Source: an uncultured Rickettsiales bacterium
GTDB taxonomy: Bacteria; Pseudomonadota; Alphaproteobacteria; Rickettsiales; UBA1997
DNA length: 64,000 nt
Direction of reading: 5' to 3'
Assembly: GCA_934747265.1 (NCBI GenBank)
Contig: CAKVGI010000001.1
Coordinates: 5,499-69,498, forward strand
The translations under genes were made by a program, and so were the position numbers. Of the stretch, positions 1-64,000 are shown in pieces. A model generated the notes under the pieces. It saw only the letters and a program-made list of their open reading frames with translations, was not told the DNA's origin and did not search any database. Within the stretch, counting starts at the first letter, position 1, and the number at the start of each line of letters is the position of its first letter.

Positions 1-399
1 AATAGTCCAATAGCACCTAAAAAAGATTTATCATTTACCGTACATTCTGATTTATTTTTAAATTCTTTATTTAATTTCTTACTTAAAAAAAATTTAAAAA
101 ATTTTTCATATAAGAACTTTGAAAAATATATAGAAGATAATTCATATAAAATTAAAAAAATATTTTTTATTTTTACAAAAGAAATATTACCAAAACAAAA
201 TGATAATAATTTTATAGAATATACAAACATAAAGATTGCGAATATCTTTTATATAATAAATATTATTGAGAATAATTTAAAGAAATTTAAAAAATATTAT
301 TTTTGTAAAATATTAATATTAAAAATTCAAGAAAAAAATAATAAAAAACTTTATAAACTATTTGGCTTTTTACCAATAATAGTTTCTAAAATAAAATAA
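1..399 (+). CDS. 3' end of an unidentified protein-coding gene, truncated by the window start
   Basis: Frame 1 is open from nt 1 to the TAA at 397-399, which is 132 sense codons without a stop in very AT-rich DNA. No recognisable motif. Confidence 0.35.
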   Translation, partial: NSPIAPKKDLSFTVHSDLFLNSLFNFLLKKNLKNFSYKNFEKYIEDNSYKIKKIFFIFTKEILPKQNDNNFIEYTNIKIANIFYIINIIENNLKKFKKYYFCKILILKIQEKNNKKLYKLFGFLPIIVSKIK

Positions 400-408
400 T
401 TAATATAT

Positions 409-1491
409 TTATTTTTGAATAAACTTTTTTTCTATATATTTTTTAAATGGTTGTTCCACCAAATAGTATGCAATTATACCAAAAACTATGATTATTACAA
501 TACTAATTATTAAATCAAGATTTGGATAATTGTTGCGAAAGTTGGAATACCATATTGTTGACATTAATTTATTACCTTTTCCTATTGTGATTTGAACTAT
601 ATATTGTAAAATATATATTGAATAGCAATATTTACCCATAAAACCAAAAAATTTATTATTTAAAAATTGTCCTATATAACCTTTATTAAAAACAAAAGAA
701 AATAACAATACACAAAAAAGAATCATAAAGTATAAATTTAAATCAAGAGAATATTGTTTTTTGAAAATTGTATTAAATATTTCCAACAAAATTAATAATT
801 CTAATATTGTAAAAATGATTTTATTTTTCTTAGTTGTTAAGTTTGGATTACAATTGTTTTTGTACCAATCACAAAAAATAGCTAAAAAATAACCAATACC
901 AATACCCGATATTGCACGAGCTAATTGACTTAATGGATGTTGTAAAGATGTTCTACAATAAAGCACAAAAGATAAAAATATTAAAATAATTATTGTTAGA
1001 TGCACTTTTTTCTTATCAAAATTTCTTAACATATAAAAGAAAAGTAGAGATGTCCAAAACATTGGTCCTATAAACCACACATTGGTATTTGTAGAATAAA
1101 TATCGTTTCTAAGTGGAACAAGAGAAAAAGAATTAATGCCTATTTCTCTTATAAATAACATATTTAAAAATTCATATTTAAAATAAAATTTTTGCTCAAT
1201 TAATCCAATAGCATAAAATAGTATTTGCATTATACAAGCAAATACAAAAACTGGCATTAATCTTGCAAATTTTTTTATGGCGAAATCTTTTGTAGTAAAA
1301 TTTAAATTACTTTCTTGTTTTTTTATATCGTAAAATAAAAAATAACCAGCAATTATAAAAAATAGCTCAACACAAAAACCGGGATTGCCAATGTAATTGT
1401 ACGCAATTTCTTGTTTTGAAAAGCTTACAGCATGACCAATTATTATAGCAATAGTAAATATAAATCTTAAAAATTCAATATTATAAAGCAT
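409..1491 (-). CDS. Acyltransferase family 3 membrane protein (OafA/Oac-like O-acyltransferase)
   Basis: Polytopic hydrophobic 360 aa protein. The N-terminus NIEFLRFIFTIAIIIGHA matches the acyltransferase_3 signature (conserved R and H). It lies downstream of the tail-fibre module. Confidence 0.65.
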   Translation of the reverse strand: MLYNIEFLRFIFTIAIIIGHAVSFSKQEIAYNYIGNPGFCVELFFIIAGYFLFYDIKKQESNLNFTTKDFAIKKFARLMPVFVFACIMQILFYAIGLIEQKFYFKYEFLNMLFIREIGINSFSLVPLRNDIYSTNTNVWFIGPMFWTSLLFFYMLRNFDKKKVHLTIIILIFLSFVLYCRTSLQHPLSQLARAISGIGIGYFLAIFCDWYKNNCNPNLTTKKNKIIFTILELLILLEIFNTIFKKQYSLDLNLYFMILFCVLLFSFVFNKGYIGQFLNNKFFGFMGKYCYSIYILQYIVQITIGKGNKLMSTIWYSNFRNNYPNLDLIISIVIIIVFGIIAYYLVEQPFKKYIEKKFIQK

Positions 1492-1572
1492 TAAAAGTGT
1501 AATTATATTAATGTAGTCAAACTATATAGCTATATTTTTTATTTTCAATATTTATATTTTGTACAAGATATT

Positions 1573-1950
1573 TTATTTGTTATTTATTTCATTTTTTATT
1601 GTTTTATATTTTTTTATTTTTTCTTCTATAAAATTTTTCATATGACTAAAATCGTTGTCATTATAGTTATTAACATTTAAAATTATATCTATTTGTTTAT
1701 AAAAAGGATATTCTTCTAATATTTCATTTTTTATTGTTTGTTTTAATTTATCTATTTCTTTGTTTTTTGTTTCTATTTCGTCTTTTATAATTGCATTATT
1801 TTTATATGTATAAATATTTCCATTTAATATATCTTTATAAATTTCCTCCGTAATTTCAACTTGAAAATTATTTGAATCATTGAATCTATTATTATTTATT
1901 TGAGTAATTCCATTAATTTTACCATTAGCAATATTTACAAAATATTTCAT
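1573..1950 (-). CDS. Hypothetical protein, possible tail-fibre assembly or chaperone protein
   Basis: 125 aa ORF placed 18 nt downstream of the tail-fibre-like gene on the same strand. The call rests on size, position and a coiled-coil C-terminal half only. Confidence 0.25.
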   Translation of the reverse strand: MKYFVNIANGKINGITQINNNRFNDSNNFQVEITEEIYKDILNGNIYTYKNNAIIKDEIETKNKEIDKLKQTIKNEILEEYPFYKQIDIILNVNNYNDNDFSHMKNFIEEKIKKYKTIKNEINNK

Positions 1951-1968
1951 ATTATTCTCCTATTTTAT

Positions 1969-3114
1969 TTATATTTTTCTATAACCAACAACATATAATT
2001 GAGTATCTACATTTAAAGCGACAGTTTCTATTATGTATTTTATGTATCTTTCTTTACCTACTGGAATAACAAGTGAGTTTGCTGATGTTCCAAGTTCAAG
2101 TAAAACCCAAGCTAATAATATATTATTTGTTATTATATCAGAAGATATACTAACTTTGGCTGGATAATTTGCGGTAGAAGTATAGCCTCTCCAACTTATA
2201 TATATTTCATAATTATTGTTATCATTTGGTAAATATGAAGATAAATCTATTGAATAAGTACCAATAGCTGTGGCAGTCGATAATACTAAATATGAATTTA
2301 TCCAATTACCACTTGTGCTTGATATATTGTTGCCATTTTTTGTAATCTCGCCTTTAAAGTCAACATTTCCAGTAGCTTTATCAACCACAAAAGCATTATT
2401 CCACGTCTCACCATCGCTTGAAACTTTTAGTGTAAAATCGTCATTGCTAATTAGTCCAAACTCTGCTCTACCGCCGTAGTTTGTTTGAAATAAATGGCTT
2501 GCTGTGTCTGTTGATGTTGCTTTGTTGACCTTTACCCTGCTGTTGTCTGTACTTTTGTCAAATAGGACATAGTCGCTTTTTACGCTCAATTTGTTGTTGC
2601 TGTCAGCTGTTGCATTTATGCCTAACATTGTAAGTTGCTGTAAAGATTTTGTATTTACAAAATCTGTACCATCGTGTTGCAAAATATCATACTTGCCTGC
2701 CGATGTAATTTCTACATCCAATAGATCATTCAATTCTTGAACGTCGCTCGTTCCGCCAGTGTTCCCGCTACCGCTACTAGCTACTGCTTCAACCCATTTT
2801 GAACCATTGTAAGTATATAATTTGTCTTCATCATTCACCCAAAAAATAAAACCTTCCCGCGGTTCAACAAACCTCCAACCGTTATCATAAAATGCTATTT
2901 GTTTATCTTTATCCGCCCAATCGCCAGTGGCATTTTTACCAACAATATAGATGTCATTACTGTTTGGATTTTCAGGCGGTGTTGTTAAATCCTTGTCAAT
3001 AACACCATTTTGCAAAATATTATCAATAATAACAAGTGCCTCATTGTGTGTAATTTCTTTGCCAGATTGATTTGGTATTAGCAAAGGAAGCTTTAAGTTT
3101 GTTGTGTTTTCCAT
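1969..3114 (-). CDS. DUF2793-type phage/GTA tail-fibre-like protein
   Basis: N-terminus LKLPLLIPNQSGKEITHNEALVIIDNILQ...DLTTPPENP...IYIVG..ATGDWA....IAFYDNGWRF. Central segment LGINATADSNNKLSVKSDYVLF...KVNKATSTDTASHLFQTNYGGRAEFGL..DDFTLKVSSDG.TW. Both match my recollection of alphaproteobacterial DUF2793 tail-fibre proteins (the family of RcGTA rcc00171). Confidence 0.7.
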   Translation of the reverse strand: MENTTNLKLPLLIPNQSGKEITHNEALVIIDNILQNGVIDKDLTTPPENPNSNDIYIVGKNATGDWADKDKQIAFYDNGWRFVEPREGFIFWVNDEDKLYTYNGSKWVEAVASSGSGNTGGTSDVQELNDLLDVEITSAGKYDILQHDGTDFVNTKSLQQLTMLGINATADSNNKLSVKSDYVLFDKSTDNSRVKVNKATSTDTASHLFQTNYGGRAEFGLISNDDFTLKVSSDGETWNNAFVVDKATGNVDFKGEITKNGNNISSTSGNWINSYLVLSTATAIGTYSIDLSSYLPNDNNNYEIYISWRGYTSTANYPAKVSISSDIITNNILLAWVLLELGTSANSLVIPVGKERYIKYIIETVALNVDTQLYVVGYRKI

Positions 3115-3251
3115 AAAATAGATTTTTTTATTTATTTTTTGATTATAAAATTAATTTATGGAAGTATTTTTTTAAAAAATTTTGTGATAAATTGTAATGA
3201 TATATTGAAAAATAATAATTAAATTAAATATAAAAAATTTTAATTTTTTTC

Positions 3252-3280
3252 TTGACTATTAAAATTTTGTGTTTTATAAT
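3252..3280 (+). promoter_or_regulatory. 16S rRNA promoter P1 (TTGACT-N17-TATAAT)
   Basis: Consensus-grade sigma70 hexamers with a 17-nt spacer, about 270 nt upstream of the 16S. Nearly identical to the block upstream of the 23S (49118-49146). Confidence 0.6.
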
Positions 3281-3364
3281 TGATAAGGTGAATTCGGAAA
3301 CTACAAAAAATAATTTGAAAGTCTGGCTTTTTTTAAACAAAATAAAAAAAGTTTAAAAAAAGTG

Positions 3365-3392
3365 TTGACAATTATTTTTTTTGTTTTATAAT
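3365..3392 (+). promoter_or_regulatory. 16S rRNA promoter P2 (TTGACA-N16-TATAAT)
   Basis: Perfect -35 and -10 hexamers about 160 nt upstream of the mature 16S 5' end. Confidence 0.55.
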
Positions 3393-3549
3393 TTATCTTG
3401 TTGGTTGTTTTAAGATTGTAAATAATATAAATTATCACATGGGAAAAATAATAAAGGTGATAGGATGACGAATAGTCAACTTACTCATTTTATTATTGAC
3501 CAACGTCAATTTAAGTTATATAGAGTAAGATTAGACTTTAAAATTTTAA

Positions 3550-5073
<1,524 letters not shown>

Positions 5074-5202
5074 AAGAGTATCAAAGTTAACCTTAGGGTT
5101 ATACTTTCATGATCTCCATATATTACGCCTATCGCCTTTATTATTTTTATCATAGATGGTAATTTATATTATTTTTTTGTTATTTATTATATATAATGTT
5201 GC

Positions 5203-5233
5203 ATTCATCAGTTCATATTGATGAATTTTTTTG
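5203..5233 (+). terminator. Putative intrinsic terminator after the 16S
   Basis: ATTCATCA / TGATGAAT stem followed by a T-run (TTTTTTTG). Confidence 0.45.
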
Positions 5234-5572
5234 TGTCTAAACTTGTAATTAAATTTATATTATTTGATTCTTATATTTAAAATTATTATAATATTTTGGA
5301 CTATTTTTTATTTGACCTCATTGATGTATATTTTTTTCTACGATAAATTATTGATATAAATTGTCATGGCTCAAATAATTTCATTTTTTATATATCTCTT
5401 GTTTTTTGATAAATTATGTTATGAATTATTAGATTTTAATATTAATGTATAACAGTTTAAAATATCAAATATTGGATGTTTATATAGAAATTGTAAAAGA
5501 ACTTTTATAATAACTAAAAGAAAGTATGGCAAAGAATTATAAGCACTTGAAAAATATAGGTATAAAAAAACA

Positions 5573-5935
5573 AGGGCTGAATGTTGTCAAAGTCCAAGCT
5601 TGCTTGAGACTTTGACAACTTATGCCCGCAGTTTGCCGTAGCAAAGCGGAGGAAAACAGGGCTAAATGTTGGGTTTACAACTTATGCCCGCAGTTTGCCG
5701 TAGCAAAGCGGAGGAAAACAGGGCTAGATGTTGGGTTTACAACTTATGCCCGCAGTTTGCCAAAGGAATAACGAACCCTAGATGTCAGACAATGGAATGC
5801 TTGCATTCCAATTGGATGACTTATGGATGAAGTTTGCCAAAGGAACAACAAGCCCTAAATGTCGGAAAATAAAAAGAAGTTTACTTATTTTTATTTGACG
5901 ACTTATGGGTGAAGTTTGCTGAAAGAAACAGCAAA
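5573..5935. repeat. Degenerate tandem array, five units of 62-82 bp, with variable hairpin inserts
   Basis: The CTTATGCCCGCAGTTTGCC unit recurs at 5619, 5681 and 5743 (62-nt period). Diverged units start at 5820 and 5902. Confidence 0.8.
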
Positions 5936-6014
5936 AGATATTCAAAAAAAGAAGATTTATTATATGGTACAATACAATTATTCTTTCATTATAAAACATA
6001 TAATGGTGGTTTCT

Positions 6015-7991
6015 TTAAAAATAAGGAGTATGTGGGTAATGATAAGTGAACAGTGTGTTTATTAGTTCAATGTTCTTTTTAAATTGTTCATTAGCATTAT
6101 CTTCTATAAATTCATATCCTTTTATTTCATCTTCAAGTTCATTAATTCTTTTATTCAATCCTTCTATTGTCTTATGTGTTTCTTCAAGATTTTTTTCTAA
6201 ATTGGCTATTCTATTATCTTTTTGATATTTTTTTGCCATTCTATTTGCTAATGCACTGTCAATTCTTTGTTGCTTAATAGTTTCCCAACTACTAGTATCC
6301 ATATCAATATTTTCAACAATATCTTTAACTGTATTTAGTTCATCTTTTGCATATTTTATATTTAATTGTTCTTTAATTCCATATTTTAATTCATTTGCTT
6401 CTTTTTGTTTTTCTTGGTTTTTATATATCTCTTCAATTTTTTTGTCCATTTCAGCTTGTAGCTTACTATCTTTTATATTTTGATTTAAAACCTTTTCAGT
6501 AGCTAAATCAACAATATTTTCCTTTACTGCTTCGTTTTTGTTTTTCCAATCATCATATTTTACACCAAAACCATTTTTTGGCGTAGGTTTCATAATAAAA
6601 TTATCAAAATAACTTCTTACTTTTTCATTAAGTAAAGAATTACCGTCCAGTTTTACTCTTTGTCCTATATCTTTAAAACTACCATAAACAGACCTTAATA
6701 AAGTCTTAAAATTCTCAAATAAACCCTTTAAATCTTCCACAGGGGCTTTTCCTGTCCTTAAATAAGCTTCCCAATTTTCCGCAAAAAATTCCTGCTCTTC
6801 AATACCATTTCCTATCTTATCCTTATTGAATTCATTATATAGCGTAATATAGTCATTTAAATAATTTTTTGCTATAATACTTTCAGGTGCAATTTTTTTC
6901 AAACTACTTAAAAAGAAATGCCCCATCTCATGAATAAGTGTTGATGGATTACTTTTTTCAAATAATGTTATTATATTTGTTGTTGTATTATATTGCCCCA
7001 ATGGTTGATTATTAAATTCTTGGTTTAAATTATTGACATTTAAATCTTTATCGTTTATCATTGTAATGGGGTTGCTTGACCGCGGTGATATTGATTTATC
7101 GGCAGTGGCAACCCTTTTTATTTTAACTATTTGATCAGAATCATTATTCTTGACTTTTGTGTTAGGATTTTGTACAATTATTTTGGAACTGCCGTCTTGG
7201 ACGTATGGGCTGGGAGCTTTTAGAGCGTTTTGGTAATTTCCACCTTTATTAGTCGTATCGCCCCCAGTTCTTTTTCTATAAATGGTTTTGCTTTCTAAAA
7301 TATTTTTGTCATTTAAAACTTCTTCCACATAATATGTAATACCTTTTGAAATATTTTTAATATATTTTATAGATGGCAAACCTCTTTTTGTTTTGTTTCC
7401 TATTTCTATATAATCCGGATTATTTATAACATATGGTATATTTTTTATATCCTTATCGCTTACTGGTATTTGATTATTTTGTTGTTCCGTTTTTAAACCA
7501 TGTCTATTTTCTTTATGCTTCAAAAAATCAGTTGTTATTCTATGTTTTGTATTCTCATTAACATTTAATCCATTTTCTTTAAAAACCTTTAATTGCCAAT
7601 CTGTAATATTTCCTATATCTTTTCTATTATTTTCTCCATGTTTATAAGAATTTATTACTTCATTTATATTTTTTTCTATCTCTGGATTATTTTGATAAAA
7701 AATTTTAACTTCATTTTCTTCTGTTGATTTCACATTATTTGTTGCGAAATTTCCAATTATTTCATTGCCACCAACTGCCTTTACAACATTAGGCAATCCG
7801 CCCATTTTTTGTAATACATAACCAATAGTTTTATTATTGTGTATAGCTAAATTTTTTAATATTTGATTTGTTATATTAAGTATATCATCAACTTCTTGTT
7901 CTGTTTTGCCAGCCTCTAAACTCTGCTTTTTAAATTTATTATATTCTTCTTTTCTATAAGATTCCGCCAATTCAATTTGCTTTGTGTTCAA
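6015..7991 (-). CDS. Phage/conjugative-element polyvalent-type protein (PBECR-like nuclease region, HExxH zincin, coiled-coil tail); probably 5'-truncated
   Basis: HEMGH zincin motif (TLIHEMGHFF). The segment IPVSDKDIKNIPYVINNPDYIEIG...IKYIKNISKGITYYVEEVLNDKNILESKTIYRK resembles Barnase-EndoU-ColE5/D-RelE-like modules of polyvalent proteins. The frame stays open upstream to 8156 with no start codon. Confidence 0.55.
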   Translation of the reverse strand: MNTKQIELAESYRKEEYNKFKKQSLEAGKTEQEVDDILNITNQILKNLAIHNNKTIGYVLQKMGGLPNVVKAVGGNEIIGNFATNNVKSTEENEVKIFYQNNPEIEKNINEVINSYKHGENNRKDIGNITDWQLKVFKENGLNVNENTKHRITTDFLKHKENRHGLKTEQQNNQIPVSDKDIKNIPYVINNPDYIEIGNKTKRGLPSIKYIKNISKGITYYVEEVLNDKNILESKTIYRKRTGGDTTNKGGNYQNALKAPSPYVQDGSSKIIVQNPNTKVKNNDSDQIVKIKRVATADKSISPRSSNPITMINDKDLNVNNLNQEFNNQPLGQYNTTTNIITLFEKSNPSTLIHEMGHFFLSSLKKIAPESIIAKNYLNDYITLYNEFNKDKIGNGIEEQEFFAENWEAYLRTGKAPVEDLKGLFENFKTLLRSVYGSFKDIGQRVKLDGNSLLNEKVRSYFDNFIMKPTPKNGFGVKYDDWKNKNEAVKENIVDLATEKVLNQNIKDSKLQAEMDKKIEEIYKNQEKQKEANELKYGIKEQLNIKYAKDELNTVKDIVENIDMDTSSWETIKQQRIDSALANRMAKKYQKDNRIANLEKNLEETHKTIEGLNKRINELEDEIKGYEFIEDNANEQFKKNIELINTLFTYHYPHTPYF

Positions 7992-8138
7992 CTCTCTATA
8001 AAATTCATTTATTTGGTCTGTATTGCCATTCTTTAATAAATTATCAATTTCTTTCTGTTTAACACTTCCTTGTAGTGTTGGATTTTTAAATCCAGTACCT
8101 ATAATGCTATCAAATTTTAAATTAATAAAAAAATTGCG

Positions 8139-8620
8139 GTTTATTTTATTATTTTTTTAGTCCCAGGTGTTATGTTTAGAGACCTAACACCACGAAGTTT
8201 AGAGGTTCAATATCACGAAAACCAAACACCACAAAGATTTAATGCTACAAAGTATTGGGTTCGGAAACCTAACGCCACATCTAAGGAGACGCAATGCAAC
8301 GAGGCTTGAAGGCTTAACATAATAAAGAGACTTAACATTATATAGCCTAAAAATTCAATACCATGAAGTTCAAAAATTTATGCTACAAAATTTAGAGACT
8401 CAATAGTCCGAAGAATATTAATTAACAATCCTACCGCCACAAAATAAAAAAGAAACACTAATCAATGCCAATTTTTAGCATAAATCTCATTTTATGTAAA
8501 ATAATTCTAGAAATATGTTTTGCAATTATCACTATTACAACTAGAATGCAAAACGTAATTTTTAATAGTCAACAAATAATTTAAATTATTTTTATGAAAA
8601 AAATATTCATAAGTTGTGTT
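8139..8620 (-). repeat. Type-2 dispersed element, copy 1 (about 20-bp CCTAACACCAC-type array plus about 210-bp conserved module)
   Basis: Collinear by eye with 12797-13325, in the same orientation. Confidence 0.8.
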
Positions 8621-8749
8621 TGTTAGATAATATAAATTAAATTAAGTTTGATTAAACTTGCTTAGTTTTTTAATTTATAATGTTTTTATAAAATTAAAAT
8701 GGTTTATTTAGATGCAAAAAATTGCATATTTAAGATTGAGGATATAAAT

Positions 8750-9739
8750 TCAATTTGATGAGTTTTTATTAACTTTATCTTTTGCTAGCGGATGAAGAGA
8801 ATTAACTATATTCTTTAATTTATCGTCAACAATATGTGTATAAATTTGAGTTGTAGAAATATCAGAATGCCCTAAAAGTTCCTGCAATATTCTTAAATCG
8901 GCGCCTCTATTAAGTAAATGTGTAGCAAAGGAATGTCTAATAATGTGTGGAGATATTTTATCAATATCAATACCGCAGTTTATAGCTAATTCTTTTAAGT
9001 TTAATGCAAAAATTTGTCTTGTTGTATGATTATCTTTTGTTTTATATTTAATTTTTGTGTCTTTTTTGATTTTTGAAAAGTTTACAAGAGTTGTCCATAA
9101 CCATTCTGAATGTTTGTTTTGCAATAATCTTTCTCTTAAATTAAGATATTTTATTAATATTTCTTTTGTTTTATTATTAATTGGTACAAGTCTTTCTTTG
9201 CTTCCTTTTCCTTTTATTATTAAATAATCGTCTATTGTATATAAACCATCTTTTCTATATTTTTTTTGGATATCACTAATTTTTAGTTCAACTAATTCAG
9301 AAACTCTCATGCCAGTAGCATATAACAATTCTAACATGCAATAAAATTGAATACCATAATTGCTAGAATCTTCTCTCGCTTTATTTAACAATAGATTAAC
9401 TTCTTCTTCTGATAAAAAAACTGGTAATTTTTCTTGCTTTTTTGGAAGTTCTAACAATTCTGCTGGATTGTTTTCTATAACATTTTCAAGTTGCAAAAAA
9501 ATAAAAAATTGCTTTAAAGATGAAATATTTCTTGATAAAGTAGATACAGATGAGCCTTTATTATATAAAAATTCAATGTATTTTTTTAAATCCATAAATA
9601 CAATTTTGTCTACATTATCCTTTTTTATAAAATTAAAAAAATTATGTAAATCATTTTTATATGACATAGCAGTATTGTTTGAATATCCTTTCTCAACAAT
9701 TAAATTATTTATAAAATTATCAATATTTTTTTTAATCAT
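8750..9739 (-). CDS. Tyrosine site-specific recombinase, XerC/XerD family
   Basis: N-terminal SAM-like domain (LIVEKGYSNNTAMSYKNDL). C-terminal catalytic motifs HIIRHSFATHLL and LLGHSDISTTQIYTH. Confidence 0.8.
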   Translation of the reverse strand: MIKKNIDNFINNLIVEKGYSNNTAMSYKNDLHNFFNFIKKDNVDKIVFMDLKKYIEFLYNKGSSVSTLSRNISSLKQFFIFLQLENVIENNPAELLELPKKQEKLPVFLSEEEVNLLLNKAREDSSNYGIQFYCMLELLYATGMRVSELVELKISDIQKKYRKDGLYTIDDYLIIKGKGSKERLVPINNKTKEILIKYLNLRERLLQNKHSEWLWTTLVNFSKIKKDTKIKYKTKDNHTTRQIFALNLKELAINCGIDIDKISPHIIRHSFATHLLNRGADLRILQELLGHSDISTTQIYTHIVDDKLKNIVNSLHPLAKDKVNKNSSN

Positions 9740-9861
9740 TTTAATATAGAAATTACAAATTATATATTATAATATATAATAAGATAAAATAATTATTGCA
9801 AAATAATTTTTTATTTCTTAAAATATAGTTGTTTAAATTATTTTAACAAAAAGGGTGAAAT

Positions 9862-10563
9862 ATGACTGTTAATAATAAAAAAGGTTTTTCTTTAATTGAA
9901 TTATCTATTGTTTTAATTATAATTGGTCTTTTAGTTGCTGGTATTACAGGTGGTTCCAGTTTGATTAAAAGTGCTGAATTAAGAGCTGTAATGTCAGATA
10001 TTAGAAATTATCAAACAGCAGTTAACGCTTACTATACATCCAGAGGTGAGTTGCCTGGTACAGATGGTTCTTCTGAAATGGCATTTGGTGATTCTTGCAA
10101 TGCTTGGGCAGCTATGGTTAACGAAGGTATAGTTGATACTTATTTGACATCTTTCAGTAAAGATACAACAACAAATAAATATTCTTGTGCAGCTATGACA
10201 GCAGTTGGATCAGCAAATTCAGTTAGTTCAAAAATGAAAGGCGGTTTCTACGCATTAGGATATAATGATGAAATGTTGGCAAACGTTATTTTCTTAGTTG
10301 GTAAGGACCAAACAGCTGATGGAATGAAAGGGGCAACAGCAGGTTCAGATGCTAAATTAGGAACATCAGTTATTTCTAGAAAAGATGCAAAATTCTTAGA
10401 TGATAAGATGGATAATGGAATTTCTGATTCTGGTAAAATCTTTGCATTTACAGGAAGCAATACCGATGCTGCTGATGGTACAGGTTGTGTATATAGCAAC
10501 TCTGGTACAATAAGCAAAGAAACACAAAGAGATTGCGGTATTGCAATGTCAATTGGTTTATAA
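9862..10563 (+). CDS. Prepilin-type N-terminal cleavage/methylation domain protein (type IV pilin or pseudopilin)
   Basis: KKGFSLIELSIVLIIIGLLVAGI is a class III signal: G/F cleavage site, E at +5 and a hydrophobic helix. Shine-Dalgarno AAGGGTGA lies upstream. Confidence 0.8.
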   Translation: MTVNNKKGFSLIELSIVLIIIGLLVAGITGGSSLIKSAELRAVMSDIRNYQTAVNAYYTSRGELPGTDGSSEMAFGDSCNAWAAMVNEGIVDTYLTSFSKDTTTNKYSCAAMTAVGSANSVSSKMKGGFYALGYNDEMLANVIFLVGKDQTADGMKGATAGSDAKLGTSVISRKDAKFLDDKMDNGISDSGKIFAFTGSNTDAADGTGCVYSNSGTISKETQRDCGIAMSIGL

Positions 10564-10589
10564 TATTAAATTATTGTAATGTTATTAAA

Positions 10590-10623
10590 ATGAAGTACAT
10601 ATGTAATGTGTGCTTCATTTTTG
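10590..10623 (+). terminator. Putative intrinsic terminator after the pilin-like gene
   Basis: ATGAAGTACA / TGTGCTTCAT stem followed by TTTTTG. Confidence 0.5.
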
Positions 10624-10899
10624 TTAAGATATTTATATTAGATATTTCTTCATTAATTATATTATAATATATCATTTTTATTATCTTCAATTTCTACCAG
10701 ATAAGACTTTTAACTTTTTTAATACTAATTACGCTAGAAAATTTAAGTTTCTCTTTATTGCATTTTATATTCTTTTACTTTGCTAACATTACTTATTTAA
10801 TCTTTAAAATTAAACCTTTTTTTCCTTATACTAAGTTTTTGTATTAATAATAAAAGAAAAATCATTTTTTAAAAATCATAAAAATTGATACGAAATATT

Positions 10900-11975
10900 C
10901 CTTGCTCTATTTTGTAAAGGAAACTAATGAAATTATTCTTCCGTTCCTTTTTATAATTGAAAAGCTGACGCAGTTAATGCTCTATAATCTTTGTCTCCTT
11001 TTATAATGGAAAAGTTGATGTGAATATTCTAAATTTATCTCCTTTTCTAAGGATAGAGTTAGTCGTAGAACATTCCACCTTGCCCACATTCATAAGGGTG
11101 GAGCTAACACAGAACCCCCCCTTACCCCCCTTATCAGGTGGGAAAATGAAGGAGCCTTATCAGGGTGGAATTAGTGTATATCCCTCTTATCAGGTGGATG
11201 GATTGAGGGGCAGTCCACATTTGTAAGGTGGAACTGATGTGAAATATTTCCCTTTCTGCCCCCCATTTTGTAAAGGAGGAACTGGCTTAGTCAATACTTC
11301 ATCTCCGCCCCCCTTCGTAAGGGGGGAGTCAGTCATAGACTGACAGGGGGTTGAGAACATTTATTTGTTTTACAAAAAACAAATAAATAATTGAAAATTA
11401 AAAATTGAAAATTGGAAATAAATATAAAGTTAAAGAGCTTGTATTTTAAATTTAAAACTAAAATTAAGAATTATAATAATAATTAAAATTTGGATTAAAG
11501 ATTAAAAAATATAAAGTTAAGAATTTAGAATTAAAAATGTCAAATTAAATATCTCAAATTTAAAATATTAATTAATAATTAAGAATAATGACAATATACT
11601 ATATATCAGACAATAACTATTATATAAAAATATAATTAATTAATAATTTTATAAGAATTATAAAATAATAAAATAATATATTAATATAAAAAACATAGCT
11701 TAAATATAATCAAAGTATTCTAAACCCCCCTTACCCCCCTTATCAGGGGGGAATGAGAGGAACTTATCAGGGGGGTGAGGAGAGACCTTATCAGAGGAAT
11801 GGAATGAAGGGGCCTTATCAGGTGGGTAAGAGAACCTTATCATGGGGATGAGAGGGCCTTATCAGGTGGGATGGGGTATATACTTATCATGGGAGATAGA
11901 GGGTATTCCTTATCAGGGAAAAATAGAAGAGTATATCTTAGCAGTGAGGGGGTGGAGTGTACACTTATCATAGGG
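10900..11975 (+). repeat. Type-1 mosaic intergenic element, copy A (largest copy, nested)
   Basis: Left array of about 45-bp units (TTNTAAGGGGGGAGCTGA-type) at 10900-11349. AT-rich core at 11350-11722. Right array of about 22-bp CCTTATCAGGGG units at 11723-11975. Confidence 0.85.
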
Positions 11976-12199
11976 AATGTTATATATGGCCTAAAATCAA
12001 AGAGTGGATTTAGCAAAAAAAATAATAAAATATCTACAACTTATATATTTATTAGTATTTTCTGTAATTCCATCCTCAAATACTAAAATGTATTTGGGAC
12101 TAATTCCATAATATTTAATTAAAAATAAGTAAACAAAAGACAAGATATTAGTTCTAAATGAATTAAATAATTTTGATATAAGTGATTGCTAAAACAAAA

Positions 12200-12233
12200 T
12201 AAAAAACTAAGCTAGTGTAAAACCAGCTTAGTT
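12200..12233 (-). terminator. Putative intrinsic terminator of rpsP
   Basis: On the minus strand, an AACTAAGCT / AGCTTAGTT stem followed by a T-run. Confidence 0.5.
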
Positions 12234-12242
12234 GTGTAAATA

Positions 12243-12596
12243 TTAAGCATTTTCAGTTGTTGTTTCTGCTTGCGCATTTTCAACTTTTGATTCTTCCTTT
12301 TTTGCTTTTTCTTTTGGAACAAATACTGGTTTATATTTTTCGGCGCCTTTTACACCAGCTTTAATTAAAAGCAAAGCAGCTCTATCTGTTGGTAATGCAC
12401 CAACGCTTAACCAATATTCTGCTCTATCTTTTTTGATAACTAATTTTTCAGAATTATCATCGTTTAATAATGGATTATATGTTCCGATTTTTTCTAAAAA
12501 TTTACTATCTCTTCTATTTCTAGAATCAGTAGCTACAATATGATAAAAAGGAACTTTATTCCTTCCAAATCTTGCCAATCTAATCTTTACAGCCAT
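12243..12596 (-). CDS. rpsP: 30S ribosomal protein S16
   Basis: [42 protein letters not shown] is the canonical S16 N-terminus. Confidence 0.95.
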
Positions 12597-12796
12597 TTTC
12601 TAAAAAAATTATTAATAAATATTCAATTAATATGAGGGTATATTATGAGAATATCGCTTATCATAATATAATAAATATTTTATTTTTCAAGCATTTAATT
12701 GCTATATTGATAATTCTTCGTGCTCCTTATAGTGTCAGATTTCCAAATCCAGCACCTAATGCTACCAAATTTTAAACTATAAAAAATATTGTGATT

Positions 12797-13325
12797 TATT
12801 TTATTACTTTTATTTCTGTTAGTCTTAGGTGTTGGGTTCAGAGGCCCAACATCACACCTAAGGAGACCTAACACCACACCATCAAAGGAGACTCAACACC
12901 ACACCTAAGGAAATCCAACACCAAAAAAGATTCAGAGCCCTAACACAATGAAGCTTAAAGGTCTAACACCACGAAGCTTGAAGGTTTAAAAACACGAATA
13001 TTGAAGGTCTAATACCACAAAATTCAAATACCAAACACAAAACTCACCAATATACAATATTACACATAAGACTATAAATCTTGGAAATAAAATATTGTAA
13101 ATAATATTAATTAACAATCCCATTATCACAAAATAAAAAAGGAACACTTATCAGTACTCCTTTTTTAGCTTAAGTCTCATTTTTTGTATAAAACAACTCT
13201 AGAAATATGTTTTAACAATTACCACTACCGCAACTAGAATATAAAACACAAATTTTTAATAGTCAACAATTAATTTAAATTATTTTTATGTATTTTTATG
13301 AAAAAAATATTTATAGGTTGTGGGT
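12797..13325 (-). repeat. Type-2 dispersed element, copy 2
   Basis: Same architecture and orientation as 8139-8620. The array is at 12820-13050 and the conserved module at 13103-13325. Confidence 0.8.
13238..13266 (-). promoter_or_regulatory. rRNA-P1-like promoter inside type-2 element copy 2 (minus strand TTGACT-N17-TATATT)
   Basis: The minus strand reads TTGACTATTAAAAATTTGTGTTTTATATT. The 16S P1 reads TTGACTATTAAAATTTTGTGTTTTATAAT. Confidence 0.45.
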
Positions 13326-13697
13326 AGAGTTGGGTGGTTAATTGTATAATAATAAAATTATAATAAAATTATTTTGGAAAATTATGATAATTTTTGTTTT
13401 ATTTTAATGTTTTATTAATTTTAAATTGATTTGTGAATTGATAACTATTTCTATTATCTAAAAAGTGTGTGGAGGTTTTGTTAATTTTAAATTGATTAGT
13501 GAATTGATATGTGATTAAAAACTAAATTATATCATGTATTAAAAGTATAGGTTTGTCTTTTGTTTTTATTAATAGATAAAGTAAATATTATTATAGTAAA
13601 ATTAAAAGATTTGATAGATAAAAATGGAAAATTACTTTATTTTTAAATATTGAGAAATTCTACTATTTTTTAGTTTTTAATATAATATTTATTAGCT

Positions 13698-14672
13698 TTA
13701 AAGAGCCGTTTGTATAACCTGTACTCTATTTCCTTTTGTTCTTCCAAGAATAAAGTCAACAGCAAAGAATATACCAAAGCTGTCATCGTAGCCGTTTGCT
13801 CTCATTTCATGTGGTGTTAATAAATCAATTGTTAGTTCACCTTCCCAGTAAGCAAGTGCATTAGGTGCTAAAGCTAGACAATTTCTTTTTTGTGTTGCTT
13901 CTGTTAACATTGGTGTATTAACACTAATATCTGGATCAGTACTATCATTACCAGCAACTTCAAGTACTTGGAAACCATAGAACATATTTCTTGTAGCGCC
14001 ACTCTTAAAATCATCAGCTAAAAATTGAGATGTTTGACCTAAATCTAAACTTTGGTCTTTAATGATCTCGCTCATTTCAGCTTGTGATACAATCACATCA
14101 CCACCTAAATCATATAAACTTGCATCAACAACTTCATTTGCTACAAATTTATTTCTAATGTTAATAAATGTATTTTTGTCAAAAGTTCCAGATGTTAAAT
14201 CTGTTGTGATTACACCATCATTTGAAGAACTTACGGCAGATACTGTTCCATCAGCTTGAATAATTTGCGCATCAGCAATAACAGCATCACTAATGGCTTT
14301 ATTTCTTCTTTTAAGAAATTTATTTTGAATTGTTCTTAAAATATCTTCTTTTGGAGAACTTAAAGTATTTTTAACTTCTTGCTCTGTATCAACAAGAACA
14401 GGATAGTTAACTCTTATTCTACTGAATTGTCTACCACCTCTATCAAAAGCTTGCCATTGAAATTGTCTGTTTCTTTCATTTAAATTAACATCATTCATAG
14501 TACCTTGATTATTATCATAGTCCCTAAAAATATATTTCTCCCCACCAGTATAATCAGTAATTCTTTTTATACTTCTTAATTTATTTAGAATATCAGGAGT
14601 ATTGTTTCTAATTGCTGTATATTGAATACTCCACTCATTCACCCAATCAGCTTTATTAACTGTAAAAGTCAT
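13698..14672 (-). CDS. Phage major capsid protein-like (probable HK97 fold, possibly T7 gp10-like); orphan
   Basis: 324 aa. The layout and motifs (FYGFQVLEVAG; C-terminal segment ALAPNALAYWEGELTIDLL....ANGYDDSFGIFFAVDF) resemble T7-type capsid proteins from memory. Good RBS (AAGGA, 8 nt upstream of the ATG). Confidence 0.5.
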   Translation of the reverse strand: MTFTVNKADWVNEWSIQYTAIRNNTPDILNKLRSIKRITDYTGGEKYIFRDYDNNQGTMNDVNLNERNRQFQWQAFDRGGRQFSRIRVNYPVLVDTEQEVKNTLSSPKEDILRTIQNKFLKRRNKAISDAVIADAQIIQADGTVSAVSSSNDGVITTDLTSGTFDKNTFINIRNKFVANEVVDASLYDLGGDVIVSQAEMSEIIKDQSLDLGQTSQFLADDFKSGATRNMFYGFQVLEVAGNDSTDPDISVNTPMLTEATQKRNCLALAPNALAYWEGELTIDLLTPHEMRANGYDDSFGIFFAVDFILGRTKGNRVQVIQTAL

Positions 14673-15002
14673 TTTATTTTCCTTATATTTAATTATATTA
14701 TATTAATAATAAATAATTTATCTTAAATTGTCTTATAAATATAAGATCTAATAAATAGACTGCCTTATAATATAAGGTTTAATCAAAATTCAAATTAATT
14801 ATAAAATGTCTTGAAATAGTTTTGTATGATATTTTTTAAAAAAATTGGCTTAAAATATTAAGAGCAATAGTTGGGGTTAATAAACCTAATACCTTTTATC
14901 AATTATTTGTTTACTTTTAAATTATATAATTATAATATATACATAAGTGCTGCATTTTGAGGTGGCATGATTATTAGGTTATTAACAATAAATACTCAAA
15001 AT

Positions 15003-15278
15003 ATGTCTATTGAAAAAAGTAAAAAAGGGGAACTTATAAAAGAATTTGGAGTTTCCAATAATGATACAGGTTCTGTTGAGGTACAAGCTGCCGTTTTAAC
15101 AGAAAGAATTAAAAATATTACAGAACATTGCAAAGTTCATGCAAAGGATTTTTCTTCAAGAAGAGGTCTTTTGATGCTTGTTGCTAGAAGAAAAAGATTG
15201 TTGGCTTATTTAAAGAAAAAATCAATGGATAGATATTTAAAATTGATAGAAAAATTAGGTTTGAAAGATAATAAATAA
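15003..15278 (+). CDS. rpsO: 30S ribosomal protein S15
   Basis: GSVEVQAAVLTERIKNITEHCKVHAKDFSSRRGLLMLVARRKRLLAYL. I moved the start to the internal ATG because the track ORF starts 36 nt upstream. Confidence 0.93.
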   Translation: MSIEKSKKGELIKEFGVSNNDTGSVEVQAAVLTERIKNITEHCKVHAKDFSSRRGLLMLVARRKRLLAYLKKKSMDRYLKLIEKLGLKDNK

Positions 15279-15286
15279 GGAATTTG

Positions 15287-17395
15287 ATGTTTAGTATTGT
15301 AAAAAAAGAGATGGAGTGGGGTGGTAAGACTTTAAGTCTTGAAACTGGAAAAATCGGCAGACAAGCTAGTTCTGTTATAGTTAGATATGGTGATACTACT
15401 GTTATGGCTAATGTAACAATAGCCAAAAAAGAAACAACTGGTATTGATTTTGTTCCACTTACAGTAAGTTATATTGAAAAGTTTTATGCAATAGGAAAAA
15501 TACCTGGTGGTTTTGTAAAAAGAGAAACAAAACCATCGGATAATGAAACTTTGATTGCTAGAACAATAGATAGACCAATAAGGCCATTATTTCCATCTAA
15601 TTATAGACATGAAACCGATGTTTTTTGTACTCTTTTAACTTACGATGAACAAACGCCAGCTGATATAGTTGCTTTAATAGCTACATCAGCTGCATTATCT
15701 ATTTCGCCAGCACCTTTTGAAGATGTTGTTGCTGGTGCAAGAGTTTCTTATAAAAATGGTGAATTTATTTTAAATGGTATGCATCCATTGTGCGATGATG
15801 GAAAATTGGATTTAACCGTTGCCGGAACAAAAGATTCTATATTAATGGTTGAGTCAGAAGTAAAAGAATTAACTGAAAATGAAATGCTTGATGCTTTGGA
15901 TTTTGGTCATAAAGAATTAGGCAAAGTTGTAGATTTTATAAAAGATTTTGTTAATGCATGTAAGGTTGAAAAAATTGTACCAACTGCTGTTGATTTCTCA
16001 GAGTTAGAAAGCAATATTAAAGAATTTGCTACAAATGATTTGAGAGAAGCTTACAACATTACAACAAAACGAGAAAGAGTTGCTAAACTTGAAGAAATTC
16101 ATGACGAAATTAATGAAAAGTTTGTTGGTGAAAGCGACGATGAAATTTTAATAAATAAAGTTAGTGAAATAACACAAGATATAGAGAAAACCATAGTTAG
16201 AACTATGATTTTAAAAGAAGGACGAAGAATTGATGGTAGAAAAATTGATCAAGTTAGACCAATTACACCAGAAGTTGATGTTCTCCCAATAGTTCATGGT
16301 TCTGCCTTATTTACAAGAGGTGAGACACAAGCTTTGGTTATTACAACTTTGGGTTCCGAACATGATGAACAAATAGTTGACAATGTATCAGAATCTATTG
16401 ATTCTCAAAACTTTATATTGCATTATAATTTTCCACCTTATGCTGTTGGTGAAACTGGCTTTTTAAAGGCACCAGGTAGAAGAGAAATAGGTCATGGTAA
16501 ATTGGCTTGGAAAGCAATACATAATATAGTAAAACTTGATGAAAATTTCCCTTATACAATAAGAGTTGTATCAGAAATTACAGAATCAAATGGTTCATCG
16601 TCAATGGCAACTGTGTGTGGTACATCTATGTCATTAATGTCAGCTGGTGTTCCTATGAAAGCTCCTGTTTCTGGTATTGCAATGGGCTTGATAAAAGAAG
16701 GTGATGATTTTGTGGTTTTAACAGATATTATGGGAGATGAAGATCACCTTGGAGATATGGATTTTAAAGTAGCTGGAACAGAGAATGGAATTACTGCTTT
16801 ACAAATGGATATTAAATGCAAAGGCATAACAAAAGAAATTATGTCAAAAGCTTTAAGCCAAGCAAAAGAAGGTAGACATTTTATATTAACAAGAATGTCA
16901 GAAGCTATTAGTGAATCAAGAGCAGAAGTTTCAAAAACAGCGCCAAGAGCTTTGACTTTTAAAATAAAACCAAACAAGATCAAGGATGTTATTGGAAGTA
17001 AAGGAAAAGTTATAAAAGATATAATTGATAAAACTGGAACAACAATTGATATAGATGATGATGGTACAGTTGTAATTATGTCAAATAACCAAGAATCAAG
17101 TCAAAAAGCTAAAAAAATGATTGAAGAAATAGCTTGCGATTTGGAGATTGGAAAAATTTATGAAGGAAAGGTTTTAAAGATTTTAGATTCCGGTGCTTTC
17201 ATTGACTTGCCTGGTAAAACTGATGGCTTTGTACATATTAGTCAATTAGCTAATTACAGAGTTGAATTTGTTGATGATATATTAAATGAAGGAGATATTG
17301 TAAAGGTTAAATTGATTGGTTTTGATAGAAACAACAAGCCAAAATTAAGTTATAAGGCAGTTGATCAGAAAACTGGTGAGGATTTAGAAAAATAA
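15287..17395 (+). CDS. pnp: Polyribonucleotide nucleotidyltransferase (PNPase)
   Basis: Two RNase PH domains plus KH and S1 domains. Canonical rpsO-pnp order. ATG at 15287 is preceded by AAGGA. Confidence 0.97.
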   Translation: MFSIVKKEMEWGGKTLSLETGKIGRQASSVIVRYGDTTVMANVTIAKKETTGIDFVPLTVSYIEKFYAIGKIPGGFVKRETKPSDNETLIARTIDRPIRPLFPSNYRHETDVFCTLLTYDEQTPADIVALIATSAALSISPAPFEDVVAGARVSYKNGEFILNGMHPLCDDGKLDLTVAGTKDSILMVESEVKELTENEMLDALDFGHKELGKVVDFIKDFVNACKVEKIVPTAVDFSELESNIKEFATNDLREAYNITTKRERVAKLEEIHDEINEKFVGESDDEILINKVSEITQDIEKTIVRTMILKEGRRIDGRKIDQVRPITPEVDVLPIVHGSALFTRGETQALVITTLGSEHDEQIVDNVSESIDSQNFILHYNFPPYAVGETGFLKAPGRREIGHGKLAWKAIHNIVKLDENFPYTIRVVSEITESNGSSSMATVCGTSMSLMSAGVPMKAPVSGIAMGLIKEGDDFVVLTDIMGDEDHLGDMDFKVAGTENGITALQMDIKCKGITKEIMSKALSQAKEGRHFILTRMSEAISESRAEVSKTAPRALTFKIKPNKIKDVIGSKGKVIKDIIDKTGTTIDIDDDGTVVIMSNNQESSQKAKKMIEEIACDLEIGKIYEGKVLKILDSGAFIDLPGKTDGFVHISQLANYRVEFVDDILNEGDIVKVKLIGFDRNNKPKLSYKAVDQKTGEDLEK

Positions 17396-17419
17396 TATTA
17401 TTTAATAATAAAGGTGAAA

Positions 17420-17770
17420 ATGGTTGAAGAAACAAAAAAAGATTTTAGACCAAGAAGAAGATTTAAAATCAGTAAAGGCGAATTTAATCCAAATATAGAG
17501 ATCGGAAAGATTTACGAGGGAAAAGTTGTAAAGATTTTACCATCTGGTGCTTTTGTAGAATTTCCAGAAAGTCCAAAGAGAGATGGCTTTGTACATATTA
17601 GTCAATTAGCTAATTACAGAGTTGATAAAGTTGAAGATATTTTAAAACAAGATGGAGTATATAAATTTAAGTTAATTGGATTTGATTATAGCAGAAAACC
17701 AAAGTTAAGCTACAAAGCAGTAAATCAAGAAACTGGTGAAGATGTAGAAAATAAAGAAGAAAATAAATAA
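17420..17770 (+). CDS. Stand-alone S1 RNA-binding domain protein, a paralogue of the PNPase C-terminus
   Basis: [21 protein letters not shown]....[17 protein letters not shown] aligns with the PNPase S1 domain. Nucleotides 17582-17625 are identical to 17222-17265. Confidence 0.8.
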
Positions 17771-17787
17771 TATTTGTATTTTTTAAA

Positions 17788-17818
17788 ATAAGAACTCATT
17801 ATGGGTTCTTATTTTTTA
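17788..17818 (+). terminator. Intrinsic terminator after the S1-domain gene
   Basis: ATAAGAAC / GTTCTTAT stem followed by TTTTTT. Confidence 0.6.
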
Positions 17819-18058
17819 CTATAATATAGCTAGTCAAACTGTTGTTTGTTAGAGTATGCTTACTTATTCTAAATTATTAGATTAATAGATCTATAATTTT
17901 TATTGTATGGAAATGATGCATTTTTCAGTAAAATTATTATGCAAAAAAATTAAAAAACTTCTAGAAAAACATATTATAGATAATTCAATAAATTAAAGTT
18001 GCAAAAAAGTGTTTTTATTTTAATTATAATAAGTTATAGATATTAAATTTACCAAATA

Positions 18059-20089
18059 GTGCTAAAAGCAAAAATATTGTTAAAAAAATTGGACAATTTC
18101 ATAAATGATAATTTTTTTGGTGATTATCATAATTGGATTTTGTGGTGTCCAGTTATTTTTGGATTTGGTATTTTGACTTATTTTAGATTTCCAAATTTGA
18201 ATATTTCGGTTTTTATTGCAATTTTTCTGTTATGTTTAATTTTATTAATTATTTTTAGAAAAAATAAAGAATATTTAACTGCAATATTTTCAGTTTTTCT
18301 TTTTGTTGTTGGCTATGTAGATATTTATTTATATACAGAAAAATTAAATTTTCCTAAGATAAAATATAAGATGGGATATGTTGATATTTATGGAATTGCA
18401 GAAGATATATCTTATTATCAAAAAAACAATGAAACAAGAGTTAGAATAGTTGTTGGGGTTGATAAAATAAATAAAGTTAAAAGACTAAATAAGGATCAAA
18501 GAGTTTCAAATAATAAAACAGCATATTTTACAAAAGATGGTGTTATGCATAATATACCAAAAAATGTTAGAATAAATATGAGTTCTAAGAGTGAGATTCC
18601 AGCATTTGGTGAATATGTAAAAATAAGAGCAAACTTAATTCCAATACCAAAACAAGCATTTCATGGTGCATATAATATTGAAAGAGTATTATATTTTCAA
18701 GGAATTGGCGGAATTGGTTTTAATGGCTACATTAAAGAAAGAGGTTCACCTAAAATGAATACGATTTATGATAAAATTAAATATAAAATATATAACATTA
18801 GAGAAAAATTAAATAATAGAATAATCAAAGCTACTGGCAGTGAATCTGGTCCAGTTGTTGGATCTTTTATTACAGGGATTAGAGGAAGAATAAGTTCAAC
18901 AAATTATAATAATATGACTTACGCTGGACTTGCTCATTTAATTTCTATTTCGGGTTTGCATATGGCAATAGTTATGGGGTTCGCTTTTTCTATTGTTAGA
19001 AGAATTTTAGTGTATTTTGAAAATTTTACTTTAACACACGATATAAAGAAAATATCTGCAATTTTTGCAATAATTGTTGGTTTTATTTATTTGTGTATGA
19101 CTGGATTTCCTATATCCGCGAATAGAGCGTATATAATGTCTGTATTATTCTTTATATCAATATTAATAGAAAGAGAGATAGATTCTCTTAGATTTTTAGC
19201 TCTCTCAGCTTTTTTGTTGTTATTCTGCAAACCTAATTTTATATTGGAACCCAGTTTTCAATTATCTTTTCTTGCTGTTTTGGGGCTAGTTTCTGGATAT
19301 AAATTTTTAAGAGAACACAATGTAAGTACATTTACAAAGAATAAATTTTTAAAGCCTTTATATTACCTATTTGGCGTATTATTATCATCAATAATTACTG
19401 AAATATCAGTTTCACCAATAGCTATTTATCATTTTAATAATTATACCCCTTTTAACATGCTGACAAATTTAGTGGCAATACCATTAGTTGGTTTTATAAC
19501 TTTACCACTAGCTACTATATCCGTTTTGTTAATGCCATTTAATTGTGAAAAGATTTTACTTATACCAGCTGGAATATCAATTGACATTGTATTAAAAATT
19601 TCAAAATATGTTGTAAGTTTACCTTATGCAACATATGTTTTTCCGTCGCCTTCATTACTTGGTATATCATTAATTTTATTTGGTTTTTTGTGGTTTACAT
19701 TATGGGAACAAAAATGGAGATATTTTGGGGTAGTTTTGTTTGCATCCGGTATAATTGTATCAGTATTTAAAGAAACACCAGATATAATTATAGATAAAAA
19801 AGATAAATTTGTAGTGATTGTAAGAAATAATGCATTATATTTTTCCAGAGATAGCAATGATTATAAAGTTTCAACAATAGAAAAGAAGTTTGGGCAAAAA
19901 AATCATAATAATTTTGTACAATATTGTTATGATTTTCAAGATAATAATTTGGAATATTGTAAGAAATTTATTTATAATATTAATACAATTTTTAGAAATG
20001 AGGATATTGTTGAAAATTTTAGAGAATTAAATATTAAGTATAAAGTTTTTGATAAAGATTTAAAAGTTTTGTTAAATAAGACAAATTAA
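18059..20089 (+). CDS. comEC: ComEC/Rec2 family DNA internalisation channel protein
   Basis: Polytopic membrane protein with the competence-domain motif GLAHLISISGLHMAIV. The start (GTG) is uncertain. Confidence 0.75.
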   Translation: MLKAKILLKKLDNFINDNFFGDYHNWILWCPVIFGFGILTYFRFPNLNISVFIAIFLLCLILLIIFRKNKEYLTAIFSVFLFVVGYVDIYLYTEKLNFPKIKYKMGYVDIYGIAEDISYYQKNNETRVRIVVGVDKINKVKRLNKDQRVSNNKTAYFTKDGVMHNIPKNVRINMSSKSEIPAFGEYVKIRANLIPIPKQAFHGAYNIERVLYFQGIGGIGFNGYIKERGSPKMNTIYDKIKYKIYNIREKLNNRIIKATGSESGPVVGSFITGIRGRISSTNYNNMTYAGLAHLISISGLHMAIVMGFAFSIVRRILVYFENFTLTHDIKKISAIFAIIVGFIYLCMTGFPISANRAYIMSVLFFISILIEREIDSLRFLALSAFLLLFCKPNFILEPSFQLSFLAVLGLVSGYKFLREHNVSTFTKNKFLKPLYYLFGVLLSSIITEISVSPIAIYHFNNYTPFNMLTNLVAIPLVGFITLPLATISVLLMPFNCEKILLIPAGISIDIVLKISKYVVSLPYATYVFPSPSLLGISLILFGFLWFTLWEQKWRYFGVVLFASGIIVSVFKETPDIIIDKKDKFVVIVRNNALYFSRDSNDYKVSTIEKKFGQKNHNNFVQYCYDFQDNNLEYCKKFIYNINTIFRNEDIVENFRELNIKYKVFDKDLKVLLNKTN

Positions 20090-20245
20090 AATAAATATTT
20101 TTTTATTAATATTTTTTTAATTTATTTGGTGCGTGTGAGTTAAAATATGAGTTGATTAATTAATTGATTTGAAGAGTGTAAGAATTAATTTTTAACTTGA
20201 CTTTATCAGATATTCTTTTACATTTTATAAAAAACCAATTTACAA

Positions 20246-20932
20246 ATGTTATTTTTAAAGAAAATAGAAAACTATTTTAAGCATCCGCTCGCTAAAATAA
20301 TCAGATTAGCATTAAATATAAAAAATAAGAAAGGCAAAAATAATCATGTTTATATAATTGATAAGAACGGTAAAAAACATAAAGCTAATTTTTATCAATT
20401 TATATTAGTTGAGTTTAGTGGGGAAAATAATATTATAGAAATTTGTGAAAGTAGTGTCTCAAAATTTAAAAATTCCATATTTTATATAAACGGAAATAAC
20501 AATTATGTAAAATTTGGTGAAAATGCAAGAGGTTTACATAATATAGAAGTAAATATAAGAGGAAATAACTCAAAATTGATAACTGGTTCAGAATTATACT
20601 GTGGTAAGGTTAATTTTTATATTTATGGTGATTCAAGCGTGATTATAGGTGATAAATGCATGTTCTCGTTTGATGTATATATTTGGGCAACCGATGGTCA
20701 TAAAATATATGACAAAGATAAAAATTTAATCAATCAAAATAAAGATGTAAAAATAGGTAATCACGTATGGATTTGTAGAGGAGCAACAATGCTGAAAGGT
20801 AGTGGTATTGGCGATGAATGTGTTTTGGGAAATTCGTCCATGCTAACAAAGGATTATTCTAATTATACACATTGTATTTTGGCTGGTAATACTGCTAAAA
20901 TAGTAAAAGAAGATATTATTTGGGAAGAATAA
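20246..20932 (+). CDS. Hexapeptide-repeat (left-handed beta-helix) acetyltransferase
   Basis: IGNHVWICRGATMLKGSGIGDECVLGNSSML hexapeptide repeats. Confidence 0.6.
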   Translation: MLFLKKIENYFKHPLAKIIRLALNIKNKKGKNNHVYIIDKNGKKHKANFYQFILVEFSGENNIIEICESSVSKFKNSIFYINGNNNYVKFGENARGLHNIEVNIRGNNSKLITGSELYCGKVNFYIYGDSSVIIGDKCMFSFDVYIWATDGHKIYDKDKNLINQNKDVKIGNHVWICRGATMLKGSGIGDECVLGNSSMLTKDYSNYTHCILAGNTAKIVKEDIIWEE

Positions 20933-20967
20933 ATGAGGTATTTCTAATTTCTGATTAGACTATTTCT

Positions 20968-21500
20968 CACCCCCCCTTTTTTTTGTAACGTAAGAGATGA
21001 TGTATTCAATACCTTCTTTTTACTCTCCCACCTTATCTACATTCATAGGGGTGGAGCTGACACAGAAACACCCCTTGCCCCCCTTATCAGGGGGGGATGA
21101 GCGGTAGCCCCCTTTGTAGGAGGGTTAGTCTCAGAACACCTTCCCTCCGCCCCCCTTTGTAAGGGGGGAGCTGATGTAGTCAGCAGGGGGGTTGATAGCT
21201 ATTTATTTGTTTTATTATAAAAAAAATAAATAATTAAAAATTGAAAATTAAAATAAAATATAAAGTCGAGGATTTGAATTTAAGATTTAAAATTAAGAAT
21301 TAAGAATTAAGAATAATACTATATATTAAACAGTAATTATTATTATATAAAGTATATAATTAATAATTTTATAAGAATTATAAAATAATAAAATAATATA
21401 TTAATATAAAAAACAAAGTATAAAACAATTAAAGTATTTTAACCCCCCTTACCCAACTTATCAGGGGGAGATTGAGGTAGTACCTCTTATTATGGAATAG
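20968..21500 (+). repeat. Type-1 mosaic intergenic element, copy B
   Basis: Left array 20968-21197, core 21198-21440, short right array 21441-21500. Confidence 0.85.
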
Positions 21501-21622
21501 ATATTTTTTGCATTGATAAGACCGGATATTAAAATTAGAGCAATACCTAGAAGTATTAAAACAAAATCCTTGATTTATTTTTTTATTCTTTTATTATTAT
21601 TAAATAATTTGTAATATATTGT

Positions 21623-22369
21623 GTGGTAAAAATGGTATTATTTTCTGCGGATTTAAGTATAATTCAAGATTCTATAATAAAGGTTGGTGATAAGATTAGT
21701 AGAGATTTTGTTGAGTTAGAGAATTTACAAAATTCATATAAAGGGAGTACTAAATTTGCGGAATTAATAATAGAATTTATCAAAAGAAGACTATTTGAAC
21801 ATCTAAAAACCAAAAAACCTAATTACGATGTGGTATTTTATGATGATAAAAATGAGGACAAATTTCAGGCTGATTATAGATATCTTATAAATCCTATGTG
21901 TGGGGTTGTTAATTTGGTTCATGCTATTCCTTATTTTTGTGTCTCAATAGCATTACAAAAGAAGAATAGAGAGGGTATTTATCAAACTTTATGCGGTGTA
22001 ATTGATAGTCCAATAACACAAGAAACATTTGTTGTAGAACAAGGAAAAGGAGCTTACGTAAATTCAAGGAGAATTAGGGTTTCTTCTCGTTCTAGTATTG
22101 ATGATGCGTTAACTGTTATAAAAAATACGCAAAATAGAGATTTTATTATTAGATGTTTACAAAAATATAAGTTATTAAATATAACTAATTGTGATATATT
22201 AAATATATGTAATGTTGCTAGCGGAAAATTTGATATTACCGTTTTAGAAAAAAACAATATTTTTTTAGAATTACCAATTCTTTTATTAAAAGAAGCTGGT
22301 GGACTTGTAAAAACTGGTGAAAATCAAGAAGTAATATTATGTAATGATTTATTGGAATCACAAATATAG
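21623..22369 (+). CDS. Inositol monophosphatase/SuhB family protein with degenerate catalytic motifs
   Basis: Overall IMPase layout, ending in EAGG. The DPIDGT motif reads NPMCGV and the WDxAAG motif is absent. Confidence 0.55.
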   Translation: MVKMVLFSADLSIIQDSIIKVGDKISRDFVELENLQNSYKGSTKFAELIIEFIKRRLFEHLKTKKPNYDVVFYDDKNEDKFQADYRYLINPMCGVVNLVHAIPYFCVSIALQKKNREGIYQTLCGVIDSPITQETFVVEQGKGAYVNSRRIRVSSRSSIDDALTVIKNTQNRDFIIRCLQKYKLLNITNCDILNICNVASGKFDITVLEKNNIFLELPILLLKEAGGLVKTGENQEVILCNDLLESQI

Positions 22370-22374
22370 ACTAA

Positions 22375-23808
22375 TTGGGAGAAATAAAAAAGATGCAAAA
22401 AAAGACAAAAGTACATTTTATTGGAATTAATGGAAGTGGAATTTCTGGTGTTGCTTGTATAGCAAAACAAAATGGTTTTGACGTTGATGGTTGTGATTTA
22501 AAGTGTGATATAAATAATTATACACAACAATTATTGGATAACAATATTAAAATATTATCACCACACAATCCAGAACATATAAAAGATGTTGATATAGTTG
22601 TCTTATCTCCTGCGTTATTATATAAAGATAGATATAAACAAATAGAAGAAACAAGAATAGCTATGGAAACAAAAACCACAATAAAGTGGCAAAAGTTTTT
22701 GGGCAACTATATAATGAAAGATAAAAATGTTATAGCTGTTGCTGGTACTCACGGTAAAACCACAACTACAACATTAATATCACTCATTTTAGAAAAAGCT
22801 AATTTTGATCCAACTGTATTCGTTGGTGGAGTTGTAAAAGAATGGGGGACTACTTATAGAGTTGGAAAATCTGATTATTATGTTTGTGAAGGAGATGAAT
22901 ATGATGGTAATTTTTTAGATTATCATCCAAAATTTGTTATTCTAAACAATCTAGAAATGGAACATCCTGAAAGATTTAAAGATTTTGAAGATTATAAAAA
23001 TATTTTTAAACAATTCCTGTTGACAGTACAAAATAATGGTAAAATTGTCTTTAATTATGATGATATTAATTTAAGAAATTTAATTTTATCAATGCTTGAT
23101 AATTTGGATGAAAAAGAAATAAAGATTATAGGTTATACATTTAACGGTGAAATATCAAATAATTCGGAAATTAAAATAATAAATGTTAAAAGAGGAAAAG
23201 GTAAGATCATTTTAAATGACAATATAATACAACATAATTTATTGGGTGAACATAATGCTAGAAATATAGCTATTGCGACTGTTTTAGCTCTTGAATTAGG
23301 CGTAAATATCAAAATAATACAAGATTTATTAAAAAATTTTTGTGGTAGTAAAAGAAGAATAGATTTAGTATTTAATAATGATAAAATAAAATTGTATGAC
23401 GATTATGCTCATCATCATACACAAATTAAATGTACAATACAAGCTATAAAAGATAATATTGTAGATTCTAATAATGAAAAAATAATAGCAATATTGGAAC
23501 CACATCTTATTTCTAGAATAAAAAATAATACAAAAGAGTTTGTTGATGCTTTATTACTAGCAGATTATCCTATTGTAACTAAAATTTTTAAATCAAGAGA
23601 AAGCTTTATGGCTGATATTGATGTTAAAAGTCTATTAAATAATGATAGAATTGATTATATAGAAAATTATAATGATATACTTAATAAAATTAAAGAAATT
23701 ATTGCAAATAATAAAGATCAAAAATTTGATATAGTTGTTATGGGTGCTGGAAATTCGTATAAAATTACTGAACAGTTGAAGAATTATTTTACTAGTAGTA
23801 GGCTATAA
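22375..23808 (+). CDS. murC: UDP-N-acetylmuramate--L-alanine ligase
   Basis: VHFIGINGSGISGVA, the AGTHGKTTTT P-loop, and the Mur ligase middle and C-terminal domains. An ATG at 22393 is an alternative start. Confidence 0.9.
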   Translation: MGEIKKMQKKTKVHFIGINGSGISGVACIAKQNGFDVDGCDLKCDINNYTQQLLDNNIKILSPHNPEHIKDVDIVVLSPALLYKDRYKQIEETRIAMETKTTIKWQKFLGNYIMKDKNVIAVAGTHGKTTTTTLISLILEKANFDPTVFVGGVVKEWGTTYRVGKSDYYVCEGDEYDGNFLDYHPKFVILNNLEMEHPERFKDFEDYKNIFKQFLLTVQNNGKIVFNYDDINLRNLILSMLDNLDEKEIKIIGYTFNGEISNNSEIKIINVKRGKGKIILNDNIIQHNLLGEHNARNIAIATVLALELGVNIKIIQDLLKNFCGSKRRIDLVFNNDKIKLYDDYAHHHTQIKCTIQAIKDNIVDSNNEKIIAILEPHLISRIKNNTKEFVDALLLADYPIVTKIFKSRESFMADIDVKSLLNNDRIDYIENYNDILNKIKEIIANNKDQKFDIVVMGAGNSYKITEQLKNYFTSSRL

Positions 23809-23905
23809 TGTCTTTTATTCAAAATTTTTATTAATTTGATATATAGCTTAGTATATTAATAAAAAAATATTTTTCTTGAAATAATATTATAAACGGTTTA
23901 TTCTT

Positions 23906-25333
23906 TTGTCAGAATTAACAAATAACTTCAGTATGGACGCAAAAACTCATAAATTCACTCAATCAATTTTAAAAATGTATGACATTAGAGGTGTTTACAA
24001 TAAAGATTTTAATAATACCGATGCTTACTTTATGGGTAAGGCCTATGGTACATTTTTAAGAAATTTAAATAAAAAAACCTGTGTTGTAGGAAGAGATGGC
24101 AGAGTCAGTTCCGAAGAAATACAAAAATATTTTATGGACGGACTAATTACTACTGGTATTAATGCAATAGATTTGGGGCTTGTTATGAGTCCTTGTATGT
24201 ATTGGTCTGTTTGGCATTTAAATGCTGATGCTGGTATGATTATTACAGCTTCTCACAATCCACCAGAATATAATGGGTTTAAAATGTTAACAAAAGAAGA
24301 TCCTGTTTGGGGCGATGATATAAAGAAAATAGGAAAAATCGCCGAAAATGGTGATTTTGTAAGTGGCGATGGAAAAATTACAAAAGTTGATGTTAGAAAT
24401 GATTATATAAGATATGTATTATCATTTTTAAAATTAACTCCACAATCAAAAGCTTTAAATATAGTATTTGATACTGGAAATGGTGTTGTTGCTGATGTAA
24501 TACATGATGTTGTTAAAAATATACCAGGTAAACATAAATTCTTATATGATACAGTTAATGGAAGATTTCCTAACCATTTAGCCGATCCATCGCTTGAAAA
24601 AGAAATGCAAGACTTAAAAAATGCTGTTGTTGATGGTGGTTATGATTTAGGTATATCATACGATGGGGATGGTGATAGATTAGGTTTTATTGACAGAGAA
24701 GGTTATATTTACTTTGGTGATGAAATCCTTGATATTCTAATGAGACCATTTTTAAAAGAACATCCGCATGAAAAAGTGCTTTTTGAAATTTCTTCAAGCC
24801 AAGTTTTAGTTGATGATATTGAAAAGTTTGGCGGTATTCCTGTTATGTGGAAACCTGGACACTCAACATTTAAAGCCAAAATGAAAGAAGAGAATATTAA
24901 AATTGCCGGCGAAACTTCATGTCATATCTATTATGGCGAAAATCATAACTTTGATGATAGTTTGGTCGCAACAATGAAAATGATTAACTTTTTAGCAAAC
25001 GGAAATGAAACTTTGGAAGATATTAGAAAAACCTTTCCAAAAACATATTTGACTAAAAAAATCAAAATCAAGACACCAGATGATATTGTAAAATATACAG
25101 TTCCAGATAAAATTGCTGAAAGAATGAAGGCAGAAGGCAGAAAGGTAATTCAAATAGATGGAGCAAGGGTTTACACAAACAAAACTGATTGGTGGTTAAT
25201 TAGAAGTTCTAACACAGAACCTGCAATGACAGCAAGAGCTGAAGCTATGAGCCCAGAGGGTTTAGAATTGTGCAAAAAAGAACTCAAAGAACAGTTAAAT
25301 CTTGAAGGATTTAATATAAATTTTGATATTTAA
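23906..25333 (+). CDS. Phosphomannomutase/phosphoglucomutase (alpha-D-phosphohexomutase)
   Basis: Active-site TASHNPPEYNGFK and metal loop YDGDGDR. Confidence 0.88.
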   Translation: MSELTNNFSMDAKTHKFTQSILKMYDIRGVYNKDFNNTDAYFMGKAYGTFLRNLNKKTCVVGRDGRVSSEEIQKYFMDGLITTGINAIDLGLVMSPCMYWSVWHLNADAGMIITASHNPPEYNGFKMLTKEDPVWGDDIKKIGKIAENGDFVSGDGKITKVDVRNDYIRYVLSFLKLTPQSKALNIVFDTGNGVVADVIHDVVKNIPGKHKFLYDTVNGRFPNHLADPSLEKEMQDLKNAVVDGGYDLGISYDGDGDRLGFIDREGYIYFGDEILDILMRPFLKEHPHEKVLFEISSSQVLVDDIEKFGGIPVMWKPGHSTFKAKMKEENIKIAGETSCHIYYGENHNFDDSLVATMKMINFLANGNETLEDIRKTFPKTYLTKKIKIKTPDDIVKYTVPDKIAERMKAEGRKVIQIDGARVYTNKTDWWLIRSSNTEPAMTARAEAMSPEGLELCKKELKEQLNLEGFNINFDI

Positions 25334-25355
25334 TTTTCATTAGTTAATATTGAAC

Positions 25356-25388
25356 GGTCAGCATAAAAAGTTATTGCTGACCATTTTT
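25356..25388 (+). terminator. Intrinsic terminator
   Basis: GGTCAGC / GCTGACC stem followed by ATTTTT. Confidence 0.6.
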
Positions 25389-25487
25389 AATATTTTTTTT
25401 AATATAATAATTCAACTAAAAATAATCATTGCTTTTTTATTACATACTAATAATATGTAAATTATGTAAAATATTAAAAGGTATTTT

Positions 25488-25982
25488 ATGGCGCAAAGTA
25501 TAAAATTAGCAATTATTAATCCAAAAGGCAAAAATGAGATTATTGAGTTTTTTGATTATAATTGTATCCATTGTAAAAGGGTGGCAAAAGTTATTGATAA
25601 TTTTTTAAAAACTAGAAATGATATTAGAGTTGTACTAAGACCAATTCCTATATTGGGTCAAAGTTCATTATATACTACTCAAATAGGATATGCAATTTTA
25701 TTGCTAGATACAGATAAATATCTTGATTTTTATAATATGGTTATGGATAGTTCTGATGGAATAGGCGAATTAATTTATGATATAACGGATAAAATAAATA
25801 TTAATATAGAAGGATTAAAAACTATACTAAGAAATAATAATGATGATATAAAACAATCAATAGAAGATAATATTGATCTAGCTGATAAATTTGGAATACA
25901 AGGTACTCCATCGTTTATAGTAAATGGTAAGGTAATACAGGGTGAAATTGATGCAGAAACATTAGATAAAATATTTGCATAA
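25488..25982 (+). CDS. DsbA-like thioredoxin-fold protein; no signal peptide is visible
   Basis: FFDYNCIHCKR contains the CxxC motif. C-terminal GIQGTPSFIVNGK. Confidence 0.7.
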   Translation: MAQSIKLAIINPKGKNEIIEFFDYNCIHCKRVAKVIDNFLKTRNDIRVVLRPIPILGQSSLYTTQIGYAILLLDTDKYLDFYNMVMDSSDGIGELIYDITDKININIEGLKTILRNNNDDIKQSIEDNIDLADKFGIQGTPSFIVNGKVIQGEIDAETLDKIFA

Positions 25983-25993
25983 ATTATTACTTA

Positions 25994-26572
25994 TTATTTT
26001 TTTAGTTTACTTAATGTTTCTACTATCTTAAATGAAAGTTTTGAAACTAGTTCACTTTCTTTAATTACTAAGTCTTCATAAGTATTAGCTAAACTAGTTT
26101 TTAAAGAAATATTGTCAACTGTTAGTATATTGCCCATTTTATCTATTATAGAGTAGGAGGCTTCTAAATATACATTATCATTAAATTTTCCATCAAGTCT
26201 ATTCAAATAAATTAAAACTATATAATCAAAATTTTTATTAAATGAGTTAACGGATTTTATTATACTATTATTCATATATGATGACATATTGAGTACAATA
26301 TTTCTTTCAAGTGAGTTTGTTAGAGGTTCTGCCCATCTATTAAAATCGGACATATTTAATTCACCCTCATTATTTTTCATTGTAATAATTTCTTGTCTAT
26401 CTAAATATCCCGCAATATAAATTATATCAATACCAACCATTTTATTTTTTCCATCAAATACAATATCAGATTGAGACACTGGTGTTAAAACATAAAAATT
26501 TGATGGTTGCGTTCTTCCTCCAAAACAAGAGGATAATAAAAGTAAAATGAGAATATAGTAAATTTTTTTCAT
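25994..26572 (-). CDS. ABC-transport auxiliary lipoprotein (PqiC/DUF330-like)
   Basis: Lipobox LLLSSC, and the last gene of an mlaE-mlaF-mce operon. Confidence 0.55.
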   Translation of the reverse strand: MKKIYYILILLLLSSCFGGRTQPSNFYVLTPVSQSDIVFDGKNKMVGIDIIYIAGYLDRQEIITMKNNEGELNMSDFNRWAEPLTNSLERNIVLNMSSYMNNSIIKSVNSFNKNFDYIVLIYLNRLDGKFNDNVYLEASYSIIDKMGNILTVDNISLKTSLANTYEDLVIKESELVSKLSFKIVETLSKLKK

Positions 26573-26575
26573 ATC

Positions 26576-27406
26576 TTACCTACCTTTTCCTTTTAATATT
26601 GATTCAGGATGCCTCTCTAAATAATCAAATAAGTTTTTTAATGAATTTGATGCTTCACTAATATCAATCATTGTTTTGTTAAAATTATTTATGATTATTG
26701 GTAAAGTGTTAATATTGTTTGAAATAATGCCATTGATATTATCCGACAAAACACTAACTTTTTGTGAAGCAATATTTACATTTTCCGTCATTTTGATTAC
26801 TTGTTCAAGAGCTATTGGAAATTGTTTATTAAAATTAATCAAAAATTCATCAAATTTTTTTATAATATCTTGAATTGGTAAATCTTGTATTCCTTGCGAT
26901 AATTCACCTATTGGAGATAATACTGTTGGTATTTCTAATACTCCTTCAAAAAAATATTTATTTCTAAAAACTGGTTGTACTTTTGGCATCATTGCTAACT
27001 CTATCATTAATTGTCCGGTTAAATAACTTTGTGTAATTAATTTTGCTTTTAGACCATTTTTTACCAAATCCTCTAAAAACACCGTGTGATTTTTACTCCA
27101 AAAACTACTTCTTGCCCTGAAATTTTGATTTTCATTTAATTTTATAAAAACAGGAATATTAAATCCTTTTCCATCTTTTTCTGGTATTAAATCTATTTTA
27201 ATAACCTGACCTATCTCAACTCCTCTAAATGATACAGGTGAACCTATTGATAGACCATTTATTGATTCATTAAAAAACATGACAAGTTTATCATCTTTTA
27301 ATCTAAACGCTTTAATACCAGAAAGTGAAATTATTATAGTAAGAAATAAAATAATACTGGTAATAGAAAAGAATCCAATTAATTTTTTATTAGGTTTTTT
27401 AATCAT
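26576..27406 (-). CDS. MCE/MlaD family substrate-binding protein
   Basis: N-terminal transmembrane helix plus an MCE domain (GLSIGSPVSFRGVEIGQV). Confidence 0.7.
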   Translation of the reverse strand: MIKKPNKKLIGFFSITSIILFLTIIISLSGIKAFRLKDDKLVMFFNESINGLSIGSPVSFRGVEIGQVIKIDLIPEKDGKGFNIPVFIKLNENQNFRARSSFWSKNHTVFLEDLVKNGLKAKLITQSYLTGQLMIELAMMPKVQPVFRNKYFFEGVLEIPTVLSPIGELSQGIQDLPIQDIIKKFDEFLINFNKQFPIALEQVIKMTENVNIASQKVSVLSDNINGIISNNINTLPIIINNFNKTMIDISEASNSLKNLFDYLERHPESILKGKGR

Positions 27407-28190
27407 TTCCTTTTTCTCCTCTGGTTAAAAATTTTAATACTTTATTATTTGGTGGATATTTTAATAATTCAGTTGGTTTTCCATATCCTATTATACTTTT
27501 TGTATCCCCATCTAAAAAAATTGAGTTAGTTCCAATATTAAAAATAGAATTTAATTCATGACTAACTATTATAATAGTTGTTCCTAAACTTTGGTTGATT
27601 TCTATTATTAAATCATCCAACAATTTTGAACTAACTGGATCAAGACCTGCGGATGGTTCATCAAAATATACAATTTTGGGATCAAGAGCTAATGCTCGTG
27701 CAAAACCAGCTCTTTTTTTCATTCCACCACTTATTTCTGATGGATAAAAATTCTCAAAACCACCAAGTCCAACTAATGATAATTTTAAAGAAACTAAATT
27801 GTCTATTTCACTTTGCGAATATTCCGTATATTGTTGTAATGGCAAAGCTACATTTTCTGCAAGAGTCATAGAGCTAAATAATGCACCACTTTGATATAAT
27901 ATTCCACATTTTCGCATTATTAAATCTTTTACCTCTTTATCGGAATGCCAAAAATCATAACCGTCAATAAAAACACTACCAGAATCTGGTTCTTTTAGAC
28001 CGGTTAATACACTTAACAATGTACTTTTTCCACAACCACTAGCCCCCATTATTACAAAAATATCATTTTTATTTATTGTAAAATCAATATTATTTGCGAT
28101 TACAAAATCTCCATAAGCAATGGTTAAATTTTTTGCTTCTATCTCTACCATTTTTACTTCATTTTGTTCGTCGTTTATCATAATCCCCAC
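27399..28190 (-). CDS. ABC transporter ATP-binding protein (MlaF-like)
   Basis: Walker A GASGCGKST, signature ISGGMKKR, Walker B VYFDEP. Confidence 0.88.
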   Translation of the reverse strand: MGIMINDEQNEVKMVEIEAKNLTIAYGDFVIANNIDFTINKNDIFVIMGASGCGKSTLLSVLTGLKEPDSGSVFIDGYDFWHSDKEVKDLIMRKCGILYQSGALFSSMTLAENVALPLQQYTEYSQSEIDNLVSLKLSLVGLGGFENFYPSEISGGMKKRAGFARALALDPKIVYFDEPSAGLDPVSSKLLDDLIIEINQSLGTTIIIVSHELNSIFNIGTNSIFLDGDTKSIIGYGKPTELLKYPPNNKVLKFLTRGEKGND

Positions 28191-29293
28191 ACCTCACAGA
28201 AAAAAGTAATAATGCCAGTAGCAATAACAATCCAAACTATTGATGACACAACAGCTTGTGTTGTAGCCTTTCCAACACTATCAGCATCATGTCCACAATT
28301 AATACCATAATAACAACCACATAATGCAATTATCCAACCATAAACATAACCATGAAATACCCCTATTAGAAAGTTTTTCAAATCCAAAGCGTTCATGGAT
28401 AATTTCCAATACTCTCCAAAAGGTATACCAAGCATTAAAGTTCCAACACTAGCACCGCCAAAAATTCCCATAATGTCGGCAAACATACTTAAAAACGGCA
28501 TTATTATTGTCATAGATAATAGTCGTGGTAATGTTAAAAAATCCATAACTGGTATTCCCATTGTTTTTAATGCATTTATTTCTTCGTTTACTTGCATAGT
28601 TCCAATAGTGGCAGCATATGAAGCACCAGTTCGTCCAGCCATAATAATACCAGCCATTGCAGGCCCCATAATTCTAACCATACCTATTGCAACCAAGCTT
28701 GCAACGTAAATTTGCGCACCAAATAATTTTAATTGAACTGTTCCTACAAATGCAAGGATTAATCCAATCATAAAACTAATCAATGAAACTATTGGTAAAG
28801 CTTTATAACCAGCATTTTCAAAGGCAAATAGAAAATCAACTTTCCGCATAATTGCCTGTCCAGTAAAAAAATTTAAAAGAGATTTCAGAGATTGCATAAA
28901 AAAAGTGAAACCTTTTCTAAAACTTGTATATTTTTTTAAAACAAAATCACCAACTTTCTCTAAAAAATCCATTTTTTCGGTATTTTGTGATGTTGTAATT
29001 TTTCTATCAGAAGAGAAAGCTAATTTGATCAATCTTTTTATATTATCTGGTAAATTTGTATCATTAAATTCAATATTTTTATTTATAATTAGTTTTTTTA
29101 TTTCATATATTATAACAATTAAACTTGAATCCCATTTTAACAATTTATTAGTGTTAAAACTAATACTTTTAATATTAGATTTATTTATATCATCAAATAA
29201 TTTAGCTATGGTATTATTATCATTAAAAAGCAAGAAATCTCCGCTGAAAGTGATTTCTAATTCTTTATCTTTAATAATAAAATCTAAACCCAT
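28178..29293 (-). CDS. MlaE-family ABC permease with an N-terminal STAS-like extension
   Basis: C-terminal about 250 aa polytopic MlaE-like region. Its stop overlaps the ATPase gene. Confidence 0.75.
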   Translation of the reverse strand: MGLDFIIKDKELEITFSGDFLLFNDNNTIAKLFDDINKSNIKSISFNTNKLLKWDSSLIVIIYEIKKLIINKNIEFNDTNLPDNIKRLIKLAFSSDRKITTSQNTEKMDFLEKVGDFVLKKYTSFRKGFTFFMQSLKSLLNFFTGQAIMRKVDFLFAFENAGYKALPIVSLISFMIGLILAFVGTVQLKLFGAQIYVASLVAIGMVRIMGPAMAGIIMAGRTGASYAATIGTMQVNEEINALKTMGIPVMDFLTLPRLLSMTIIMPFLSMFADIMGIFGGASVGTLMLGIPFGEYWKLSMNALDLKNFLIGVFHGYVYGWIIALCGCYYGINCGHDADSVGKATTQAVVSSIVWIVIATGIITFFCEVWGL

Positions 29294-29383
29294 AGCTTAT
29301 TCAACTTTTAATATATAGTAAATTTATAAAATATTTAAAATAAGTCAAGAATTTATTATTTATTCATATAATCTTACATAATT

Positions 29384-30802
29384 TTAATAGCTTTTTGCAA
29401 CAATAACCCTATCACTTTCATTAAATGGTATACATCTAAATGATAGAGCATTAGTGTCCATAAACTCTTGCAATTCTTTATCTCCAAAAAACTTGAATGG
29501 AATATTGAAAAATTTAACATTTGACACAGCGAGTTTTTTTAATTCTTCAATAGTTTCAACTCTTATTGTATTTTTTTCTAAATTTTCCTTTGTTTTTTGT
29601 AATAAACAATTTTGTAAATCGTCCAAAATTGATTGGCATTTTTCAATAAATTCTTCAAAAGGAAGAGAATTTTTTTCCATTATTTTGTCTCTTCTAACAA
29701 AGAAAATTGAATTATTTTCCATATCCCTTTCACCAATTTCAAGTCTTAAAGGAGCGCCTTTTCTTACCCAATTCCACTTTTTGTTTTGTGGTGTGTCATA
29801 ACTATCATCAATTAAAACTCGGCAATTTAAACCATTTTTGATTTTATTACAGTATTCTTTTATAGATTCAGCCTTTGTTTCATCGTGTATAACTGGAATA
29901 ATTACAACTTGATATGGAGCAATCATAGGTGGCAATACAAGTCCATCATCATCACTATGACTCATTATTAAACCACCAATACTTCTGGTAGAAAAGCCCC
30001 AAGATGAAGTCCAAGCAAATTGTTCTTCTTGATTTTCGTTTGTAAATTTTATATTGCTTGCGTGTGCGAAATTTTGTCCTAAATTGTGAGAAGTACAAGA
30101 TTGTAATGCTTTTCCGTCTTGCATCATGCTTTCCATGGTGTAAGTTTTATCAGCACCGGCAAATTTTTCGTCTTCTGTTTTTTGTCCACAAATACCATGA
30201 ATTGCTAGATAGTTTTCAAAAATGTCATTATATACATCAAGCATTGTTCTAGCATTTTCATCAGCTTCTTTTTGAGTTGCAAAGGCACAATGTCCTTCTT
30301 GCCAGAAAAATTCGCTGGTTCTTAAAAATAGTCTAGGTCGCATTTCCCATCTAAAAACATTTGCCCATTGATTGATTTTTAAAGGCAAATCCCTATATGA
30401 TTTAACCCATTTTGAAAAACTTTCACCAATAATAGTTTCGGATGTAGGTCTTAAAATGTAAGGTTTTTCAAGTTTTCCGTCTGGCAATAATTCGCCATCT
30501 TTTTCAATAAGTCTGTGGTGTGTAATTACAACGCATTCTTTTGCAAAACCTGATACGTGTTCAGCCTCTCTTTCCATTAATTCAACGGGAATCAACGCTG
30601 GAAAACACGCATTTTGAACTCCATGTTCTTTAATTTTTTTATCCAATGCATTTTTTATATTTTCCCAAATAGCATAACCGTACGGTTTTATAACCATGGC
30701 ACCCCTTGTGCTTGAATTTTCTGCTAAATCAGCTTTAGCAACAACTTCTTGATACCATTCTGGAAAATTTTCTTCTCTTGTTATATTTAATGCGTGTTTC
30801 AT
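29384..30802 (-). CDS. proS: Proline--tRNA ligase, archaeal/eukaryotic-like type
   Basis: ITREENFPEWYQEVVAKADLAE...RGAMVIKPYGYAIWE. 472 aa with no insertion (editing) domain and a C-terminal Y. Confidence 0.92.
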   Translation of the reverse strand: MKHALNITREENFPEWYQEVVAKADLAENSSTRGAMVIKPYGYAIWENIKNALDKKIKEHGVQNACFPALIPVELMEREAEHVSGFAKECVVITHHRLIEKDGELLPDGKLEKPYILRPTSETIIGESFSKWVKSYRDLPLKINQWANVFRWEMRPRLFLRTSEFFWQEGHCAFATQKEADENARTMLDVYNDIFENYLAIHGICGQKTEDEKFAGADKTYTMESMMQDGKALQSCTSHNLGQNFAHASNIKFTNENQEEQFAWTSSWGFSTRSIGGLIMSHSDDDGLVLPPMIAPYQVVIIPVIHDETKAESIKEYCNKIKNGLNCRVLIDDSYDTPQNKKWNWVRKGAPLRLEIGERDMENNSIFFVRRDKIMEKNSLPFEEFIEKCQSILDDLQNCLLQKTKENLEKNTIRVETIEELKKLAVSNVKFFNIPFKFFGDKELQEFMDTNALSFRCIPFNESDRVIVAKSY

Positions 30803-30950
30803 TTTTTTAAAAATATTTTTTTATATAGAAAATGTATTAAATATATTTTATTTATCAAGATTTAATTTTATATCTAAACTATTCATATAAAACTTGAAAA
30901 TAATTTATTAGTATATATCCTTAATGTAGTAATTATGAATAACTTATAGT

Positions 30951-32096
30951 ATGTTCAATAGAACAAAAATAAATTTGATTAATAAATGGTGGTTCTCTAT
31001 TGATAGAGTAATATTATTTCTAATTATAGTAACATTAGCTATTGGTAATATATTTACAGCGCTAGCAAGTCCAGTTGTTGCAAATAGAATAGGAATTAAT
31101 CCTCACCTCTTTATTATAAAAAATTTAATCTTTTCATTTATTGGATTATTTATTGTTTTACTCTTTTCAACATTAAATGAAGAACAGATAATAAACATTT
31201 CTTATATTTGTTTTATTATATTAATATTTGTTTTAATTATTGTTTTGTTTGTTGGTACACAAAATAAAGGTGCTAGACGTTGGATTAGAATATTTGGTTT
31301 TTCCTTACAACCATCGGAAATTATAAAGCCTTTCTTTATAATTACAGTTTCAAATATATTATCTAGATTTAAAAGAATAGAGAATCTTCATATAATAGTT
31401 TCGTTGATTTTATACACTATATTAGCTATTTTACTTGTATTGCAACCAGATATTGGAATGTTAATTTTAATTTCTTGTGTGTTTTTTACATCATTATTTT
31501 TAGTTGGTATAAAACTCAAATATTTTATATGGTTATTTATTGCATTTATCATAACTTTTACTTTACTATATTTTACTTTTCCACATTTTCATTATAGAAT
31601 AAATTCATTTGTGAATAGTGCATTTTTAGGTGGTGAGACAAACTATCAAGTAAAAAAATCAATATCAGCTTTTTCTTCTGGTGGATTACTTGGTAAAGGT
31701 CCTTTTGAAGGAGCCATAAAAAATCATATACCAGACGCTCATACTGACTTTATTTTTTCTGTTATAGGAGAAGAATTTGGTTCTATTGCTTGTATATTTA
31801 TAATATCAATCTTTTTCTTTATTTCTTTTAGATTGATGTTAAAAACCACAAAAGAAACTGATTTATTTAAATATATATCAATCAATTGTTTAAGTTTAAT
31901 ATTTGTTTTTCAAGCAATTATAAATATTGGTGTTACATTGAATCTTTTGCCAACAAAAGGTATGACTTTACCTTTAATAAGTTATGGTGGTTCATCAATG
32001 ATAGGAACGTCTATAACCTTAGGACTTTTACTTGCTTTAACAAAACAAAATTATGGCAAACATTATAATTTAAGGAGTTTAATAATTGGATTATGA
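30951..32096 (+). CDS. SEDS family protein (FtsW/RodA)
   Basis: QPSEIIKPFFII, PDAHTDFIFSVIGEEFG, LPTKGMTLPLISYGGSS. Confidence 0.88.
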   Translation: MFNRTKINLINKWWFSIDRVILFLIIVTLAIGNIFTALASPVVANRIGINPHLFIIKNLIFSFIGLFIVLLFSTLNEEQIINISYICFIILIFVLIIVLFVGTQNKGARRWIRIFGFSLQPSEIIKPFFIITVSNILSRFKRIENLHIIVSLILYTILAILLVLQPDIGMLILISCVFFTSLFLVGIKLKYFIWLFIAFIITFTLLYFTFPHFHYRINSFVNSAFLGGETNYQVKKSISAFSSGGLLGKGPFEGAIKNHIPDAHTDFIFSVIGEEFGSIACIFIISIFFFISFRLMLKTTKETDLFKYISINCLSLIFVFQAIINIGVTLNLLPTKGMTLPLISYGGSSMIGTSITLGLLLALTKQNYGKHYNLRSLIIGL

Positions 32097-32536
32097 AAGT
32101 AGCTTTATATGAACCAGATATAGCTGGTAATGTTGGTACGATTATTAGAATGTGTGCTTGTTTAGGTCTTGATTTAGATATTATAGAACCTTGTGGTTTT
32201 CCATTTAATAAAGAAAAAATAAAAAAATCTGGATTAGATTATATAGATAAAGTTAAAATTACTAGATATGTTTCTTTTGATGAATTTAAAGAAAAAAATA
32301 AAGATTCAAGAATTGTGTTATTAACCACAAAAGCATCCGTAGAGTATACCTCTTATAAGTTTAATGAAAATGATATATTGATGGTTGGAAGAGAAAGTGC
32401 TGGTGTTCCAGAAAATGTACATAATTCTGTTGATGGTAGAGTTGTTATTAAAATGCAAGAGAATACTAGATGTTTAAATGTTGCAATTAGCTTAGCAATG
32501 GTTGTTGGAGAAGTATTGAGACAAATTAATTGTTGA
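32093..32536 (+). CDS. trmL: tRNA (cytidine/uridine-2'-O-)-methyltransferase TrmL (SpoU family)
   Basis: About 147 aa. YEPDIAGNVGTIIRMCACLG and GRESAGVP motifs. Confidence 0.8.
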   Translation: MKVALYEPDIAGNVGTIIRMCACLGLDLDIIEPCGFPFNKEKIKKSGLDYIDKVKITRYVSFDEFKEKNKDSRIVLLTTKASVEYTSYKFNENDILMVGRESAGVPENVHNSVDGRVVIKMQENTRCLNVAISLAMVVGEVLRQINC

Positions 32537-32616
32537 TATTTTTTTAATATAAAAGAATATTATTGACAATTAACTTACTTTTTTTACCATAATTTTACTA
32601 AAATATTAAAAAAAAT

Positions 32617-33381
32617 ATGACAAAAATTGTTTTTTGGGATTACGATGGAACATTGATCGACAGTGAAATAATATATAAAGATTCTTTGAATGCTTTTCTA
32701 AAAGAAAATAAGTTTGGTTTAAAAGAAATTGATGATGGTTTCTTTTATAAATGTATTTCAGGACATCATCCAGAAGAATTTTTGTTAGATCTTGAAAAAC
32801 AAGGTTTTGTGAAAAATTCAGAAAGTATTAATCCAGAAGATACTAGAAAATATTATAATGATTTTTTTGCTAATTTAAAAGAAGGTGAGTTAAAAATAGT
32901 TGATAATATAGATAAAACAATTGATAAACTTTCAAGGTATAAAGATATTTTTATGTGTATTACCTCATCCTCTTTTAGGAATGGTTTTATGATTAAAAGT
33001 TCTCGTGCTAAAAATAATATTTTAAATAAATATTTTAATGTAGATAAAAATGTTTATTTATGTGGTTCATTAAGTAATTGTCGTTTCAAACCTTTTCCTG
33101 ATGTTTTTATTTATGCATTTAAAGACATAGTAAATAAAAATAATATCAAATTAAAAGATGGAGATAAATTATTTATTGTTGAAGATTCAAAAGCTGGTTG
33201 TGAAGCTGGAAAAAGTTTTAAACAAGAATATGGCAATATTATTGATATTAAAATTATTGGCTATACTGCTAGTATGCGATTTAAAGAATATAAAACAGAG
33301 TATACTAAAAAATTAATAAATGCTGGTGCGGATATTATTGCAAAAACATCTGAGGAAATATTTAAAATTATTACTGATTAA
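32617..33381 (+). CDS. HAD-superfamily hydrolase
   Basis: Motif I is VFWDYDGTLIDSE. Confidence 0.6.
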   Translation: MTKIVFWDYDGTLIDSEIIYKDSLNAFLKENKFGLKEIDDGFFYKCISGHHPEEFLLDLEKQGFVKNSESINPEDTRKYYNDFFANLKEGELKIVDNIDKTIDKLSRYKDIFMCITSSSFRNGFMIKSSRAKNNILNKYFNVDKNVYLCGSLSNCRFKPFPDVFIYAFKDIVNKNNIKLKDGDKLFIVEDSKAGCEAGKSFKQEYGNIIDIKIIGYTASMRFKEYKTEYTKKLINAGADIIAKTSEEIFKIITD

Positions 33382-33443
33382 TATTGACAAAAAGTATTAG
33401 TATTGGTTATTTTTATAGTGTGTTTGTTTAAATAATTTTTTGG

Positions 33444-34673
33444 TTGAATATGATTTTACCAATGTTAAAAGAAGCTTGGATTTCCATTATTTCCAATAAA
33501 CTTAGATCTTTCTTGACAATTTTAGGGGTTGTTATAGGTGTATGCGCTGTTGTTTTAATGGTTGCGACTGGTCAAGCTGTACAATTAGAAATAGATAAAC
33601 AACTTGAAGGAATAGGTGGTAATATGATGTTAGTTGTACCTGCATCTTCTAATAGAGGCGGAATACATAGTGGTAGAGGCGGTATGCCATCATTAACAAT
33701 GCAAGATATGGAAGCAATAAAGGAAATAAAAAATGTTGTTAATGTTGCACCTTTAGTAACATCAAGTTTTCAGGTTGTGTCTGGTTCAAATAATTGGAGA
33801 ACAACTGTAAATGGTACAAATCCAGAATATTTAGATATTAATGATTACACAATAGAAAAAGGCATGATGTTTACCGAAAGAGACGTTTATGCTGGTACGC
33901 CATTTGCTGTAATTGGTAAAACCGTTGTTGAAAAGTTATTTCCATATGGGGAAGAACCGCTTGGAAAAGACATAAGAATTAAAGGTGTTCCTTTCAAAGT
34001 AATCGGAATACTTAAAGAAAAAGGCGCAGATTCCAGAGGTAGCGATCAGGATGATATTATATTATTACCAGTAAAATCATTTAAATCAAGATTAACAAGT
34101 AATAAATTTCCAGATAGGGTTGCAATATTTTTCTTAACATTTGATGATGTAAAAAATATGAAAATGGTAGAAAGAAGAATACAAACATTATTGGAGGTTA
34201 GACACAAAATAGCACCAAACGCAGATCCAGATTTTGAAGTTGTGAATTTGACTGAAATGGTGCAAAAAATTAGTATGATAGGTTTTATATTAGCTGTATT
34301 ATTAGCATCTGTTGCATCAATTTCATTGTTTGTTGGAAGTATTGGAATTATGAATATGATGTTAACATCTGTTACCGAAAGAACAAAAGAAATTGGTATT
34401 AGAAAAGCAATTGGGGCTCCGAATAAAAGTATTTTATTCCAGTTTTTAATTGAGTCAATTTTAATATCTGCTATGGGAAGTTTACTTGGTATGATTTTAG
34501 GTATTTCAACAGCTTTAATAGCTGGACATGTTTTAGAAAAAGAAGTTCCAATTAGCATATTAACTATTTTAGTTTCTATGTTTGCAGCAGTTTTTGTTGG
34601 TGTGGTTTCTGGAATAGTACCAGCAATTAAGGCAACAAAATTAAATCCAATAGATGCTTTGAGGTACCAATAA
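33444..34673 (+). CDS. MacB/FtsX-type ABC transporter permease (MacB periplasmic core domain)
   Basis: The N-terminus SNKLRSFLTILGVVIGVCAVV, a large periplasmic loop and a C-terminal FtsX domain. No adjacent ATPase or membrane-fusion protein. Confidence 0.8.
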   Translation: MNMILPMLKEAWISIISNKLRSFLTILGVVIGVCAVVLMVATGQAVQLEIDKQLEGIGGNMMLVVPASSNRGGIHSGRGGMPSLTMQDMEAIKEIKNVVNVAPLVTSSFQVVSGSNNWRTTVNGTNPEYLDINDYTIEKGMMFTERDVYAGTPFAVIGKTVVEKLFPYGEEPLGKDIRIKGVPFKVIGILKEKGADSRGSDQDDIILLPVKSFKSRLTSNKFPDRVAIFFLTFDDVKNMKMVERRIQTLLEVRHKIAPNADPDFEVVNLTEMVQKISMIGFILAVLLASVASISLFVGSIGIMNMMLTSVTERTKEIGIRKAIGAPNKSILFQFLIESILISAMGSLLGMILGISTALIAGHVLEKEVPISILTILVSMFAAVFVGVVSGIVPAIKATKLNPIDALRYQ

Positions 34674-34778
34674 TAGCGTATTAATACTAAATTAACAGAA
34701 TAATTAATTTTATAAAATACTTGATTTTATTAAAAAGTTTTTTCTATAATATAATGTATCAGTAAAAAAATTGGTATT

Positions 34779-36248
34779 ATGAATAAGAAGATAATTGTAT
34801 TGGCTTTATTGGCTACAAACATTGTTTCTGCAAAGGAAATAGTTGTTATTAATGAAAAAAAATTAAAAGAATTAATGACAAATAATGTTCCTTCTATTGA
34901 AAAAATAAATACCGTTGTAATTCAATCAAATTTAGAAAGAACTCAATATAATCAAAAATATAGTACTTTTTTAAACGGTCAAGCTAATTATTCTAACGTT
35001 GAAGGTAAAATGTTTGAAGGATATCAAGGACAATTTGATGATCCTGCCAGAAGATATGGAATTAGTGTAAGTCAAAATTTGCCAATTGGTTTGAGTTTTG
35101 ATATTGGCGCATATAATAATTATGCTAAAACATACAATTATCAACCAAATAAAAGTGTAAATTCGCAATATGATACAAGCTTGGAAGCAAAAATTAGTGT
35201 TGATTTATGGAAGAACTTACTTGGATATACAGAAAGAGCAGAAAGAGCTGGTTTAAAAATTAATGAAAATGAAAAATTAGAGCAAGCCAAGTTAGAAAAA
35301 ACTAAATTCTTCAATGAAATAAGAAAAATGTATTGGAGGTTAAGCGTAAATAATTCGCTAACAAAAATATATGAAGTTTTAATTAATCAAGCCGTTTTAC
35401 AAGAAGAAAATATCAGAAAAATGTATCAAACATCTGTTGCAGATAGAGGTGAATTAGCAAGAGCTTCTGCTGTTGTTAATATAAGAAAATCTGATTTAGC
35501 ATCTGTAAAATATGAAATGGAAGTAATAAAAAGAGAACTATCTAATTTAATACCAGAATTAAATGATAAAGAATTAAACTTTCAATTTAGTACTTATGCA
35601 AATATTCAAAATAGTATAAATGCCTGCTATAATAAAATTAAAAGTAAGAAAGAAGCTCCATTGGATTTAACATCCTATACAAAACTTATTTCTTATAAGG
35701 ATGAAAAAATCAATGAGAATTTGAAAGCATTAAAAAGATATTCCGATGCTGATGTAAAATTGGAAGCAAAAGCAAGTAGTTTGGGCTTTGGCAAACAAAA
35801 TAGCGATTCTTTTGATGATATGGCAAACCTTGATAGAAAAGATTATAGTATAGGTTTGAATATTTCAGTCCCATTTGGTAGTAATTATTCCAACACAAAA
35901 GAAAATCAAATGAAAATTTTAAAAATGCAACATAATGCTGAAAAAAGAGAAATTATATCTAACTTAAATTCATTTCATAATTATTTTTCAACATCTTTGG
36001 AAAATTTGTTAAAGGTAATGAAGGATCAAAAGAATTATAGCGAAAATCTTTTGATTAGAGTTAAAAGTATGAGACAAAAATATAATCAAGGAAGGGTTTC
36101 TTTGAGCGAATTAATACAAGATGAAGATTCTTTATTTGAATCACAACTTGGTTTGGTTAATACGCATTATAATATCATTTCATTGATGATAGATTATTTC
36201 TCAATTTTTAATGATTTTGAATGTGATTTTAATTTGATTAATAATTAA
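34779..36248 (+). CDS. TolC-family outer-membrane efflux protein (putative)
   Basis: Signal peptide, about 490 aa, two-repeat coiled-coil-rich layout, and position downstream of the MacB-like permease. Confidence 0.6.
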   Translation: MNKKIIVLALLATNIVSAKEIVVINEKKLKELMTNNVPSIEKINTVVIQSNLERTQYNQKYSTFLNGQANYSNVEGKMFEGYQGQFDDPARRYGISVSQNLPIGLSFDIGAYNNYAKTYNYQPNKSVNSQYDTSLEAKISVDLWKNLLGYTERAERAGLKINENEKLEQAKLEKTKFFNEIRKMYWRLSVNNSLTKIYEVLINQAVLQEENIRKMYQTSVADRGELARASAVVNIRKSDLASVKYEMEVIKRELSNLIPELNDKELNFQFSTYANIQNSINACYNKIKSKKEAPLDLTSYTKLISYKDEKINENLKALKRYSDADVKLEAKASSLGFGKQNSDSFDDMANLDRKDYSIGLNISVPFGSNYSNTKENQMKILKMQHNAEKREIISNLNSFHNYFSTSLENLLKVMKDQKNYSENLLIRVKSMRQKYNQGRVSLSELIQDEDSLFESQLGLVNTHYNIISLMIDYFSIFNDFECDFNLINN

Positions 36249-36339
36249 TAAATAATTTTCATATTGTTAAGGCTACTTTTATTTTTTCTTTGATAAAGTG
36301 AGGATGCTGGTAGCCTAAATTTTTTTTGTTCTATTTTTA

Positions 36340-37040
36340 CTCCTTTCACCACCACCGCTAAGTATATTATCTATCCTCCCATGATAAGAGGTATTCTATT
36401 ACCCATAATAAAGTCTCCTCATTCTCCATGATAAGACCCCTTCATTCCCTCCCTGCTAAGATATACTCTTCTATTTTTCCCTGATAAGGGGCACCTATCC
36501 AATTCCCCCCTGATAAGGGGGGTAAGGGGGGTTTAAAATACTTTGATTATATTAAGTTTTGTTTTATATTATTTTATAATTCTTAATTCTTAATTCTTAA
36601 TTTTAAATCCTCGACTTTAATTTTATTTTCAATTTTTAATTTTCAATTATCCATTTGTTTTATAATAAAACAAAATAAATGCTATCAACCACCCCCCTGT
36701 CAGTCTATGACTGACTCCCAACTTACTAAGGGGGACAGGAAGAGGATGTTTTCTCTTACAAGGGGGGCGAGGATTGGATATATTGACTGCGACTGACTCC
36801 CCCCTTACGAAGGATGGCTACTACTCATTCCCCCCTGATAAGGGGGGCAAGGGGGGTTTTGTGTCAGCTCCCCCCTTACAAAGGATGGCAAGGATAGGAT
36901 ATATTGACTGCGACCGACTCCATCCTTATAAAGGGAGGCGGAGGAGAGAGGTATTGACTACGTTGGATTTCCCATTACAAATGTGGGCGAGGAGGAAAGT
37001 ATTTTACAACAGCCTTCTTACAAAAGGTGATAAAATATTT
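36340..37040 (-). repeat. Type-1 mosaic intergenic element, copy C (inverted, core internally deleted)
   Basis: Reverse complement of the family. CCCCCCTGATAAGGGGGGTAAGGGGGGTTT at 36506-36535. The core is only about 150 bp. Confidence 0.85.
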
Positions 37041-37154
37041 CGTACAAATTTTTAGTGCTACAACAATTCAAAAGTAAATCGAAAATTATCAGTACTTAAA
37101 CATATTTTAAAAAATGCTTGCATTATTAAAAATTTTTTATATTATGAATATGTT

Positions 37155-37230
37155 GGGTTCGTAGCTCAGCTGGTAGAGCAGCAGACTCTTAATCTGTTTG
37201 TCGGGGGTTCGATCCCCCCCGGACCCACCA
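37155..37230 (+). tRNA. tRNA-Lys (anticodon CUU), CCA encoded
   Basis: Cloverleaf folded by hand. Acceptor GGGTTCG/CGGACCC, D arm GCTC..GAGC, anticodon loop CTCTTAA, T arm GGGGG TTCGATC CCCCC. Confidence 0.92.
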
Positions 37231-37317
37231 GTTTTCTTGTACATTTATCTTTATTTTAAGTTGGATTAATGGTTTTATAAAATAGAAATATTTTGTATAA
37301 TGGTTTTATGTTTTAAT

Positions 37318-38307
37318 TTATATCAAATTAAATTCTTCTAGTATTTTTTTATATATTTCTTGTTTAAAATTTGGAACGAGACTTATGCAATCTTTTGGAT
37401 TAAAAATTTTTACATTTATAAATTCTTGCGGATTATCACCATTCTTAAAACGGAAATTGTTTAAATCTCCTAAAAATTCAAAAAGAAAAAATCGTTTTTT
37501 TTGTCCCACAAATCCGTATTTTATTTCATTATTGAAATATTTGTATTTGTAATATTGACTTTTTTTGAGAAGCTTTAATTTGTTTTTGCTAATTCCTATC
37601 TCTTCATTAATTTCTCTAAAAATAGCTTCTTCTTCACTTTCTCCTTGTTCTATTCCACCTTCTGGACCTTGCCAATTGTCAGGAAAGTCATTTCTTTGAA
37701 ATAAATAAATAAGATTATCTTTATTCTTTAATATAGCTCCTACGCCTTTTCTATAACTATAATCCTCTATTGCCGGTAATACTTTAAAAAAATTATCTCT
37801 GTTTATAGAGTACAGATATACACGTAATCCAGATGCTAAAATTCTTTCTCCTGTAAATTTTGCCCCCATTTTCTTGGCTAAATGTATTGAACTAATATTA
37901 TCAATTGTAGACATAAGTGTTATTTGTAATAATTTCAATTCATTAAAGCCAAATTTTAATAATGCAGATACAGCTTCTGTTGCGTATCCTTTGTGCTGGA
38001 ATTTTGTCAAAAATGCATAACATAAATTAATTGTCATATCATAATTATAAAAAAGACCAGTTTGTCCAATATATTCGTTTGTATCTTTTAGGAACACATT
38101 ATAATAACTAAAACCGTATTTTTTTTGATGCTCAATAGCATCATTAAATCTTCTCTTAGCTTGTTCTAGACTTTTTGCCCCGCCATCAAAATGTTGCATT
38201 ACATTAGCATTTTGATGCAATGATAAAAAATTTCTAAAATCTGAACTGACTATTTTTTTTATAAATAATCTTTCAGTTTCTATAACAACCAAATTATCTT
38301 TTATCAT
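37318..38307 (-). CDS. GNAT N-acetyltransferase / NUDIX hydrolase fusion protein
   Basis: The N-terminal half is RimJ/RimL-like (QHKGYATEAV). The C-terminal half has the NUDIX box GPEGGIEQGESEEEAIFREINEEIGI. Confidence 0.7.
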   Translation of the reverse strand: MIKDNLVVIETERLFIKKIVSSDFRNFLSLHQNANVMQHFDGGAKSLEQAKRRFNDAIEHQKKYGFSYYNVFLKDTNEYIGQTGLFYNYDMTINLCYAFLTKFQHKGYATEAVSALLKFGFNELKLLQITLMSTIDNISSIHLAKKMGAKFTGERILASGLRVYLYSINRDNFFKVLPAIEDYSYRKGVGAILKNKDNLIYLFQRNDFPDNWQGPEGGIEQGESEEEAIFREINEEIGISKNKLKLLKKSQYYKYKYFNNEIKYGFVGQKKRFFLFEFLGDLNNFRFKNGDNPQEFINVKIFNPKDCISLVPNFKQEIYKKILEEFNLI

Positions 38308-38744
38308 AATGTTTCCAAATATTCTTCGTATTCATCTTTTGACATTGTATCATTCAATTCATTTATATCTGTTATATATATTCTAAATAGCCAATTGTTT
38401 TCATATGTTGAATTTTTTATCGTATCAGGTTCACTAATCAAATTTTCGTTTACCTCTGCCATTTCACCACTTAAAGGAGTGTATAATTCAATCTCATCAT
38501 CACCAAAAAATAAACTTCCAATTTGGTCGCTTTTGTTATATAGACTATTTACTTCTGGAAGTTCAATTAAACTTACATCTTCGTGTATTTTATCTAAAAC
38601 AAAATCGGTTAAGCCAACAGTAGCCAAATCATTTTCTATGATAATATAATAATGATCTTTCGTGAATTTAATATCTTCCATTTTTATTTTATTTAATAAA
38701 TTATTGAACGTATTTATTTGTAAGAATTCTTTTTTATTTTTCAA
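38304..38744 (-). CDS. Glycine-cleavage H-protein-like protein lacking the lipoyl-lysine
   Basis: VGLTDFVLDKI..V.LIELPEV and YTPLSGEMAEVNENL align to GcvH, but the ESVKA position reads FGDDE. An ATG at 38681 is a likelier start than the TTG at 38744. Confidence 0.6.
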   Translation of the reverse strand: MKNKKEFLQINTFNNLLNKIKMEDIKFTKDHYYIIIENDLATVGLTDFVLDKIHEDVSLIELPEVNSLYNKSDQIGSLFFGDDEIELYTPLSGEMAEVNENLISEPDTIKNSTYENNWLFRIYITDINELNDTMSKDEYEEYLETL

Positions 38745-38784
38745 GCTTTTTTATTACTTACATTAAAACAACTTATATAATTAA

Positions 38785-39240
38785 TTATATATTATCATCT
38801 TCAAAACTTGTTCCGTTTATATTCCTATGGATAATACCGCTTGCTTTCATCATTCTTATTATAGCTTCCTTTTTTTCTGTATCTATAAATTTACTATTTG
38901 TTGATGGGTGTTTATAAATAATTTCTTTAACACCTGCGGATATTAGATGTTTTAAACAATTATCGCAACTTGCATGTGTCGTATATACAATACAATCTGT
39001 TAACGGTTGTTTTGCATTAATTAGTGCATTCATTTCTGCGTGTACTGATAATAAATATCTCATAGGCTTTTCATCTGTCATATATTCAGAATTTCTATCA
39101 GCAACATAATGATTATAACCAGTTGATACTATATTTTGATTTTTATCAACTATTACACATCCAACATGTGTACCTGGTTCATCAGATTCATTTGCTATTT
39201 TCTCCGCAAAATCCATGAAGTATTTATCGTCTTTTTTCAT
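38785..39240 (-). CDS. Deoxycytidylate (dCMP)/ComEB-type deaminase
   Basis: Zinc motifs HAEMNAL and SCDNC. Confidence 0.8.
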   Translation of the reverse strand: MKKDDKYFMDFAEKIANESDEPGTHVGCVIVDKNQNIVSTGYNHYVADRNSEYMTDEKPMRYLLSVHAEMNALINAKQPLTDCIVYTTHASCDNCLKHLISAGVKEIIYKHPSTNSKFIDTEKKEAIIRMMKASGIIHRNINGTSFEDDNI

Positions 39241-39307
39241 ATTTTTAAATTTAGTGAATAATATTCACCCAAAAATATGGGTGAAATAAATAAAAAAATC
39301 GCAAAAA

Positions 39308-39832
39308 TTATTTAGCTCTTTCCACTGCTTCATTCATAATTTTCTTGGCATCAGAAGCATTTTTAAAGCCAGTAATTTTAACCCATTTTCCTTTTTCTAA
39401 ATCTTTGTAATGTTCAAAGAAGTGTTTGATTTTGTTTAAAAGAACTTCTGGAATATCTTTTAATTCATTATAATGAGAATATTCTGAGTTCATTTTTTCT
39501 GTTGGAACTGCCAATAATTTTTCATCCATACCTTTTTCATCTTCCATAACTAAAACACCAATTAACTTTGATGGAATAACGCTTCCCGGTTGTAATGGAA
39601 ATTCTGCTATAACTAATACATCAACTGGATCGCCATCTTCTGATAATGTATTTGGAACAAAACCATAGCTACAAGGATAATGCATTGGTGTAGCTATAAA
39701 TCTATCAACAAATAATGCTCCACTTTCCTTGTCTAATTCATATTTTACAGGCAAAGCGTTTGCGGAATTTTCTATAAATACATTAACTTCATCAGGAACC
39801 TTTTTTCCCATTGATACATTTTTTATGTTCAT
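39308..39832 (-). CDS. ppa: Inorganic pyrophosphatase (family I)
   Basis: VFIENSANALPVKYELDKESG...DGDPVDVLV...DEKLLAV. Confidence 0.93.
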   Translation of the reverse strand: MNIKNVSMGKKVPDEVNVFIENSANALPVKYELDKESGALFVDRFIATPMHYPCSYGFVPNTLSEDGDPVDVLVIAEFPLQPGSVIPSKLIGVLVMEDEKGMDEKLLAVPTEKMNSEYSHYNELKDIPEVLLNKIKHFFEHYKDLEKGKWVKITGFKNASDAKKIMNEAVERAK

Positions 39833-39916
39833 ACCTATTTTCCAAAATTAATCATAAACAATTAGTAATACATTTATTTTTATTTTCAATATAAATTATA
39901 TTTTAAATCGGTATTA

Positions 39917-40507
39917 TTAAAATTTTTCTATATTTTTTTCATCCCAACGATAAAAATAATTTTGATTTTTATCTAATTTATTATTACTTTTTATTTCTTC
40001 AAATGTTTTACCGGCTAATGTTTCTCTTAACATTTTCAACATACCGGAATGACTTACTATAATTAGATTTTTATGATTTTTATATTTATCTATAAATTTT
40101 AAAATTCTTTCATATGCATTATATCTAGATTCTGTTGCTTCTGGTGGAATATAATTCCAATCTTCTTTTTCTTTCTCTTTACATTCTTTAATAAAAATAT
40201 CTTCTATTTGGTTTTTAAATTTGCCTTCTAAAATACCTTTACCTCTATTAATTAATAAAGGTTCTGCAATTATTTTTGCGTTTGAAATATTTAAAATTTC
40301 TATTATAATTTGCAATGTATGTCTGGTTCTAGCTAATGGACTTGAAATAAATTCATATTCTTCAAAATTTTCATCAAAATCTAAAAGTCTATATCCAATA
40401 GATTGAGCCTGAACTATCCCTTTTAAACTTAGCAAAGTATCAATCTGTCCTTGTTGTATACTTAGTTTATTTTCTAGTGTTTGTCCATGTCTAATCATGT
40501 ACCACAT
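39917..40507 (-). CDS. Histidine phosphatase (phosphoglycerate-mutase-like) family protein
   Basis: RHG motif (MIRHGQT) and a distal SH motif (VSHSG). Confidence 0.7.
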   Translation of the reverse strand: MWYMIRHGQTLENKLSIQQGQIDTLLSLKGIVQAQSIGYRLLDFDENFEEYEFISSPLARTRHTLQIIIEILNISNAKIIAEPLLINRGKGILEGKFKNQIEDIFIKECKEKEKEDWNYIPPEATESRYNAYERILKFIDKYKNHKNLIIVSHSGMLKMLRETLAGKTFEEIKSNNKLDKNQNYFYRWDEKNIEKF

Positions 40508-40521
40508 ATTCTATTAAATTA

Positions 40522-42414
40522 TTAATAAAGAAAGTTAATTTTTATCACATTATTATCACTTGCAGAATCAATAATGATTTTTTTACTATATCTGTTAATT
40601 AAACACGGGGTTTTCTTATTGTAATTACAGTAAAAAAAAGTTCCTTTTAAATAATATTTTTCATTATCTTCTAGCATAGGCAGAATTAATATATTATTCT
40701 TTAAAATATCTCTTTTTGAGTATGTTTTTATCAATATTGCTGACTGATTTTTTAGATCTTCCTTATATAAAGCAAGAGTTTGTGGTGCCATTTTTTCAAA
40801 TGAATAATCAAAATCAAGATTTATATCTATCTTATTATTAATTCCATCTTTTATTATAACTTCATCAATATTATTTATATTTAAAAAATCATCTTCTGCA
40901 ATCCTTAATCTATTGTATTCTGGTGCAAAACTTATATCTATTACTTTTGTTTTGTTTGTATTTTTGTCTAATTGTATCAATTTTTTATTATTTTCGTTTG
41001 TAATATATATTTTGTCTCTAAAATTAATTATATCATTTGGTAAATCATAAATATTATCATTTTCATTTTTATTGATGCTATAATTAATTATCTTATTATC
41101 TTTAATTCTTAAAATTTTATTATTAAATTTATCTATAAAATAGAAGCCCGTATCGTCTATATGAAAATTATTATTACCTTCTATCTTTATATCATTATTT
41201 TCATTTAATTCATTAAAATCTATTTCTTTTTGTATATTTTCTTCTTTATCTATACTATATAGACCGTAATTTTTTGTATTAACAAAATATATTTTATCAT
41301 TATATTTAACAAGTTTAAGAATATATTTGTCGCACTCAGAACATTCAATCGGACTTAGTTTGTTTGTTTCTAAATTATATTTTAGTAAAGGATTTTTTGA
41401 TGCATTGGATATAATTAAGTTATCATCTAAAATTGCAATGCTCAAAGGATTTTTTAGTAAATTATTTTCTTTTATTAAAGTAGAAACGTCTAATGTTCTT
41501 AAATCAACACTTCTTATGGAATCATTACAAGTATCGGCAATATATAAGATTTTATTATCATAAATTGCTATTCCAGATGGATAACAGAAAGATGAATCAA
41601 CTCCATTGCTATCTATATTGCCTCTTTTTCCATTACCTATTTGATTTATAATATTTCCACTAATTGTTGTGAAAAATATTTTTTTACCTTTTGAATCTGA
41701 AATTATAAAATAAGGACCATCTTTTGTATCTTTTATTTTATCTAAATATATTATGTGATTGAGTGATTTAATAAATGTTTCTGGTTGATTATTTTTTTCT
41801 AAAACTATACCGCTTAATTTATTTTTATTTAATTTTGGTTTTTTTGATAAAATATTATCAATTCCAGCGATAATTTCATTTTTTATATTACCATCGTATG
41901 AAAAAGTGTTGACAATATTACCTTCCTCATCCGCCAAAACAAAATACTTATCAAGATTTTTTGTATTATTTCCTAGATTAAAATCGTAAATATTTAGTAC
42001 GGGTCTTTCAATATTGTTTTTAATTATATAATTTATAATTGTATTTTTATTCAAGTCAAAATTATCAGCAATAATATCTATAATTATAATTTTATTTCCA
42101 TATTTTTGCTCTAATTGTCTTGCTAAATCAACAGAAAAAATATACGAAAAATCTTTTATATTGTAAACATTTAATAATATAATTCTATTTCTTAATTCTT
42201 TAATATTTAATTCCTTAATGTTAAATATTGATTTGCTTTCGCTTTTTGATATTGTATTCATTAAGTCGCTATCAATAATATTTTCAGTGTTTTTTGTAAG
42301 CTTACCATAGATATAAAAACCCAAAAAAATAATAATAGCCGTAATAAAAACGGTTAACAATATTCTACGATGCTCAATTTTTTTTCTTATAAGATTATGT
42401 CTTCTTAGATACAT
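40522..42414 (-). CDS. Membrane-anchored NHL-repeat beta-propeller protein with an N-terminal thioredoxin-like region lacking CxxC
   Basis: N-terminal transmembrane helix and NHL-type repeats (PSGIAIYDNKILYIADTCNDSIRSVDL). Confidence 0.5.
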   Translation of the reverse strand: MYLRRHNLIRKKIEHRRILLTVFITAIIIFLGFYIYGKLTKNTENIIDSDLMNTISKSESKSIFNIKELNIKELRNRIILLNVYNIKDFSYIFSVDLARQLEQKYGNKIIIIDIIADNFDLNKNTIINYIIKNNIERPVLNIYDFNLGNNTKNLDKYFVLADEEGNIVNTFSYDGNIKNEIIAGIDNILSKKPKLNKNKLSGIVLEKNNQPETFIKSLNHIIYLDKIKDTKDGPYFIISDSKGKKIFFTTISGNIINQIGNGKRGNIDSNGVDSSFCYPSGIAIYDNKILYIADTCNDSIRSVDLRTLDVSTLIKENNLLKNPLSIAILDDNLIISNASKNPLLKYNLETNKLSPIECSECDKYILKLVKYNDKIYFVNTKNYGLYSIDKEENIQKEIDFNELNENNDIKIEGNNNFHIDDTGFYFIDKFNNKILRIKDNKIINYSINKNENDNIYDLPNDIINFRDKIYITNENNKKLIQLDKNTNKTKVIDISFAPEYNRLRIAEDDFLNINNIDEVIIKDGINNKIDINLDFDYSFEKMAPQTLALYKEDLKNQSAILIKTYSKRDILKNNILILPMLEDNEKYYLKGTFFYCNYNKKTPCLINRYSKKIIIDSASDNNVIKINFLY

Positions 42415-42449
42415 ACAGCCTTCATTTGATTAAATTTATCAAATACACA

Positions 42450-42472
42450 TAGCTCTATTTAAAAATAGAGCT
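42450..42472 (-). terminator. Possible terminator hairpin of rpsU
   Basis: TAGCTCTATTT / AAATAGAGCTA palindrome just downstream of the stop. The T-run is weak. Confidence 0.3.
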
Positions 42473-42480
42473 AATAGATA

Positions 42481-42672
42481 CTAAAAATTTTTCTTTTTTC
42501 TTTTTGTTCTAGCCTTGCTTTCTTGTATTTTTCTTTTTCTTTTTTCACAAGGTTTTTCATATTCCTTTCTTCTTCTTGCTTCTCTAACTATTCCTTCTTT
42601 TTGTGTTTTTTTTCTGAATAATCTGATAGCAAATTCTAATTTATTTTTGTCTGGAACAACTACACTTACCAA
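42481..42672 (-). CDS. rpsU: 30S ribosomal protein S21
   Basis: LEFAIRLFRKKTQKEGIVREARRRKEYEKPCEKRKRK. TTG start. Confidence 0.9.
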   Translation of the reverse strand: MVSVVVPDKNKLEFAIRLFRKKTQKEGIVREARRRKEYEKPCEKRKRKIQESKARTKRKKKNF

Positions 42673-42859
42673 CTAACTTACCACCTTTAAACTTTTTATT
42701 AATAACCATTTTCTAAGAATAAATAATATAATTTTTAAGTCAAGAAATAAAAAATATTTTACAGGATATTATTAATCTATAATTTATTAAACAGTAAATA
42801 TAAGTCATATTTTAATTTATATCTATACTTTTATTATATCTTTTTATCTTTTCATTAAA

Positions 42860-43340
42860 CTTCACCTACCGTTAGAAAATACCAATTTTTGCTCCACTGC
42901 TAATGATAGGTATCTTTTACCCTCTATTAAGAGAAACTTTTTAATCCCTTAATAAGAACATACATTCTTACCTGTTAAGGGGATACTCCTCAATACCCCT
43001 GCCAAGAAGGTACTCATCTAATATCCCCTGTTAAAAGTAGTAAAAGTGGGGGGCGAATATTTGATTATATTAGATTACAATTATTTATATAAATAATATT
43101 TTTAATGTGTAATATATTTATTATTCTTAATTCTAAATCCAAACCCTGCAAATTTATATTTTATTTTCAATTTTTAATTATTTATTTTATTATAAATTAA
43201 ATAAATGCTATCAATCATCACTGCTGACTACGTTAGCTCCACCATATAAAAGGGACAAAGAAGTCAACGTATCAAATAAATAGATTAATATATACGTCAA
43301 CTCCTACCATATAAGAGGGACAAAGAAGGAGATGCTAACT
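42860..43340 (-). repeat. Type-1 mosaic intergenic element, copy D (inverted, heavily decayed)
   Basis: Recognisable core (AAATAAATGCTATCAATCATCACTGCTGACTACGTTAGC; TTCAATTTTTAATTA) with AT-eroded arms. Confidence 0.65.
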
Positions 43341-43653
43341 TTTTGATATGTTGGATCTCCGAATTCAACACCTTATGTTAATAAATATATAATTTTGAAA
43401 GTATTGAGTGTTGAGTCCAGATACATAACACTTCATATAAAAGCCTAATACTTCATATAAAAAACTCAGCATCTCGTATAAAGCTAGTAGTAAACATTAA
43501 ACAAAAAGTTAACATTAATAAATTAAATATATAAATTTTAAACCATTTTTAAACTTTTTTAAACTTTTTTCGCTATACTTTTTAAAAATAAGAATTATTA
43601 TAGAATTGTTGATTTACTAAACGGATGGCTAATTGAAAATAATTTAAAATAAT

Positions 43654-44742
43654 ATGAAAATGGTATTTTTTTACATATTCTTATTTTTGGTGTTTGCCTT
43701 TTTTGCTTTGGTAATAGTTCTTGCAAGAAATTTTGGCAAAGCACCTACTGGCGATTATGGTAATTTATCTTATTATAGAAATGGCAGATTTATAGCTCCG
43801 GAGCCTTTGCCATATACTTTTAAAAGAGAAATTCCAAATGAGAAGTTTAGCTTTTTTAGTTTGTTTTTTAAGTCAAAAAATGCACCAAAGGATAAGTTGC
43901 CGACTGTAAAGCCAACTTTTGCGGAAAAACCTAGCGATTTTGCTATTTTTTGGTTGGGTCATTCTAATACAATACTAGAATTGGATGGCAAAAGATTAAT
44001 TATTGATCCCGTATTTGAAAATGCTGGACCAGTTCCGTTTGTTGTTTCTCGTTATGTAAAGTCTCCAGTTAAAAGAAAAGATTTGCCACATATTGATTAC
44101 GTTGTTTTAACGCACAACCATTACGATCATTTAGAAAGAGAAACGGTACAAAAATTTAGAAAGACTGATACTAAATTTATTGCTCCATTAGGTGTTGCTG
44201 ATGCTTTAATTGGTTGGGGAATTGAAAGAGATAATATTATAGAACTTGGTTGGGAAGAAAATTTTGTTGATGATAGTTTATCTTTTACACTTTTGCCAAG
44301 TATTCATTTTTCTGGAAGAAATTATAATGATTGGAATAAAACCCTTTGGGGTTCGTATATTATAAAATCAAAGGATAAAAGTATATTTTGGGGTGGTGAT
44401 GGTGGATATGGTAAACATTTTGCTGAATATAGTAAAAAATATGGAAAATTTGATATTGTAGCTCTTGAAATTGATGGTTGGAACGAGAATTGGGCTGATA
44501 TACATATGTTTCCAGATGAAGTTATAAAAACGGCAAAGGATTTAAATTCTGAATATGTGTTGCCAATACATTGGGCGGTATTTGATTTAGCAATGCATCC
44601 TTGGAAAGAGTCAATAAATTATGTTGTTGATGAAGCAAATAAAAATGACATAAAATTGATTACTCCAAAAATTGGGGAAAAGGTTGATGAAAGTAATTTT
44701 AAAGACTTTATTAATAATAATTGGTGGAAAGATTATAAATAA
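43654..44742 (+). CDS. MBL-fold metallo-hydrolase (NAPE-PLD-like)
   Basis: LTHNHYDHL (HxHxDH motif) and an N-terminal transmembrane or signal helix. Confidence 0.7.
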   Translation: MKMVFFYIFLFLVFAFFALVIVLARNFGKAPTGDYGNLSYYRNGRFIAPEPLPYTFKREIPNEKFSFFSLFFKSKNAPKDKLPTVKPTFAEKPSDFAIFWLGHSNTILELDGKRLIIDPVFENAGPVPFVVSRYVKSPVKRKDLPHIDYVVLTHNHYDHLERETVQKFRKTDTKFIAPLGVADALIGWGIERDNIIELGWEENFVDDSLSFTLLPSIHFSGRNYNDWNKTLWGSYIIKSKDKSIFWGGDGGYGKHFAEYSKKYGKFDIVALEIDGWNENWADIHMFPDEVIKTAKDLNSEYVLPIHWAVFDLAMHPWKESINYVVDEANKNDIKLITPKIGEKVDESNFKDFINNNWWKDYK

Positions 44743-44753
44743 TAAAAGAATTT

Positions 44754-45797
44754 CTATTCAGATGGTAAAAATTGTAAGTCTTTTTCAACAGCTTTAAATT
44801 TATTTGCCACATTTTTTGTAAAATATTCATTATCTGTTAAAGTTAACTTTTTAATTGGTTGGTCTTTACTGAAATCAATATTTTTTAATTCAATCCAGAA
44901 AATATTTTCATTAAATACAGAATCATAAAAATATACTTTGTTTTTTTGATCCGCAATTGTTCGCCATCTTGTTGTTGATATATTTGGTTCATTTGGTGTA
45001 GTTATTCCAACGGGAACAGACACATTTCTCATAACAGATAAAACACTTGCTACGCCTAATTTTTCGTCAGATGTTTTGGGTATGACATTTATATAAAATG
45101 AAGCTCTTGCAAATCTATCAACCGCTCTATTTGCACCCGGTAAAAATTCTGTTCCATTTATATTTTCCCAATATTTTTGTATTGCAATTTGCTTCCAATA
45201 TTCTGGTGAATTTGTTAAAACTTGATATTTTTTATTGTGATATATTTTTAATTCACCATTAATATATTCAAAAATTGCAGAATCGCCAGTTGAATCTGAT
45301 ATTGATAAATGTAGTCCCGCCTGTCTTCCATCGTTCGGTATTTCTGCTGTAACTACATAAAATCTATTCTTTTTCATATCTTTTACAGCTTCATTAACCG
45401 TTGCATAGTTATCAAGAAAATATTGTACCCACATTGATATTGCTAGTGTTTTTCTTTTATCATTTTTTAATGGTTTAATATATTCCGACTCTGTAAGATA
45501 TAAAATATTTGCAGATAATCCTTTTTCATTCATACCATCTACGGTTGTAATATCATAAGCTGATGTTGTAATACTACCATATTTAGAAATCCAACTTATA
45601 GAATTTTCGCCAGCTTTTCCATCTCTTTTTATTCCTCTTGGAAAAGCCCATATATTTGTTTCTTGATCGCTTTTCCAATCCATAGTTCTACCAGTAATTA
45701 CAAGATTATTTTCACCAATATAAACGGCTCTGGTACAAGCAAGAATATTGGCTATACTTGCGAAAAATACTATTACAATATAAATTATCTTTTTCAT
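44754..45797 (-). CDS. Choloylglycine hydrolase / linear amide C-N hydrolase (Ntn) family protein, secreted
   Basis: Signal peptide ending ILA|CTRAV, with the nucleophile Cys at the mature N-terminus. Confidence 0.72.
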   Translation of the reverse strand: MKKIIYIVIVFFASIANILACTRAVYIGENNLVITGRTMDWKSDQETNIWAFPRGIKRDGKAGENSISWISKYGSITTSAYDITTVDGMNEKGLSANILYLTESEYIKPLKNDKRKTLAISMWVQYFLDNYATVNEAVKDMKKNRFYVVTAEIPNDGRQAGLHLSISDSTGDSAIFEYINGELKIYHNKKYQVLTNSPEYWKQIAIQKYWENINGTEFLPGANRAVDRFARASFYINVIPKTSDEKLGVASVLSVMRNVSVPVGITTPNEPNISTTRWRTIADQKNKVYFYDSVFNENIFWIELKNIDFSKDQPIKKLTLTDNEYFTKNVANKFKAVEKDLQFLPSE

Positions 45798-45914
45798 AAA
45801 TAATAATTTATTATATACAACTATAAGTATAATAATTATTTAAAAAATCAAGAAAAAAATTATTACAATTAATTATGTATATATAAAAATATTGCAGTAG
45901 TGATAAAAAATAAA

Positions 45915-46575
45915 GTCCCTTTAATTCCTTTTATCATTTTTGCGGAGTTAGTTGCGAAATACCTCTTCTCCGCCTTCTCATTGTAAAGTAATAAGCTAGC
46001 GTATGAATACTTTCCCTTTCGTTATCCTCTGTGAGAAAAAGCTGATGTAGAACGCTCCCCTTGCTACCTTCGTAAGGAAGGGAGTTGACACTAAAACCCC
46101 CCTTACCCCCCTTATCAGGGGGGAATGAGTAGTAGCTATCCTTTGTAAGGGGGGAGCTGACGTAGTCAGCAGGGGGGTGATAGTATTTATTTTGTTTTAT
46201 TATAAAATAAAACAAAATAAATAATTGAAAATTGAAAATAAATATAAAGTTGAAGAGCTTAAATTCAAGATTTAAAATTAAGAATTAAGAATTAAGAATT
46301 AAGAATAATACTATATATTAAACAGTAATTATTATTATATAAAGTATATAATTAATAATTTTATAAGAATTATAAAATAATATATTAACATAAAAAAAGA
46401 ATTTAAATATAATTAAAGTATTTAAACCCCCCTTACCCCCCTTATCAGGGGGGAATTGAATAGGTGCCCCTTATCAGGGGAGAATAGAGATTATTATTCT
46501 TACATGATGGAATGAAATAAAGTAGCAGGAGGCAGAGAGAGGCATCTTAATACAGTAGTAGGAATATAACTTAAC
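45915..46575 (+). repeat. Type-1 mosaic intergenic element, copy E (best preserved)
   Basis: Left array 45915-46182, core 46183-46423, right array 46424-46575. A 33-nt perfect direct repeat is at 46094-46126 and 46424-46456. Confidence 0.88.
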
Positions 46576-46813
46576 GGAAAAATAAAGTTTATTGAAGGAA
46601 AAATAAAAGTATAGATATAGGTTAAGATGTAATTTACATTTATTATTTAATAAACCATATTATAGAATATGAAAAAAGCAGAAAATGTAAAGAAAGAGAA
46701 AATTGTAAATGGAGATAAATTAATTATTATTAATACTATTTATTTTATAAAAATTCTTGTTTTTTAAAGATTAATTGGTTAATATTCTTTTGAGTTAATA
46801 TAATTATATTTGT

Positions 46814-47752
46814 ATGGCAGAAATAAAGGTTGATGTTGTTGTTATTGGTTCTGGACCAGCTGGAAATACGGCAAGTATATATTTATCAAGAAGTAATTTA
46901 AATGTTGCATTAATTGCAGGTATGTCAATAGGTGGGCAATTAACAACTACTGCGGAAGTTGAGAATTTCCCGGGTTTTTCAAGTCCAGTCTTAGGAAGTG
47001 ATCTAATGATGCAAATGATGGAGCAAAGTAGAAATCTTGGTGTTAATATTGTTTATGATCAAGTTATATCCGTTGATTTTTCTTCAAGGCCATATAAATG
47101 TACTCTTGATAGTGGTGATGTTTACTTGTCAAAATATATAGTTATATGTACTGGCGCATCAGCTAAATGGCTAGGTCTACCATCGGAGGAAGAATTTAAG
47201 GGAAGAGGCGTTTCAGCTTGCGCTACTTGTGATGGTTCTTTTTATAAGGGTAAAGTTGTTGCTGTTGTTGGTGGTGGTTCGTCAGCTGGTACGGAAGCTT
47301 TACATTTATCAAATTTAGCTAAGAAAGTATATTTAATTCATAGAAGAGATACTTTTAAGATGTCTGAAACTATATTAAAAAGAGTTAAAGAATCAAAAAA
47401 TATAGAATTTGTTTTAGATAGTGAGATTACTGAGATTATTGGTTCTGAACAACCAAAGGCAGTTAATAAAATAAAAGTTTTTAATTCTAAAACAAATACA
47501 GAAAGAGAAATAGATGTGGATGGAGTATTTATTGCGATAGGAAGAACACCTGCAACGAGTATATTTAAAGATACACCTTTAAAACTAAATGAAAATGGTT
47601 ATATAATTACTGAACCAGATAGTTGCAAAACAAATATTGATGGTGTATATGCGGCAGGCGATGTGGCTGATAAGAGATTTAAACAAGGTATAATTGCTGC
47701 CGGACAAGGTGCGGAAGCTGCTATGGAAATTCAAAGTAATATGGAGAGTTAA
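46814..47752 (+). CDS. trxB: Thioredoxin-disulfide reductase
   Basis: GSGPAG FAD motif, redox CATCDG, GGGSSA NADPH motif. Confidence 0.93.
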   Translation: MAEIKVDVVVIGSGPAGNTASIYLSRSNLNVALIAGMSIGGQLTTTAEVENFPGFSSPVLGSDLMMQMMEQSRNLGVNIVYDQVISVDFSSRPYKCTLDSGDVYLSKYIVICTGASAKWLGLPSEEEFKGRGVSACATCDGSFYKGKVVAVVGGGSSAGTEALHLSNLAKKVYLIHRRDTFKMSETILKRVKESKNIEFVLDSEITEIIGSEQPKAVNKIKVFNSKTNTEREIDVDGVFIAIGRTPATSIFKDTPLKLNENGYIITEPDSCKTNIDGVYAAGDVADKRFKQGIIAAGQGAEAAMEIQSNMES

Positions 47753-47755
47753 AAA

Positions 47756-48901
47756 ATGAATGTAGTTGAATTATATTTTAAATTTTTTGATGATTTAAAT
47801 ATTTATTCAAAAATATCAATACAGATTCTGTCATTGATATTATTCACTTTTTTTACATCTAAATTAATAAAATACTTGTTATTTGATCTGTTTAAATATT
47901 TTTCCAAAAATGATAACTTGGATAATAGTATAATTGTGGCATCAAAAAAGCCGATTCTATTTTTTATGTGGTTATATTGTTTTATTACTTGTAGCAATTT
48001 AATAATAGAGAGAATAGACGAAAGTATGCTAAAAATTGCAAATAATTTAAAATATGCAATAATGTATTTATCTGTATTAATATTTTTGCTAAAAAGTATT
48101 TCGCAAGTAAAAAGACATTATATATTACAAAAAGAAAAATATAATTCAAGTTTAGATTATCCGGGAATTGACGCTGTTGAAAAATTATCAAAAGTGTCCG
48201 TAATAATTATTTGGTCAATTTTTGCATTAGGAAAGATGGGTTTCAATTTAAATGCATTACTTGCATTTAGTGGAGCTGGTGGTATTCTTGTTGGTTTTGC
48301 TGGTAAAGATTTATTTACAAATATTTTTGGTGGATTGGTTATATATCTTGATAAGCCGTTTGTTGTTGGTGATTGGATTGCATCACCAGATAAGGATATT
48401 GAGGGAGATGTTGAGGCAATAGGTTGGAGACAAACCAGAATTTTAACTTTTGAAAAATTCCCAATTTATGTTCCAAATTCAATATTTGGTACAATAGTTA
48501 TTCAAAATAAAAGTAGGCTAAGATCGCGAAGAATTAAAGAGACTATCAATATTAGATATACAGATTATGATAAAGTTAACAATATTACAAGTGATGTATT
48601 AAAAATGTTAAAGGAGCATCCTGCAATTAATAAAAAATACAAAATGTATGTAAACTTTACGCAAGTTCAAGATGGTTGTCTAACTTTAACTGTTTACACT
48701 TTTACAAATACTACTGAATTTACTAGATTTTTTGAGATAAAACAAGATATTTTACTGAAAGTTGCAGAAATAATAAAAGAAAATGGTGCAGAACTAGCTC
48801 ATCCAACACAAACCATAGATATAAATACGGAAAATAAAATAGAAAAGACGCAAATAATTGATCCAATATTGGATTATACAGATAAAGTGGTCATGGAATA
48901 A
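47756..48901 (+). CDS. Mechanosensitive ion channel (MscS family)
   Basis: FTNIFGGLVIYLDKPFVVGDWI pore/beta-domain junction motif, with transmembrane helices on the N-terminal side. Confidence 0.8.
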   Translation: MNVVELYFKFFDDLNIYSKISIQILSLILFTFFTSKLIKYLLFDLFKYFSKNDNLDNSIIVASKKPILFFMWLYCFITCSNLIIERIDESMLKIANNLKYAIMYLSVLIFLLKSISQVKRHYILQKEKYNSSLDYPGIDAVEKLSKVSVIIIWSIFALGKMGFNLNALLAFSGAGGILVGFAGKDLFTNIFGGLVIYLDKPFVVGDWIASPDKDIEGDVEAIGWRQTRILTFEKFPIYVPNSIFGTIVIQNKSRLRSRRIKETINIRYTDYDKVNNITSDVLKMLKEHPAINKKYKMYVNFTQVQDGCLTLTVYTFTNTTEFTRFFEIKQDILLKVAEIIKENGAELAHPTQTIDINTENKIEKTQIIDPILDYTDKVVME

Positions 48902-49117
48902 TATATTATGTATTATAATTGATTAATAACTTATTAAATACACTTTTAATATTTGATTATGATAAATAATTATTATATAATATATTATTTTTTTGAGGGT
49001 ATAATAAATTATTTAATATAAAATATTTTTATTTTTTTTAAAAAAAATTTTAGAAAAGTTGAATAACATATTGAGAAATAAGCGATTAATAATATATAAA
49101 ATTTTTTAATTTTTTTC

Positions 49118-49146
49118 TTGACTATTAAGATTTTGTATTTTATAAT
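49118..49146 (+). promoter_or_regulatory. 23S-5S promoter P1 (TTGACT-N17-TATAAT)
   Basis: Near-identical to the 16S P1 block, including the upstream AATTTTTTTC and the downstream GGTGAnATTCGGAAA leader. Confidence 0.6.
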
Positions 49147-49209
49147 GGATTAGGTGAGATTCGGAAAACTCCAAAAAATAAAAAAAGTTAAAAATAAGAA
49201 AAATATTTC

Positions 49210-49238
49210 TTGACTTTTATTTTTTTCTTTTTTATAAT
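49210..49238 (+). promoter_or_regulatory. 23S-5S promoter P2 (TTGACT-N17-TATAAT)
   Basis: Consensus hexamers about 170 nt upstream of the 23S. Confidence 0.55.
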
Positions 49239-49410
49239 GAATCTTGCAGTTGTTTTTATATTGTGAATTTAATATTAGTACAAAGTATTATATAAGAAAA
49301 CTTTTGGATTAATAAATGTGTGATGACTTTATTATGAAGGAAGTTTAGAAAAAGTTTTATAGATTTAATTCTATATATAGTTCAATTACTTTGTATACTC
49401 TGAATTATTT

Positions 49411-52158
<2,748 letters not shown>

Positions 52159-52265
52159 GGATAATGTATATAAAGTAAAACTATATATAGTATTAAATCT
52201 ATATTTTACGGGTATAAATTGTACTAATATTAATGAGCATTTAAAGACTTTACCGTCCTTAAATA

Positions 52266-52380
52266 GCTTGGTAATCATAATGATGTGGAACCACTCGATA
52301 CATTCCGAACTCGCCAGTGAAACGCAAATCATGCCGATTGTACTATGGCTCTGTCATGGGAGATTAGGTTATTGCCAAGC
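52266..52380 (+). rRNA. rrf: 5S ribosomal RNA
   Basis: Helix I GCTTGGTAAT / ATTGCCAAGC. Conserved CCGAACTC, GTGAAAC and GGGAGA. Confidence 0.9.
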
Positions 52381-52509
52381 TTTTTAAGGGCGGTTTTTTT
52401 ATATCTTGTCTAAATATATTCTTTTTATTTTAAATATATCCCTTTATTTTTTTTCTTGATAAAATTTTGTTTTGATTTTATTCTATATATAGTAAATTCT
52501 TTTATTGCT

Positions 52510-52803
52510 ATGATGGAAAATTTTAAAAATGCTGGTAGTGAACAAAATTTAAAAAACTACTTTAATCAATATTTTTTTAATGGAGAAGCTAAAATGGAGC
52601 AAGATAAATTAGATCTTGTTGCAAATAATATAACTTTTGAAAGTAAATATAAAGATAAAAGTGTATCTATTTTAGAAATGTATACTCAGTTGATAGCTAC
52701 ACATAAAAAGCATAATATACCATTTAAAAATATATTGGGGTTTTTAATGAAAATGAAATATCCTTTATGGAATCAAAAAATATTAAAAAAAGAATTGATT
52801 TAA
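52510..52803 (+). CDS. Hypothetical small protein, or an N-terminal fragment of the broken methylase gene
   Basis: ORF in frame 1 that overlaps the next ORF (frame 0) across A6/A7 runs at 52775-52791. Confidence 0.25.
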   Translation: MMENFKNAGSEQNLKNYFNQYFFNGEAKMEQDKLDLVANNITFESKYKDKSVSILEMYTQLIATHKKHNIPFKNILGFLMKMKYPLWNQKILKKELI

Positions 52804-54486
52804 TAGATGATATAGATTGGAAAAATTTAACTCCATCTAAAATAAAAAATAATGAAGGAATAAAAAAGAAAATAATAGAACAAATACAAAATGAGGATAA
52901 ACATTTTGAGTTAAATAGCAATAATTTACTTTTAATTAAAGACTACTTGAATAAAATTGAGTTAAATAAACAATTAGAATTAAAAGAAGAGATTACAGAA
53001 GATGAGCTTAAAAAAACTTTGAATGGTCTAAATGAAAGATTACATAAAATAAAAACTTTAAAAGATACGGATAGAAGCTTATTTTTTAGTGCTATAATGA
53101 TAGCAATAAGAGAAAAACTTCTGATTTATGAGGTTGAAAAGCAAATATCTATTTATGAAGATAAAATTGCTGATTTGTCAAAAGAAAATAAAAAAGTAAA
53201 AAGTATAGAATATAATAAAGAAGCAATATATAAAATATTTCAAATTCAATTATTGATATAGTTGATAATTTGATAAAAAGTAAAATAAATACTGAATCAA
53301 AACAAAAATGGAGGGATCAATTTATATTTATTAGAAATTTAAATATTGATTTGTATGAGTATAGAGATATTATATATTTGATAAGTGAAAAAAAATATAT
53401 AAAACATTTAAAGTAGGGCAAAAACAAGATATATTAGGTAAGGCTTACAAGATATTTTTGTCAAGAGCTGGTAAGGTTGATAATAAAAATATTATTTTGA
53501 CGCCAGATCATATAAAACATCTTATGGTTGAATTAGCGGATTTAAACGTTGATGATGTTGTGTTAGATACTTGTATGGGAACTGGTGGCTTTTTGATGGA
53601 GGCCATGGAAAAAATGGAATCCCTTGATGGTATCAATGAAGCCAAAAAAGAAATTATACATAATCAGCAATTAATAGGAAGTGAGATTGATACAAAATTA
53701 TTTGTGTTGGCTTGTAGTAATATGTTTTTACATGGAGATGGTAGAAGTCAATTGTATGATAAGGATACTCTAAATGACGATGCAACTTTTAAAAATGGTG
53801 ATGGGTTCTTTAATTACATAAAATCCCTAAATCCAACAAAATGTATAATAAATCCACCATATGAGGGTAAAAATTGTTTTGATTTTACAAGTCAGGCGTT
53901 GGACTTTTTGGATATCGGCGGAAAATTAATTGTAATCATTAAAGAAAATACATTTCAAAAACCAAATAAAGATATAGAAAAATTGTTAAAAAATAATACT
54001 CTTGATTTTTATATAAAGATGCCTGCAAATTTATTCAGTGAACAAAATAGATCTGTTTCAACGGCAATTTTTGGTTGGACAAAAGGCATTCCACATAATC
54101 ATAATAAATATGTTAAATTTTATAATTTAAGTGATGATGGTTTTGAAAATATACCGCATAATGGTAGAATAGATACAAAAAATATTTGGAAAGATAAGGA
54201 AAAAGAAATTATAGAATATATTTTATATGATAAGGATATAAATGAGAAAAATGTTGCATATAAAGAAAAAATTTTTAATAATGACAATTTATTGCCAATA
54301 TATCATCATTTTATAGAAGATTTAGAACCAGTTTATATGAAAGATTTTGAAGACACAATTTTTGATTATTTTATATATGAGCAAGACCTTGCGGGGGGGG
54401 GGCAGCTTAATAAACTCATTAAAGAGATTGATAATAGAAATATCAAAAGATTTATAATTAAGGAGATGAAAAATGGAAAGAATTAA
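52767..54486 (+). pseudogene. Type I-like N6-adenine DNA methyltransferase (HsdM-like) split over three reading frames
   Basis: The catalytic part has DILGKAYKIFL, motif I DTCMGTGGFL and motif IV NPPY. Coding continuity runs frame 0 (to 53261), then frame 2 (53234-53416), then frame 1 (open from 53389). Confidence 0.7.
54393..54402 (+). repeat. Poly-G tract (G10) inside the 3' end of the methylase ORF
   Basis: Counted directly: GCGGGGGGGGGGCAG. Confidence 0.95.
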
Positions 54487-55027
54487 ATTAATTATAAATA
54501 AAATTAAGAATGACACAAAAACCGAATTACCAAAAGATGTTGAATGGAAAGAATTTTGTCTTAATGAGATTTTTTATATATATGGTAGTAAGACAACTAC
54601 AAAACAGAAGTTAGAAGAAATTGGAAGTGGCGATTATCCATATATAACCACACAAGCAACAAATAATGGATGTTTTGGTTGTTATAATTTTTGGACTGAA
54701 GACGGTAATTGTTTAACCATAGATAGTGCTGTTCTTGGTAGCTGTTTTTATCAAGAAAAAAATTTTACAGCTAGTGATCATGTGGAAATTTTGAGACCAA
54801 AATACAAAAATTTTAATAAAAATATTGGTCTTTTTATAAAAACTATAATTTCAAAAACTACAAAGAATATATATAATTATACAAATAAATTCAATCAAAC
54901 TAAAATTAAAAATACAAAAATTTTTCTTCCATCAAAAAACAATGAGCCAGATTGGGAATATATGGATAAATTTATTGAAAATGTACAAAAGGCGATGAAT
55001 CTTGATTTTTCTACACACACACCATAA
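54473..55027 (+). CDS. Type I restriction-modification specificity subunit, first target-recognition half
   Basis: TRD-like body ending in the conserved IFLPSKNNEPDWEYMDKFIENV. Overlaps the M stop by 14 nt. Confidence 0.68.
   Translation: MERIKLIINKIKNDTKTELPKDVEWKEFCLNEIFYIYGSKTTTKQKLEEIGSGDYPYITTQATNNGCFGCYNFWTEDGNCLTIDSAVLGSCFYQEKNFTASDHVEILRPKYKNFNKNIGLFIKTIISKTTKNIYNYTNKFNQTKIKNTKIFLPSKNNEPDWEYMDKFIENVQKAMNLDFSTHTP
55013..55022 (+). repeat. (AC)5 dinucleotide repeat at the junction of the two S halves
   Basis: ACACACACAC lies immediately before the TAA at 55025-55027. Confidence 0.95.
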
Positions 55028-55545
55028 GAACACTTATAAACAAAATTAGGAATAACATAAAAACTGAATTACCAAAATGTACTGAATGGCAGGAATTTAA
55101 AATTAGTTTCTTATTTAATGTAAAATCTACAAAAACAAGAGAATTAAATAAATATTGTGATGGTAATGTGCCATTTGTTTCTGGGACGTCTATAAATAAT
55201 GGTGTTGAAAGATTTGTAAAGTCAGATGAAATTTTAGAGAATGGTAATTGTATTACTGTTTCAAGTTTAAATTGCTCGGCTTTTTATCAAGATAAAGATT
55301 TTATAGGAAGGGGTCATGGTGTTGTTCAGAGATTATATAATAAACATCTAAATAAAAATAATGCTCTTTTTGTTTGTACTGTAATTAAAAAACTTGGAAA
55401 AAAATATAATTATAACAATCAATGTTTTATGAACACATTAAAGAATGAAAGCATATATCTTCCATCAAAAAACAATGAGCCAGATTGGGAATACATGAAT
55501 AAATTTATTGATGAAATAAAAAATAATTTAAGGATTATTATTTAA
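55027..55545 (+). CDS. Type I specificity subunit, second target-recognition half (no own start codon for its conserved N-terminal segment)
   Basis: Frame 1 is open from 55027. RTLINKIRNNIKTELPKCTEWQEF mirrors the start of the first half (LIINKIKNDTKTELPKDVEWKEF). It ends IYLPSKNNEPDWEYMNKFIDEI. The first possible start is GTG at 55168. Confidence 0.65.
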   Translation, partial: RTLINKIRNNIKTELPKCTEWQEFKISFLFNVKSTKTRELNKYCDGNVPFVSGTSINNGVERFVKSDEILENGNCITVSSLNCSAFYQDKDFIGRGHGVVQRLYNKHLNKNNALFVCTVIKKLGKKYNYNNQCFMNTLKNESIYLPSKNNEPDWEYMNKFIDEIKNNLRIII

Positions 55546-55807
55546 AGTTATGAAGTAAATTAATTGTAATAAAGAAAACTAATTTTTTATGGTGATTTCC
55601 AAAGGGCTATTGACTTGTATAATAACAACAAAACAAATAATAAATAGATAATAAAAAATCAGAAATAATCAAAAGAATAAAAACAAATAAATAAACTAAC
55701 TGGTGGTAATAAAGAAATAATTAAAAATAAATAAACAAAGAAAGAAGAAATAATAATCAAAGAAAATAACAACAGAAGTAATAATAATCCATCAACAGGC
55801 AACAAAA

Positions 55808-55885
55808 AAGTACTGGGCTCGGAGGCATATTATAATTGTAATCTATTTCCAAAAGGTCTTTTATTCAATTACAAACCCAGTACTT
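55808..55885. other. Long stem-loop in a gene-free 600-bp spacer
   Basis: Perfect 10-bp outer stem AAGTACTGGG / CCCAGTACTT, with an inner TTGTAAT / ATTACAA pairing. Confidence 0.4.
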
Positions 55886-56143
55886 CTTGTTAACAATTTT
55901 AATAACTGCTAACATACTTTAATATAATAATACTAATATTAATAGTCAAGTAGTTTTTACAAAGAATTATAGTTTACAATACAAAATTCTATTTATTTCT
56001 ATGTGTTTTACTAGAAATTAAAGGTTATCTTTATTCCATATTTTATTAAAGTTTGCTTTTAGGCACTAATTTTGTCAAATAAAGATATAATACTCAATGT
56101 TTTGTTTTCTGTTTTAATTAATTTAATATTAATTATGTGGTTA

Positions 56144-56830
56144 TTAATATCTTAATCCTAATCCAAATCTAGGATTTTGTTGCCATTTTGCTCTTTTTTT
56201 TATTTCATTGGTTTCAATAATGCTAATTTTATAGTTAAAATGTTTTAGTATTTTGCTTAAATTTTTAATTTGTCCGCTTCTTAAAGATAAATAAGTACCT
56301 AAAGCAAATAAAGCACAAACACCTTGTGCTTTATGTTGTTGAGCGGTTGTCGTAGAAAATTCACAATTATTTTCAATATTTGCATCAAAACATTTGTCAA
56401 AATAAGCTCTTTTATTGGTTAGGTACCAGCTATCATAAATTTTAATTTTATTATCATCATCTTTTTTTTCAACTAGAAATGTATGATTAAATATTTTTCC
56501 ATATTCATCATTATAATATTTTTTTCTGACTATAGCGTATTTTTTGTTTTTATTTGATGCAAAAATATTTTTTAAAAATTCTGTATTAATAGGTCCTTTA
56601 TTACTATCATGAATTACAAAAACACAATCTGTACTATCTCCTAACCATTCTCTAATTTTTTTATCACTAATTTTAGGATATCCTTTTGCCCAATTATCAA
56701 TTGGTTCATTATCTTTTTTAAAAGATTTTTCTTCAAAAAATTTTTTTACTTTAGTAATAACTATTTGTTCCCTATTAGGGATTGGATTATATTGCTTTTC
56801 CATAGGAATTGAAATATGTTTTGCCTTCAT
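56144..56830 (-). CDS. Putative CE-clan (Ulp1/C48-like) cysteine protease, a candidate secreted effector
   Basis: Ordered His-Asp-Gln-Cys pattern: FNHTFLV, KIKIYDSWY, AQQHKAQGVCALFA. Compare the Ulp1-type pattern HW.L..ID, I.YYDS, QQ.N..DCG.FA. Confidence 0.42.
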   Translation of the reverse strand: MKAKHISIPMEKQYNPIPNREQIVITKVKKFFEEKSFKKDNEPIDNWAKGYPKISDKKIREWLGDSTDCVFVIHDSNKGPINTEFLKNIFASNKNKKYAIVRKKYYNDEYGKIFNHTFLVEKKDDDNKIKIYDSWYLTNKRAYFDKCFDANIENNCEFSTTTAQQHKAQGVCALFALGTYLSLRSGQIKNLSKILKHFNYKISIIETNEIKKRAKWQQNPRFGLGLRY

Positions 56831-57220
56831 AGTATTTTATATTATTTTTACAATTAAGTTATAAATAATTTATGTTTTAAATTATAAAATAAATAATTCT
56901 ATATCTAAAATAAAACAGTATTAACATTATAATATATGTAATTAAAAATGCAAGCTATAACATTAATTTTGAAATGGAGCTTGTTAACCAACTGTTGCTC
57001 TTGATATTTTATTATAAAACAAACTTTATCAGTAAGTCATTCAATTGGAATGTTTAATATAAGTTATTATATGAATGTTTATATTTATTGTTTTTATTAT
57101 TTGATAAATTATATAGAGATATGATATATTAAAAATTGGTAATACATTATTAATTTCAAATAATTTTATTGACAAAATAACTTTATTGTCTAGTATTTTG
57201 ATGTTAAATTATTTAATTTT

Positions 57221-58114
57221 ATGAAAAAAATAATAAATACTATATTTGCTTTTTTTATAATATTTAATATTGCAGAAGCAAAAATGGAAGTTGATAAGGC
57301 TTTTATTAGAAGAACAGGAACAGTACAAAATAAGAAATTTTTAGCTTATAGTCCAGATATATATGATGGAAAAGAAATAAGAAATAAACAGGTATTAAAT
57401 AAATTTGGATGCAATGGAAAAAATATATCTCCTAAAATTATTTGGAAAAATGCGCCAGTAAATACTAAAAGTTTTGCTATAACAATGTATACCAAGGATG
57501 TAAATTCTGGCAGTGGATGGTGGCATTGGATCGTATATAATATACCAAATACTGTAAATGCAATACAATCTAACGCAAGTCAAAACAAGTCTTTATTGCC
57601 AAAAGGCGCTATTCAAGGGATAAATGATTATGGCGAAAAAAATTATGGCGGGGTTTGCGTTCCGAACAATAATAAGTACAATTATATAATAACAATTTAT
57701 GCCTTAGATGTAGATAAAATAAATTTACCAAAAAATTCAACGCCAGCTATGGTTGCTTTGAATTTAAATAATCATAAAATAGCAACAACACAAATTAAGT
57801 CATTTTATGTTGGTAAAGGTGAAAGTACATTGTTTAAACCAAACAAATCAACGACAAGTTATTTTATTAAAAATAATAATAGTAGTAAGAAGGTTAATAT
57901 TATATATAAACAAGATAATAGTAAAAAAACAGAAAAAGTCTTTAAATTTAAGAAGGAGAATAATAGTGCTTCAACAAAACAAAATTATAATTTTAGTAGT
58001 AATAAGAATGGTAATAATTTTGTTTTAAAAAAGGAAATTAAAACACAAAATAATTTTGTATTAAAAAATAAAACTGGAAAAATTAAAGAATATAATTTAA
58101 AATCTTATAAGTAG
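57221..58114 (+). CDS. YbhB/YbcL (PEBP/Raf-kinase-inhibitor-like) family protein with a signal peptide and an N/K-rich C-terminal tail
   Basis: GCNGKNISPKIIWKNAP, FAITMYTKD.....GWWHWIVYNIP, YIITIYALD. Confidence 0.8.
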   Translation: MKKIINTIFAFFIIFNIAEAKMEVDKAFIRRTGTVQNKKFLAYSPDIYDGKEIRNKQVLNKFGCNGKNISPKIIWKNAPVNTKSFAITMYTKDVNSGSGWWHWIVYNIPNTVNAIQSNASQNKSLLPKGAIQGINDYGEKNYGGVCVPNNNKYNYIITIYALDVDKINLPKNSTPAMVALNLNNHKIATTQIKSFYVGKGESTLFKPNKSTTSYFIKNNNSSKKVNIIYKQDNSKKTEKVFKFKKENNSASTKQNYNFSSNKNGNNFVLKKEIKTQNNFVLKNKTGKIKEYNLKSYK

Positions 58115-58122
58115 TTAATTAA

Positions 58123-58587
58123 ATGATAAAGATGAAGAATAGTAGCTTTGAAACTCTGATAGGCGTTTTGGTAATAATTGTGTCAATTTTGTTTTTGTAT
58201 TTAGCTTCAAAAGTATCTAATGGTAAACAAAATATTACAAACAACTATAAGGTATATGCCGTATTTGACAATATAGATGGAATCAATATTGGTAGTGATA
58301 TTAAGATTTCTGGTGTAAAAATTGGTTCTGTTGCAGATGTTCAACTAAATGATAATTATAAAGCAAAATTGTTATTAAAATTACCAAAAAATTTAAACAT
58401 TCCATCTGATAGTATTTTTAAAGTTTCAACAAGTGGCTTGATTGGAAGTAAATTTATCAATATTAAAATTGGTGGAGATGAAGAACTTTTAAAAGATGGG
58501 GATGTTGCGGATTTTACGGAATCCTCAATGGACTTGGAGGATTTAATTTCAAGGTTTATTTTTAATAAAGAAAATAAAAATGATTAG
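58123..58587 (+). CDS. mlaD: Outer-membrane lipid asymmetry protein MlaD (single MCE domain)
   Basis: N-terminal anchor ETLIGVLVIIVSILFL and MCE motif GINIGSDIKISGVKIGSV. Confidence 0.8.
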   Translation: MIKMKNSSFETLIGVLVIIVSILFLYLASKVSNGKQNITNNYKVYAVFDNIDGINIGSDIKISGVKIGSVADVQLNDNYKAKLLLKLPKNLNIPSDSIFKVSTSGLIGSKFINIKIGGDEELLKDGDVADFTESSMDLEDLISRFIFNKENKND

Positions 58588-59074
58588 TGAAAATATTGCA
58601 AAAAGATTATATATTTTTCTTATTTTATTAGTTGTAGGCAGTACAACTTACGCTGAAATAATTACAGAAAATAATAATCAAAATATCCCTTTATCAGAAG
58701 AAAATAAAGAAGAGAATAAAGAGGTTGAGGATATTAAAATTAAAGACACAAAAGAAATTAATAAGACAAACACAATAAAAATACAAGCTCTAAATAAAAT
58801 TACAGCAAAAAGTTATGAATATAAAATTAAAATTGGAGATTCTATTGAATTTGAGAGGTTAATAATTACTCCGTTGTTTTGCTGGAAATCGGCGCCATCG
58901 GATATTCCAGAAAATAAGGCATTATTAAAAATATCTGAAAATCAACTAAACAAGGAACAAAAAGAAATTTTTTATGGTTGGATGTTTTCGTCTGCTCCAA
59001 GTATATCATCATTAGAACATCCTATGTATGATATAAAAGTTGTTGATTGTTTAAAAATACAGGACGAGAAATAG
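58580..59074 (+). CDS. DUF2155 domain protein
   Basis: IQALNKITAKSYEYKIKIGDSIEFERLIITPLFCWKS.P......ALLKI. Typical alphaproteobacterial DUF2155 next to mlaD. Confidence 0.7.
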   Translation: MISENIAKRLYIFLILLVVGSTTYAEIITENNNQNIPLSEENKEENKEVEDIKIKDTKEINKTNTIKIQALNKITAKSYEYKIKIGDSIEFERLIITPLFCWKSAPSDIPENKALLKISENQLNKEQKEIFYGWMFSSAPSISSLEHPMYDIKVVDCLKIQDEK

Positions 59075-59079
59075 TATAT

Positions 59080-59620
59080 TGCTTTAAAGCTGACGTGAAG
59101 TACCTCCTACTTATTGCCACCACTTCATAAGTGGGTTGATGGCATTTATTTGTTTTATTATAAAACAAATGAATAATTGAAAATTGAAAATAAAATATAA
59201 AGTCGGATATTTGAATTTAAGATTTAAAATTAAGAATTAAGAATTAAGAATAATACTATATATTAAACAGTAATTATTATTATATAAAGTATATAATTAA
59301 TAATTTTATAAGAATTATAAAATAATACATTAATATAAAAAACAAAGCTTAAATATAATCAAAGTATTTTAAACCCCCCTTGCCCCCCTTATCAGGGGGG
59401 AATGGAGAGTATCCTTATCGTGGGGAGGAGACCTTATCATTGGAGGATAAGGAACTTATCAGGGGGAGAGTATTCTTGTTATGTGAGATAGAGGAGTATC
59501 TCTTAACAAAGGGGATAGATAGAATATCCTTTTACTAGGGGAATAAAAGGGTATCCACTTAGCGGGAGGATAGGAAGTAGTACCTTCCTAGCAGAGGGGA
59601 CGAAAGAGAACTTAGCATAA
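59080..59620 (+). repeat. Type-1 mosaic intergenic element, copy F (left array almost absent)
   Basis: Core 59141-59372. Right array of about 10 decaying CCTTATCAGGGG units at 59373-59620. Confidence 0.85.
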
Positions 59621-59746
59621 TTATGTTAAAATATAGCAATTAAGCAATATATAAAAAATTAATAATATCCAAATAATAATACAAATTTTTGTTTACTTAC
59701 AAAAAAAATCTTTTATTTTATAATTACATTTAATTTATTTTTAGCA

Positions 59747-60841
59747 TTGAAACTTTATAAAACATATTTAATTAAAAATTTATTCAAACCATTAATGATA
59801 TCTTTACTTACTTTGACTGGTATAATATGGAGTAGTAGGGTTGTAAAATTTATGGATTATATAGTGCAAGATGGGGCTGAGTTTTTGAGCTTTTTTGAAC
59901 TTACACTTTTGGTTTTACCATCGTTAATGATGATGATATTACCGCTAGCTGTATTTTTGACTGCTATCTTGACTTATGATAAATTAATTGAGAATAGAGA
60001 AATCATTATTTTAAAAAATTGCGGAATAAAAAAAATACAATTGTTAATGCCTTTAATTATGTTATCTCTTGTAATTGTTGCTTTTTCTTATTTTATTAGT
60101 TTATATGGCGGTTATAAATCAAATTTAAAAATTAGGGAAATAAGACAAAATATTCAAAATAATTTATCTTTTTCTATGATAAAGGAAGGAAGTTTTATAA
60201 AATTTAAAGATATTGTTATTTATGCCGATAAAAAAGAAGACAATAAAGCTTATAATATTATTATTTACAATAGCGCTAATACAAAAAATGATAATAAAAA
60301 TATATTAGTGCAAGCAAAATCAGCTGAGATTAATAATAATATTATTACGTTGTTTGATGGTAATTTTCAAAGATTTAATGATAAAATAGATAATAATCCA
60401 GAAATTTTATTTTTTAAAGAATATAATGTAAATTTTGATGACTTGATGAACGGAAATACGTCGTCAACTATCAAACGAGTTGATAGTTCGTCTATTGTAA
60501 AATTGATAGATATATTGCGTAATTATGATAAATATGCTGTTGATTTTCCAAATAAAAACAAAGTTATATATGAATTAAATTATAGATTAACATTTCCGCT
60601 AATTTCAGTTTTAATGGCTTTATTGTCTGGTTCTCTGGTTTTAAGAGGTGCATTTAATAGAATTAGTAATTACAAGAATATAATGATTACTTCGATAATT
60701 TCTGTTTTAGTTTATATTATATTTTTGTCATTATATCAAAAAATTTCTAGTAATATAATTTATGTTTATATATTATATTCATTTATGTTTTTGATTCTTA
60801 TAGTATCTGGTTTTTTAATAAGAGAAAAGAAAAAAATATGA
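59747..60841 (+). CDS. lptF: LPS export ABC permease, LptF/LptG (YjgP/YjgQ) family
   Basis: YjgP/YjgQ topology and the N-terminus LYKTYLIKNLFKPLMISLL. First of a translationally coupled pair (ATGA overlap). Confidence 0.75.
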   Translation: MKLYKTYLIKNLFKPLMISLLTLTGIIWSSRVVKFMDYIVQDGAEFLSFFELTLLVLPSLMMMILPLAVFLTAILTYDKLIENREIIILKNCGIKKIQLLMPLIMLSLVIVAFSYFISLYGGYKSNLKIREIRQNIQNNLSFSMIKEGSFIKFKDIVIYADKKEDNKAYNIIIYNSANTKNDNKNILVQAKSAEINNNIITLFDGNFQRFNDKIDNNPEILFFKEYNVNFDDLMNGNTSSTIKRVDSSSIVKLIDILRNYDKYAVDFPNKNKVIYELNYRLTFPLISVLMALLSGSLVLRGAFNRISNYKNIMITSIISVLVYIIFLSLYQKISSNIIYVYILYSFMFLILIVSGFLIREKKKI

Positions 60842-61989
60842 TAAGTAGTAATAGAATACTTTCTGTATATATAACAAAGAATATTTTTAAAATATTTTTG
60901 ATAATGTTTATTGGATTATTTTTGTTATTTTTTGCTGTTGATTTTTTTGAAACAACAAAAGATATAAATAAAGATATGCAAGATGCATTAAAAATATCAA
61001 CTTTGATAGTATTATACAGAACGCCAAGTTTATTAGAAACAATATTACATTTTATAATTTTATTATCTGGATTATTTGTTTTTTTTAAATTATCCAATAA
61101 TAGTGAAATAGTTGTTATGAGAAGTAGTGGAAAATCAATATTTCAAATAATAAAATTTCCGATGTTTATGATTTTTTTATTTGGTGTATTTGTTATTACC
61201 ATATTTAACCCAATTTCTTCAACATTAAATACAAAATCAGAAAAATTAAAAAATATATATTTTAGAAATGAAAAAGAGGATTTATTAGAGTTAGAAAATG
61301 GTATTTGGTTTAAACAAAAAAATCTTAAAGATAATGGAACAATAGTAATAAAAGCTTCAAAAGTTTATAAAGATATTTTATTATTTAGTAATGTAATTTT
61401 AATATATATAGATGAAAATAACAATTTTGTGAAAAGAATTAATTCGCAAAATATTAAATTGAACAATAATGAATGGATATCGGCGGATAATTATATTATA
61501 CAAGAAGGAAAAAATACAGAATTTATAAAATTATTAAAAATACCAACAAACTTAACACAAAAATTTGTATCAAAAACAATTCAGAATGACTATGAATCCT
61601 TATATAATATTTCTTTCTGGAAATTAAGAAGTTCTATAAAAGATTTGAAAGAATCTGGATTTAATACATTAAAGTTTGAAGTTAGATATTATTATTTAAT
61701 GACTGTTCCATTTTTGTTCGCTATAATGATTTTTATCTCTGCTTATTTTGGTATTGTAAGCACAAGAAGTAATAAAAAATATCTTTCCATAATAAAAGGC
61801 ATTGCTGTTGGTTTTATTATTTTTATAAGTCATAATGTAATAGTTGAATTAACTAATGCACAAAGATTAACTATATTTGATGGTTCTGTATTAATTGTAT
61901 TGGTATATATAATACTATCAATATTATTGTTATTAAAAAAAGATTTGTTAAGTAATTTTAATGCTAATATTTTTAAAAAAAATTTATAA
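60838..61989 (+). CDS. lptG: LPS export ABC permease, LptF/LptG family
   Basis: Second YjgP/YjgQ paralogue, overlapping lptF by 4 nt. Confidence 0.75.
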   Translation: MISSNRILSVYITKNIFKIFLIMFIGLFLLFFAVDFFETTKDINKDMQDALKISTLIVLYRTPSLLETILHFIILLSGLFVFFKLSNNSEIVVMRSSGKSIFQIIKFPMFMIFLFGVFVITIFNPISSTLNTKSEKLKNIYFRNEKEDLLELENGIWFKQKNLKDNGTIVIKASKVYKDILLFSNVILIYIDENNNFVKRINSQNIKLNNNEWISADNYIIQEGKNTEFIKLLKIPTNLTQKFVSKTIQNDYESLYNISFWKLRSSIKDLKESGFNTLKFEVRYYYLMTVPFLFAIMIFISAYFGIVSTRSNKKYLSIIKGIAVGFIIFISHNVIVELTNAQRLTIFDGSVLIVLVYIILSILLLLKKDLLSNFNANIFKKNL

Positions 61990-62236
61990 TTTTATACATA
62001 GAATTATTGAATTGTTTCTGCTGTCATTAATTAAAATATACAAAGTATGTATCTCTCCATTTCTAGTACATAGTTGTAATTTTAGACCAACTTGCTCTGA
62101 ATATATGTTTGAAGCTATAAAAGTGCATGGGATTTTAAAGGGTCTTTATTTAGGAACAAAAAGATTATTAAAATGTACACCAAATAGAGAATTTACATAC
62201 GATCCGGTACCACCGAAAAAAAATAAAAATGATTAA
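61961..62236 (+). CDS. yidD: Membrane protein insertion efficiency factor YidD
   Basis: LIKIYKVCISPFL....CNFRPTCSEYMFEAIKVHG. The start is uncertain because the ORF overlaps lptG. Confidence 0.85.
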   Translation: MLIFLKKIYNFIHRIIELFLLSLIKIYKVCISPFLVHSCNFRPTCSEYMFEAIKVHGILKGLYLGTKRLLKCTPNREFTYDPVPPKKNKND

Positions 62237-62266
62237 AACTGTAAATATTTATAAAGATAATAAATT

Positions 62267-62293
62267 TTACCTCTCTTATTATAAGAGAGGTAA
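62267..62293. terminator. Bidirectional terminator hairpin between convergent genes
   Basis: TTACCTCTCTTAT / ATAAGAGAGGTAA perfect 13-bp stem flanked by A/T runs. Confidence 0.55.
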
Positions 62294-62301
62294 AGTAAAA
62301 A

Positions 62302-62916
62302 CTACATAAACATATTATCATCAAGAGATGTAGCAACTAAGCCACTTTTTAGAACTTCTATATCATCTGATAAGTTTTCTAATCTCTCCATTAATTCATT
62401 ATTTTTTTCTTCCTCGTTTATAAATTGGAAAATAATTATATTATTTTTGTATAAAATTGTGCTACCATTATAATCGCTTACTAAATCCATAATTCTTGAT
62501 ATTTGAGGATTATCTTCTTTTACTTTAACTAAAATTAATTCTCTTTCAATATAATTATTTGCTTGAAAATTTGAAGCGCTAACAACAACATCCAATTGTC
62601 TTAAACCATCAATTAATGAATTTATTCTTTGTCTATCACCGGTAATATATAAAATAACTCTATGCTCTAAGTTATTTAATTTAAAGTTAGATAAAACAAG
62701 TCTTTCTATATTCATATTATGATCAGCGCAGTATCCTGTAACTTTTGCTAAACTACCTTTAATATTTCTAATAACAACAGATAATAAACTTTTTTCATCT
62801 TCATTAATTGGTCTTGAAGTTGGATTATCGTTTAAATTATTATTGTTTTTATCTTGTTGATTTGAATCATCCAAAGTTGGAATTTTAACGTCTTTAAAAA
62901 TATTTTCCATTACCAT
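62302..62916 (-). CDS. ACT-domain protein resembling the acetolactate synthase small subunit (IlvH/IlvN-like); orphan
   Basis: LSVVIRNIKGSLAKVTGYCADHNMNIERLVL is ACT-like. RELILVKV is the ALS_ss_C-like part. No large subunit is in the window. Confidence 0.5.
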   Translation of the reverse strand: MVMENIFKDVKIPTLDDSNQQDKNNNNLNDNPTSRPINEDEKSLLSVVIRNIKGSLAKVTGYCADHNMNIERLVLSNFKLNNLEHRVILYITGDRQRINSLIDGLRQLDVVVSASNFQANNYIERELILVKVKEDNPQISRIMDLVSDYNGSTILYKNNIIIFQFINEEEKNNELMERLENLSDDIEVLKSGLVATSLDDNMFM

Positions 62917-63157
62917 ATTATTTTATGAACTTATATTTACATCATATTTTATTTTTTTAAAAAATCAATACAAATTATATTGACAATTTTATATAAAAGA
63001 TTTTATTTTTATTTTAAATAATTATTAATAATAAAATGTATAAAATATTTTTTCTTTTTATTTTAATGCTATCTGCTTGTTCATCTTTTAAAGAGAATAA
63101 TACGCTGGCTATTCCGCCTATTGCAACAGACGAAATACAAATAACACATAATGAATA

Positions 63158-63892
63158 ATGAAAAAAATTACAGAAATTACACCGAGTTTATTTTATTATA
63201 TTCAATATTTATTGATTGAATCTGGAAATGATTCTGATAATTCAAGTTTTGAGGAAATACATAATAGATTATATAATCCTAAAATATTTACACCAGAAGA
63301 GTTTGCGGAAGAGGTTTTTTACGTTATATGTGTTGCTGGATTTAAGCAAACTACCGCTAAAAAAATGTGTAATAAAGTTAAAGATTATATTAAAGAACAT
63401 CAAAATCCGCAATTTGATGATATGATAAAGATTTATGGCAATGTAAATAAAGTTAATGCGATTATTAAAGTTTGGAATAATAGAGCTGATTTACAAAAAA
63501 ATTTTTATTCTTTATCTACACCAGAAGAAAAATTAGATTTTTTATCAAAATTACCACATATTGGAAATATTACAAAATATCATATAGCTAGAAATTTGGG
63601 AATTAATTTTGTAAAATACGATATTTGGATACAAAGATTGGGTGTTGCCTTATATGGTGATGAAGAATATGTGGAAAAAGTAAGCAACAGTAAATTAAAT
63701 CCAAAAATAAAAGAAATGTGCGATAAGATGTTTAGTACATTAGAATCACAAATTAATGAAAAGATTGGATATATTGATGTTGTACTCTGGAAAGCCTGTC
63801 AACAAGGTCTTTTGGTTATAAAAGGTAAAGATGTATTTTTTGATGATGAAAAATTCAAGCCTCAAAAAACATCGCCAGACTTAACAAAGTGA
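63158..63892 (+). CDS. Hypothetical protein with a possible helix-hairpin-helix motif
   Basis: LPHIGNITKYHIARNLGI resembles an HhH element. There is no other support. Confidence 0.25.
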   Translation: MKKITEITPSLFYYIQYLLIESGNDSDNSSFEEIHNRLYNPKIFTPEEFAEEVFYVICVAGFKQTTAKKMCNKVKDYIKEHQNPQFDDMIKIYGNVNKVNAIIKVWNNRADLQKNFYSLSTPEEKLDFLSKLPHIGNITKYHIARNLGINFVKYDIWIQRLGVALYGDEEYVEKVSNSKLNPKIKEMCDKMFSTLESQINEKIGYIDVVLWKACQQGLLVIKGKDVFFDDEKFKPQKTSPDLTK

Positions 63893-64000
63893 TATTTTCC
63901 ATTTGCCATTTTTACTATTAATGTACCATCATTATCTATATCTTCAAATATTCCTTCAATATCGCCAACTTTTATTGTTTGGTGTAGTTTATAGCTTGAT
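63862..64000 (-). CDS. 3' end of a biotin--protein ligase (BirA)-like gene, truncated by the window end
   Basis: My own minus-strand translation from 63999 gives SSYKLHQTIKVGDIEGIFEDIDNDGTLIVKMANGKYHFVKSGDVF*. This matches the BirA C-terminal SH3-like domain pattern (G.F.GID..G.L.......G....SGE/DV). Confidence 0.45.
   Translation of the reverse strand, partial: SSYKLHQTIKVGDIEGIFEDIDNDGTLIVKMANGKYHFVKSGDVF

Follow-up and report, generated by a model that had tools for sequence, protein, structure and literature searches.

Arms of a MITE-like non-coding repeat in an AT-rich bacterium probably consist of stacked relics of its own ends

What kind of element places a conserved AT-rich core between two arrays of short GC-rich hairpin units, and do these arrays keep the order in which their units arose? 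The question is raised by the repeat that we call copy A, at positions 10910 to 11979 of the window, which is the whole stretch of 64,000 nucleotides analysed here (C1:5499-69498 of a 1.11-Mb, 27% G+C, 29-contig assembly labelled Rickettsiales). The initial annotation had proposed that new units are created beside the core while older ones are pushed outward and mutate toward A+T, with gene conversion that falls off with distance as the alternative. The PNPase of this genome is 86% identical to those of two MAGs named "uncultured Rickettsiales bacterium", and the strain contigs that carry related loci, which are retrieved via exact matches to the proteins flanking each element, come mostly from gut metagenomes, whose assemblies can be chimeric at repeats. 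Copy A is one of roughly 70 copies of a non-coding selfish repeat in this AT-rich bacterium. The explanation that we consider probable is that the repeat is MITE-like, that its arms are stacks of relic copies of its ends to which new units are added at the ends, and that a DUF559 nuclease is the likely driver; the copy A region itself would then be a tandem pair, made of an old core-less relic and a core-bearing copy.

All parts of copy A are described on the plus strand. The outer left array (10910 to 11114) holds five strongly decayed left-type units (TTTGTAAAGG..., TTATAATTGAAAAGCTGACG..., ... CATTCATAAGGGTGGAGCTAACACAGAA), of which those at 10910, 10948, 10999 and 11043 are very decayed, and the decay runs away from position 11115, not from the present core. 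An embedded right-type block follows (11115 to 11215), with a relic right end (CCCCCCCTTACCCCCCTTATCAGGTGGG) and two more right units. The initial annotation saw this block as nested inside the left array. The outer left array, however, is 98% shared with a core-less allele in strain L122, where the same block has a perfect CCCCCCTTATCAGGGGGG, forms the centre and joins its own right arm directly, with no core between. The better reading of the block is therefore that it was the centre of an older element without a core. The same junction of left unit, ACAGAAA and right end recurs in copies B, C and D and elsewhere, and a piece of about 310 nt (window 10920-11228), with most of the outer left array and the embedded block, is missing in L124, L127 and L128. 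Two moderately decayed inner left units (CACATTTGTAAGGTGGAACTGATG..., ATTTTGTAAAGGAGGAACTGGCTTAGTCA...) occupy 11216 to 11307, with orthologues 88-90% identical in L124, L127 and L128. The left terminal repeat (11308 to 11358) contains a perfect hairpin CCCCCCTTCGTAAGGGGGG, a second hairpin GTCAGTCATAGACTGAC and then AGGGGGTTGAGAAC. The AT-rich core (11359 to 11721) begins with the palindrome ATTTATTTGTTTTA...TAAAACAAATAAAT; it contains no ORF, and an Rfam search of the element gives one sub-threshold chance match. The right terminal repeat (11722 to 11751) is the 30-mer AAACCCCCCTTACCCCCCTTATCAGGGGGG, read as C block, linker, C block, loop and G block, and the right array (11752 to 11979) adds nine further units of about 22-29 nt, each composed of CTTATCAGGGG and a purine-rich spacer, with G lost outward. 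By hand count, the ten units of the right arm (11722-11979) match CTTATCAGGGGGG at 13, 13, 10, 12, 11, 12, 11, 10, 10 and 10 of 13 positions.

The other copies in the window share this layout: copy B (20960-21500, plus strand, with a short right arm), copy C (36350-37040, minus strand, with three right-arm alleles among the strains), copy D (45930-46560, plus strand) and copy E (59090-59620, plus strand, with an almost absent left arm and a long decaying right arm). The hairpin motif has 17 matches in the window against 0.35 expected. Across the genome the core falls into 73 BLAST clusters at 67-100% identity, many of them at contig ends, and nearly all the genomic copies have the same layout, in which unit 1 beside the core is a perfect hairpin. 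Near its right end the core matches the consensus with a per-column identity of about 0.8-0.88, and identity is lower outside the core and ends. The conserved module is the left end hairpin or hairpins, the AT-rich core and the right end 30-mer, and the arms lie outside it. The right-end 30-mer contains the 27-mer CCCCCCTTRCCCCCCTTATCAGGGGGG, of which this genome has 43 copies and none of 400 other Pseudomonadota genomes has any; a search of 40 relatives for the end motif gives none or a one-mismatch variant only, and viral contigs have no copy. Orthologous empty sites in the two nearest named relatives are not usable, with synteny around pnp extending only about 2.9 kb. At 43084-43205 lies another core copy, incomplete and diverged (75% identity over 127 nt), and the hairpin units around it are weak.

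The right end is a 30-mer, AAACCCCCCTTRCCCCCCTTATCAGGGGGG, that combines a hairpin with a third block in a BoxC/PIT-type motif. The last left hairpin in many copies is CCCCCCTGATAAGGGGGG, followed by a second hairpin (GCTGAC-GTAG-TCAGC) and then AGGGGGGTTGA. In copies other than A the left hairpin can have a TGATAA loop, and a left end of this form is the right end TAAACCCCCCTTRCCCCCCTTATCAGGGGGG in exact inversion, so that the module is bounded by inverted ends; some copies have a TTYGTAA loop in the left hairpin instead. In the left orientation the end reads CCCCCC-TGATAA-GGGGGG-YAA-GGGGGG-TTT, that is, a block of pyrimidines, a loop and the complementary purines, then, after a linker, another block of purines. 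The right units repeat with a period of about 26-27 nt and the left units with about 47 nt, because the left end carries the second hairpin. The arm units are relic copies of the element's own terminal repeats. Their length ranges from 19 to 62 nt, and their spacers are purine-rich variants of one another, with a mean identity of about 0.5 even between arrays. The possibility that each right unit contains the decayed outer half of a long palindrome (YAAGGGGGGTTT) finds no support among the intergenic copies, where the spacers score 2.0 against 2.3 for shuffled ones, and fold-back resynthesis is for this reason kept as speculation only.

The BoxC/PIT triplex-hairpin repeats go back in the literature to the 1990s, and to our knowledge neither their origin nor a partner enzyme nor the way in which they spread has been described. 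Judged by its letters, the end motif is a putative intrastrand-triplex sequence of the BoxC/PIT/TM kind. The part of Holder et al. 2015 (PMC4666352) drawn on here gives the TMECO sequences as CCCTCGCCCC-TTT-GGGGAGAGGG-TTA-GGGTGAGGGG, and the BoxC/PIT/TM repeats of E. coli and other bacteria described there have the same block architecture as the element's end, with a 3-nt linker. Both kinds of repeat are dispersed, intergenic and sometimes arranged as inverted pairs; following the same part of that paper, loci with BoxC/PIT/TM are more rearranged between strains, as are the loci of the present elements. There are differences as well: the present blocks are pure C6/G6, the motif forms the inverted end of both an AT-rich module of about 0.4 kb and a DUF559 gene, and it runs on into long arrays of relic units in decay. 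For BoxC/PIT/TM, that part of PMC4666352 mentions no partner enzyme and no decaying arrays.

How general is the outward decay? Every unit sequence quoted in the initial annotation is present at its place, and the stepwise erosion of right units that it described in copy A extends over the genome. We survey 41 right arms, anchored on the AT-rich core, with unit 1 as the anchor and a unit detection floor of 8/13. The mean match to CTTATCAGGGGGG is 12.7 at unit 1, then 11.4, 11.2 and 10.4, and stays at about 10 of 13 thereafter, while perfect units at positions 1 to 4 number 31/41, 7/39, 8/36 and 0/35. Identity is negatively correlated with distance from the core (Spearman rho = -0.56, or -0.38 without unit 1), and the sign is negative in all 31 right arms with at least five units, as it is in 29/29 testable arms when unit 1 is removed. 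Because the copies are related and unit 1 is the anchor, p-values for the gradient overstate independence, and the per-arm sign test is the fairer figure. A threshold-free profile of the right arms reads 12.8, 10.5, 10.5, 9.3, 9.0 and so on to a background of 5.9 over about 250 nt, along which G+C falls from 0.52 to 0.25; the arms fade into the background and have no sharp outer edge. The decay is at G positions, G to A or T, and the A/T positions of the loop hold. The left arm had been described as a mirror of the right. Its innermost unit is indeed perfect and its outer units degenerate, but the match goes from 17.8/19 at unit 1 to 14.6 at unit 2 and to a plateau near 13.7, with a rho of -0.21 without unit 1 in a left-arm list that held some duplicated anchors. 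The left arms are mainly a step, one perfect unit and the rest degenerate, more than a slope.

Does position along an arm follow age? In the strain comparisons (four intergenic loci and recG), the outermost units are common, and the number and content of units change between unit 1 and the outermost; the units of an arm are in this sense ordered by age. The right arm of copy A has 10 units in four assemblies and is identical in L090, L092 and L098. In L094, L096 and L099 it has 4 units, of which only the outermost one or two, in diverged form, are shared with the window. At copy C, one strain has the same units as the window with more G, and in two others about seven different units stand between a retained unit 1, spacer included, and the retained outermost pair. 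In the outer units of copy C the window has T where the two other alleles agree on G, a change of G to T in place in the window lineage that agrees with the proposed mutation toward A+T. At copy D, strain L116 has about five extra inner units, and unit 2 of the window resembles the joint of units 2 and 7 of the L116 allele, by which the window allele would be a deletion. Unit content thus differs between orthologous copies of close strains, at 2-5% divergence, and is not identical. The larger changes are of several kinds. Core-less alleles with the left arm joined directly to the right end and right arm are found in L096 (at copy A), L122 and L127; L131 and L134 have a left arm only at the site of copy B; L115 has different flanks and is not a clean empty site. 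L123 has a window-like left arm, core and right units 1-7, followed by other distal units, and L101 has middle units for which the window's genome offers no close match elsewhere. In L092 the right arm of copy A follows on the left arm and core of contig C3, as a recombinant or an assembly chimera.

A second view of the ends is provided by recG. The genome's only DUF559 (Vsr-fold) domain, at C14:18703-19020, aligns with the DUF559 structure of PDB 3hrl. Its gene is bracketed by inverted right-type ends, each followed by about five units that decay outward, and the whole insert lies in frame inside recG, with the frame open over 1001 codons. In six strains and three further species no stop codon interrupts the frame across the cassette and the two arms, and the units at this locus measure 27 nt, or 9 residues. 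Six strain variants of RecG::DUF559 have 947-998 residues, and an allele without the cassette (P0009, 737 residues) retains only the outermost relic units. On the DNA level every allele, the cassette-less one included, has the outermost right unit; the outer three right units are present in three strains, and 1, 2 or 3 units lie between the shared outer units and the end. The spacer AAGTGAGGATAT belongs to unit 1 in three strains and to unit 3 in P0005. P0005 and its sister P0006 are separated by 2.5%, compared with 3.5-5.3% from the others; on this basis it is more parsimonious that two units were gained beside the end than that two deletions took place independently. The new units of P0005 are G-richer than their old neighbour, and hence are not plain copies of it. 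The left arms of our genome's own recG and of P0004, which are 1.7% apart outside the cassette, do not look orthologous, and this points to replacement rather than stepwise growth.

In P0008, from a related species, two DNA-identical 27-mers adjoin the end and about 24 progressively decayed units lie beyond. Across 26 bins its right-arm motif match drops from 13, 13, 13, 12, 11 to a background near 6 (rho -0.85), the left arm declines outward likewise (rho -0.78), and G+C falls outward from 0.70 to 0.30; the decay is measured by motif match, as strict 27-nt ungapped phasing breaks after unit 3 through small shifts. The end has another loop here, CACA, a variant of that species' own which every unit of P0008 carries, from which it follows that the arm was built locally from its own end. 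Taken together, the gradient, the shared outer units, the decay in place and the identical proximal units of P0008 support a polar, inside-out ageing of the arms.

The complete in-frame cassette in recG of our genome lies at C14:17410-20406, outside the window, and the corresponding proteins are P0001-P0011, P0034, P0049 and P0051, of which P0011 has two cassettes in one RecG protein. RecG::DUF559 fusions are also seen in other Rickettsiales, in Flavobacteriia (Polaribacter, Tenacibaculum) and in other phyla, with two fusion sites in the helicase core, one before the LLTG motif and one between DEQH and MTATPIPR. The exact 30-mer pattern, with a G variant at the R position, is found on four unrelated GC-rich metagenome contigs, and in 2/4 of them a DUF559 ORF contains it in its 5' part, with decayed and inverted copies following. 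On contig WASV01192799.1 (333-362), the exact 30-mer sits within a seemingly continuous coding region of a GC-rich organism and may be another in-frame copy.

With this information, a route for the growth of the arms can be proposed. The terminal unit would duplicate in tandem, so that new units appear at the terminal repeat, and older units would be displaced outward; once mismatched to the intact end, these would take no further part and would decay under the G/C-to-A/T mutation pressure of the genome. Recombination between units may delete inner units, and exchange between copies may swap inner parts, in consequence of which turnover would concentrate near the centre. The DUF559 nuclease is the likely driver of this turnover, as we infer from its gene being flanked by the same ends: it would cut or nick intact end hairpins, and out-of-register repair or slippage among similar inner units would then add, refresh or remove units. 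We know of no DUF559 protein that is a transposase, and of no DUF559 activity on these hairpins. A search of the whole genome for a Y1 transposase (RAYT, PF01797) gives no match, whereas control genomes are matched. The Vsr/DUF559 group includes a homing endonuclease (PMC3424549), and in one survey DUF559 genes are enriched among inverted-repeat-flanked targets (PMC9881135). A bolder and rather doubtful extension is that DUF559 genes with triplex-hairpin ends form an undescribed class of selfish elements whose ends accrete, in which each round of nuclease-triggered repair would make a new end and leave the old one outside. If so, the arms would be a tree-ring record of activity that can be read even in the translated recG, where each ring would be exactly 27 nt or 9 residues.

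Growth of the arms is not strictly polar, and here the proposal of new units beside the core has to be qualified: the outermost units and the flank are shared and the inner units vary (right arms of A, C and D; recG), but there are also the deletion joint of copy D, an internal 78-nt block by which two paralogous arms differ, the distal indel of 310 nt, the core-less alleles and exchange between copies. For any single event the direction is ambiguous, as the loss of a stretch between two hairpins would look no different from a proximal gain. In the intergenic copies, near-identical neighbouring spacers are found at 8/71 junctions at positions 1-3 and at 7/161 further out (Fisher p = 0.08, marginal). 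Paired growth of the two arms is argued against by the unit counts (copy E with almost no left and about 8 right units; P0005 with 1 left and 7 right).

Could exchange between copies produce the gradient without any polar addition? Conversion or crossover that starts in the core and ends and runs outward to a variable extent would do so: inner units would stay fresh and similar, outer ones would escape it and decay, and unit number would be altered only through misaligned exchange. The arms are indeed mosaics. Units 8-9 of copy A are near-identical to units 2-3 of copy C, and of the blocks shared between arms 17/29 are shifted relative to the core, which either proximal gain or loss in one partner or unequal exchange would produce. 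The switch of L123 to other units after right unit 7, the change of gene neighbours between strains exactly at elements (at rpsP and at the pilin-like and hexapeptide-repeat genes) and the per-column identity, high in the core and ends and dropping outside, also fit conversion. However, the cassette in recG of P0008 is single-copy, and with its own loop throughout the arm and two identical inner 27-mers it is better explained by local duplication than by import; the middle units of L101, without a close match elsewhere in the genome, also speak against conversion alone. The alternative in the initial annotation is to this extent right that conversion contributes, as the blocks shared by copies A and C and the L123 switch indicate, although it is not cleanly separable from local addition. 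As the sole cause of the gradient we consider it unlikely.

A less probable account, to which we give little weight, takes the arms as footprints of re-invasion: the element preferentially inserts into or beside its own hairpins, loss of the core leaves the ends behind, and the arms are the remains of nested insertions. The core-less alleles (L096, L122, L127), the left-arm-only allele (L131/L134), the right-type blocks embedded in the left arms of many copies and the two gradients of copy A toward two different centres are what it would leave, and two unrelated IS elements are seen to insert in these hairpins too. It leaves unexplained, however, why the arms are so unequal (copy E and P0005, as above), and no target-site duplication is found; furthermore, the identical tandem 27-mers of P0008 resemble duplication and not insertion. 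Finally, a static or functional array, that is, a fixed part of a master element or a selected series of graded protein-binding sites with no history in its gradient, can be set aside as very improbable, since for all that some multi-unit blocks are common to several copies and the unit spacing of about 26 nt resembles that of iterons, orthologous arms differ in unit number and content between strains 2-5% apart, the outer units change from G to A/T as expected without constraint, and the arms have no sharp outer edge.

The probable reading, a MITE-like repeat with accumulating relic ends, can be set beside other known systems. With respect to what defines a MITE, copies with TGATAA loops have exact inverted ends that are common to the DUF559 gene, and the core has neither an ORF nor an Rfam match; target-site duplications of the MITE type are not seen, and alleles without a core retain relic arms. 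REP/BIME and REPIN-RAYT repeats are, like the present one, short GC-rich palindromes in high copy that cluster between genes, and in REPIN-RAYT, as here, these palindromes also stand, inverted, on both sides of a nuclease-type gene that is present once. In contrast to REPIN-RAYT, however, the present candidate partner has the PD-(D/E)xK Vsr fold in a genome free of Y1 transposase matches, and in contrast to REP/BIME the units form direct tandem arrays with an age gradient instead of alternating in orientation. GTAG is present here as the loop of the second left hairpin, and the right-type hairpin has neither a GTAG nor a CGTC tag. A CRISPR array is rejected, as the repeats degrade along the array, the spacers are purine-rich variants of each other and the unit length varies over 19-62 nt.

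The Rickettsia palindromic elements, which Ogata and colleagues are said to have described in 2000 and which are reviewed in PMC10969869, are reportedly selfish palindromic repeats of Rickettsiales that can sit in frame in protein genes and be translated. The in-frame insertion in recG (six strains, three further species) is a feature of this sort. As far as a comparison by description goes, those elements are single units of about 100-150 nt without a known enzyme, whereas here a whole nuclease gene and arrays of 9-residue units are read through in RecG. The BOX elements of Streptococcus pneumoniae (boxA-boxB(n)-boxC) are modular non-coding repeats with variable tandem internal units; in contrast to the present arms, the variable units of BOX are internal and not ordered by decay, and we know of no nuclease partner for them. 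Centromeric satellites expand in layers, with a young homogeneous centre surrounded by progressively older, diverged layers, and in the very AT-rich mitochondrial DNA of yeast, mobile G+C clusters and ori elements place GC hairpin clusters at the flanks of AT-rich stretches. The likeness to both is formal only; organisms, scales and machinery differ, and no homology is implied.

What follows for the repeat and for the chromosome? Here a proliferating non-coding element and a DUF559 cassette both have a motif of the BoxC/PIT kind as their inverted ends, each end trailing its own older copies in order, and DUF559 is thereby a testable candidate enzyme for an orphan repeat family. As position in the arm tracks age, the arms offer an internal clock of repeat turnover in a bacterium, and the recG copy indicates that such arrays can grow, 9 residues at a time, within a presumably working protein. 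Among the element sites, which are the ones scored, rpsP, the pilin-like gene, trxB and the hexapeptide-repeat gene have different neighbours in different strains, with the switch falling exactly at the element; the elements therefore mark rearrangement breakpoints, and they would explain why these loci are sites of chromosome reshuffling between strains. The changes of neighbour are seen at window 10564-12243, 20933-21622 and 45798-46813 and at the strain loci L090-L135: across strains rpsP is next to the pilin-like gene, EF-Tu or others, and the gene beside the pilin-like one is rpsP, pantothenate kinase or transketolase.

The hairpins also receive other elements. An IS1-like element (end ...GTGAACAGTGTG) has several sites, where it lies at the edge of a C run or inside the hairpin (in L124 it follows ...TTATCAGG), and a second IS (end GATTGTGAATTTTAACTTGAAGT) lies in the hairpin loop in two strains. 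The sites are at the contig ends C2, C12, C15 and C19 and at the loci L094, L099, L124 and L128, and also L117 and L133. As these are two unrelated IS, the hairpins are insertion hot spots.

A number of right arms are located directly upstream of genes that are paralogous to one another, encode a type IV pilin-like N-terminal methylation motif and share a promoter-like leader (C2:15796, C2:28891, C2:31744, C6:40040, C18:111 and C22:11123; window 9862-10563). This association may reflect segmental duplication or a regulatory link. Farther from the repeats, the RNA families of the Rfam type in the window are rRNA and tRNA only, and ARAGORN gives one tRNA gene only within the 64 kb. The 16S gene (3550-5072) is about 44 kb from the 23S-5S genes (49411-52380), a separation that is the Rickettsiales arrangement. 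On the minus strand, a 658-residue protein with a PBECR3 nuclease domain is encoded at 6015-7991, and a XerC/D-like tyrosine recombinase at 8750-9739, about 760 nt from it; strain L122 has a Mur ligase gene in place of the PBECR3 gene.

Follow-up and report, generated by a model that had tools for sequence, protein, structure and literature searches.

The window, by which we mean the whole stretch of 64,000 nucleotides analyzed here, has a GC content of about 26% and carries a 16S gene (3550-5072) that lies apart from the 23S-5S genes (49411-52380). It is 100% identical to part of a 107-kb ENA scaffold (ERZ28614312:scaffold_614), and strains that are ~99% identical are present in several gut-type metagenome assemblies. 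The closest named relatives of its TrxB protein belong to MAGs labelled "Rickettsiales bacterium" or "Alphaproteobacteria bacterium." Distributed among the genes of the window are six clusters of repeats, designated here copies A through F (Table 1). The genes that flank them include an inositol-monophosphatase-family (suhB-like) gene, the genes for LptF, TrxB, S16, and a TolC-like protein, and others; the names assigned to flanking genes in an earlier reading of the sequence alone (suhB-like, LptF, and TrxB among them) proved to be correct.

That sequence-only reading had described six copies of a mosaic element that together make up about 6 percent of the window, every one of them intergenic. 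All six are present at the positions and on the strands that it had assigned to them, and a repeat search tied all six together. Their lengths sum to 3993 bases (6.2% of the window), and the only ORFs that overlap them are spurious. Individual copies range from 481 to 1076 bases, differing through internal indels, and have a GC content of 29-40%, as compared with ~26% for the window as a whole; the order of their modules is identical in all six. The G/C runs are as conspicuous as had been claimed, in that, outside the rRNA and tRNA genes, nearly every run of five or more C or G residues belongs to a cluster, the exceptions being a single G10 tract and a handful of isolated five-base runs. A 30-base version of the repeat that opens the right array (see below) occurs eight times at two or fewer mismatches (expectation from the shuffled window, 0), a 75-base block of the core has three exact occurrences (copies B, E, and F) where shuffled versions of the window have essentially none, and the palindrome AGCTGAYGTAGTCAGC occurs three times, as against 0.01 expected from shuffles. 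The same elements with the same flanks were recovered in independent assemblies and are therefore not assembly artefacts. No cluster copy was found in the 5 kb of the source scaffold beyond the window. Dozens of hairpin units lie within these 64 kb, all of them intergenic. A conserved ORF in the left arrays was considered and rejected, since the two 93-aa ORFs of copies C and E share only a repeat-encoded stretch of 23 residues.

Table 1. Modules of the six repeat clusters, with coordinates counted from the first base of the window
Feature	Position	Strand	Remarks
Copy A left array	10900..11352	+	Degenerate ~45-50-base units: C-run/G-run hairpin and GTAG-containing palindrome
Copy A internal opener	11113-11142	+	Inside left array; three right-type units come next
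Copy A AT-rich core	11353..11721	+	11% GC; longest core; extra ~110-base insertion
Copy A opener and right array	11722..11975	+	Ten purine-rich units, spacing 22-28 bases
Copy B left array	20968..21192	+	Internal opener 21066-21095; leading C-run strain-variable (C7, C8, C9)
Copy B AT-rich core	21193..21436	+	Exact 75-base block at 21315-21389
Copy B opener (degenerate) and right array	21437..21500	+	Short, two units
Copy C left array	36702..37040	-	About seven units; internal opener 36830-36859
Copy C core	36535..36701	-	Short; without 75-base block
Copy C opener and right array	36340..36534	-	Opener 36505-36534; distal units 92% identical to copy A 11908-11957
Copy D left array	43216..43340	-	Decayed, two units
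Copy D core	43057..43215	-	Short, diverged
Copy D opener (decayed) and right array	42860..43056	-	
Copy E left array	45915..46177	+	Includes strongly folding stretch 46090-46185
Copy E AT-rich core	46178..46423	+	Perfect 18-base AT palindrome 46184-46223; (TAAGAAT)n microsatellite; 75-base block 46307-46381
Copy E best sigma-70-like site	46385-46413	+	TTAACA-17-TATAAT in core, directed into opener
Copy E opener and right array	46424..46575	+	Opener 46424-46453; two units (seven in another strain)
Copy F left part	59080..59139	+	Single left unit; synteny with strain L092 ends at 59085
Copy F AT-rich core	59140..59370	+	75-base block 59252-59326; promoter-like TTAATA-18-TATAAT 59330-59359
Copy F opener and right array	59371..59620	+	Opener 59371-59400; about ten units

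Each cluster is composed of a left array, an AT-rich core, and a right array headed by a 33-base GC-rich hairpin repeat, AAACCCCCCTTRCCCCCCTTATCAGGGGGGAAT, which we refer to as the opener. On the bottom strand the opener reads CCCCCC-TGATAA-GGGGGG-TAA-GGGGGG-TTT, and on this strand both types of array unit follow one plan: a hairpin, a linker of 1-3 bases, and a G-rich tract. The left units are ~48 bases long and combine a C-run/G-run hairpin with a GTAG-containing palindrome; the right units are 19-30 bases long. Hairpins have stems of 5-6 bp and loops of 6-7 bases. The stems are flanked 5' by TTA or TTG and 3' by AAT or AG, and GTAG is present only in the second palindrome, 8-10 bases from the hairpin. 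Within each copy the loops all read TTATCA or TTTGTAA on one strand; that is, the arrays are direct. Some left-unit stems have kept their pairing through double changes, with CCAC/GTGG or CCTTC/GAAGG in place of CCCC/GGGG. Parts of the left arrays are predicted to fold: the stretch 46090-46185 of copy E, which comprises the internal opener, a left unit, the palindrome, and a closing G-run, had z scores of -4.7 and -4.6 on the two strands relative to shuffles, and the domain of copy B that contains the opener and a left unit had a z score of -3.6.

Three elements of the original description needed to be qualified. The opener does start the right array, as had been stated, but a second copy is also located inside the left arrays of copies A, B, C, and E. 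The right units, described as repeats of 19-30 bases, have indeed kept the sequence C-TTATCA-KGGG, but they have lost the hairpin, the 5' arm being reduced to one or two C residues; there are 2-10 units per array, which retain AUCAGGGG and have GGA-rich spacers. Finally, the core had been called near-identical between copies, which is true of copies B, E, and F but not of A, C, and D. Over a 157-base block the core of copy A exhibits only 66% identity, apart from its extra insertion of ~110 bases, the 75-base block is missing from copies C and D, and the two ends of the core are all that is common to the six copies.

Neither terminal inverted repeats nor target-site duplications were found at any of the copies, whose ends consist instead of progressively decayed units. 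Right units resemble their consensus less closely the farther they lie from the core (Spearman -0.50, p = 0.002); the corresponding values for the left units are -0.27 and p = 0.17. Unit GC declines outward to 0.26-0.4, and the arrays merge gradually with the surrounding background sequence. A 50-base sub-block of the right array is 92% identical between copies A and C.

Comparison with other strains revealed that the modules can occur apart from one another. Strains L104 and L108 retain the whole left array at site B, where it is followed by unrelated DNA and a gene for a P-type ATPase, with no core, right array, or suhB-like gene. At site F, synteny with strain L092 ends exactly at the element boundary (59085), and this strain carries a reversed, core-less cluster between a DUF2155 gene and an HAD gene, abutting the latter, which in the window is preceded by a plain 80-base gap. 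Upstream of trxB, copy E is missing from strain L083, in which the neighbours are different, and strain L084 has seven units (six TTATCA motifs and a truncated opener), as compared with two in the window. The strains compared upstream of trxB are ~99% identical. A homopolymer C-run at site B ranges from C7 to C8 to C9 between strains, and in strains L085 and L107, at two different copies, an insertion with inverted-repeat ends of 24 bases splits the loop of the opener. All of the differences between strains were rearrangements or changes in unit number; a clean pair of empty and filled sites was not recovered. The earlier picture of a single mosaic element of 0.5-1.1 kb therefore had to be abandoned: modules that occur alone in near-identical strains, and that have no defined ends, do not constitute one indivisible element.

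As to their distribution, five loci of 11-21 kb from relatives (TrxB 70-74% identical, 23-25% GC) contained none of these units, and a scan of JGI metagenomes for the core together with the opener yielded no match. The clusters are best read as lineage-specific. In the gap upstream of trxB, the relative L095 has a different GC-rich palindromic repeat, CGTCATTGCGAG...GCAATCCA, which forms a CGTC-type REP cluster. Its sequence fits membership in the CGTC-tagged REP superfamily, which is found mainly in Alphaproteobacteria and among whose members are dRS3 of Neisseria and the Rickettsia elements RPE-4 and RPE-6 (PMC3733652).

The opener, in contrast to the clusters, has counterparts in other phyla. 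When one genome per species was scanned, its 21-base core matched at least 81 loci, as compared with a chance expectation that we estimate to be well under one. The matches listed come from Poribacteria, Entotheonella, Binatia, Nitrospirales, Deltaproteobacteria, Gammaproteobacteria, Cyanobacteria, candidate-phyla-radiation (CPR) bacteria, and others, and conserved flanks lengthen the identity to ~33 bases. A single 33-base non-coding sequence is present, that is, in a gut-associated alphaproteobacterium of 26% GC, in sponge symbionts, in groundwater CPR bacteria, and in cyanobacteria. In the window the motif, AACCCCCCTTRCCCCCCTTATCAGGGGGG(A/T)A, has eight copies with 0-2 mismatches over 30 bases, and tandem arrays of CCCTTATCAGGGG units are found in the foreign genomes as well. 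The opener motif belongs to no Rfam family and had no match in viral contigs, phages, or plasmids, on which basis a phage or plasmid origin was rejected.

The foreign copies of the motif are associated with a particular gene, which encodes DUF559, a very common domain to which no function has been assigned. At 29-30 of the at least 81 matches listed, a gene for a DUF559 protein (PF04480, E = 7e-33), a Vsr-like PD-(D/E)XK endonuclease, follows the reverse complement of the motif at a fixed distance, with exactly 7 bases between the end of the motif and the first conserved residues of the protein (I/L-P-Y-N). The layout at these loci is a sister hairpin (AACCCCCTAAATCCCCCTTATCAGGGGGACTTT), the motif, the DUF559 gene, and the sister hairpin again. 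About 50 of the 81 matches listed are orphans with no adjoining DUF559 gene. The presence of the 33-base motif in distant hosts, together with the fixed 7-base spacing to DUF559, points to a horizontally spreading unit of gene plus hairpin that, as far as we found, is undescribed. A limited literature search turned up no paper that describes the motif or a link between DUF559 and repeats, and the DUF559-associated hairpin repeat is apparently uncatalogued.

The association was also evident when we started from the gene, using a sample of 80 DUF559 loci from JGI metagenomes that were 40-73% identical to the query. A perfect C-rich hairpin followed by a G-run was present on the gene strand within 100 bases upstream at 29 of 68 DUF559 loci, as compared with 10 occurrences on the opposite strand and five in a control window. 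The 100 bases upstream of DUF559 were more structured than intragenic controls (mean z -1.28 vs -0.52, p = 0.001). Hairpin stems vary with the DUF559 lineage (CCCCTC/GAGGGG, CCCCCCT/AGGGGGG, CCCTCCCC/GGGGAGGG, and others). Where both flanks were available, hairpins were present on both sides of the gene in 30 of 54 loci, and 24 of these 30 had the same stem with reverse-complementary loops; thus, inverted copies of the repeat bracket the DUF559 gene. We define the repeat family so placed by a C-rich stem (5-8 bp), a loop (3-9 bases), a G-rich arm, a linker of 2-6 bases, and a second G-run. The reverse complement of the opener, CCCCCCT-GATA-AGGGGGG-TAA-GGGGGG-TTT, has the same architecture as the 32 gene-upstream examples. 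At one such locus (L110) the hairpin and the second G-run are identical to those of the opener, and only the linker differs (CAA in L110, TAA in the window).

On this evidence, the hairpin copies in the window are most simply classed as orphans of the DUF559-linked family, with no DUF559 gene nearby: tblastn detected none in the window or in 28 loci from the same strains and from relatives. The left units, their GTAG palindrome, and the AT-rich core had no counterpart among the 81 foreign matches listed; the tie to the cross-phylum family extends to part of the cluster only. Two further ideas were discarded. The core is not recognizable as a decayed DUF559 pseudogene, as hmmsearch of six-frame translations with the filters off gave a best E value of 0.36. 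Nor does CCCCUGAUAAGGG appear to be a mimic of the anticodon arm of E. coli tRNA-Ile(GAU), as the DUF559 hairpins of other lineages have unrelated loops (TTGA, TTGG, and TATGNAATA).

Taking these results together, we favor the view, to which we assign a probability of roughly 0.6, that the clusters are lineage-specific mosaics of the REP/BIME/NIME kind, built from an orphan DUF559-associated hairpin repeat and shaped by slippage and recombination rather than constituting one transposon. The hairpin unit, which relatives with a 70-74% identical TrxB lack, would have entered the lineage by horizontal transfer. Tandem amplification through replication slippage or unequal recombination would then have produced two diverged types of unit, the left of ~48 bases and the right of 19-30 bases. 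Copying or gene conversion would have kept the AT-rich core and the adjacent units alike between loci, and the outer units would have decayed toward the AT-rich background. Once dispersed, the arrays would serve as substrates for homologous recombination and as targets for insertion, resulting in rearrangements between strains. We infer the horizontal origin, the slippage and conversion, and a mobilization in trans by a hairpin-specific enzyme; that a DUF559 enzyme mobilizes, or once mobilized, the clusters would be a further inference of this kind. Effects on neighboring genes, such as promoter activity or protection of RNA 3' ends, would be a by-product.

The analogy to the REP/BIME mosaics of enterobacteria that the sequence-only reading had drawn points to the right neighborhood, and its remark that it did not recognize the element as a described family is in keeping with our failure to find a match in Rfam (at the gathering score or at E values up to 5-10), plasmids, or phages. 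The best sub-threshold match in Rfam was to Phe_leader, at 30 bits against a cut-off of 55. Among systems already described, those closest to the clusters are the BIMEs of E. coli, the intergenic mosaic elements (NIMEs) of Neisseria, and the pneumococcal BOX elements. Like REP/BIME sequences, the repeats of the window are short GC-rich palindromes, high in copy number, intergenic, often in tandem with flanking DNA, and variable between strains, and the hairpins are of the kind by which REPs are recognized (a palindrome of 20-40 bases, in high copy number and extragenic). They differ from REPs in that their stems are homopolymers of C and G, in that no GTAG or CGTC tag abuts the stem, and in that a core of 160-370 AT-rich bases lies in the middle of the cluster. 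REPs, moreover, form head-to-head or tail-to-tail dimers, whereas the units in the window are all direct. Several observations count against our preferred reading. All hairpins of the window are direct, whereas inverted pairs are typical both of REPs and of the repeats that flank DUF559; neither the window nor the 28 strain and relative loci yielded a mobilizing enzyme; no clean pair of empty and filled sites came to light; and the cross-phylum family accounts for part of the cluster only. In addition, the conserved core ends, the AT palindrome, and the TATAAT sequence in five of six copies could result from selection rather than from recent copying. IS1397 inserts into the loops of REPs, which recalls the insertion in the opener loop of two strains. 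REP superfamilies, tagged with GTAG or CGTC, are common to several phyla (Di Nocera et al. 2013, PMC3733652), and the CGTC superfamily has been reported to lack a dedicated transposase (PMC3733652).

The remaining analogues resemble the clusters in other respects. BOX elements of Streptococcus pneumoniae consist of boxA, a variable number of boxB units, and boxC. They are likewise modular and intergenic, with variable tandem units of ~45 bases, strong predicted structure, and no transposase of their own, but they have defined end modules and behave as a unit, whereas the clusters have undefined ends and separable modules. NIMEs are hotspots of recombination and insertion. Composed of RS units separated by dRS3 (CGTC-1 REPs), they too are large intergenic mosaics in which a palindromic repeat is interleaved with other families (PMC3733652), but their sequence is unrelated, their dRS3 is of the CGTC type, and they exhibit neither an AT-rich core nor a gradient of unit decay. 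Rickettsia palindromic elements also proliferate in Rickettsiales genomes; going by their descriptions, however, they are single units of 100-150 bases, often in frame within genes, whereas the units of the window are arrayed, intergenic, and without a CGTC tag. A CRISPR array was rejected because the units are degenerate and only 19-30 bases apart in total, with purine-rich linkers of 8-15 bases, and an integron attC site because the R' and R'' boxes, inspected by eye, are neither complementary nor of consensus sequence.

A broader proposal, which we put forward tentatively and with appreciable doubt, is that the opener is a member of a superfamily of REP-like repeats, domain-wide and so far undescribed, in which DUF559 genes between inverted hairpins are the master copies, and that this superfamily crossed into an AT-rich, Rickettsiales-like gut bacterium and there expanded into mosaic clusters. 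The foreign loci resemble RAYT/REP (REPIN) systems in that hairpins bracket a nuclease gene as inverted copies, in that the type of hairpin tracks the lineage of the gene, and in the many orphans that the same genomes contain. The difference lies in the enzyme, which is a Y1 (IS200/IS605-type) transposase in RAYT systems and a DUF559/Vsr-like PD-(D/E)XK endonuclease here, whose activity on hairpins is putative. Neither the window nor the 28 strain and relative loci contained a RAYT or any other transposase. Such a superfamily may represent a partnership of the RAYT/REP type or, alternatively, a homing endonuclease whose gene is copied into doublets of hairpins.

We also considered whether the clusters are portable promoter or 5'-leader cassettes, in which the AT-rich core would drive a transcript that starts with the opener hairpin and a purine-rich leader and would express or stabilize the downstream gene. 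The best matches to sigma-70-like promoters in copy E (TTAACA-17-TATAAT) and copy F (TTAATA-18-TATAAT) do occupy the right end of the core and precede the opener by 10-20 bases, TATAAT is kept in five of the six copies, and the core and right array are 59-63% purine on the top strand, as are sense strands. However, TATAAT is common at 26% GC, and copies that are repeats of one another would retain it in any case. The earlier observation that four of the six right arrays face the start of a gene carries no weight, because when both sides are counted 7 of 12 face the start of a co-oriented gene, which is about the level of chance, and copy A faces none. trxB and the HAD gene, moreover, keep promoters of their own in strains in which the element is absent or different: trxB has an identical promoter-proximal segment of ~90 bases in the element-free strain L083, and a TTGACA promoter precedes the HAD gene whether or not a cluster lies upstream. 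The number of units, too, varies freely between strains. Taken with the orientation counts and the promoters that the genes already possess, this variation speaks against a required function. The suggestion of a promoter cassette, conceivable as it is, has gained no support, and we regard it as unlikely.

Yet more doubtful is a single composite, non-autonomous transposon of the MITE type that moves the left array, core, and right array together. Such an entity would account for the shared order of modules, the right-array sub-block common to copies A and C, and the nearly identical cores of B, E, and F. It is contradicted by ends that are decayed units devoid of inverted repeats and target-site duplications, by the existence both of left arrays on their own and of a core-less cluster, and by lengths that vary from 481 to 1076 bases through internal indels.

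There is little to recommend the idea that the clusters are genes for non-coding RNAs, for example a sponge RNA whose CAGGGG and GGA motifs titrate an RNA-binding protein as CsrB does CsrA. The 2-10 repeated units at 19-30-base spacing, with their conserved AUCAGGGG and GGA-rich spacers, and the promoter-like site upstream would suit such an RNA. The right arrays, however, folded no better than shuffled sequence (z -0.9 and -1.0), which argues, as far as these arrays are concerned, against the structured RNA locus suggested earlier. There was no match in Rfam even at E values up to 10, and no terminator was predicted, which also led us to reject intrinsic terminators as an identity for the hairpins. 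In addition, units decay outward and vary in number between strains, and six loci in 64 kb would be excessive for a regulator.

Least probable of all are arrays of binding sites (e.g., CTTATCAGGGG) for a DNA-binding protein beside an AT-rich unwinding region, whether as an iteron-type origin, a centromere-like site, or a landing pad for a nucleoid protein. In favor of such sites, the direct repeats are 22-28 bases apart (about two helical turns), the right units conserve sequence rather than pairing, and the adjoining AT-rich region has both a palindrome and a microsatellite with a 7-base period. The count of DnaA boxes, however, shows no enrichment (20 found vs 24.6 expected), no candidate binding protein is encoded nearby, and six loci in 64 kb with degenerate units in variable number are unlike an origin or a centromere, so that an iteron-type replication origin was rejected.

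Finally, we note what the clusters mean for the organism and, more widely, for the repeat family. In this genome, the clusters mark breaks in assemblies and places at which gene order differs between strains, and they are thus its main visible source of structural variation. If the proposal of a domain-wide superfamily with DUF559 master copies is true, it would assign a function to DUF559 and provide a candidate mobilizing enzyme for orphan palindromic repeats, which form a large class.

Inverted copies of a GC hairpin were found on both sides of genes for DUF559 (Vsr-like endonuclease) proteins in many phyla, both in JGI metagenome loci (L110–L189) and in other foreign loci that carry the opener motif (L001–L081). 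The sequence of the bracketing hairpin varies with the lineage of the gene, a dependence that resembles the RAYT/REP arrangement. Several genomes harbor many copies; some of those in Entotheonella (OX639990) are apparently frameshifted, and in a locus from Poribacteria (L012) the gene-plus-motif repeats are arranged in tandem.

In strains of the organism, the loop of the opener hairpin, CCCCCC-TTATCA-GGGGGG, is interrupted by an insertion whose termini are 24-base inverted repeats (TGATTGTGAATTTTAACTTGAAGT). This insertion, which is absent from the window, was seen in two samples and in two different copies of the element. Its coordinates, and those of the repeats described below, are collected in the table.

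Coordinates of repeats and related features
Feature	Position	Identity	Setting
Insertion in hairpin loop	L107 1594-1642; L085 1-24		other strains of the window's organism
Inverted repeat, 65 bases	window 46595-46659; 42778-42842	78% complementary	
Second intergenic repeat family, two copies	window 8176-8618; 12841-13322		
Tandem repeat, 62-base period	window 5612-5870		directly downstream of 16S rRNA gene
125-base stretch	window 3167-3291; 49033-49157	80%	
70-base stretch	window 17222-17291; 17582-17651	89%	
G10 homopolymer	window 54393-54402		near 3' end of type I restriction-modification methylase gene (53458-54486)
83-base repeat	window 54908-54990; 55441-55523		HsdS-like ORFs

Immediately beyond the right arrays of composite-element copies E and D, in the intervals leading to trxB and rpsU, respectively, lies a 65-base inverted repeat. 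Because it falls outside both copies, the shared sequence reaches slightly past the ends assigned to the elements in the sequence-only reading. In a relative (locus L095, TrxB 73% identical) the gap upstream of trxB is occupied at 9150-9800 by a cluster of CGTC-type REPs, of the forms GATTGCCACG-hairpin-CTCGCAATGAC and CGTCATTGCGAGCGAAGCGAAGCAATCCA; the genomic niche is that of copy E, and the repeat family is a different one.

The window also contains a second intergenic repeat family, in which 22-23-base units (TTAGAGACCTAACACCACGAAG) form arrays that lead into approximately 250 bases of common sequence (73-98% identical). A XerC/D-like recombinase gene (8750-9739) adjoins one copy; the second copy sits 3' of rpsP.

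Other repeats are associated with particular genes. In the 62-base-period tandem repeat, 2.4 copies are 98% identical and are accompanied by decayed ones. The 125-base stretch is found upstream of the 16S gene and of the 23S gene alike, and is presumably a duplicated promoter or leader of the split rRNA operon. The 70-base stretch is common to the S1 domain that ends the PNPase gene and a neighboring 118-aa S1-domain ORF. Finally, two short HsdS-like ORFs, which share the 83-base repeat, follow the G10 tract, and the tract and the repeats together look like the marks of a phase-variable or shufflable restriction system.
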